Assembly: GCF_947568905.1 (NCBI RefSeq)
Contig: NC_079168.1
Span: forward strand, 14,322,001 to 14,386,000
Length of the DNA stretch: 64,000 bases
Source: Ostrea edulis
Lineage: Eukaryota
Direction: 5' to 3'
Positions 1 to 64,000 of the stretch are shown here, in pieces. Numbering within the stretch: the stretch's first letter is position 1; each line of letters opens with the position of its first letter. Made by a program: the position numbers and the translations under genes. The notes below the pieces were generated by a model that ran no database searches, had not been told where the DNA came from, and was given only the letters and a program-made list of their open reading frames with translations.

Positions 1-411
1 GGGGACTAACAGTCCACCAGCAGAGGCATATAATTTGTAAATCAAATCAAATTGTGTGAAAAATTATAAATTCCTGATTATTTAGTAAAGTATGCAATTA
101 TTGGCATTTGATTTTAGTCCTCTCACAGCTATATAGATCTAGTTAGGTCCATAAACCCATACAGTAGACTTAATCAAAAGTCAACAATTGTATTTTCTTT
201 ATAAGTTATTACTATTGTTAAATTGTGAACAGACAGATAAGCCCCTCCCCCTACCCATCCCCTAATGTTCAAGGCATATTCAAATAACTTCAAACGAAAA
301 ATATATATACATTTCCATTTCCAGAGTGAAAATATTAGTAATGAAACTCTTCAACACAGAGATCCGATAACTGCAGTGTACAGTATTCCCTTTATTTATT
401 GACAGTCTTAC

Positions 412-3400
412 CACTGCCACACGGCCTCCTGGATTCTGCGATACATGTAACACTCCACATAAAGCCAGGGCGTTTTGAACCACTTTGGCTCCTCACCCTC
501 TTTCTCAGTCACAGCCATTATGGAGGCATTCCACACCCCTGTGTCAAGGGCATTATCATTCAAGGAGATGATTGCTTTGTTGGTCTGGACTTCATTCCTC
601 AGTTTGGAGATACAGCCAGCAATGAATTTCAGCTCCTCAGTAGCATCCTAACATGAAGAAAGAAATAATCAGAGATTGTCTGTACAAAATCAGACACAGC
701 CTAAAATACAGTTGACAAGCTTGTCAACCAATGATTTGCAAGAGAAGTATTACGTATTTCAACAATTGTGATGATCTTCCTCCCCCTCCCTCCCCCATCA
801 CGAATCATTGGCTATAATACACAACAGAATTCCCAATATAGACTTATCACATTTCCGTCCAGACAAGAGTAGTCTGCCCTTTATTCCAGAACCATATTCT
901 GATATTTTTATTATAGATTCTGAAATTTTAATGAGCCACAAAAGCCCACACTGTAAATTCCCAGGGACTATTTTTTCTCAATTGCTAGGTCACATCTGCT
1001 TATTGGTACAGACAATAATGATTGTGAGGTCACATCTGTTTACAAATTATAATAATGGATGTAAACATTTCATCTACGGAAAATGTTAACGATGTGCACT
1101 TCTAGAATTAGTAGTGCATACAACTTGAAAAATATCTCATAAAAAGGTTATTGATTGAATATTAGGTGAATATTGAAGTAAAAGAAAACATATATCTGGG
1201 GCAAATATGAAATTATTATCTACATCTGAATGTATTAATATTTCTTTTTATATACTGATATACGGGTAGTCTATGTTCTCCGTTCACACCACCTAATAAC
1301 AGTTTGTGGTTGTGCAGGTACTCCCAGACTCGGTAAGCATGGCTAGTTACAATGCAAGAAGGTATACTTAAAATGATACAAATTAAGCAGGTTATGCCTT
1401 GTACATGCAGCACATAATAATCTTTATTATGCATAGGATGTACAAAACTTATTCTCTTCTATTCCACCAAAAGTGCTTACTCTAAATACAATGTAAACCA
1501 AAGCATCAGTAACATTTTTATTGTTGTCAAATGACCCACATCATTATAATGGTTGATGCCATTCCAATCTAGTGCACATAACACACACCAAAATTGTTAA
1601 AAAATTTCCTTATCAAATGAATGGCTTATGTAGTCTAGACATGTGCGAACAGCCTATGTAGACATGTGCCTCAGAATCCACAGGATCATTCGGAGTGTCT
1701 GTCAGTCAATAAAATGTAACCTATGTGTTGCAATTATATAAATATTGCATGTAGATGAGGGTAACATTGAAACTTTTCACCCCGAGAAAACCATTGTCAA
1801 CCGAGGTGTAGCCAAAGTTGACAATGGTTTCTCGAGGGGTGAAAATGTCAATGTTACCCTCAACTACATGCAATATTTGTTTTATTATACTGAATGTTAT
1901 GTAAACAGGAAAGCAGAAAAACTTACGTCTGTTGACATTTGATCAATCACTGTCATGCAACATTTCGTATATCGATGCGGGTATTCCCGTTTATTACAAA
2001 TGCTCAAATGACGTCGTTTAACAATCTACGGCGAACCGTACGCGCATAAACTTGACGCATGTAATAATTTTTTATAATATCACCCGTTGTCAAGTACTTT
2101 TACCCGTTGCTAGATATTATCACCCTGGGGCACGTGCTTTCTGTTCTCAGAGGGTTACAATATATTTTTTCAAATGCTTCTCCACAAACCAAATTCGAGT
2201 ATTTTACATGAAAGTATAATAACATAAAAGATTATATACATGTACCACATATTTGTTTATTGAATTAATAAATCACATAGAACATTATCCATTATTGCGT
2301 TTTTAAAGTCTGTTGGTTCACATAAGGAAGACAGGACAGTATAGAAGTAAAGAGTCAGGTTCAAGCCATCAACATGCCGTCAATAAATTTCAGTATTTTT
2401 GAAAAGTTAGGTGACAAAAATACATGTTACATATCAAAAGCCTCTACCTCGCTGTAAAACCATTAAAATATGGCATGAGCAGACAAAAAAAAAAATGAGT
2501 GCTCTTTGCTTGAAAGTTATAAATCAGAAAATGCTAAATTTCTTCCCTACCTCACCATGACTGTCTTTAATGTCGGCTTTTTTTCTGTACACTGTGTCTG
2601 CTACTCTCGACAAAATTACAGGAAGTCGGTCTTTGATTGTCAAATATGCAAATGAACTACAAAAAAAAAATAAAAATAAATAAAAACCAAAAAATCATTC
2701 ACAAGAACATTATTTTCGCACCAAGGCAACCTAAAATAAACTTCTTACAAAATAACACTTGATTCACAGTATACATTAGCCCAAATATCTCAGGGTGTTT
2801 GTTGAATGTTCACTTCCCTACTGGTACTTCAGCACAACAGTCATTATTTTTGTATCATATACAACAATGATATTAAATATAACACCGATATTGAATCTCT
2901 TCTCCAACATTTTCCTCAGTGCACAAAGTGCAGTTCACAATGTCTGTGTTCCTGCTCATGCTCTCTCCTCCATACCATGCAGTACATTAAGGGGAGGGGA
3001 TGTAATTTGGATCACTATCCAGGGTTCGACCCTAACGCTAGTCTGGTAGCCCGAGGCTAGTAAATTTTGCCCTGGACTATCAGAATATCAGTAACGAGTA
3101 GTCAAGGGGACTTCTGAAAAATTAAAAACCTTGTGGAATGGACTAATGTCTAATCCTGAACACAACTGTGTCAATTCTGCTCATAGAAAAATATAGCACA
3201 TAACATTGCAAATTCAAGTGTACAATCTACACCTAAAACGGCATAGTTTGATAAATAGATCGGTAAAATCACAGGTTAAAATGAGTTTATAAGGTCATTT
3301 TGTGAAATGGAAGATTTTGCTCCTAGACTTTGAAAATTTTACGCGGTAGTCCATCGTCACTATTTGGGGGAATGTTCCATCCCGCACTGCCCCCATTCCC

Positions 3401-6400
3401 TTGTCGTTTGGGACTTGGCCAACTGCCTCAGGCAGCCAGACATGTAGCTACTGATCAAGCAGGACTAGTTAACAATACTATGGTGAAAAAGTTAGTGTCA
3501 AACACTGCTTTCAATTTGGGGAGTTGGGGAAACATTTGTGTTTTACAAAAACAAATTATATTTAAAAGTCAAATAATTATGAAATTATTTATAGGCTTTG
3601 TCAAGAAGTCTCCTCTGCAGGTAGGTTAAGGATTCCCTTATAGAATATGACAGTGCACTTTATGCCTTTACTTCTCTAAACTACCAATATATGACGTCAT
3701 AATGGAAAATGACGTCAAGTCACTGCAAACTTGAGCTGTTATGACGGGGAGAGTGTCGAAAACTTTAGACCTTATTTCAAACTGCCTATAAGATGTCAGA
3801 ACACTATAGCAAAATTCACGTGTCTGAATTGTATTTTAATATCTTATATGTCCGAATATTTTATAATAGTTTGTTTAATAACCCTGATTGAAATTCAGCA
3901 TGTTTACACTGCTTTCGAAAAATGTACTTTTGAAATGTACTCTGTTTTATACCAGTGATAAGAGGTAGAATTTTATGATGTGTTTATAAAAGAGTCTAGC
4001 GCAGGTAATTTATGAGGATTCATTTGAGATCTATTACGGAAATCGTAAGAGGAAATTGTTCTTTACCCGAATTTTGCTTGGTTAAATGTTTGATGGCTTT
4101 GTTTGAATACAGATTACCATCAAATGTGTAGGTAAGTGTGTCCGTAAGTTGAACTCTTCATGAAATACGTGTATTTTGTACGCAAGTAATACTACCATTT
4201 AACCCAAGCACATTTCGGATACACAAGGATACGGTGAGTTAATTTATCAAACAAAAAGTTAAAAATAATTGTTAAATGAGCTGCACTGAAGCGCTTTATG
4301 TGAAACACTTCAAACAATTATAAATGACTGTCACGTGATCAACGAAGTCATGTGATATCATAACAGATATGCTAATATATAGCCAAGAGAACCTTCTATA
4401 TAAATTGTCTGTACTTAAGTATATAAATTACAAGTGAAAACCAGAAACCGACCACGCAATCCAATGTATATTTTGAACGTATTTCAAACTCCGGGAAGCC
4501 TCAACATAGCTGCGTCATTCCTCAAACCACATATCACCAGACAATCAATGCACAGAACAGTCCCCGTGTGAGCTCCATACTCAATGCTACAGACTGCATT
4601 GTATAAACAAGCACAAGTTTTATGCTTAAACTGATAATATAAACTTATCAAACATGATTGGCAAATTTGAGTCTACATCATGAAATTTGCCTTTCTTATG
4701 TAATTGTTCTTGTCACATTTATGGTTGTTTGGAATAGTCTCAGTCTCCTCATGTAATATAATTATAATCATAGGACCTCCTCTTTGGCTTTGTGTTAGTC
4801 AGCAGATCTTAGTCCCAGGCCCAAGTTGCCACAATCTCTGTAGCAATGCAAATTGCATTTCAAACTATCCAGTTATTGTTAATAGGGTCATAATGGCAAC
4901 AGCCAAAATTCCAGGTAGCATTGTTGTGTGAAAAACTTTTTAAACTGAATCTGTATGACGTAGATCATTCAATAACAGAACATTTATCTAATTGTATCAT
5001 CATTCTTTATCTGTATGAATTAATACATATTTATTATCAATGGAATGAAAAACAACATGTAATCTTACTAGTCCTGAAGTATTGTTTAAGTGATACATGT
5101 ACACTGCTGTCACTAAGTTTATTACTGTCTCAAGACTGTACGTCTTTAAAATGTGGAGTGGTGGTATTGGTTGGCGTCCCGTGTAGGAAGAAACAAAATA
5201 CATCAACAGCCACATTAGTGTGAAAATGTATTAGTAAGAGTACTTAGTTTCCATATGACAGATGCATTCATTAAATTTAAAGTTGTAAAATAACTTGTCT
5301 CTTTATATGTAAATCCAGGCATATTTGTGTCAAAACTTTGGTAAAAGCATATACTGTCACCAGTTCTGGAATTTACATGTTTTCCACAATAAAATCCGGA
5401 AGGTTTGCAAAGAGAAGTGGATGTAGGTTTCTATTATGACTGTCCACTTCTCTAAAGAGAATAGAAGTACACGTAAGAGAGATATAGTTATCAGCTGGTA
5501 ATTGATACGTTAAATTACCCATATGGAAATCAAATAGACCCAAATGGAAGTCAAATGGGCCCAAATGGAAGTCAAATGGACCCAAATGGAAGTCAAATGG
5601 AAGTCAAATGGACCCAAATGGAAGTCAAATGGACCCAAATGGAAGTCAAATGGACCCAAATGGAAGTCAAATGGCCCCAAATGGAAGTCAAATGGACCCA
5701 AATGGAAGTCAAATGGACCCAAATGGAAGTCAAATGGACCCAAATGGAAATCTAAATATGTATTATAGAGATTAATTAATATTGAAATGGAAATGTAAAT
5801 ATGTTACAAAGATTACTAATAAGCTTACAAATGGAAATAAATAATTATGATTTGATGTATGAATTTAATTATTTGTATTTGAACGTTTCATAATATTAGA
5901 TACCGATTTGTGACAGTAACACCAATAATCACAAATGACAAGTCCTGTACAGGAAACCCCAAATTAATTTTATCCCAGACACCAAAGTGTTTTGCTCATA
6001 TTTTTTAAATATGTTGTACGTTGTGACCGTTGAGATGAGCGAATCCCATTAACCAGGTTGGGAACACTTCCCCTATAGCGAGATATTCTTGCTAAAACGC
6101 GGTTATCCCTCTTTAGCGAAAATAAACATTACCATAAACAGGTGTTTTGGCGTCTTTATTGAAAATAATGGCAAAGCCCGTGCAACACTTCAAGGAAGTG
6201 CGACATACACTCAACATGATGCGAATTGTTTCTATGAAATTGACACCATAGCAGTCTATGCGAAAGTTTTTTGGACCACACAGGACATTCGGTCCTGTGT
6301 AATCAATGAACACACCGGACCGAACCAAATTTTGTCAGACCGAAAAACCTAATGTAAAAAAGTGAAACATGTGAAAATGCAAAACCAAAGGAATCTTATT

Positions 6401-7292
6401 TATTATACTAGTAATACTATACCAGGGATCCCTCCCGTATAATACTTTAGACAGTCCATGCGGTTTTAATCACATTCATTTACGTATTTGATTTGTGTGC
6501 TATTTTTTTTTTACTTATAATAAACATTTAAATGACTCCGCATCAAAATAGTAAAGCTCAAAACCGGACACTGAGACATCGGACATTCCGGTCCGGTGTA
6601 AAAAATGATGCGTCGGACCTGAGGCACTGCACATCGGTCAGGTCCGACGTCTTTCGCATAGACTGCCATAGTCAAGAAATTGCATATCAAAGTTGCTGCG
6701 TAAGAAGGAAGCAGTGTGAAATCCAATACACATCGTGAGCGTTTTTGTTTTGATTAACATATTTGTAGAAGTATCAAACATTTGAACACCTCTCCTTTTC
6801 ACGTGAAACACGAAGAGATGTACTCCACGGGTGTTTTTCTCGGTTGTACGGGATATATTTACTCTCGCTAGAGAGGGATAATCACGTTATAACGAGAATA
6901 TCTCGCTATAGGGGAAGTGTTCCCAACCTGGTTAATGGGATTCGCTCGTCTCAACGGTCACAACGTACAACATAGTTAAAAAATATGAGCAAAACACTTT
7001 GGTTTCTGGGATAAAATTAATTTGGGGTTTCCTGTACAGGACTTGTCATTTGTGATTCAAGGTTCCTGTTGCATTCTACACAGATTGGTATGAAATTTGT
7101 CAGATATTTACGATGTTCATTTGCACAAAAATCAATCTATTTTTTTTTTTTTTTCGTTCTGCAGTTTAGCAATATAAATGTCTGGAACGAACCAGTGTAT
7201 TTTAACGTCAAAATAAACATCACGATATCTCACACAATGTAAAACAACCTTTTATCCTTTGCAGATAGTGGTTGTGGCAGGACCTCCTCCAT
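412..7292 (-). CDS. ARMT1: Damage-control phosphatase ARMT1 (DUF89 family); 5' part only, gene continues beyond the left edge
   Basis: Manual minus-strand translation gives three phase-compatible GT-AG exons. 7292-7249: MEEVLPQPLSAKDK. 2656-2551: SFAYLTIKDRLPVILSRVADTVYRKKADIKDSHGE. 647-412: DATEELKFIAGCISKLRNEVQTNK...KWFKTPWLYVECYMYRRIQEA. The motifs SFAYLTIKDR, SKLRNE-QT and PWLxVECYMYRRI match human ARMT1 as I recall it. Not in the ORF track in this frame. Confidence 0.93.
1740..1878. repeat. ~139-bp near-perfect inverted repeat (hairpin), probably part of a non-autonomous DNA element extending to ~2160
   Basis: Arm 1740-1801 (aaatattgcatgtagatgagggtaacattga...ccattgtcaac) is the near reverse complement of 1817-1878, with a 15-nt spacer. 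Confidence 0.85.
5524..5752. repeat. 21-bp minisatellite (caaatggaagt-caaatggacc), ~11 copies
   Basis: Directly visible. It explains the repetitive ORFs 5510-5768 (MEVKWTQ / GPFDFHL). Confidence 0.97.
5927..7057. mobile_element. ~1.13-kb foldback element with ~200-bp terminal inverted repeats, in ARMT1 intron 1
   Basis: 5927-~6130 (aatcacaaatgacaagtcctgtacaggaaaccccaaatt...gggaacacttcccctatagcgagatatt) is the reverse complement of ~6855-7057. Inner segments are also degenerately inverted (gcagtctatgcgaaag near 6250 versus ctttcgcatagactgc near 6650). No TSD was recognised. Confidence 0.8.
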
Positions 7293-7462
7293 GTTTATCA
7301 AAACAAATCAATGTAACTTAATGCTTTGTATTTTCATGTTGAAGGTGTATAATTTTAAACATTTTTAAGACTAAGAGCGAAACATTTTATCTTAATCAAC
7401 CGAACTCTTCATTGCATTTAGATTTTTACCTACATATAAAAGACAATATTTTACACTGAGCA

Positions 7463-9463
7463 ATGGAAAAGTTGCTTGTGTTACACGAGAACAAGCAGTA
7501 TCGTGATGAATGTGCCGACATACTGAATGAAGAATGGAGAAGAAGTAAATCTGCCAGGTAATAATAGAGAGGTTTAATGCTAAACGTAGAGACCAACATG
7601 TACGGTTACAGAAGAGAGTTATGATAAATTATATTTAAACATGTATATACATGTTTAACTGTCGATTGTTTTTAACAATATACACATGGAAATGGTACAT
7701 TTAGAGGAGAACATAATATGATAATAATATAATAGCATATGACAATATGTAGTCAAATATCAATATATTTCTTAGTTTTATTCTATTGCAAATACAACTG
7801 TATACTATTTGTTCTGACAAACATCTGCATCGACAGTGTGTCCATTGAGCAATTTATGAAATAGCCCTGGTTACCTGAACCAATTGGATACATTCAATAT
7901 ATATTTCTATTTAGAATGTTAGTTATGGTCTGGAGTTTGATATGATATACTTAATAGAAATTGATTTATTACAAAGAGAATTATATGTGCTTTTGCATAT
8001 TATTCATGTTTTACAGGTTGCACTCCTTGGACAAATCATGTGATGGTTTTCCTACATGTCTGATTTTACTTACAGACATTGATAGTGCAAATACTGTTGT
8101 TGCTCACAGCAGACTCTCAAAAGTTCATGGAAAAACCAATGCCTGTTTAGTGGAATCAGGTATGTATATATACATATATACAAAGTAAAGTATTACAGCT
8201 CTATATCATATTGGGTTTTGATACATCAAATATTTTCAAGTTTCCAAGAGCATTTGATATTAGCATTGAATATTTATGTCCCTCTCATTGTGCAAGCTTT
8301 ATGTTTTATTCCATAATAAAAATTAGAGTATTGTTAATGCCCTGTCAAAGAAAATATTGACTTAGCGATACACAGAGCTCTCTGTGTTATCGAATCGGTC
8401 AAAACCAGTACCTTATAGTAATCAGTAGGTGGAGGGAGCTATTGCTGTTGTCAATTTACATGCATGCATGCATATTTCAAAATATTAAAGAATTTTATGA
8501 AGAAACTGTAGATTTAAGCATTAAATAATTATTTTATGTCCCTGTAATTGAAGATTTGAGGGCATACCTTTTGGTCTGTCAATCTGTTTGTCTGCAAGAA
8601 CTTCGACCTTGTCCATATAACTTTTAAATGGATGGTGATGGGGGCTTTCATGTTTGACATATGTATTCCTTGTGACAATAGGGTACCAAAGTTTTTGATC
8701 TCTTGACCTTTTTAAAAAAACTTTAACCTTGGCCATTATCAACTTTGAGGAAATATGGGGGCATCAGCGTTTCACAAACACACCTTGTTTGATATTACAT
8801 GACTATTTTGCAAATTACATGTTGTACAAAGAAATTATCACGAAATGTGTTAGTATGCACATTCTATTTATTTACACACTGTTCCATGTTACGCTGTAGA
8901 TTCCACAGAATACATCTAGACTATCCAGTGCGCTAGTAGATTTTCACATTTGAAATCAATTCAAGATGTATAAAATCTAATTGGTGCAAAATGTGTGTTT
9001 CAAAAAAGGAGTCTAATTTCATTAATTTAAAAGAGATCACATGTTAATTCTATCATACAGAGGTTTAATGGTGGATGAACATTTCAAACAGCTACACAAT
9101 GAGTTCTGGTTTGATACGGCTTTATGTACATAGGTCTGATACTCGATATGCATTTTTGTATGGCAGTCTGATGTGGATCATATAATGCTAAAAACATAAG
9201 TGTATGATGATTGTCTATGATGAATGTATATGCATATTTTAGTTGTGGTTAGGAAAAATCTTCGTGGAAAAGGATATGGGAGGAAAATCATGCTTGAAAC
9301 AGAACAATATGCAAAGAGGTAATAAAATAATACAGAGAAATTGTGTCCAGTATTATTGTTCATCAATCCAAAGTTCAACATCTTGTTCAAACACAGTGGA
9401 ATAATACTATAAATGTGTAATTTCTTTTGTTTTATACCAAGACATAAATATAGAGCTATCATG

Positions 9464-9504
<41 letters not shown>

Positions 9505-12500
9505 AGATTTCAGTCATAGTATGTTTTGTCATGTTTGTAGGAAAGGAATGACTACATTGTTTCTGAGCACTCATGACAAACAAGATTTCTACAAACATTT
9601 GGGATACACATTCTGTGAGCCTATTGTCAGCTTTGGTGTCAACACAGATAATCTACCAGAAGGCTTTGTAAGTATTTTTACTATATATTAGTGTAAAACA
9701 AGGTATAATATGCACAGCAAATGTGACAGTATGAAGTACCTAGTATCAATATAACATTGATTTATATATAACATCATTTATACTTATACTGCAAATAAAT
9801 TAAAAGTAGATTTAAGTGCAAAAAGGTCTTTAAATCATCTGTGGCAATTTGACCAATTCTTATTTTCATAGATTTCCTTGAATTTCAATGATTAAGAATA
9901 TACTTGTAAATGAATTGACAATGCTAATCATTACCCTGACAAGTGGGTAGTTTTATAGGGAAGAGTAAATTGCACCAACTAACCCCAGCTTGATTCTTGA
10001 AAGGAATTACTTTTCCAAATATATAATCCAACTATAGGTGTTCCCAGTATGACACAAAATAAAAATTGCCATGTTTCCACAAACACTACAGACCCTTATT
10101 TATACTCCTTACCCTACAAACTGTTCAAAAATTGTTCTCGAGATTATTGAATTAACATGGTGTTGGAGTTGCCACATGTACTTATGTTGGAATAAAAGAA
10201 TGGTAATAGAATTGCACCAGATTTTGGTCAGAAATATTTAGAATGTTTCTCTGTGTAATCTAATAAAAAATTGAGAAAAATATATTTGACTTGATTTTCT
10301 CGCCTACCTACCTGAATTTTGTCTTAGATGATAGTGGAAAGTTTAAAAGTTTGCGAAAGGAATGAAACATATTATAAATAAGAGGCCTACAGGCCTTATC
10401 GGTCACATGAATACTAGTTTAAAGTATCAATAGTCCCAGTGGCTAAAAATCTAGAAAACATTTCCTGTTCTGAAAATATCTAAGTTAAATTCTAATATTC
10501 AGCAACACTTACAGTATAAAACAAGATGTGTTGGCAGTTTTTTGCCCCACTCCTAAGGCCTCAGGAGTCCTGAAATTTACAATTTATGTCCTTGTCCCAA
10601 AGATGCTTCATACAAAATTTGGAAGGAATTGGAATAGCAGTTATCAAGAAGTTAAAAATGTTCTATTTTTCACACATTTAATAACTGACCATTTTGGCCC
10701 CATCCTGATACCAAAACCCCTACCCCTACATTTACAATTTTGGTAAAGGATTACCTGCTCTTTTTAAATATCCATTTATTTCAATTTAGTATCAATATCA
10801 CTAATGTTATTTAAGCGTTTTACACGTATACACTATATACCAAATTTGGCCCCACCCTGGAGTCATAACCCCTACCCTGGGGATCATGAAATTTACAATT
10901 TTATTAGAGGCCTTCCTGCTTTACATCACTATGCATTTAGTTTTTCTTACACAAGTGTGGTTGTAAAGAAGAAGATATTTGAAAATTGGTCTATTTTTGG
11001 CAGTTTCTGCCCCGCCCCCAAGGCCCCAGAAGTTCTGAAATTTACAATTTATTTCCCCCTTGTCACAAAGATGCTTCATACCAAATTTGAAAGGAATTGG
11101 AATGGTAGTTATCAAGAAGAAGTTGAAAATGTTCAATTGCCGACACATGATGGACTCTTTGACCAGATGACTGTACATTTCATTGTTCAGTTCAAAATGA
11201 CTAACATACAGAAAGTAGATTTCATAAACCCTGAATCTAATTTGTAAGTCAACATACAAATACATTAAAACTCTGATATAGCGAATTTCTGGGGACCCTC
11301 TATAAAAATTCGCTATAAGCGTAATTCGCTATACGTTTATAGCGAATTCATAATTCAAATATAACAAATTCGTTATAAAACTGATTTGTTCTACATGTAT
11401 ACCAGTAATACATAAAAAAGCAGCAATCGATATACTTGCGTTTGTATTGTCTTTAAGTGAAATGAAGCTTATATATTTTTGAGAAGAAATATTTTTATAC
11501 AAGAAATATACACATTGATTTAAATATGATATATGTAATTTATCTTGATGGATTATTAAGTCATGCAAGAACATGTCGAGAGAGAAATGTCAACAAAATT
11601 TTGCGCAATACATGTACAGTCTATTGCAATTGTCATTTACTTGTTGCTTTACACAAATAAAGGAGTGTACGATAAAATAAATGCAATCAAACTTCAAATT
11701 TAATTAACAAGAATAGTAAACAATACCGACAATATATTTCCTAAACATAGGTGTAAGTATTGTTTTGCGTTAACAACCTTTTTTGAAAAAAATACAAACA
11801 AAAATTTTGTAATAAGTGTGGATCCTTTATGTCAATGGAAAACGATTGTTAAAAATCACAAAGAGTTTAAAATGAAAAAAATAAATTCGTTATAAAAGGT
11901 GATTTTTACGTTCATTTTTAATTCAAAGGGAATAGGAATTTACTTCGTTATATCCGTAACTTCGCTATATCCGTGTTCGTTATAGACGCAGATTTTTATA
12001 TAGAATATATAAAGAATTTGTCGGGGAAATCGTTTTCACTTCATTATAGCCGTAATTTCGTTATATCCGTGTTCGCTATATTCGAGTTTTACTGTAAATG
12101 TTTTGCTTTTGTTATGCAGAGGGGAATGTTACTTTTCTGACATTATTTCTATGCATTCATTTAACTCAACAGTATGTTGAATATCAGTATAATTGTATAA
12201 AGTTATCAGGGAGACACAAGCCATGGAGCTTTCTTAAAAAGAAATTGTGTGGAATAGTTATGAAAATAATAAACTGAGATGAAATTAAATTTTTATTTCA
12301 GTTGCAAAGATTTTTACCAGAAGTTTCAGATGAGAAAGATATAAGCAAAGATACAGAAAAGAAACCATCCATTCCGTCCCCAGAACCACCTGTAGTAGCT
12401 GTCCCCGCCCCACCACCTCCGCCACCGCCACCACCCCCATCCATAGGCGTCATCCCAAAAGGAAAACCAGAAATAGTTAAATGGGATCCTAGTGCAATAT

Positions 12501-12523
12501 CATGGATGAAAAAAGATCTATAA
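7463..12523 (+). CDS. NAA80: N-alpha-acetyltransferase 80 (actin N-terminal acetyltransferase, GNAT fold), ~220 aa, complete
   Basis: Five phase-compatible GT-AG exons: 7463-7557 (MEKLLVLHENKQYRDECADILNEEWRRSKSAR), 8017-8159 (LHSLDKSCDGFPTCLILL...VAHSRLSKV...LVES), 9243-9318 (VVVRKNLRGKGYGRKIM, acetyl-CoA motif RGKGYG), 9541-9667 (LSTHDKQDFYKHLGY), 12302-12523 (polyproline tract, ends SWMKKDL-stop). These match the NAA80/NAT6 motifs CADLIN-W-RS, RLHSL, THD-Q-FY-HLGY and the WMEKDI C-terminus. AATAAA near 12735. Confidence 0.93.
8528..8790 (+). mobile_element. Short HINE/Helentron-like repeat fragment
   Basis: Begins ttttatgtccc...ctgtc-type microsatellite and ends ggggcatcagcgtttcacaaacacaccttgtt. 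This resembles the abundant oyster Helentron-associated elements (recalled, not searched). Confidence 0.5.
9465..9501. repeat. (GA)n microsatellite in NAA80 intron 3
   Basis: Directly visible GA run ~40 nt upstream of the exon 4 acceptor. Confidence 0.95.
10377..11170 (-). mobile_element. HINE/Helentron-like element with internal satellite-like repeats
   Basis: Shares long blocks with 35440-36415 (gaggcc-acagg-cttatc-gtcac-tgaatactagt; cctgaaatttacaattt; aaagatgcttcatac). Confidence 0.75.
11263..12094. mobile_element. Tc1/mariner-pogo-type MITE, 832 bp, TA target duplication
   Basis: Termini ca(t/g)taaaactc...atatagcgaa are inverted and flanked by TA at 11261-11262 and 12095-12096. Subterminal ttcgctata/ttcgttata repeats are present. 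Confidence 0.8.
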
Positions 12524-12802
12524 TGTGAGACACATTTTGATGTTTTTGTATTTGTACCATATTTACTCTGCTCCGTAATTTGTATATTAACTTTTACGAT
12601 ATGTTTTCTGTCCAGGACATTTTATTTTACTGGATTATTTTTCAGCTGTTTTCCTTTTGTGCAATACATTTAATATGAACAATCCACAGCAACATAATTT
12701 GACCTCTGGAAATGAGATAATGTACTCCTAATAGAATAAAATTATTATAAATCAATTAAACTATTTTTATTAGTCATACATGTATATCATCATGACATTT
12801 AA

Positions 12803-13278
12803 AGGGGCATGGACATAATTTGAGCTGAAAATTTTCAAATTTTAGTTTTCCATTTTTAATGTTTACAATGCCTAACTAAGGTATTTCTTATGGTCAGCAA
12901 ATATTTGAATGCTGGTTGTTGAGTTACAAGAGAGATACAGAGATCACAATTCTTTGTTATGTAAACAAGGCTTATGTCATGTTTTGTTTACATAGGTTAA
13001 ATATACAAGTTTTATTTAATGTGATTTTTCAAATTACAAGTTAATTCTAAACAGTTTCTAGTGTTTGTCACTTCTCATTTTGCTTTGAACATGATATTTT
13101 GTATTAAGCCATCTATATGAAAACAAAAACATAACAAAGAATTGTGAGTGCTGTATCTCGACAACTGATATTAAAATTTTCTATGACTATTAGAAATACC
13201 TTAGTGAAACATTATAAAATATTAAAAATGGGAAAATAAAATTTGAAAATGCTTAGTTCAAATTGTGTCCATGCCCCG
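12803..13278. mobile_element. Kolobok-like non-autonomous element, 476 bp, TTAA TSD
   Basis: TIR (a/c)ggggcatggaca(t/c)aattt, with TTAA at 12799-12802 and 13279-13282. TTAA plus purine termini fits Kolobok rather than piggyBac. Lies between the NAA80 and CHAC2 3' ends. Confidence 0.8.
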
Positions 13279-14106
13279 TTAAAAAAGAATATGTTAAAAG
13301 GGCACTAGATGTTAACTAGGATGTAAAAAACTTTTAAAATTTAATTCTGAACTATGATTAAAATGCTGAAATTTGTTAAAATATGAAGAAAAATAAAATA
13401 AATGTGAGAGTGAAAAACAAGCAATCTACAATTGACTTTCTGAAATGAAAATTATGTAAAGTTTCTCTGCAATGGCTTATATACTTCCATACAATGTTTC
13501 AGCCATTGTTTCTGTATAAACAAAAAAATCCTAATGTGAAAACTGAAAATTACAACAAAAGATAGCAAGATATACATGATACATTTTAATGTGTCAGTGG
13601 TGGTTTTTACGTATTAATGTAAAGCTGTTTCAGTCAGTTTGGTAACAATTGGCAAACGTGACTTTTGCAGCTAATGCCCTTTTAAGATAAGGCTGAATTA
13701 AAGAATAATGTTTGTTTCCCCTTTTTGGCCTATTATTTTGACCTATGGGTACCAGTGGGTAGGATATCATTAATGTTTTATCTGTGGGGCCAAAAGAGTA
13801 AAATAGTGACATTCAATAAGCAAATCACTATTACTACATTTATTATATATAATATATACTAGTAGTCTAAACAAAATTCTGAGTCAGCTGAGAAAAGACA
13901 AGGTGTCATACCTATTTAATAAATTGTTTCATACTTGTTAATAAAAATAAATGTATCTTGGGACAGAAATAGCAATAAAATATTTGGAGTCAGGACATTT
14001 TTTTTTTGAGGTTGGTCATAAAGGGGAAACAAATTTCAAGTTTAATCCTTATGATACATGTGACTTGTGAGATTGTACCCTCAGAGGTTAAAACACTGAA
14101 TCACAA

Positions 14107-17100
14107 TCATGACTCTATAAATTCTTCACAAAGTTTTATAACTTCAGCCTCCAGCTCGAATAAATGAGAATCATGAACATGAGGAGAAATTTTTCGCACT
14201 GCTTCGGCTAAATTTAACAAGTATTCTGTGTTTTTGCCACTCGGACCCACAGAGTTCACAATTTGCTGCGCGATATCTGTTATAGGTGCAGGTCCAAGAT
14301 AATTCGTATTGGTCTCTGTTGCCATGTAAATTGTCAGAGGAAACGGGTCAGGCGTGTCGTCGTCGGGGTGAAATACTTCCTCAACAGAAGTGTAACCTCC
14401 TTTTTCCCTGTGGTCGAGATGAGCTCTTACAGACTCCACGTTTTCTGGTGCGATCTGATAGGCCACACCCCACACTTGTTCCTGTCAAAAATTCACCAAA
14501 AATGACATGCTTGCCACAGACATAAAATGACTTTAAAATACCTGTACACTGTAGAACAAATTGATAGAGTTTAGTTAGGTCATGTTCAGTCATTTATAAT
14601 AGATTACTGTTGCATCAGAGAGGAAGAAATGTCACAGCAAAGGAACTCCACCCTAGCAAGAATATGTAGACTAAAAAAATCCTTCTATGAATTAGAGTAT
14701 AATTACTGTATCTTTAAAGTTTTTATGCGCCTGTCTTTAGATGGGATGTAATATGGCACAATGATTTCTGTACGCCTGTCTGTCCATTTGGGGTTTTCTG
14801 TATCTATTTTAATTTCTCTGTCACATATGAAGCTGAAACTTGCTATGCAGTTCTTTAACGATCACTACAGAAGATGTAACAATTTTGATCCATTTTGACC
14901 TCTCCTGCAGGGGTTTTGCAACTATATTTGAGATATTTACTGTTATATGGAGAGGACATGGTTTGTTCATCTAACTCCACCCACAGTTTTCAAGTGAGGA
15001 CCTTATTTTATGGAGGTTGTTGAATTTAGTCAGTTTTAGGAAATATTAGTATTACATAGTAAGTATAGCAACAACCACGCTCGCTAGGTGGCGCGTCATG
15101 TTCTATTTTTATTTCTACAGGAAAAGTGGGACGAGGTTCCACCCTATTTTTTACGGGCTAGTATGGATAAACCTAGAGCCTACGAATGATGCGAAGTTGA
15201 TCGTTCGGATCTAAAATAGCTATATTTAGCGTATCTCACGTGATTAGGCACATTCCAGAAAATCCCTTTGAGATTGAAGCGATTAAGCAGAGCGAGTATA
15301 TGTAAACATTTACTTAACGGTGAAATACGCAACAAAGAGTGGCATATTAATACATTTTATGCATGAATAAATTATACTGAGGTCAAACACGGATGATAAT
15401 TGCCCGTGCTCATATAGTATTTGATTGATTTAGATATCCAAGGAAAGATAACATTATTAACGTACGTACTCACAACGTACCGGTGGTATACAATAATACA
15501 ATGTTTATACATTTCTGAATGATGATTGAATCTTTATTTTCATCAGAATCTTTTCCATCACACTCACAGACCAGGTCCCCATACCCCTACCAGTGTCAAT
15601 CTGTGACTGATAGCAGTGCGGTAGTTAATTTGATATAGTCTAGGGGAAATTCGAAATATGGTAGTGACATTTCTTCCTCACTGAATTAGCTGGATTTTTA
15701 GCGTTTAAAGAAAAGTGGGGTATGGACTGGGGGGTTAAAAATGCTATTTGCCAAATTTTCAACAATATTAATTACAAGGCAAGGCAAAAGTACAAGGCAA
15801 GGCAAAAGGGGTCATAAGCTACAGATGATGGAATTTTCACTTGCAGGTTGCACTGCCACTAGTTACACTTAATTAGTGACTTACTTACAGATAAATAAAG
15901 TAACTTACAAATAATTTATTTATTTATTTTTCTATCATTTCATTTCATTTTTTTTAATATCATGGTTTGTACTTGAAGAGTCATCGCAATAAAGGGACAT
16001 TAATTATTAGTGTTACAAAAAAATCTGATCATGCAGTTTTTAAATTTCTGAATTTTGAAAAAATAAAAATAAATAAATAATAGATTCTGATACCACTCAG
16101 CCTCCCGACTGGCCAGAGAGTTCTGCTTTTGTCAGTTCTGATGCAACTAGCTCAGCCCCCAGACTGGCCAGAGAGTCCAGTGTTTCGGACCCCCCCCCCC
16201 CCCCCCCCCCCCCCCGACAGCTCTACCAGAAGTTCTCGGAAAAAGACTTGCTGATGTTTAATAAATCAGTTTTCCTATTAATTTAACTTTTGCTCCTGTT
16301 CATCAGTTCATTTAGGCTATGGCCCAATCTGATTAAATTTAAGATCGTTGATCCGCTCCGTATTCCTTTTCCTTTCCTGTATCTGTGAAGTCCAGAGGTG
16401 AGATATATTCTTTCCAAAACACTTAAGAATATTCATGGAACAATTTAGTAAGGGGGGGGGGGGGAGGGGGATACAAAATTTTACACAGAGCTCTTCGTTG
16501 TCTATCTACCATTTGTCAAAGTTTTTAAGCTTGACATTTTATTCATATGTTGCAAAGGAAGGTACGTCACGGTGTGATTATGGCTGTATGTACCTTGAAT
16601 ATCATTGAGTAAAGTTCTACGACTTGTTTTTTTGGTCGTGTTTGCTAATCAATGTCAAAATAAAAAACCCACATAAGAGGGTGTATTATGTACTGTTTCC
16701 AATACCCTTGTTATACACTGGTAGCACAGGCACTTGTTTCTGAAAATAAGTCATGAACTTATGACCTCTAGTATATAGAGGTAATAACTTATTTACAAAA
16801 ACAAGTACTTGTGATTGGTAGGGTAACTTACCTCGGGATTCTTAGATTTGATTAATGTTACAACTCTTCCTGGCTATTCAAAAAGAAGAAAAAATATCAT
16901 TGGTTATAATGTAGAACAATTTTTATTCTAGATAAGATTTATGTGATTAAAAGGTGTAAATGATAAATTTACGTTGTAAATCTCAATCTGTGCATGTTTA
17001 AAAAAAAATGCGATCACATTTAGCACGTTTCAGAATGAAGTCTTAACCCACACCCCTCCCCCTTTCGTACACAAACCTTTCCAGGAATTCCGCGGTGATC

Positions 17101-17211
17101 TGTGCTGCCTTGCCAAAACCTTCGTTGGTAACCCTTTATATACCCCACAACCTGTCGATGAATCGGGAAATCAATCTTCCAAATCAACGACCCATACCCA
17201 AATACCCACAT
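14107..17211 (-). CDS. CHAC2: Glutathione-specific gamma-glutamylcyclotransferase (ChaC family, CHAC2-like), 183 aa, complete
   Basis: Exons 17211-17077 ([12 protein letters not shown]...[16 protein letters not shown]), 16873-16832 ([14 protein letters not shown]; missing from the ORF track) and 14481-14107 (EQVWGVAY...LDHREKGGY...[10 protein letters not shown]...stop). All junctions are phase 0, GT-AG. Starting directly at MWVFGYGSL and the length fit CHAC2 better than CHAC1. Confidence 0.9.
14720..15060 (+). mobile_element. Degenerate HINE-like repeat fragment
   Basis: tttttatgcgcctgtc...ctgtctgtcc head and an actccacccacagttttcaa motif; recalled similarity only. Confidence 0.4.
16190..16215. 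repeat. C26 homopolymer (G26 on the CHAC2 sense strand)
   Basis: Directly counted. Confidence 0.95.
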
Positions 17212-17663
17212 GTTTCTTTCTAGAACAATGATCCTCTAGTAACGGATTCACCGGATGTGTACATCAGCTGGTAATGACGAAAGAGTTTTGTAGCGGTAAA
17301 TGTAGTTCCGCTGAAAGACCGCAAGTTCCGGATTGCGATTTTTTTTCAATATTTTTTAAACTAATTGTGTTGTACTGAATATGATTTGACGCTAAACTTT
17401 GAGTGATCTGATATATAAAAATCATATAACTTTATATGGAATTATTTTACAAACTGTAAGTAATGAAATTAATTACTATTTCTCTGCTTCAGACCAACTT
17501 TTAAAAAGTATAAACATGAAAGCACTAAACGAACAACACATTAACAACGACATCTTCACCGTGTAGCTATTATTTTAATAAAATCCTTAAATATACTCCT
17601 AGTACACATACTCTATTTAAAGAAATACTCACATGTCACAGTTGGTCTTCTTGTGTACAGAAT

Positions 17664-18418
17664 TCACAGCGGGTGTGACTTGTCGACAGGGGATGCTTAT
17701 TCATTCTAGGCACCTGATCCCACCTCTGGTTTGCCCGGGGGTCTGTGTTTGCCCAACTACCTATTTTGTATTGCTTATAGGAGTCATGAGATTGATCACT
17801 GTTCGTTATCTTCACCTTTCATTTGGTATTTGTTCTATGTTTATTTTGAATAAATATATTCAGAACTGTAGAACACACAGTTACACGCTTCTTGTTTATT
17901 TCAATACATTAAATTGGGACTTTCTAAAATGCTTGAATCCAGAATTCAATTCACATGTTCCTGAGCAAGTCATTGAAATACAATTCTTTGTAAAACAGTA
18001 ACATAGAAACACCCCATAATCTAGCGGAATTCTTGAATAAAAAATAAAATAAATAAAAGTATAGAGGTAGTTTAATTGATTGAAATAAGGTTTTGAAATA
18101 TAGTTATGCTGTCTGTACTTGTATTGATGTTGTGATAGTCAACAGGGAAGGGTGTCGTTATAGATGCTAAACAACTTCTTTAATCATCCATTACGTATAT
18201 TTCTTATCATTAACTGCTGTTTGATTTATCGTTTGTAACTATTTCGTATTGTAACTACTTCGAGTTCACAGGGATATATCTCCGTTTACCTGGTCAAGAT
18301 GTAGGGCTCACGGCGGATGTGGCCGGTCGACATGCAGGGGATGCTTACTCCTCCTAGGTTTTGTATTGCTTATAGGAGTTATGAGATTGATCACTGTTCG
18401 TTATCTTCGCCTTTCATC
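17664..18418 (+). mobile_element. Two direct-orientation fragments (~17664-17822 and ~18278-18418) of an abundant retroelement 3' end; class uncertain
   Basis: Both share gtcgac-aggggatgctta-tc and ttttgtattgcttataggagt-atgagattgatcactgttcgttatcttc-cctttcat. Confidence 0.65.
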
Positions 18419-18854
18419 TCAATCCACAGTCTAAGAACACAGGCACTTGAAATGGGGATGGCATGTATAGATCTTGTGTACATACACCCACCCACCCATC
18501 CAATGAAAAATAGATCTGGAACCAATGATTTAGAATTCCCCGCTGATCACCTTCATACGTGAGTTTTTTAAAAACTTTCTGTAAGCTTTAAGATGACCAC
18601 TTGTGAGATACTGATATGTCAGTAGTGGTCATCTCAAAAGCTTACAGAAATTAGAAAATTACTTATGAATATGATCGGCGGGTAAATAACATATTTTGGA
18701 TAAATCATTGATTCTTTATCTATGTACATAAGGTCTATACACATCCACACTACGGGAGCCTGTGCCGAAAGGAGGGTTCTTCATTATCCTGGTGTTGTAA
18801 CCAGGGTCCTTTTGTCTGACAGTACGAAAGCCAATTGGGATCACTTAAAAAAAA

Positions 18855-19135
18855 AATCTAAAGGCGTAATAATGCGAATCAAAGACGTGATAACGCCAAA
18901 TAAAGGCATATATAATAGCGCAAAGCAAAGGCGTAATAACGCGGATCTAAAAGGCGTAATAATGTACAATAAGGCCTTATAACGCAAAAGAATGGCGTTA
19001 TAACGAGAAAGACATAAATAAGGCGTATTAATGCAAATTAGATTAAGGCGTAATAACGCGATACAATGGCGTATTAACGCGAATTCAGAAGGTGTTATAA
19101 CCCGAGAGGCACGCGTATTAAATAATGCGAACGAA
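18855..19135 (+). repeat. Array of ~21-25-bp units with core aaggcgtaataacgcg
   Basis: About a dozen degenerate copies. An inverted counterpart lies at 22921-23185. Confidence 0.8.
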
Positions 19136-19300
19136 AGGTATATAAACAGTGTTTATTGAATATTATGCAATAGTCCAGGTATAGTGTAGTGTGCAGAGTG
19201 TTCTATACAAAGAATAAAACTATATTTGGGATTTAGCAACTTTAGCGATATTAGCTCATCCAGACGGAATGATCATCAGTACTTCTACATTGAAAAGGTG

Positions 19301-19454
19301 GTACCCCTACAGCCCCATACTGAGGGCGGAAAACGATAGTACCCCTACAGCCCCATACTGAGGGCGGAAAACGATAGTACCCCTACAGCCCCATACTGAG
19401 GGCGGAAAACGATAGTATCCCTACAGCCCCATACTGAGGGCGGAAAACGATAGT
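19301..19454. repeat. 38-bp tandem repeat, 4 near-identical copies
   Basis: gtacccctacagccccatactgagggcggaaaacgata starts at 19301, 19339, 19377 and 19415, with one substitution. There are no spacers. Confidence 0.97.
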
Positions 19455-19867
19455 CCTAGAGGTCCCCTATAAATCTAGCCTTCAAACTCCTTTTGTGGAC
19501 TCTTCAATGATTAAGTTGTTATTATGCTTCCTTATGATCTATATGATGTAAAATTGGGTACTTTCAGTTAAGGTAGCTCCATCCTCATGTGACTTATCTA
19601 TATTAATGGTTGAAAGTGGAAAAACTGATAACCAAAGAAAATGTGTACGTACTGTAGCTACCTTTTCTCAGACATAACAAAACAGAAGTATAGGTCAACA
19701 TAAGAAAAACACGTTTTCGTAAAACAGAATAATAAAAATAGATAAAGACTTGTTCAGATGACACATCTTTAATGTCAACAGTTTAGATAAACTGGTAATT
19801 TATAAATACATGTATGTATAAATTATTTTTGGATATTAATGAAATCATTGTGGAGCGGTGAGCCGGC

Positions 19868-19939
19868 GGCCAGTTAGCTCTGTTGGTAGAGCACCTGACT
19901 AGAGATTCGGGGGTCCCGGGTTCGAATCCTGGTTTGATC
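19868..19939 (+). pseudogene. tRNA-like sequence inside the 5' LTR (A box and B box, 8-nt anticodon loop)
   Basis: GGCCAGT-TA-GCTC-tgttggta-GAGC-A-CCTGA-ctagagat-TCGGG...GGTTCGAATCC. Cloverleaf-like, but the anticodon loop is non-canonical. Confidence 0.7.
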
Positions 19940-20104
19940 CGTTGCATTTTCTTCCTTCCTGTTACATTTGGTGCCGTAGACCAGCTCCTGGAACTGACAG
20001 ATGAAAATGCCTGCCAGGGGATAAAGATCCTAGGTTGATGTCTTCAGGTGTGAAGACATTTAAGGAGGGATGAATGTAGCGGTCAGCCTGGTTCGATCGC
20101 CGGT

Positions 20105-20182
20105 GGCCAGTTAGCTCAGACGGTAGAACACCTGACTATAGATATATTCAGGGGCCCCTGGTTCGAATCCCGCGGTCTGGTC
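20105..20182 (+). pseudogene. tRNA-like sequence inside the 3' LTR (A box and B box, 12-nt anticodon loop)
   Basis: GGCCAG...CTGGTC acceptor pairing, CCTGA/TCAGG stem, and GGTTCGAATCC at 20160-20170. Confidence 0.7.
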
Positions 20183-20517
20183 CGTTACATTTTCTCCCTT
20201 CCTGTTACAATTGTATTTAAACAATCAGTAGAGGAAATAACAGTATAGAGTTATTGCCCTTGATAACATCATATGATTATATATGGAAAATATAAACTTT
20301 TCCACTATCAATAGTTTACCCCCCCTTTTTTTAATCTGGCGAATAAATTTTCTCATAAATATATATTTATATCATGCTCAAAGTTCCCTTTATCAGTTTC
20401 GTTTCATTTGACCACCCTATATCCACTCATTTACAGAGATGTCTAAAAAAAAAAGTGGCTTCACCCTCTGGAGGGCCCGGGTACAGGTGGTACTGAGGGT
20501 TCCCTATTTTGCCTGTA

Positions 20518-21145
20518 TTTTTATACGCCCGTCGAAGACAGGACATATGGTATGGTGTCGTCCGTCCGTCTGTCTGTATCTTGTGGGCAGGATACAGGCC
20601 GACCGTAAGCTCCAGGATTATTTAACGTTAACTAGACCTTAACTGTCAGTTAAACTTAATTCGTCTTCGTACAACTAGGTCCAGGATATTACAACTTCGT
20701 ATATTTGATCACCATGATGAGAGGAAAATGTCTATTGTTTTTCAAGGTCAAATGTCAAGGTCACAGTATCACTTAGTAAGAAAACCTTGTAGACAGTATA
20801 CAAACCGAATTGTTGGGGTTAGGACCGTCAAACTTCGTACACATACACTTTATGCCAAGTGAAGGGTGCCTATTGTTTCTTAAGGGCAAAGGTCAAGGTC
20901 GTAGTAGCAGGATGCAAACCGATTCGTTGGGGGCAAGGACCATTTAGCTTGATACAGATATATCTTATTCCAAGTGAAAATATTACACAGAGAGTACATG
21001 ATTTGTCTTGGGTTTTTTTTCGATGCAAAGAAAGTATGTCACACCCTGATGATTGGTGATACTATTTGAAGGCAAGTTCTACAAATCATGGTGCAAGAAA
21101 AACGCCCTATATTACCTTTTCACGGGCGTATTATGTACTGTTGGT
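20518..21145 (+). mobile_element. HINE-like element with subterminal inverted repeat and 3' palindrome
   Basis: 5' ttttatacgcccgtc followed by a (gtcc/gtct)n microsatellite; 3' acgggcgta inverted partner followed by a gtac...gtac stem; internal aggtcaa-gtcaaggtc motifs. Confidence 0.65.
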
Positions 21146-21705
21146 GGTACTCTTTTTTGTTTGTTTTTAATTTGGGACATTACGTACGCCATTTCACTTC
21201 GCAGTATAGGCCCAATGCCTTTCAAAGGCGCAATCACAGTCAATTTTATTGGCAATGGGGTGGTTACTTGAAGGGAGACAATTCGTGATGGATCAAACGT
21301 GCTGGGGGACAACTTTAGATAAAGACTCTACCAAATTATGGAACAAGCGAGATAACTCTATTAAAAGTTAATATGAAATATCATGAAATTTTTATAGTGA
21401 CGTCAGTGTCAACATGACCTCCGAACCACTGCATGTGAATGGTACTGATAGATCGCTATTAATTATGACCCCTGAATTTGACCTCTAACGAATTGATTAG
21501 AAATAGCATTGTAAAAGCAATGGTCAAACCACAATCTTAGGTAGACTTGTTATACAGACACTACGTTATCATTTTTTGTGCACAATTAGCGTCCTGTTTG
21601 AATCAACTAGCAGTCCTGAACCTACGTAGGACGGAGATAGTTTGAATACCATTATATCTAACGTTACAGAGGTAGGGCTTTTATCAGACGTGTAATTATA
21701 CTATC

Positions 21706-22920
21706 CTTAGCTCACCTTCAAGCTCAAATTGGCTTTTCTCTGATCGTCCGTCTGTCTGTCTGTAAACTTTAAACATTTTCGACTTCATCTTCAGAACCAC
21801 TGGGCTAAACTTGGCACAAAATATCCTTGGTTGAAGGGAATAAGAATCGTCGCCCTATATATTATACTCCTGTTATTTGCAACGCTCTACGAGAAAATCG
21901 GTGATTTTACTATGGAACGTTGCATGCAACGCGTGAGTTATAGAGATGGGCTTTATTCCGTCTACTCTAATAAACTTATTTAGCTCCCCTCCCCCCCCCC
22001 CCCTAAAACAAAAAGAAGATTGGTTATTTTACTGTGGATCGTGGCCTGCAACGTCTTGATGTTAGATGCTATAATAGCATGATGGTAATATTTTTAATGT
22101 CAACGAGAAAAAAACCCCAACAACATAACTGACATTTGCTTGCTTATGATAATGTTAATGTAGCAGAAAAACTACAAATTATTTACGTACATGTGTATAA
22201 ATGTTTATATTTTTTGAAAGTACAAACCCCATATATATTTTGGTATCGTAATATATTCGGGAATCTAGTACCCCAAAACGTATACGCAACACGTTGCCGA
22301 TAGCAGTATATATAGCCGAAAGCTTCCTGACATAGAGATTTTCAAGTTTGTAAAAATCATGACCCCTGGGGGTAGATTGAAGTCCCAATAGTTGATTAAA
22401 GTTATACATGCGAATCATAAAGAAAACCTTCAAAATCATTTTCTGAAGAACAAAGAAAAGTGGAGATTTACCTGAAAGCTTCCTGTATATTCAATTTTGT
22501 TCAGATCATGGCCCCCAGGGGCAGGATTGGGCCACATTAGGGGATCAAAGTTTTACATGCAGATTAGATATGTATAGGAAAATCTTCTTAGAAATTCAGA
22601 ACCACTGGATCAATTTCAATCAAACTTGGAACAAATCATCCTTGCGTGAAGGGGATTCAATTTTGATTAAATGAAAGACCATGTCATGCAAAAATAGGGT
22701 GGGGTCATTTAAAAATCTCAAGAACCACTGGGCCAGAAAACTGAAATTTACATGAAATCTTCCTGACATGGTGGATATTCAAGGTTGTAAAAATCATGGC
22801 CGTTTGTGTAGAGTTGGACCACAACAGGGTATCAAATTTTTACATGCGAATATGTAGGGAAAATCTCTAAAAAATTTCTTAAGAACCACTGGGCCATACG
22901 AGTGGAAATTTAAGTGAAAG
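21706..22920 (+). mobile_element. Interrupted HINE-like element with Cg170-like satellite monomers (monomers ~22310-22920)
   Basis: ttagctcacc...ctgtctgtctgtaaac head at ~21706-21850. Monomers containing agaaccactgg, tttacatg and atcatggcccc match those at 23340-24200. Confidence 0.6.
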
Positions 22921-23185
22921 GCATTATAAGTACGCAGTGAGGTTTTTGAGGAGCGTCATAACGCCTTTTGATTCGCGTTATTACACATTTTCACTTCGTA
23001 TTTTATTTTAATAATGCCTTTTGAATTGTGTTACTACGCCTTTTTACTTCGCGTTATTACGATTTTCCTTCGCATTAATTTACCTGTTTCACGTTATTTC
23101 TCGTTCATTCGCGATAATACGCCTCTCTTTCGCGTTATAGAAGTAACACCTTTGTTATTAACACCTTTGATTTGCATTATTACAC
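22921..23185 (-). repeat. Inverted copy of the aaggcgtaataacgcg array
   Basis: Contains cgcgttattac and ataatacgcc units. The reverse complement of its right end (aggtgtaataatgcaaatcaaag) matches the left end of 18855-19135 (aaggcgtaataatgcgaatcaaag). Confidence 0.75.
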
Positions 23186-23259
23186 CTCAAGTGAGCTTTT
23201 CTAATCAAAATCTGTCCGTTGTCTGTCGTCGTCGTTGTTGTAAACTTTTCACAATTCCA

Positions 23260-23326
<67 letters not shown>

Positions 23327-24229
23327 CTTTCAAGTTAGTTCGAATAAAGAGCCATGCCCCCTTCAAAAGGGGAGATAATCACAAAAATGCAACAATAGGT
23401 TGGGGTCATTTAAAAATCTTCTCAAGAACCACTGTATCAGAGGAGTTGAAATTTACATGAAAGCTTCCTGACATAGTGCAGATTCATATTTGTTCAAATC
23501 ATGGCCCCGGAGGGTAGGTTGGGACCACAATAGGGGATCAAAGTTTTACATGGGAATAAATAGGGAAAATCTTTAAAAAATCTTCTTCTCAAGAACCACT
23601 AGGCCAGAAGAATTGATATTTACATGAAAGCTTCCTGACATAGTGCAGATTCAAAGTTTGTTAAAATCATGGCTCCCGGGGGTAGGATGGAGTCACAATA
23701 GGGGATCAAAGGTTTACATGCAAATATATAGGGAATTTTTTAAAAAATCTTCTCAAGAACTACTGGACTAGGAAAGTACAAATTTACATGAAAGCTTTCT
23801 GACATGGTGCAGATTGTTCAAATCATGGCCCCGGGGATATGATGGGGCCACAATAGGGGATCAAAGTTTTACATACAAATATATATGGAAAATCATTGAA
23901 AATCTTCTTCTGAAGAATCACTGGGCCAGTAGAGTTTACATTTACATGAATTTCCTGATACAGTGCAGATTCAATTTTTTCTTCTTCAAATAATGGCCCC
24001 CACAGGTAGGATGGGGCACAATTTTACATACTTATTGGGCCAAAGAAGTTTACATTTACATGGAAGCTTCCCGACATGGTGCATATTCAAGTTTGTTAAA
24101 ATTATGGTCCCCGGGGGTACGATGGGGCCACAATAGGGACCAAAGTTTTACATGCAAGTATATATGGAAAATCGTTAGATATGGGCCAAGGTGACTCAGG
24201 TGAGCAATGTGGCCCATTGGTCTCTTGTT
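23186..24229 (+). mobile_element. HINE/Helentron-like element carrying ~5 monomers of a ~166-bp Cg170-like satellite
   Basis: Head ctcaagtgagcttttct...gtcgtcgtcgttgttgtaaac. atcatggc(c/t)ccc recurs at ~156-169-bp intervals. The tail is ggtgactcaggtgagcaatgtggcccattggtctcttgtt. Confidence 0.8.
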
Positions 24230-24569
24230 TAATACTAGTACCATGTCCTCACTTTTTTTTAATACTAGTACCATGTCCACAAAACCTGCTAAGACCATGA
24301 GAATACCACCCTGCTGTAGTTGTGGGATCTGTCATTTAAACAGATCTGTCGGATATTGTCTTTGATTAATGATAGTAGATATTTAAACTTACCTGTCGCC
24401 TTCTTTACCTATTGATTTGAGGAATTTAATTTAGGGTTATTGACGACTTAGCCAATTTTGTTAGGCAGTGTTTATAATATGTGCCATTTAAATACGATCC
24501 AACTTGTTGCATTTAGAAGTACTATCGGTATGCTCAGTAGTTTTTGTTTACTGTTTGCAGAAACGAACG

Positions 24570-25487
24570 ATGATACAGGCGTGCCGGATACTTTGTCGAT
24601 GTCGGAGGGGGGTGAAGGTCAGAGCCCGCCTAATGGCGCTGGGCAGTATTTTTTGTATACTGTACTTTACTCTGATGACATTCACGGTGACATCTTTAGC
24701 TTGGTTTGAAATCCTACCAAACCTTTATCAACACAGACCCGACACCATTAGAACCCATAAGATAGCGATCTTCTTCGTATTCATGAACGCCATCGGGAAC
24801 TGTGTCCTTATTCTTGGAACTGACACAAGTATTCACAGACTGACCCAAGAACTTAAGACCAGAGTGCTAAAAACCAAGGAATTCAAAAACTGCGGTGTGT
24901 GTCACGAGACTGTTCTCGCAAGAACCCATCACTGCTATCTGTGTGAAACCTGTGTTCTGAAGCGGGACCATCACTGCTTCTTCATGACTGTCTGCATCGG
25001 ATACTACAATCACAAGTACTTCGTGATGTACTGTTTCTACATGATGGTGGGGACATTCTACGGCATGTTTTTGATAGTTATGTACCTAAAGAAATTGTTC
25101 AACACCACATTTTACGGACCACAGACATTTTTCACAATCTTATATGATATGGTTTGGGGATTTCTCACTGAGAATTACCCAAACGAGAAGTATTTCTTCT
25201 TGGTGGTCTTGATGTATGGATGCCTGACTGCTGGAATGATTGCCGCCTCGTTATGGTTTTGGCACGTGCTTCTCGTAATTTCTGGTCAGACTTCTCACGA
25301 ATCAAGAAAAGGAGTCGCAAGACATACGGGGAAATCCTATTTTAGGAACTTTCTTGGTGTTTTCGGGAAATATTGGATAATATCAGTGTTCTTGCCGGTT
25401 CCTTTACCGACGTCTCACGACGCCCTGTTTGAAGAGTATCATGACTGTAAAAGCCACCAGACACACAGTGATATCAAGAAAGATTAA
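24570..25487 (+). CDS. Intronless DHHC palmitoyltransferase (ZDHHC22/24-like subgroup), ~305 aa
   Basis: Intact Cys-rich domain CGVC...RTHHCYLCETCVLKRDHHCFFMTVCIG, with hydrophobic TM segments on both sides. The first ATG is at 24570 (the ORF track start at 24504 is a TTG). It is preceded by a strong acceptor (tttttgtttactgtttgcag, AG at 24559-24560), implying a 5'UTR intron. Confidence 0.9.
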   Translation: MIQACRILCRCRRGVKVRARLMALGSIFCILYFTLMTFTVTSLAWFEILPNLYQHRPDTIRTHKIAIFFVFMNAIGNCVLILGTDTSIHRLTQELKTRVLKTKEFKNCGVCHETVLARTHHCYLCETCVLKRDHHCFFMTVCIGYYNHKYFVMYCFYMMVGTFYGMFLIVMYLKKLFNTTFYGPQTFFTILYDMVWGFLTENYPNEKYFFLVVLMYGCLTAGMIAASLWFWHVLLVISGQTSHESRKGVARHTGKSYFRNFLGVFGKYWIISVFLPVPLPTSHDALFEEYHDCKSHQTHSDIKKD

Positions 25488-26015
25488 ATTCATTAAAAGT
25501 GTATTACAATTTATGTATTACGAAACAGACAACGTGATATCAACAGTGTATAATTGTGTGTATGGGCATTTTGCAGGAACAGCTTAGGACGATTGCAATC
25601 TGTCGCACTTGCAATTGACCGTTGAATGCAAGAGCTGTCTTGTTTAGATACATGTACGTGAAGATATTACGTGAAGGCTTTAGGTGATAAATGACAAATC
25701 GATTGATTGGACCGAGCTGTTTCGACCTGACTGAAACCAATAATCCGATTACTGACTGGGTTGGTCAATTGAATGTTTGTCGCACCCACAAGCTGACGAA
25801 CAGGCTTTAAAGATTAACAAAGAGTTATGCACAAAATAAATAATTCAAATGAAAAAAGAAAAATTAGAAAATGGGATTTTATTGATTTCTTTTCCATCAT
25901 ATGAAAACATAGAGTACTTTTCTTTTAAACACTACAGAATGTCTTGACAAAGGTTTTTGCAGATTTAAGTATCATATGAAGTCCGTTGATTTATTTGCAC
26001 TATGCCGGTGGTTTC

Positions 26016-26984
26016 CTATTTTCTGGAAAACTCTGAATCTTTCGAAGAATGAGTCGTTTGGTGCCCACATGATGAAAACCCCACTGATGGAGGTAATTCA
26101 TTTGCACGACCACTGTAGGAAAGTTCTGGTGACGTCAGAGGTACCATTGGTGTCTTGGCCCTGTTTTGATGTCGTGGAGTTTGAAATGCAGTTGAAGACG
26201 GAAGGAATGGCGAATGCATGTTTGGGATTGAGTGGCCGTATTTGACAGGTGGCGGAGGATTTTGAGGGGTTGTGATGGGGAGAAGAATACTCTGACCCGT
26301 CATTTGTGACGTAAGGTCACCTTGTTGGCGCAAGTTTGAAAAGGTGTCGTTTACTACAGGAGGATAAGGTAAATAATTTAAAGCTGCCCCAAAAGCAGGC
26401 GACTTCATACAAGTGACAGGAAGACTTGGGAGTGCGGCTGTCTGGAAAAGAGAATTAGTAATGACTGAATATGGCGAGAATCCAGATCTAAGAAGGGCTT
26501 CTCGTAACATCAAGGATTCCTGGATCACCCCAGGGTCTAGAGTTCTAGAGGAAGCCTCACGCACGTTGTCATCGTCGTATCGCCGTTCAATTATCGGGGA
26601 CCTATCCCTTTCCCACGACATGTTTCGTCTTCGATCATCGCTCCTTCCCCTGTCCCTTTGACGATGCCTTTGATCCACAAGATCTCTCGGATCTTTCTGT
26701 TCTCTTTCCATTTTCACGATTTCATTTTTGGAAAGTTGAACCTTCAGTTTTGAACCTAACAGAGTAGTGCCGTCTAGTCCCTTCACTGCCTCTTCTGCGT
26801 GTTTCGGATCGAAGAAAGTGACAAAGGCATACCCTCTGGAGAGGGGATTCCTCGCGATCCACACGGTTTTCACAAGTCCGTACCGTTCAAAGATTTCTTC
26901 CAAATGATATTTTTCAACATCTTCGTTTAATCCACCGACATACACTTTGGTTATAGTTTTAACAAAATCGCCATCTTTATCCAT
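26016..26984 (-). CDS. Intronless single-RRM protein, SRSF3/SRSF7/RBP1-like RRM with a non-RS C-terminal tail, 322 aa
   Basis: RNP2 KVYVGGL, VWIARNP and RNP1 RGYAFVTF, then AEEAVKGLDG...LGSKLKVQLS, closely resembling the SRSF3/7 RRM. ATG at 26984. Probable 5'UTR intron: donor GG|GTAAGT at 27163, acceptor ttttctttcAG at 27080. Confidence 0.85.
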   Translation of the reverse strand: MDKDGDFVKTITKVYVGGLNEDVEKYHLEEIFERYGLVKTVWIARNPLSRGYAFVTFFDPKHAEEAVKGLDGTTLLGSKLKVQLSKNEIVKMEREQKDPRDLVDQRHRQRDRGRSDDRRRNMSWERDRSPIIERRYDDDNVREASSRTLDPGVIQESLMLREALLRSGFSPYSVITNSLFQTAALPSLPVTCMKSPAFGAALNYLPYPPVVNDTFSNLRQQGDLTSQMTGQSILLPITTPQNPPPPVKYGHSIPNMHSPFLPSSTAFQTPRHQNRAKTPMVPLTSPELSYSGRANELPPSVGFSSCGHQTTHSSKDSEFSRK

Positions 26985-27715
26985 CTCGGTGGAAATCACA
27001 GAACTAAGTTAAGCCGTGCAGTATGTGAAGTTGAAGACCCAAATAAGCAATGATGCAGTCTGCAAGATTTAAATGAAAACTGAAAGAAAAATAAATGCTA
27101 TACACAAACTCCATCTTAATTTTTTAATTCTGGAATAAGAATTTTAGAAGACACATCACTTACCCCTCTCTTCGCTCTGTCGTCAATTGTACGAATAGTA
27201 TTTTATAAGTCATTGATGTTAAGGAGAGCTTTAAGGGTAATCAATTAAACCTTTGCGATATTTGAAACAGATGTTGGGTGATCGACATTTAGCCTGACAC
27301 ATAAAATCGACTTTTCATACTCCAGTTTCACGCAATTTGGCATATATAAAGCAAGGAATTTTGTCACGAGCAACCCCGCGATATGTTGATCTTAATTCAC
27401 CTAGATTTATACTCAGATGCAATGATTGATACATTAGTTCTTCATTGAGACATGTACACATTAGTTTTAGGAATTCAATATTGGAATAAGGTAATTAGGA
27501 TGAAAATAACCTTAAAGGATACGTTATTCTGGTTGTCTTAAGTTTTCTGATTTACATTGGAGAGTACCTGACCTGTACACATACTGTCCTACCCCAGTGC
27601 CAGATTATTAACACAAAGCCATGCTCTCTCTCTCTCATGTTTGTCAAACTTAGTGGTTTTCAAGACATTGTAAAATTTCCATCAAGAAAGCATCACTGCA
27701 ACAATCTGTAAAAAG

Positions 27716-28781
27716 TTATTGGGAGTGAGTAAAAATACAAATACTAATGTTATTTAAGGTGAACTGAGACGACTTCCTCTATGTGCAAGAAGAAAAATGT
27801 GCATTTTTAAACACTGGTTAAAACTTAAAAATACAAATAACTATTTTAAAAGACCGTTTTGATTATGTGATTTTAAACAAGTTTGATTATGTGATTGTAA
27901 ATAACAAGTTTGATTATGTGATTGTAAATAACAAGTTTGATTATGTGATTTTAAATAACAAGTTTGATTATGTGATTTTAAATAACAAGTTTGATTATGT
28001 GATTTTAAATAACAAGTTTGATTATGTGATTTTAAACAACAGTTGGGCTGTAAGTATAAAACAAGAATTGTCCGACTTGGGGTTATATTTATGGGAAGAA
28101 TCAGGAAGTGGCCAGAATGCATACAAGGTACTAGTAATTGAAAAATGGTGTTATATATAAATATATACACATGTATATATATCGTCTATTTCAACTTTAC
28201 CAAAATGTTTTTTATATCGACACCTTATTGATAATTTTTGTTTACAGTTCTATCTTAAAAAAAACCAATTGTTCCCAACGGAAACAGATCTTTCACTAAA
28301 TTCCGGACGTCTTCACTCTTTGAACATTGAGAAAGGCAAGCATAAAAATATTTCAAGAAGTAATACAATTTGTAATCTAAATGAGTTAGAATTTCATTTT
28401 ATTTTAAAATGTCCTTTTTACAGCAATTTAAGAATTAAATATATCAACAACAAAAAATTATTACAAGCAACCCAGGGTCTTCGAATTAGTAAAACTCCTA
28501 GTGTAAATAATACAAATGAATTCAATAATTTAGGATTGATTGATTTAATGATTTAGGAAAATTCCAACAACAGGCTACAAAGTTAATATCTTCAGTAATT
28601 TATGAATGCTGTACTTGTAACGATATATTATTTACGTGTACTGTTGTATGCATGTTGAAATGCATTGATTTTATATTCTCAAAATTGTATCTGTATGTCT
28701 ACTCCCCATTTGTAAATATTTTATAAAATAACTGATGGACTGTGTAGCTTAAGAAAATAAAGAATCTGAATTTGAATCTGC
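27716..28781 (+). mobile_element. Decayed 3' part of a non-LTR retrotransposon (L2/CR1-group-like ORF2 C-terminus)
   Basis: Translated pieces LGVSKNTNTNVI*GELRRLPL...HWLKL, SWAVSIKQELSDLGL-LW and LNIEKGKH...ICNLNELEFHFILKCPFYSNLR are typical ORF2 C-terminal motifs. It ends aataaa-gaatctgaatttgaatctg, with stops and frameshifts. Confidence 0.7.
27858..28039. repeat. 27-bp minisatellite, 7 copies, inside the LINE remnant
   Basis: tttgattatgtgat recurs at 27858, 27882, 27909, 27936, 27963, 27990 and 28017. Confidence 0.95.
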
Positions 28782-29021
28782 AACACAAGCCATTGAAAGC
28801 ATTTTCATGCATACCAACCCTTATAAGGTGATGCAACATCTTGTTATCAGCGAGGGTCATTATCTAACAAAGAATCTCCAATCAACATCAAAATCCAATT
28901 ACATCACTAACATCCTTTAATCATTTGAATAATTATCTTACAAAGAGTCTTGGATTGACTTCAGTAGGCCATTACCAACCCCTTACTTCTTCAAAGGACC
29001 AGCTGTGATTTTTCTACAAGC

Positions 29022-29112
29022 ACAGTTCACACTAGATAATGGAGAGAGACAATTAAGAACAGTTCACACTAAATAATGGACAGAGATAATTAAGAACAGT
29101 TCACACTAGATA
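29022..29112. repeat. 37-bp tandem repeat, ~2.5 copies
   Basis: acagttcacactagataatgga-agaga-aattaaga starts at 29022, 29059 and 29096; a partial copy lies near 29475. Confidence 0.85.
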
Positions 29113-30288
29113 TCACACTGTCTTAAGCATCATCGTAAAACCTTTCATAATACTCATCCCTTGCTTTGCTTCTTTCCCTCTCTCTTTGACCCTGTATGAA
29201 GCGTGTAAAGTACATCAATATTGACAACCTTGTTCTTTTCACAGGTCACATTACCAATCACTATCACATGCAGTTGCAGCTTTGACTGTATCAGCAGATA
29301 GGCAGTGCCTATTTTCTTCACCATGTGACTATCTCAACTGCCCATACTCATTCTTTTGCTAACAACCAGTCAATTTAACAAACTTGATCGCTAAATGAAT
29401 TAGCAGGATACAGATAACTCATCAATAAATTATCTGATTTTTATTAAGATTTGATGAAGTTCTTGAACACTTGTAATGGACAGAGACAATTAAGAACAGA
29501 ATTCATTTTTTAAAAAAAACCACAATAATTATTTCCTAAATTTATAAACATCACTAATGTGTCAACAAAGTTGTCAGGAGGTATGCAGTTTTTCGATATC
29601 CACACACACGTACATAGCATTTCAGTATGAGAAACATCAGTATCCTTAGATTTCATATGCACATAAACAAGCAGGGATTTCTATAAAATCTATATCGTTT
29701 TCCATGGTGTTGTTCTATAAATACTCTTAATGCATCAAAACTGGAATAAAATCAACAATCTGATGCTGCCAATACTGATTTTGTCATATATTAACACCAA
29801 CAAAAATTAAATAGCATACCAAATAGCATTTTACAATTAACAATCGCATGCATCAAATAAAATAGTACTGCTGATAAACAAAGGTTTTGGTATCGCCTAA
29901 ATATTCTTTAATATTAAAACGAAGAGTAGAGAATTTCTGTGCAGTAGGACAAAAACAGATATCCTTTCCTTCTGAACATGTTCTGGAGAAAACAGCACTC
30001 TAGACACAAATTCTTACACATCATATAAAGGAACACCCATTCACTGCAGAAAGTCCCTCACATATCAAATGGAATTACAAGACTTACTGGGTTACAAATA
30101 TCACATTTTCAGCTTATCACAAGAACAAACAGCTCTTCAGAGAGCTGCAAGCACTCTCAGGATACCTCAATATCATGACTAGCTTTCTATAACACACAGC
30201 CCCAATCATGACCACAACCTATCACTATGGCATAATCCACGTGGCTGTTGTGCACTGGAATTTCACATCTCATCTAGTGTTTCGTACA

Positions 30289-33200
30289 TCAGCAAAATCC
30301 ATCCTCCAGTACTGAGTTGGAATTGGAATCTGTTATCAAATTTTCTATAGCAGCTATCTGTGAGTTGTTCATTGCTGAAGATAGGGCGGAGTCAGTAGAG
30401 AAGTGGACCCCCTGAGGATCAATAGTCTCTCCTCCCTCCTCGTCCTCTAGCCCCTCCGGGAGTTTCATTTTGGCAATCTCTTCTCGCAACTGGTTATAAT
30501 GTCGCTGTGGTGAAAAAAAAAAGCTTTGCTAAAACATTCTGCAACATGTAATCAATTAAGAGAAGTTAATAGATTTTCACTTCAAAAGACTTTCCAGCGT
30601 GGATGAGAAATAGAGTAATCTCAAAATCTTTCAATCATCTACTAGTACTATGGTAGTCAACATTTCATGCACAGAGTTACAGAAATGAATTAACACATGG
30701 ATGGTTGTTTGGCGTTTTAACATCTTATCAAAATTCTATCACTTTCAAAAGAAGTCCTCAGTCTTTATTTATAAATGAAGTGCCACAAATTTATACCTCT
30801 GCAAGATGCTCTGCAGGCATTGTGTGTCAAACAGAACCTCAGTTTGAAAGATCCATGAACTTTTATTTCTAATGCTGAGCACTTTGTGAAGAAACAGTCA
30901 ATACCTATTTTAAAGACTTGAATTTGTGTAGACCTCCTGCACTCAAAGCAGGGAGTTATGGTTGCTGTAAATGTGCATAAAAAAGTTTGTATTCCTACCT
31001 TAAGTGCTAGTGTACTATGAGCTATAGTCCTTCCTGTTCTTTTATCATTGCTGAAGGACTCCATTTCTGCTATCCAGTTTTCACACTGCTTCAGGACCTC
31101 ATGTCTCTTCAGCCAGAAGTGTTTGTGAATGACCTCTCTAAAGCAGGGAGTAGGGTTTCTGATTTGTTCCAGCATGGCCCACTTTACGGTGGCTTGTCTG
31201 ATGTTGGCATCATATTCTCGGGAACTGGCCGTGCCTGAAGGGGTCCCCCGAGAACGTTCATAGCCAGGCTCATTGAAGTATGGTTCTGATACTAGAATCA
31301 AGGACTGTATAGATACTAAAACCTACAACATAAAATGATACATATAAGAATGAATTCATATTAAACCAGAATATTCTATAACATTCTAACAACAAAAATT
31401 GCTGCTTTGATAGATCTACTTAGGGCTATTCCAGAAATAAATACATGGGGGGGTCGGGAGGCACCTTTTGTATATACCAAGCACCCATAAAAAAAAAAAA
31501 AATTACCCCATGACCCATCAAATTGATAAACTCATTTTACAATGACCCATCTAATTAAAAAAAAAACTAACCAGACCCACCACAAAAATATTTTTAAAAA
31601 TGAAAACGGTACAAATCTCTCGAGGTTTTCGGGACAAACATTCTAGTCAATGACGTGGTAATGCCTGTGCGAAATTGTATCAAAGTAGTATTGTATCACA
31701 GTAGTTCTGAAGAAACGATGTCACATCAACAATCAAAGGCATCTATGGCGGGAATGTTGGAAAGATTGGGAGTCCAAATGATGCTATTATCATGAAATGG
31801 GTCAATCTCTCACCAGAGGGCGTATTACGCTGCGCTACAACACCTCTGTCAACGTCTAAATGACAAGATTCTTGGCAAAACTTACATTTACATAATGAAT
31901 CATGAATAAATCAATTATCAGTTTTGTTTTTAAGCTTTAAAACTTAGAAAATAGTTTATATGTGAAAATTAAAAAAAGATATATTTGTTTCACCGTATTT
32001 TACAAGGGATTATATCTCGGCAGAATATTGCATTACTAATGTAAACAAATATGGAGGACGCGGAAAAATTAAAAAGAATCGCCGACAGATATCAAAAGGA
32101 TTTGGTTCTTAAAGAAAAACAAGTTACATAGAGAAACATAAAGGTGATCTGCTTGTAAACCTTCCTGTGGGGTATGGTAAAAGCATTTTGAACAACATGT
32201 GACAAAGGTCACGTGTCTCTGTTTTGTGGACTATTTTTTAGACGTTGACAGAGGTATTAGTGGGAACGATAACTCTGTGTAGAGATTGGAAATGGGTATG
32301 GATATGCTTTTCCACGAATCGTTCGTCTTCTAATGGAGCCCGGCCCACGCCCGGAGGCCTCTATATTACCATCACACTGACTGAAAAATATAACGCATCG
32401 GTACCCTCATATAAATCAACTAAGGTTTGCCTATTTTTATTAGAAAACGGAATACCTATTGGTTTCAAAATATTCCCAAAATCGATGCACTGTAAACTGT
32501 AATAATCTACAGAACAGAGTTCGCCGCCATCACGTCCAAAGGGACCCTACTAAACGCGCCTCTAATTTGAAGAGTGCCGTAATGGAAAGCTATGCGCTGC
32601 AAAGAGCGACAACTCGAATAGTTCTATGTTACTTCCGATTTCGAAAGCACGTTTTCAATTTTCCCTCCGACATTTTGTAACCAACACGACAAGAGCGACA
32701 ATAAAAATATTCTGAAAACTCAACACCCACGTGGCACAAAATAAAACAATAGAAACTACCCACTACCCATAATAAATATTTTTTTAACAGTCCAACCACG
32801 GACCAAATAAAATATGAAAAAATACGACCACCCACACAAAAAAATATCATTTGCCGCCCGACCCCCCCATTTGATCATTTCTGGAACAGCCCTTATAAAA
32901 TTGCTGCTTTGATAGATCTACTTATAAAATTGCTGCTTTGATAGATCTACTTATGAAATTGCATTTTGACTTGTACCTGTAGAAAGCTTGAAGTTTGAGC
33001 ATTCCATTTTTCTTCTGGTCTGCCATGCCACGTGTTCAACACACTTAAACAAACCTAGAAAACAAATGCAATGTAGTGAATGTACAGTACTAGCACATGA
33101 ATTGTGCATTGTATGTATACTTAAACAAACCTTGAAAGTACAGTACTAACACATGAATTGTGCATTGTATGTATACTTGAACAAACCTTGAAAACAAATG

Positions 33201-36200
33201 CAATGTACAGTACTAACACATGAATTGTGCATTGTATGTATACTTAAACAAACCATATGATTGTATACTTTTAAAAAATTCAACATATTAAAATATGGCA
33301 AATGAAGTGTGCTGACAATCACCTTTCCATCATTATAGAGATTTGGGTTGAATCTGATCGTGTGGTTTCCTGTGGTCTCCAGATTTATTAGCGGTGGAGA
33401 TGTGGGGTAATCTGGTGGGAAGTACACATCAAACTCAAAGCAGCCATTTTCATATGGAGTATCTGAGGGCCCTGTGATCATCACCTGTAGTATCAGAACA
33501 TCAAGCATTACTCCAACACAAACTCACCTCAGTAACTCATTTTTTCTATGAAGATACATATACATGTACTATATAAAGTATATTTGCCAAGATGTTGCAT
33601 TAGCTGACAAAGTAGCAATTCTCGATTTTAACATTCTGACATTTCTGGAGTAGGGATATAATCTTAAAATTTCTTTTCTTGGTGCAAATACATGTATAAC
33701 CAGTTACATGCACTTTAGGGAAATCAAAAGAAAACAAAATGTTTTTAATTAGGATAAACCTACATGTAGAGTAACTGAAAGAGAAATTCATACTCAAACC
33801 AAGATTTCATTTATAAAAATATCTTGATGAGCTTGAAAATTTTAAGGTACTGATGAAAGTAATGACTGATCATGTGATCTACACTAATTAGTGGTGAAAT
33901 GATTGTCGCCGACAATCAATTGTTGATTGTTTTTGGCTCTTCGATTCCGCTTATCGATTCTATTTTTCATAATCGATTGTCGCCTGTACACTGTTCAATA
34001 TCTAATCCGAGATTCATCTGACTCTTACCCCCGCTTTTATATTGAGACATGTGCGGGGGAGAGTCAGAGTGGACTCCACATTGAAAAGTGGGAATTCAGT
34101 GACACCAGCTAGTGTGTATACTGCACATATCCATAAAACTAAATAGAAATAACCCCCAAAATAATAAACATTTAACATTAACTACATGTAAATACAAATT
34201 ATATCGATAATTGATCAATACAGTTCTTCCGATTATCGATAGTGAAATTTTACCGATTTTTCAACACTAACACTAATGATGAATTACTTTGTCCAAAATT
34301 TCATCCCTATGGCATGTTTCAGTGAAACTTGCAAATAGTCAAATTGGGCACTTAGATCTGCTCCCAAGTTTGAATGGGTTCTCAAAATATACGATCCGCT
34401 AAGGTCACTAAACATGGCAGTGACATAAAAGTTGCAAAGGTGGCATTGAAGAAAAATTACTAAAATAAGGAATATTTCTTTGAAGTTTAGAGTGCTTTGA
34501 GTCTTATAATCTAAACATGATAAGAATTATCAATTGCAGATTTCAAGATTATAGTAAAAAAAAATGCAGTGGGTGGGTATTACCTCCAAAATTGCACTAA
34601 GGATTAGAATTGTAGTCCTCCTTCAGCAATGTCAGATTGTTAAAAAGCAATGATGGCTACATTATTGCAGCTTTTGTTGCATACACACACACATTTACTA
34701 ATAATCAACCTTTATTTGCATGCAAGAAATATCTACAAAATCGGTGAGCATCACTTCCTCCTGAATATTTCTCACTGCAAACAATTAATTTTGTCTATGC
34801 ATAAAATGAAACTGTTGGCTTACTCGTAGAGATTTCTCCTCGCAGAAATTTTACTAATATGCAATTCATGAATAAAAGTGATTGCAAAATTTGGTTTAGT
34901 GTACACAACAAACATACCTTCATGATATCTAGTCTTTCTTCATCACACCTGACAAATACACTGCTGCCAGCGGAGAGAGGAAGTGAGGTAGATAGAGTAG
35001 TAGCTTCCTGTGCCAGGCGCCGTGTTCGAGCTGCATTACTCACATCGCCTGCTGCCTTCACATTGTTTTCATAGTGATGAGCACAGGTAAATTTCACAGC
35101 ATTAGAATCGTCTACTACAAACTCAAAGGATCCTGGAAATAAGGGGGGAAAATATTATGAATTACATGTATCATTAATCGTAAGCATCATTAATGATGTA
35201 GGTACAAAACAATGACAGCCTTAGATAAATTGCTGGGGGCTTCTGTTGTAAGAAAGTATCGAATGGTCACTGACCAAACTGTTCCTCTTGCATGATGGTC
35301 ATGTAATGCTCCTCTGCACTAGCTTGACTGCCCTGTCTTGATTTGTCTTTGTCCATTTCTTCACTGCTTGCCTCCGATTCTAACAAAAAATTAAAATTTA
35401 CCTTTGTGAGTACACCATCAAAAAAACATAGCATGCAAGAACAAGAGGCCCACAGGTCTTATCTGTCACCTGAATACTAGTGAAAAAGTATCACTACTTC
35501 CATGGGCTATGAAATCTAGAAAATTTTTCCTGTTTTGAATATCTAAGCTAAATTCTAATGTTCAGCAACAATATAAAACAAGATGTGTTCTTAAAACTTC
35601 ACTGTCTTCAAAAGTGCATACACTGATGAAAGGCTTTAAATAATAGGTGTATTAACATTAAAAAATCAAAAGATATGACTAATTTGGACTCATCCTAAAG
35701 TCATAACCCTGGGTTTTGATTGAAATTCACCATTTTTTGTACATCCTTTTCTGCTATTCCTAAGTATGCATTTAGATTTTATACAGCATCAGCAAACTTA
35801 CATATAAATACTATATACTAAGTTTGGCCCCACCCTGGGGTCAGAACCCTTACTCTGGGGATCATCAAATTTACAATTTTGATAAAAGACTACCTGCTCT
35901 ATCCATTTAGTTTCAATAGCACTAAAGAAGATGTTATTTAAGTGTTTTACACATAAACACTATATAACAAGTTTGGCCCCACCCTGGGGTCAGAACCCCT
36001 ACCAAGGGGATCATGAAATTTACAATTTTGGTAGAGGCCTTCCTGCTCTCCATCACCATGCATTTAGTTTTTCTTACATGTGTGCGGTTCTTCATTAGAA
36101 GATTTTTGAAAATTGGTCAATTTTGGGCAGTTTTCGCCCTGCCCCTAAGGCCCCAGGGGTGCAGGAATCCTGAAATTTACAATTTATGTCCCCCTTGTTC

Positions 36201-39200
36201 CAAAGATGCTTCATACCAAATATGAAAAAAATTGGAATGATAGTTATCAAGAATAAGTTAAAAATGTCTATTTTTCACACATTTAATAACTGACCATTTT
36301 GGCCCCACCCTGATACCAAAACCCCTACTCCTGAGATCATCAAATTTACAATTTTGGTAAAGGACTACCTGTTCTTTCTAAATATATATTTAGTTTTACT
36401 CAGGTGACCTAAAAATGCCTACATACTACAATTAAAATTATAATACTTGTTTTATTGGAAAAACGGTCTCTAAATTAATTTGATAGATGTATACCTGTAG
36501 ACTTTTGAAGCCTGTCTGTGGCAGTCTTGACAATACTGGCTGTCTCCTGGATGTTAGGAATCAACATGGCTAACCCCTCATTCTCCTCCTCCTCTGCTAT
36601 ATTGCCATTCCCATTTTTGGATTTGTTGGATCTACAAAACACCCTAAGGGTTTACACACGCTTCATATATTTCATTCTTATATACAAGTAAAACATACAA
36701 GTTTCTACAAGTACATGTACTTTATATATCATCAAATGGAACATGATGTACTTACTTTAACCTGCTGGCATAAGTATCCACACACACTCTCATCTTGTCT
36801 AGCAGTACCCCAACTGAAGTGGCAGTATCTGGCACATTGTTTTTCTCCAAAGGCAGGAGGAGGGGAACTAAGGTGGGGGTGACAGCTATGCCCCTCAATA
36901 GCTCCAGTAATGCCCTATACAGAGGAATGTGACGAGCCATGTCTAACACCGAGTCATTTCTGAGATAGGAAGATATGGCTGGCACTATACACGACTGGCT
37001 TAACAGTTCATATATCACATCTGGCAGTAGAGACTTCTCTGCTGGGCAGGTATACAATTCCGATTCAAAATCTTTGGGAATATCACCTCCTGGGTTTACA
37101 TAGCTGGCAAGTACCTGCAATTATCAATTTGAAAATAAACTCTAAAGCTGATTACTCCTGAACTGTTCCAAAATTTTGTACAAGTTATTTATTATATTGA
37201 GTCCTGATGAAGGGAGAAGCATTCATCTTTTCGTGCGGACTTTACCTGCAGTAAACATGCCACATGTTCCTCCTCACTCTTCTGTCGCATTAAGGCCTGC
37301 TCTGCATCCCAACTGGAGGTGGTAGAGCCGGTCCCGAATCCCGTTCCCTTGGCCCAGTACTGCTGGGATTTCTCCTCCGTCTGACTTGGTACAGGGACAC
37401 TGACTGGGGTGCTGGCTGACTGCATGGCAGACAGGATCATCTGAGCCTGCAAATAACATCAAATTTACCTAGTAATAACGACGGCTTCCTATCATATTTC
37501 TTGATTACATAAAAAATTGATTATATTTATTGACTTCAGCATATTGACGTCACGATATCTATAAATCAAGAACAATTACTAAATTCAAATAAATTAAATT
37601 ACTATGTTTATCCAGATAAGTGGACTGACAATCATTTAATTCAAAAATTGATCAATCTTATCACATCAATTATCAGGCTATTACACTATTACTGCAAAAT
37701 AAAGATTGTGGCCATTGTATGGCATATGAATGAACCCTGAAGTTATAAATAAGTTCTTGAGACTACACTATGAATAAACTTTCAATACTTTGCATGAAAT
37801 ACACTTAAGTAACTTTTTCTCACTAATTTACATATTAATGCATAATACAGTGTAAATGTAGGCTTGATAAATTTGGTTTCTAGAATTTGACCCCTTATGA
37901 CTGACCTCTTGTTGGAACCCTTGGACTGGCACCCTGGGGGCATGATGACTGAGAACAGACAGGCAGGCCAGGATTAGGTGTATGGCCCAGATATCCAGGG
38001 ACATCCTTCTCAGTAGCACACCATCGTCAGTGGTGAGGGGTGAACTGTCGTACAGAGACTTCAGGACCAGGAACGGCAGCGTGGGCAGAGAGCAGGCAAT
38101 GGAGGAGGTCAGAATGTGACCTACAAAAGATAATGATCCGCATCAAAACCTTAATTTCATTCTACTTGTTTTAAAGTCCTCAACAAATGGGGGAAAGCAA
38201 ATTAGAATAAAGAAAGACAACTCTTTAATGTCATCATCCAATTGTGACAAAGAGTTGAAAGTTAATTTAGAAAGCATTATTGAGATTTACCTCCATCTCC
38301 ATCATCTGTGACTCCCAACACTAATCTCAAAAGACACTGAGCTTTTTTCCTCTCCTTCAGCAATACCTCAGCATACCCAGGAAGTCTCAGAAATAGACCA
38401 AAGGCAACCAATGAATGAGGAGGAATGGTTGGCATGGAAACTGGGGGACTGCTTGTTTTGGAAATCAGTGGTTGAGACATTTCATAATGCTGGGAAAAAA
38501 AAAAATCACACTTCAATGCATTGTTTCATACACTGAATAAATACTCTACATATAAAACTAGATGAACACAGTAATATGATGGTTCACTAGCATGCTGCAA
38601 TATTTTTTCTCATAGAATATATCTTCTTCAGCTCAGACTTTCTACAAATCAACAACCTACCTCATAAAAGTCCTCTGGGAAGGGTTCGACCATGGACCAC
38701 TCCTCAGCGAGAGACATGTTCTTAATCATGTAGTCCAGACCGGACTCCTGCAGTATGGACTGTCTGGAGACCTCTGGATACAGGAGGGGTAGATGCTCTG
38801 CTAACAGAGCCAGACCCCCTACACTGGCAAACACCTGTAGAGAGGTCGGGAAGGGGGACACAGTGGTGAGGGCCTGGTCCTCATCCAGATCACCCCATCC
38901 ATCTCTCTCACCTGTAAACCACACACAAAATATGAAAATACATTAACATTGTAGATATACCGAATACAATACAACTATAGATGTGCACAGTAAGTTAGGA
39001 ATCACAACAACTACATGTACATGATGAAGACTAATCAGTATATCTGAATGATCATTGTACCATACTAACTCCTAATGTTGAACAAGCATTCTGTAAGTAT
39101 CACATAGCAATTCATGTCCCCTACCAGCCCTAAGTTAAGTCATCTGTGTAATATTCTGTGTGAATAATCAAATGTCAACAGTTTATGCACAAGAATAATC

Positions 39201-42200
39201 AGGACCCATAAAATAAAAGCCATATACGAGATTCAAATTCCATATTTTTTTATGTCCATGGGCCACAACTCAGCAAAGAATCAATGAACCCGAACAAAAT
39301 TCTAACTCGATCTGTAACTTGTCATGGTAAAGCAATGTACCAAATATCAAATAAATATCTGCAAGCATGACGAAACTAATTTGCCCAGCAGGCAGACGGA
39401 CGGACAGAGTGCAAACCTTAAGCCCCCTCTGGTTTTGCCAGCAGGGGACTAATTACCTTCTTGTTATTTAAATTACAAACAAATCAATTACTTTTCTACA
39501 TTGATATAATTCTGTTATTTTGCTCTTGCTACTGACAGAATGCAATCCTGTCACCGACAGACACTTACTCTGGTCGGCCTGGTGGCCGTCCTTTTTGTCC
39601 GTTTCCTGTTTGATGGAGAACTCTAGTATGTTAAGCCCATGCTGCAGTCCTCGTTGATGGAGAATCTGTAACAGCTGGGACAAGGTCAAATCCCCAGGCA
39701 AGGATGTGTCTGTAAAAGAACCATCACATCATCATGTAATTGGGACTTTTTCCTCAGATGAAAATGTCACAACAATATACTGTATATGTAAATGTATTTT
39801 ACACCACTAGCCACGACAATCTTACGAGTAAGTCATGAATCACCAACATAAAATTACCTACAGACTGACCTGATATTTACAGTAAACTGATTATTCAAAC
39901 ACAAGTGTGGAAAATATCTGATCATTTACACATAAATGTGGTAAATATCTGTCCGAGAATTTACACATAAGCGTGGGAAATATCTGATCATTTACACATA
40001 AGCGTGGGAAATATCTGATCATTTACACATAAGCGTGGGAAATATCTGATCATTTACACGTAAGTGTGGGAAATATCTGATCATTTACACGTAAGTGTGG
40101 GAAATATCTGATCATTTACATGTAAGTGTGGGAAATATCTGATCATTTTGCACATTAGTGTGGAAAATATTTGATCATTTACACATAAGTGTGAAAAATA
40201 TCTGAGAATCTCTAGCATGAATGTTTTTCTTGATTTTGGTCACTCGTATGCATTGTACATGCAATTGAAATGTACCTGTAGAATCAATCAAAAATTTACT
40301 AGTTGTGAAGGACTTTTCTGACATTGGTTAACTTGCATATGATATTCACAAATAACATTCAGTTTACAGTAAAGTATGAACTGACTGGTTGGCTATGAAA
40401 AATATTCACAAGTGAGAGACAAGCAAGAAATTTTAGGATATTTCTTGCTGTTAGGAGTCAGTTTACTGTATCAAATGCTTATAAATCTGTAGTATATCAT
40501 GCAAACAAGATTCCTGAAGAGTGATGGACTGCACTGATAGTCCAGTGTAAACACATCTTACTAGGCATGGTCCTGTGACATATACTGAAAGCAGGAAGTT
40601 GTATCTGTGCACTGGCACTGGTCATGTGTTGTCTTCCCCGTCGAGTTGGGGGCCTGGGGGGCAGAGATGATTTCCCTGAGGCACCTGACTTGTCTTCCTT
40701 CTCTCTTTTCTCTTTAGCTGCCATACTTGCTGCTACTATAATATAACACAGATCAATCTAATCTAATCTATTAATATAAGCTTTAGGTGTGTGACTTTGA
40801 TTTCAGTAATAAAGGGTTCTGAAACTTATTTCAAGGTGTTACATTTCACTTTAAACAGTAAATGTTTTAAATACTTAAGCGTTCTATCTACAGCACATAC
40901 CAACAGAACTGGAGAGATAGTCCGCCATCTCAGAGTAATTGCTCAGATTATCTTTCTTTGTCTCATCGCTCTTCTCTGAGGCTTTCTCCAGGAACTGGCC
41001 TGGTAGAAGAGGAAGGTCTGAAATGGTTAAGACAATGACATGTGAATGATCAATGATATCGGTATCTCTGTACACTGAGAAATAAATACACAAAATGAGG
41101 GGGAAATAGTGCTGGACAATAACCTACCTGTAACTTTACTTGTAATCTCAGTAATTGTTGTGTGAAGACTGACCAGCATCACCTGAGTGTCCCGTCCGCC
41201 GGTGTAGCGGGGGTGAAACACACCATTGTTCACTTTGGTCTGCATCATGACTTTCCCATTCTGCTGTGAGGATTTCAGGACAACAAGAACTTTCTCATCC
41301 TCCAACAAGGCTTGGAGGAACAAACATCTGGTGAACCCAGACAATGGGAAATTCCCCAACAGCTGACCTGCTACCATAAGCAAAACCAATATACAGTATT
41401 GACAAACACTTCTCTTCCTTAAGTAGAAATCAATCTACTGTTCTAGTTGTATATTGTCAGATAATACACCGATTCATCTCCAAGGTTTTGTGTTCGATAC
41501 AGACTTCAGATCAAACATCAATTTACCTGATTTTGAGGAAGAGCTCTGCTCCTTGATGACCTCACTCAAGACTTTGGCAAACAAGAGCTGGTTGATAATG
41601 TGACAGGACATGACTTGTGTGAAGAAACAAACAGCTGCAGACTCAATACTTCCACGGTTCTCTATGGTCATCGTCTATGAAGAAACACAGAGTAATGTTA
41701 TTTTCATCATTTGTTTATAGTATAATCTTGTGGAATTGAAATTGCATTGGCTTCACAAATATTTTGATGCTTCCTTAGGATAGGGGGAGGGGTTACAGTG
41801 TTAAAGTTTTTTTGTTCTTAATTTTTATCATTTCAGTTTTAAAACTGCATTTTACTAGCCCCTTTCTGGGGACACAGGCTGCTGCAGTTACAGGCATTAT
41901 ACTGACCCTACCAAAGCCAGTGAAAAGTGTCTAGGGACACTGGCCAGAGCAATGACATTATACTGACCCCTTCCTTGGGGACACTGGTCAATGCAGCGGC
42001 ATTATATTGACCCCTTGCCTAGGGACATTGGTCAGTGCAGTGGCATTATATTGACCCCTTCCCTAGAGACACTGGCCAGAGCAGTGGCATTATATTGACC
42101 CCTTGCCTAGGGACACTGACCAGTGCAGTGACATTATACTGACCCCTTCCCTAGGGACATTGACATTATACTGACCCCTTCCTTTGGAACACTGGCTGGT

Positions 42201-45200
42201 GCAGTGGCAGACTGCATAGGTGTATTGCACAGCATAGTCAGTAGGGAAGGCCAAAAAATGTTTCCCTCGTGTCCTCCCAACCAGTCCTTCATCAGCGGTT
42301 CTGTTGAAACTTTAGCCAGGAAATAGAGCACTGAGGGCACCATATCTGCCGTGATCCACAAAGCTTTATCTGAAAGACAGGCCAATCTGCATATTTTTCC
42401 ATCAAATTTTTAAACATTTGAATTACTGATATAAATTTGAGTTTATTTAACTACATGTATGTTTATATGACATTGTTAGCAATTCATTATTATCTGTTAC
42501 TACATGTATGTAGAACATACTTGTCACGTTAGTAACAACCTAGACCACATCCTGTGTCTGTGAATTACCTGATGGAGTCCTGGACATGGAGCCCAGCACT
42601 GACCCTGAAGCACCGCCTTCATCACACCTGGACTTGTGAGCATCTGTCATTCCCTCTGGAGGTGTGTAGTTCTCCGTGAACTGGAAAATCACCTTATTAC
42701 AGAATTCAAATAAACCCTGAGCCAGTACGGCAGGGAATCCCGAGTCCAGTAACTGCTTAATGGCAACCGCAGACTGACAAGTTAGGGCCAGGGTAGACAG
42801 ACAGGACTCCTCCAGGGTGATGTGGTGGAAATCCTGAATAAACCCGGGCTGGGCTTCTGAGCCTGGACCTTCCTGGGCACTGCTGGCTTCCTTGGAGTCG
42901 TCCGTCATGGACCTGTGATGGCGATTGTCTTTGGAGTCATCTGTCATGGAACCTTGATGGAGGTGGGAGTTGTCTTTGCGATCGTCACTGATGGAGGCAG
43001 ACAGACTGTTCTCGCCTGTTACGGTGATGCCCATCCACAGCAAGATCTGAGAGAAGTACTCTGGGTTGATGTGACAGATTGCACACAGTACATAATCTAC
43101 TGACTGCTTCAAGTTACTATCTGTCTTCAGGGTTGTAGACCATTCATATAGGAAACTATAAATAAAATGCTTAGATGGCATCAATTCTTCATCACATACA
43201 ATTAGTACTTCAAATTCTATTTGCAAGGCCTAAAAAAAATAATAAGAAGAAATAAAATTCTCAAGCACCTATCAATTCATGTACTTGATTTCTCGTTTGC
43301 TAATACACCATACATTATATTCAATGCTCCGTATTATAAACAGGTACTCCCACTAATATCTATTATTTGATGAATAAATTTTACTGGAACTTAGAAACAC
43401 GAGCAATATTTGGCAACACCTATTGTGTTCCATACTAAAATCAGCATTCATCAAGAAATCCCCATTCCCTGCTAAATTTGGATAAAAAAGTTTTAATAAT
43501 ACAAAAATTATTGCACATGTACCTGACAAGCTCTCTGGTTATAAGACTGCCGAGATCATATTCTACAGGTAAATCGTTGCTCTGCCATAAGATAGCTGAG
43601 ACACACTGTATATGTGAAGGGGCAGGGCTAGGAAGAGAAGACAACTCCTGCTGAACCCTTCTGTACCCGTCAGTGGTAATGGAGGACCTCTGGAGAGCAA
43701 GACGTGCGCTGTCCTTCAGCCAGTTTAACAAAGCCTGCACTCTGTCAAATACATGCATTTTCACTTCAATGAAACAGTCCACAAAAATTAAAATCACAAA
43801 ATGTATACACTGTACATGTGCATAGAATGGTACCACAGAAACTGGAAATGCAAGAATATGATTTGCTACCTTTTAGGAATCATATCACAAACATTTCCCA
43901 CTAAAAAAATACCTGTTATACCATATTTAAGCATATTCTTGTGAAACTATGGAGAACTTTTAGTAACACACACCTTAATCGAGTTCCTGGGTCCTGAACC
44001 ATTCCCAACTGGTACATCAATTCCACGGTGGACTCATTGGCCTGTCCACTTACTTTACCAAGGTATGGCATGCTAGCACCTTATAAAACAAACCATATTT
44101 TTTAATTATTCCCTCTTTCAAACATAACTTAATACTAAGTTAAAATATTAAAGCTGGCATTAGTCATCCTTACCCAAGCTTGCCCTGTTACTAGGAGTTC
44201 TAAGTATGTTGTCTACCAGCGCCAGTCCCATGTCTACTGAGTGAAGCCCCAAACGTAGTAAGACCTCCTCAATGTTGGGTACATACACACTGGAGATGGG
44301 GGACACCAGCAGGGCAGAGCAGGTGTTCATCAGGTTCGGGATCTGGGAGGCACCGCTAGCCACTTGTTCCTCTACTTCCTTGTAGGCTGTCAGACAGTGA
44401 TGTAACAAACGAATCCATCGAACACTGAAATCATTGAAGCCACTCAACATGTGAATTTATTCCATTTTCTGACAATTTGGAAGTACGAGTCAGGTAGAAA
44501 AACAGAACCCCAACCCATCTAATAACACTTGTCAGTTTGAATTGGACCAAATTCTAAATCAGCAATAAGGTATATACACTATTATATACAGTATCTACAC
44601 AAGATCCACCAATATACTATACATCTGTATATGTTCCATGTTGTAATGGATTTTAAGATGTAAAATTATCAATCTTTTCAAACTATACATACCTGGATCT
44701 TGCGACATAATCTTCATTTGGCAGGAACATATTCTGAGGAGCTGAGCAAGAGTCTCCAAATGCACTGTACCCCATTAACATGATCTGTGACAGACCAATA
44801 GTCATGGAGTCTCTGGCCTTGTGGAGCCTTATGGTCACCATGGTGGCTATCTGTGGCCGTTGAAACTGCAGCTTGATAAAGGCCAAGCTGCTGGTCAGCA
44901 AGGGGTGGCAAAGCGGGGTGGACGTTACACCATCATGGCTCAATTCCAACGACACGCTGGAGGGACATGCTACAACGAAAGGTTAAAATGCTCTTTTACA
45001 CGTATATTGAAATCTTGGACAATTTTGAAAACAAATGGTTATTTGGACTTTTCCCACTACCATAGTAGCTCTTCAATATAGCATTCTCCTCATCACTGCT
45101 TTAAAAGTACATGTATATTGGAATTTACCTTGTTCCACCTAATTTTTTCCCCCTTACATCTAATTGCATGAGAATTCATTAATATAGTTCCCTTACTTGT

Positions 45201-48200
45201 AAGTGACGTGCTGTGGGGCTGTATCTGAACTTCCTTCAGTAACACAGCAAAAGGAAGGTGAATAGTTAAATCCACCCATGCCTCGTCAGGATAGAAGTGG
45301 TAGGACCAGGCCGCTGACCGAGCTCTTCTGTGTGGAGGCGAGGACTGTATCAGTACTTCAGCAGGACTAGCAGTAGGACTACTGGAGCTGATGGATCCTA
45401 CAAATATCCAGAAAACATACCTGTACCTTCTTTTGCATGGCTAGATTGTGCAGTAGTTTTTAACTTTGAAATACTTGAAAATTTATAAGTCTAGATCATA
45501 GACTTTCGGCACCATTGAGGATTTCATTCCAAAATGCCTCTGTTCTATGAATCATCCTACATGGAATATTTTCAACGTAAAATAAAAGATCATCAAATAA
45601 TGGTAAGTTAAAGCTAGAAAAGGAGTTAAAGGGACTGACTCACGATTTTATCCAAAATTTTGTTCAAAATCTACTGTCTAATGTGTTTGAAAGATTTCAC
45701 ATGAAAATTAAGGTGATACATCATCACAGAATCTCATTTTAGAGAGTTTATTATTTGTTTTGTAAACAAAGATTGCGGTATGCTATTGTTTACGAAACTT
45801 TCAAAAGAAATGGATATCGATCTAAGTATTATCATATCTTTCACATTTCAAGCATTTTTGGGGTGACATGTGTCATCTATAAGTTAAAATTTGTTACAGT
45901 GTACTATGCAAAATTAAGATGCATTATATTGCAAAATCAATATTTTACTTGTTTGTTTGTTTACATAAAAAGACTCGAGTCTTTGTTTACATAACACATA
46001 TTTAAGGCTACAATATAATTTTTATTCTTGCATTCATAAGGTCAAAATTTTGGCTGTCAACATTAAATGAGCTATATTTCTAATGTTTAACATTAAAAAT
46101 GAAAAATATTTTTATCAAAAATCGTGAACCAGTCCCTTTAAACACCAAATCAAAACATGTTAAATCAAGGTCAAAAAATTTTGGTTCGATTGAATTACAT
46201 GTACTTTCTCCAGTACAAATTTGTATACAAGGTTTGGTAAAGATACAATGTATCATTAACAGTTTCTTTGGAAATGAGTCTAGTGTGAACAAATGGTTAG
46301 ACACAATGGAAGACAGACAGGAGAACTGCCTCATGGCACTGACCATGTACATAATGGGGTATAATCTGCAACCAATTACCTAATGGAGCAAAGTTTTGTA
46401 GACCATCGGGGGACTCAAAATCACTGTTCTTCTTTTCTATCCGAGATCGGCCATTGAGGTTCTGCATGATAGTGGAGATCAGACTAGGATTGGTGCTTAT
46501 TATGCGACAGTTACAGTTGACTAGATTCTGACAGATTACTGATATTCCACCTGCAGGGATACAAAACACAAACATCAAATACTGTTTTTGTTTCACAAGA
46601 ATGAATCAATTATACAATGTACCTGAAATGTACATCTAAAATTATTTTATAATACTAGTGCATCATATGGCTATATGAACATGTTCATATGAGTAAAGTT
46701 GTTTATATGTACATACAAAATTGTTCATATGTACATATAGATACTACAATGTATACATTAAGAACATGTACATTCAGCTCTTCAATATCTCTCTCTATAT
46801 AAAGTTCTTAAGTTCCTTATATTTCAAATGGAACACAATATAAATTTTATCAAATTATAATTCGATTATTATCAGTATGGAACTTGCCCATTTCAAGGAA
46901 ACCACTGATGGCTCTAGCACTATCTAGCACTTTGAGTATAAACCAGAGGAGAGGTTCTGAGAGTTTGTTCAGGGACTGTTGTGTTCTGATGCTGTAGGAA
47001 CCGGACAGGTACTTGTACAGAGACTCTATAACACACCGACTCTCTGAGCACAGTCTGGCCAGGGTCACCAGTATCTGGTAGATTCCATCCCCCACCGATA
47101 TTGGTTCACCGCCAGTAAATGTCTCCTGCATGTTGCTAGAGATACCCCTGCTTCCTAAGATCATGGCCATTGTATTACTGTTGCAGTAACTTAGAGCCTG
47201 TATCAGATTGCACATAATTTGATGGTGGCCTAGAATTAAATCCGTGATGTAAGAACTCTGGTCAGCCTGTAGAGTCTTTTGTTCATCAGTCTGCTGGCTC
47301 TTTTCCTCATCGGACAATCTTTCCCCTGAAGTTGGGGTGGAAGAAGCCAGAGCCTGTCGTAATTTGGCCGAATCAGGAACCGGCTCCGACATGCTGAGGT
47401 TTGTTGATGTCCTAGCCTCCACTGTTGCTGATGTATCCAAGGCAACAGAGGTCAAACGACCATTCCTTGGAGAGTTACACTGAATTTGTATCAAATTGTT
47501 CACAAGTTTAAGAAGACTACACATTAAAAGGTCTCTGCTGGCATCTGAGGCTTTGGAGTCCCCACCGCGGAGGAAACTGGCAAACAGTCCACCAAAACAC
47601 GACCTGGCATTGACAGAGTTCTCCGAGGTGCTTCTACAGGAGACCCTCTCCTGACACAGAATGTGTTGGTGCACCAGGCTGCTGATGGACTCAATGACGC
47701 TTATGGCATTGTTCAGATCCACACTGTCATAGGTTTGGTCCAGAATGAAGTCCATGAACTTGCATTGAGCATCCAGTGGACCTAAGCCACAGTGGAAAGC
47801 TCCCCTGTAAAATGTAAAGTTGTATCAATATGCTCTGATAGTAAAAACAAAACAGCTGAAGATGACAGCACTAGTCAAAGGAGAATTGAAAAAAAATTAC
47901 CTTTCAGCACTTAATGTGTATACTAATTTCAACAGGAGCTCTTTTAATTTCTGAAGATGATCTTGGGGACATTTTACAAACAGACGCAACAGAAATTCAT
48001 AGAAGGCTTTGGTTGCAGCAGGACCAACCTAAAAGAGCAAAGATAACATCACAAAATAAGATCTAACATTATCACTATCTTGATTACAGTGAATATTGAT
48101 ATACAAACACACTAACTGTTGAGAACTGGACTGACGATGCAGTAGGACCATTTTCTGAGGTCCCTGACAAAAACTTCTTGATGACACTGATCAGGTTTAC

Positions 48201-51200
48201 ATCAGACAACATAGGTATCACCATAGACACCTCTCCCACATCACTGTGACCACAAATTCTCTGATTGGCAACAAGAGTGAGGCTCTGGAATGCTAACACC
48301 CAAGTACTGATAGGAAGACTGGGGATAGCTGTGAGGACCCCCAGAAGCGTGGATACTGAGGAGGAGCTGAAGAGAATCAGAGGTGTTCGGGAGGAGTCAA
48401 ACATAGGGCCTCCCGAGGCGTCCATGCTGCCATCGCTGTTCAGCGTTAACCAGAGCTGTAGAAGGGAGTCCAAGTTAGAGCACTGGGGAAGGAGGTGACA
48501 CAGCAGGTTGTTATAACAGGAACTCAACATCTCAGCTGATGACACCTGCAAATTATGAAGCATATACAAGAATCATTAATAGGGCTGGGGCAATGAATCA
48601 AAATATTCTAATTAATAATCTAAGGATCAAACCAAAAATTTCTGTACTTTCATCGATGTTATTTGGTCTCCCTATTATAAAAGTAGAAATAAATTGCAAG
48701 ATGCTGTAGTAATTAAAATGGCAGATGTGACAGTCATTGTTGTAAAATTAATTGGTGGTACTAGTGGACAGCAGAATGTTTGGGTAGCTGTCAACTAAAG
48801 GTTGATTTTACACAACTTTAAAAGGCCTCTAGAGTACTTGCTATTCATTTCCCCTTAAATGAATATGCAAAGTTATCTTTTCCTGATTTATTTACTTAGT
48901 ATGTACAAAAAAAAAAACCAACAAAAAAATGTGAAGCATATTGTCCAAATTGTCTGACACACAAAGAAATAAAGCTACACCTACACTAGTCCCTATCAAT
49001 TGACCAAGCTCTTGTTATCAAATATTTCTGAAAGTTATTTTAATCTTTTACTAATCAGAATCATTAAAATTGATTTTCTTCCAGACAGTTACCTCTGATT
49101 GTGAAAATGAAGCACTGGCTTGTGACAATTCATCATCCGTAGGAGGAGGGGCTGATGACAGAGTATGACCCACATATGGAGCTGCTGGCAGAGTGTGACT
49201 AAACGCCTGCTGGACCCCCTCAGTGTGAAGTGATAGCATTACCTGTAATAAGAAATAATAAGAGCCCCTCCATCTAAATACCGCACGACTTACCTTAAAC
49301 CAGGAGTAGCTACTACATCTTTGTGTATTTACTACATGTAAGTTATTTTGTTGATTTGAAATAATAAATCGATGAATAAGACCTGAGTGGATTCATAAAG
49401 GAAAGTATAACATCTCATTTAGAATTTAATATCTACTAAAACATTTCTCAAAGTCAAAATTTCACTGGAAATATTTCAAAACAAAAGTTCTAAATAACCG
49501 CCATTTTTCTAAGTGGTTGGGGCACTTAATAGGATAAATACGATACCTTTAGCCTGAGCTCAGCCTGAGTTTCCAAACCAAACTCCAGCCTAGCGTCCAA
49601 TGCTGTGGACATTCCCTGGGCTCCGGCCACCAAACTGCTCCGATACGATGACCCCGAATTCCAACTTTCTCTGTCACGTTCTGTTATCTTGTCCACTATT
49701 TTCTTGATAAAGACATCCTTTTTCTTATCCTCTATTTCCACAGGTCTGTAAAGAAAACAAGCAGAATTTTCAATCACCACTGCTTTAACCTCTATTTCCA
49801 CAGGTCTGAGAAGAAAACAAGCAGAATTTTCAATCTCCACCGATTTTTGCTTTTAATACAAAACACTGCAATCTCATATTTCTATATGCAATGATGAACT
49901 ATTGAAATTAAGTTTAATACATGAACATGTACTTGTAACTTCAAAAATGCAAGATGAAATACAAAACACAAGATGGTCTATTAGTTAATAAACATGTAAC
50001 TTCTGTAATGATTTATTGAAAGAGTTTAATACTGACTGTATGCCTTACCTTGTTAAAATAACACGATGCATACATTTTATATTTTAGAAGTTAAAATCAT
50101 ACATTTTATATTTTAGTATTTAGAATCATATTTTATATTTTAGTATTTAGAATCATACATCTTATATTTTAGTAGTTAGAATCATACATTTTATATTTTA
50201 GTAGTTTGAATCATACAGGTGTACAGGTAGGAACACAACAGTGAGGTTAAAGTACACAAATGTAAACAAAAACTACAAAAAGACAATAGAGCAGTTTGTT
50301 TAGAAAGAAGTTCCATAATTTCATTGAACCAATCATGATACTCCATGACTTCAGCCTTCAATATAGTCATACATGTATATGGCAAATTGGGGGCAAAAAA
50401 GCATGCAAAGCCATATATCTACGAAACTGATGTCAAAGAATTAAATACATCAAAAGCAAAGATCTGTGTCATGCTTTCCTGCTCTTACAAGTATTTTCAA
50501 TACGATTATTTGTAGTCAAATATCTTTTTGAAAACAAATGTTACAGCATTAAGGGATGGCATAATAAATTTTGTCAGCCAAAACATATCTACCCCATACC
50601 TCCAAAAGAAAAGGTACTTCTACTCAAAGTGGTTTTAATTTTCAAAATGACTGAAAACATGACACAGTTTGACTGAGATACACACATTGAATTGGCCATG
50701 TCCAGTGTTCCATTCAAATTGGAGGTAGGCAGACCAGATTCAAATAGGATTTGTTCAGGTGGGGGTGGAGGTTTGACAGACTCCCCCGTGACGTACGCGT
50801 GAAGCTTGGCAGATGTCTCGTCTTCGTAATCCATGTCATCCAACAGCAGATCCACCATCAGGGACGACTCCTTGTCAAACGTCATTTTGGCCGGCTCCTC
50901 TTTACAGTCAGATAGCTCCATTTCTGTAGAAGATACAGATGGGCTTAGTATCATTTCACTTGTCTTGAAGGCTTCAACACATCTCAACAATGTATAATCC
51001 CCCCCCCCCCTTATTTCTTAAAGTGAACTAGACATGCATAGTACTGAAAAATCTATTCAGTCCACTGGAATACAAAATGTACTGTATTCTACATGTATGC
51101 ATGTGTTGCATAAAACTGCAGGGTGCACAACATACAACTTAAAGTGTACAACATCAGGTACTATTAAAAATCTAATCATTCTTTCAGTAGCAACATTAGA

Positions 51201-63290: not shown

Positions 63291-64000
63291 TTAATTATTG
63301 AATATTTATTCATTGACAAAAGTTTATACACAGTATTGTCTTCTTCAGATTCATTGTAATTCAGGAACAAGATTTCCATTTTTATATTAAGGAATTAAAG
63401 TAATTTTTACACATATCATATGATCAAAAATAGGTTAAGATAATACGCTTTCTAAACAGAAACTTGTAAATTTATCATATCTACACATACTGTACATAAA
63501 ATAAAGCATCAAATAAAGTTCAATTTACATGTATATACAAGTATATTGATCTACAGTAATGATCAGCATTGAAATCTAAAACACTGCAGCACTTTTGTAA
63601 TCAAGGTGCATTTTCCAGCTGCCATGTTGAAGCCATGATCTGTCAGCAATCAATGAACAGCTCGACCCCTCTAGAATTTGACTGTTATTATAAAAACATG
63701 CAATTTACACTGTAGAAGATGGATCTTTGTAGAACGGGTCTCATGACACTTGTCTACCAGGATAACAAACTTACCGACCATGATTGCTGACTATGATGAA
63801 GATTAAGGGACTTCAATATAACCACTATGAACACAACTACTTGTAATTAACAGCTCAGTAAACTGTTAATTTTCTTCCCACAATGTGATATTTCAATATA
63901 AGAGATATCAAATCAAGTGACATTTTAATTAAAAGAAAAAGAGAAAATGTTAGCGAATTACTTTTATTTCAAAGTAAGTGATTTCAATATAAGAGGAGTA

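What the first reader, a model, noticed from the sequence alone, without database searches (positions are those of the whole stretch)
19851..20209. Miniature LTR retrotransposon whose LTRs each contain a tRNA-like Pol III cassette (Cassandra-like, tRNA instead of 5S)
Seen: complete TRIM anatomy in 359 bp, namely TG...CA LTRs of 116 and 135 bp, a PBS, a polypurine tract, a 4-bp TSD (ATTG) and a 108-bp non-coding interior. Most of each LTR is a cloverleaf-like sequence with an A box (TAGCTCxGxxGG), a perfect B box (GGTTCGAATCC) and a following TTTT. The 3' LTR has an extra B-box-like GGTTCGATC. Established: plant Cassandra TRIMs carry 5S rRNA sequence in their LTRs and use Pol III; SINEs are tRNA-derived but have no LTR, PBS or PPT; TRIMs have been reported in bivalves. 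Inference: a SINE-like tRNA promoter captured in an LTR framework, transcribed by Pol III and mobilised in trans, probably by a Gypsy-type element given the 4-bp TSD. I cannot tell whether this family is already described. The LTRs have diverged, so this copy is old.
Basis: partly seen in the sequence, partly recalled or inferred. Interest (0 to 1): 0.82.

Follow-up and report, generated by a model that had tools for sequence, protein, structure and literature searches.

The report
Oyster mini-retrotransposon with tRNA-like LTRs (Helenus)

Summary
Window 19851-20209 is a 359-bp terminal-repeat retrotransposon in miniature (TRIM). It has TG...CA LTRs of 116 and 135 bp, a primer-binding site (PBS), a polypurine tract (PPT), a 108-bp interior and a 4-bp ATTG target-site duplication (TSD).

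The genome matches Ostrea edulis xbOstEdul1.1 by size and scaffold lengths. It holds thousands of copies (>3,200 first-look candidates). The usual form is 129-bp LTR, 108-bp interior, 129-bp LTR. TSDs were perfect in 16 of 22 copies. Tandem LTR-interior arrays also carry TSDs.

All 44 LTRs tested in 20 other loci pass Rfam's tRNA threshold (31.6-61.1 bits). They fold as a cloverleaf with an 8-nt anticodon loop. The PBS matches the host tRNA-His 3' end.

This family is a close relative of Helenus-1_SaGl (about 94% LTR identity, hand-counted) and Helenus-2C_CGi. O. edulis is not in that paper's tables, so this is a new member of a known kind.

Pol III transcription remains inferred, because no RNA run was available. 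No autonomous helper element was found. The window copy itself is decayed: its LTRs are 87% alike, against a median of 96%.

The parts
19847..19850 (+). 5' target-site duplication ATTG
   Evidence: The same 4 bases follow the element at 20210-20213. Perfect 4-bp TSDs occur in 16 of 22 other copies.
19851..19966 (+). 5' LTR, 116 bp, TG..CA. It lacks 13 bp near its 5' end compared with the family's usual 129 bp.
19868..19940 (+). tRNA-like domain of the 5' LTR. A box 19875-19886, B box 19918-19928, 8-nt anticodon loop. The acceptor stem is broken in this copy.
   Evidence: Rfam tRNA 36.1 bits. ARAGORN anticodon 'agag'. The fold is not a cloverleaf in this copy. 19881T and 19909G are private changes relative to the family (table 3).
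19947..19950 (+). TTTT run 7 nt after the tRNA-like domain: candidate Pol III terminator and R/U5 boundary.
   Evidence: The position is conserved in the copies printed. Its function is inferred.
19969..19984 (+). Primer-binding site. It is complementary to the 3' end of host tRNA-His-GTG plus CCA: 9 nt perfect, a 1-nt bulge, then 6 nt.
   Evidence: Host tRNA-His gene at L032:1471-1542. PBS tally across copies. Kojima Fig. S2 groups such PBSs under tRNA-His.
19985..20020 (+). Interior hairpin 1: outer stem CTCCTGG / CCAGGGG.
   Evidence: MFE fold of the interior, -32.8 kcal/mol, z -1.9. Pairs are kept in most copies. Equivalent hairpins are seen by eye in the published oyster Helenus interiors.
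20037..20060 (+). Interior hairpin 2: 10-bp stem GATGTCTTCA / TGAAGACATT just upstream of the PPT.
   Evidence: G:C to A:T double change at 20040:20057 in 3 copies. The published oyster families keep a perfect 7-9 bp stem here with different sequences (hand comparison).
20062..20074 (+). Polypurine tract AAGGAGGGATGAA, abutting the 3' LTR.
   Evidence: AAGGAGGGAGGAA|TGTAGCGG in 24 of 31 junctions
20075..20209 (+). 3' LTR, 135 bp, TG..CA. It keeps the family's upstream 30 nt with the T-arm-like GGTTCGATC (20090-20098). It carries private 4-nt and 2-nt insertions.
20105..20183 (+). Decayed tRNA-like domain of the 3' LTR. A box 20112-20123, B box 20160-20170, TTTT 20190-20193.
   Evidence: Aligned to the 5' LTR. 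Not detected by Rfam at E<=1 or by ARAGORN. No cloverleaf fold.
20210..20213 (+). 3' target-site duplication ATTG

Best explanation
The element is an old, mutated copy of a Helenus-type TRIM. This is a non-coding, non-autonomous LTR retrotransposon whose 129-bp LTR has three parts: 30 nt of upstream sequence, a 73-nt tRNA-derived cloverleaf with A and B boxes, and a 26-nt tail containing TTTT.

Shown here: the structure, the copy number, the 4-bp TSDs, the tandem arrays, the tRNA-like fold, the match of the PBS to host tRNA-His, and homology to the published oyster Helenus families.

Inferred life cycle:
1. RNA polymerase III starts at the tRNA-like domain of the 5' LTR.
2. It reads through the weak T4 run and ends in or beyond the 3' LTR. 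The tRNA-like domain then acts as the repeated R region.
3. The RNA is packaged in trans by a Gypsy-type element's proteins, possibly through the two conserved interior hairpins.
4. Reverse transcription is primed by tRNA-His.
5. An integrase that makes 4-bp staggered cuts inserts the DNA copy.

My confidence that it is a Helenus TRIM is about 0.95. My confidence that Pol III makes the template is about 0.6. The confidence field below refers to the identification.
For: Structure and TSD at the stated coordinates.

Genome-wide family:
- 3,261 first-look candidates, and 48 scored matches at 90-100% identity including tandem arrays.
- Canonical 129 + 108 + 129 bp. LTR-LTR identity has a median of 96.1% and a range of 87.1-100%. 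TSDs are perfect in 16 of 22 copies and match at 3 of 4 bases in 3 more.
- Arrays with 3-4 LTRs are also flanked by TSDs.
- Exact 18-mer counts: 260 at the LTR/PBS junction, 369 at the PPT/LTR junction, 858 in the LTR core, and 0 in the reversed controls.

tRNA-like domain:
- All 44 LTR domains in 20 loci pass the Rfam tRNA threshold at 31.6-61.1 bits.
- ARAGORN finds an 8-nt anticodon loop in most of them.
- The MFE fold is a perfect cloverleaf in L007:1745-1817.

Priming by tRNA-His:
- The host tRNA-His-GTG 3' end matches the PBS.
- 40 genomic places have an LTR end followed by the perfect tRNA-His complement, against 0 in controls.
- In the 30 fetched loci (28 distinct places) the exact complement run is 18 nt in 18 loci. 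That is the canonical length of the copy made from the primer.

Homology to published families:
- Kojima 2024 defines Helenus with these features, reports 4-bp TSDs in animals and lists 16 Ostreidae families.
- Typed motifs of this family hit Helenus-1_SaGl in the supplement.
- Hand comparison of natural copies with the published sequences gives 121/129 identity to the Helenus-1_SaGl LTR.
- Against Helenus-2C_CGi the tRNA-like domain is 72/73 identical, while the flanking LTR parts are only about 73% identical.
- Raw reads of another oyster sample match the window only across the tRNA-like domain. They continue upstream with the 2C_CGi-type sequence (X21).

Inserted copies decay in the tRNA-like part as fast as elsewhere: 3.6% against 2.2-2.3% at non-CpG sites. 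So selection acts on the replicating lineage, not on individual copies.
Against: - There is no RNA evidence. No listed run holding the stretch is on record as RNA, and the contigs laid cannot show starts or ends.
- The TTTT lies inside the 5' LTR. A Pol III transcript would have to read through it to reach the interior.
- A near-perfect cloverleaf could be cut off by tRNA-processing enzymes, which would separate R from the rest of the RNA.
- No autonomous partner was found.
- The identities to the published consensus sequences were counted by hand, not computed.
Confidence: 0.9

Rival explanations
1. It is the same Helenus-type TRIM, but the RNA used for retrotransposition is made by Pol II or by read-through from host genes. 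On this view the conserved tRNA-like cloverleaf serves another purpose, such as an RNA structure for export, stability, packaging or strand transfer.
For: - The whole 73-nt cloverleaf is 72/73 identical between this genome's typical copies and the C. gigas family. That includes the stems and the odd 8-nt anticodon loop, although a Pol III promoter needs only the A and B boxes (hand comparison).
- The TTTT 7 nt after the domain would stop much of any Pol III transcription inside the 5' LTR.
- Kojima states that Pol III use is not validated.
Against: - The A box, B box and trailing T-run are arranged exactly as in a tRNA gene.
- Cassandra, the 5S analogue, is reported to be transcribed from its Pol III promoter.
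- Helenus-2C_CGi has no T4 anywhere in the element by eye, which fits Pol III read-through.
- No Pol II promoter feature was identified.
Confidence: 0.25
2. It is two tRNA-derived SINEs that landed next to each other by chance, or a fragment of a 237-bp satellite, and not an LTR element.
For: Head-to-tail arrays with a period of about 237 bp exist. tRNA-derived SINEs are common in molluscs (established knowledge).
Against: - The same two-repeat unit recurs at sharp TG..CA ends with 4-bp TSDs in 16 of 22 copies.
- The arrays themselves carry TSDs.
- A PBS matching host tRNA-His and a PPT sit exactly at the inner LTR edges.
- There is no A-rich or simple-repeat tail.
Confidence: 0.02
3. The LTR domains are working tRNA genes spread by the element, so they expand the host's tRNA supply.
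For: Rfam scores reach 61 bits and the best copies fold as a perfect cloverleaf.
Against: - The anticodon loop has 8 nt, and ARAGORN assigns no amino acid to most copies.
- Inserted copies accumulate changes in this domain at least as fast as in the flanks.
- Kojima reaches the same view for most Helenus families.
Confidence: 0.02

Closest known systems
Helenus-1_SaGl (Saccostrea glomerata) and Helenus-2C_CGi (Crassostrea gigas), Helenus / TRIMp3 group, Kojima 2024 (PMC10886601)
   Same: - Sizes are nearly the same: LTR 129/128 bp, interior 103/101 bp, total 361/357 bp, against 129/108/366 bp here.
- 4-bp TSD.
- tRNA-His type PBS (TTTGGTGCCGT...).
- PPT AAGGAGGGAGGAA.
- The same tRNA-like domain: 70/73 identical to SaGl and 72/73 to CGi, counted by hand.
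- The same upstream T-arm-like motif.
   Different: - The host species is not in the paper's tables.
- The LTR flanks and the interior differ by about 6% (SaGl) to about 25% (CGi).
- The PBS carries a 1-nt bulge here.
- T4 is present here and in SaGl but not in 2C_CGi.
Cassandra (plant TRIM with 5S rRNA sequence in its LTRs)
   Same: A non-coding TRIM with a small-RNA-gene-derived internal Pol III promoter in each LTR. It also forms tandem arrays.
   Different: Cassandra carries 5S rather than tRNA sequence, occurs in plants, and is 565-860 bp long. Rfam found no 5S match in this element. The origin is independent.
biv-TRIM (Satovic et al. 2019, PMC6934838)
   Same: It is a TRIM reported in bivalves, including Ostrea edulis. 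It also shows solo repeats and tandem forms.
   Different: biv-TRIM has no identifiable PBS and carries a conserved TGATCCCAAAGGAC interior motif. That motif is absent from the whole window even with 2 mismatches allowed, and the element here has a clear PBS.
tRNA-derived SINEs (SINE2)
   Same: They have a tRNA-derived head with A and B boxes and are non-autonomous retroelements.
   Different: SINEs have no LTRs, PBS or PPT. LINE machinery mobilises them, leaving tails and TSDs of variable length. Kojima proposes that Helenus arose when a SINE inserted into a TRIM LTR.

Membership tests
Helenus (TRIMp3), Kojima 2024 | Short non-coding element with two LTRs (a TRIM) | tested here: met
   359 bp here and 366 bp in the canonical form. 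The LTRs are direct repeats with TG..CA ends. The interior is a 108-bp non-coding stretch filled by the PBS, two hairpins and the PPT.
Helenus (TRIMp3), Kojima 2024 | tRNA-derived sequence with A and B boxes inside each LTR | tested here: met
   Rfam tRNA 36.1 bits in the window's 5' LTR. In other copies, 44 of 44 LTRs score 31.6-61.1 bits. The window's 3' LTR copy is recognisable only by alignment.
Helenus (TRIMp3), Kojima 2024 | PBS next to the 5' LTR that is complementary to a tRNA 3' end, and a PPT next to the 3' LTR | tested here: met
   The PBS was compared with the host tRNA-His gene L032:1471-1542.
Helenus (TRIMp3), Kojima 2024 | 4-bp TSD (animal Helenus) | tested here: met
   ATTG/ATTG here. 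TSDs are perfect in 16 of 22 copies.
Helenus (TRIMp3), Kojima 2024 | Sequence homology to the published oyster families | tested here: met
   Motif look-up in the paper's sequence file. Hand alignment of the natural copies to the text gives 121/129 to the Helenus-1_SaGl LTR. This was not computed, because long published sequences were not typed into tools.
Helenus (TRIMp3), Kojima 2024 | Transcription from the LTR's Pol III promoter | not testable with these tools
   No RNA run held the stretch. The source paper also leaves this unvalidated.
Cassandra | 5S rRNA-derived sequence in the LTR | tested here: not met
   An Rfam scan of 19500-20600 at E<=1 found only tRNA and a chance-level mir-214 match.
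biv-TRIM | Conserved interior motif TGATCCCAAAGGAC and no canonical PBS | tested here: not met
   The motif gives 0 matches in the window with up to 2 mismatches. A PBS is present.
tRNA-derived SINE | A single tRNA-related head, a body and a tail, with no LTR, PBS or PPT | tested here: not met
   Paired LTRs, a PBS, a PPT and fixed 4-bp TSDs.

The most novel reading that the evidence does not exclude
The complete 73-nt cloverleaf, including its unusual 8-nt anticodon loop, may be kept by selection as an RNA structure and not only as a promoter. Examples would be a tRNA mimic that gives the uncapped transcript export, stability or packaging. The boldest version is a processed tRNA-like RNA with a four-base anticodon that affects frameshifting of the helper element.

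The evidence that leaves this open is the contrast in conservation between oyster genera: 72/73 identity in this domain against about 73% identity in the rest of the LTR.
Probability: 0.15. Interest if true: 0.65.

Novelty: new member of a known kind. Interest (0 to 1): 0.27.

Why it matters
The finding shows that the Helenus class is abundant in the European flat oyster, with thousands of copies. One copy has identical LTRs, so the family was active recently. A gene annotator would mistake these copies for thousands of tRNA genes.

The family would be a good system for the still-untested claim that these elements are transcribed by Pol III. The places where an LTR is followed by a copy of tRNA-His are a natural record of tRNA-His priming.

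For the scan, the main value is negative: the structure is real, but the concept has been published.

Tried and rejected
**RNA evidence.**
- The one run search found no RNA holders.
- The one reads call showed only DNA contigs and metagenome reads.
- So transcript starts and ends could not be examined.

**Autonomous helper.**
- I searched the genome for perfect tRNA-His PBSs next to other LTR ends.
- Candidates L049, L058, L061, L068 and L070 have no long open frames.
- The 10 kb downstream of two of them hold no ORF of at least 150 aa on the element's strand.
- Three short frames gave no Pfam match.
- No helper was identified.

**Covariation in the interior hairpins within this genome.**
- The copies are too alike.
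- Only one pair (20040:20057) shows double changes, in 3 of 36 sequences.
- An automatic consensus fold on a gapped alignment gave an unconvincing structure.
- The cross-family support is therefore by eye only.

**More diverse families.** A further pattern search found 499 PPT-LTR junctions with other LTR starts.

**Classical solo LTRs.** None were seen in the fetched loci. The only LTRs there without an interior are the LTR-plus-tRNA-His forms.

**Deliberately not done.**
- Natural copies served as coordinate frames.
- Published consensus sequences were not typed into tools.

Full report
**1. What is in the window**

- An LTR of 116 bp (19851-19966) and one of 135 bp (20075-20209) both begin TG and end CA.
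- They enclose a 108-bp interior (19967-20074).
- ATTG flanks the element on both sides (19847-19850 and 20210-20213).
- The repeat finder reports the LTR pair as three collinear blocks at 87-88% identity.
- A global alignment gives 101 matches, 15 mismatches and indels of 13, 4 and 2 nt.
- ARAGORN finds one odd tRNA at 19868-19940 with a four-base anticodon.
- Rfam's tRNA model scores the same stretch at 36.1 bits, where the threshold is 29 (E 1.2e-5).
- No 5S, hammerhead or other family is found in the region.
- The 3' LTR's tRNA-like part (20105-20183) is recognisable only by alignment to the 5' LTR.
- Neither domain of this copy folds as a cloverleaf any more.

**2. It is a family, not a coincidence**

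The window's own genome gives 3,261 first-look candidates. Of these, 48 scored matches fall at 90-100% identity, including head-to-tail arrays with a period of about 237 bp.

In 30 fetched loci the element has sharp ends, TGTAGCGG...CCTGTTACA. The measurements are:
- The canonical form is a 129-bp LTR, a 108-bp interior and a 129-bp LTR.
- TSDs are perfect in 16 of 22 two-LTR copies, and 3 of 4 bases match in three more.
- LTR-LTR identity within a copy has a median of 96.1% and a range of 87.1-100%.
- One copy (L027) has identical LTRs, so the family was active recently.

Arrays with 3-4 LTRs (L008, L015, L024) are themselves flanked by 4-bp TSDs, as is known for other TRIMs.

Exact 18-mer counts give 260 LTR/PBS junctions, 369 PPT/LTR junctions and 858 LTR cores, with zero in the reversed-pattern controls. 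This fits one to a few thousand elements once mutation is allowed for.

A contig from an independent DNA run bridges the window's 5' junction (19765-19891), so the insertion is not an assembly artefact.

The 'extra' B-box-like GGTTCGATC of the 3' LTR is the normal state of the family. The window's 5' LTR lost it in a 13-bp deletion between two GCCGG repeats. L021 shows the same deletion, also in its 5' LTR only.

**3. The tRNA-like domain**

- In 20 other loci all 44 LTR domains pass Rfam's tRNA threshold, at 31.6-61.1 bits.
- ARAGORN reports most of them with an 8-nt anticodon loop and no amino-acid assignment.
- The best copies, for example L007:1745-1817, have a perfect cloverleaf as their minimum-energy fold.
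- The LTR is therefore 30 nt of upstream sequence, a 73-nt cloverleaf, and a 26-nt tail with TTTT 7 nt after the cloverleaf.
- Between the two LTRs of single copies, the tRNA-like part diverges at least as fast as the flanks: 3.6% against 2.2-2.3% at non-CpG sites.
- So inserted copies are not maintained as tRNA genes.

**4. The primer**

- A pattern search found about ten identical host tRNA-His-GTG genes.
- The gene at L032:1471-1542 ends ...TCCTGGTCACGGCA.
- With CCA added, its complement is TGGTGCCGTGACCAGGAT.
- The family's usual PBS is TGGTGCCGTAGACCAG, which is 9 perfect bases, a 1-nt bulge and 6 more bases.
- Forty places in the genome, against none in the control, carry an LTR-type end followed by the perfect complement.
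- In the 30 loci fetched (28 distinct places), the exact run is 18 nt in 18 loci. That is the classical length copied from the primer up to the modified A58.
- Some runs go further: 19, 20, 22, 27 and 39 nt.
- Some of these places are full elements with a 'healed' PBS.
- Others are a complete LTR plus the tRNA copy and then unrelated DNA.
- This pattern is what reverse transcription primed by tRNA-His should leave behind.

**5. What it is called**

A literature search found Kojima 2024, 'Helenus and Ajax...' (PMC10886601).
- Animal Helenus makes 4-bp TSDs and is thought to depend on Gypsy elements.
- Fifty-one families are listed in pteriomorph bivalves, 16 of them in Ostreidae.
- Helenus, Ajax and Cassandra are grouped together as TRIMp3.

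Short motifs of the present family hit Helenus-1_SaGl in the paper's sequence file. The PBS type is listed there under tRNA-His together with Gypsy-39_CGi.

I compared the printed natural copies with the printed published sequences by hand.
- The LTR is 121/129 identical to Helenus-1_SaGl.
- Three of the eight differences lie in the anticodon loop.
- Against Helenus-2C_CGi the 73-nt tRNA-like domain is 72/73 identical, including the 8-nt loop.
- The upstream 30 nt and the last 26 nt are only about 73% identical to Helenus-2C_CGi.

Raw reads from an 'oyster metagenome' sample give an independent check. They match the window only over 19861-19918. Their upstream loose ends spell the 2C_CGi-type LTR start.

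biv-TRIM, the other bivalve TRIM, lacks a PBS and has a motif that is absent here.

**6. Host**

The genome has 894,786,893 bases in 52 sequences. Two of its sequences measure 94,441,566 and 88,744,346 bases. These figures match the Ostrea edulis assembly xbOstEdul1.1: 894.8 Mb, 52 scaffolds, chromosome 4 at 94.44 Mb and chromosome 7 at 88.74 Mb. An oyster metagenome also holds the stretch. O. edulis is not in Kojima's Table 1 or Table S1. The papers I could search that mention Helenus add no oyster data and no experiments.

**7. Mechanism**

Shown: the structure, the TSDs, the tRNA-like fold, the tRNA-His PBS and its fossils, and the cross-genus conservation of the tRNA-like domain.

Inferred:
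- Pol III starts at the tRNA-like domain of the 5' LTR.
- It reads through the T4 run.
- The tRNA-like domain serves as R.
- The RNA is packaged in trans.
- A Gypsy-type integrase inserts the copy.

Points against a simple Pol III model:
- The T4 run lies inside the 5' LTR.
- A near-perfect cloverleaf should attract tRNA-processing enzymes.

One point in its favour is that the most abundant C. gigas relative has no T4 anywhere, by eye.

The interior folds into two hairpins (z about -1.9). Within this genome only one pair shows compensatory change. The published oyster families keep a perfect 7-9 bp stem at the second hairpin with different sequences (hand comparison). I suggest these hairpins are packaging or dimerisation signals. 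This is inference.

**8. What failed**

There was no RNA evidence. No helper element was found. No further loci could be fetched.

A mobilisation assay is listed as a referred step.

**9. Verdict**

This is an O. edulis member of a known oyster Helenus lineage. Another first-stage note in this genome (s1-287594) flags a similar 393-bp element elsewhere. I did not test it.

Noticed in passing
L047, L043, L044, L048, L054, L057 (own-genome loci; PBS at about position 1505 of each after orienting): A complete 129-bp Helenus LTR plus TT is followed by a perfect copy of the tRNA-His complement of 18-39 nt and then by unrelated DNA. This is the structure of plus-strand strong-stop DNA, and in some loci the copy reads past A58 of the primer. 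The two loci checked by eye (L043, L044) have no matching 4-bp TSD. L047 continues into an inverted LTR end of another Helenus family.
   Followed up: partly
L053 (about 1369-1648): Two LTRs are joined only by TT, the perfect 18-nt tRNA-His PBS and AA. This is an LTR-PBS-LTR form with the whole interior missing.
   Followed up: no
window 19851-19870 and L021 (5' LTR): The same 13-bp deletion between two GCCGG repeats removes the upstream T-arm-like motif. In both copies it affects the 5' LTR only. It could be recurrent slippage, perhaps during plus-strand strong-stop synthesis. Two cases prove nothing.
   Followed up: partly
own genome: 499 further junctions of the same polypurine tract with LTRs that start TGTAGT, TGTGGT or TGTAAT. 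L064 shows a Helenus-2-type LTR whose homology to this family begins at the tRNA-like domain. Several Helenus families, or CpG-decayed variants of one family, coexist in this genome.
   Followed up: no
L029:2801-2872: An ordinary tRNA-Met (CAT) gene, 57.7 bits, lies about 1 kb from a Helenus copy. This is probably coincidence.
   Followed up: no
window 20548-20600, minus strand: A weak partial match to the mir-214 family: 17.2 bits against a threshold of 66.7, E 0.55. I regard it as chance.
   Followed up: no
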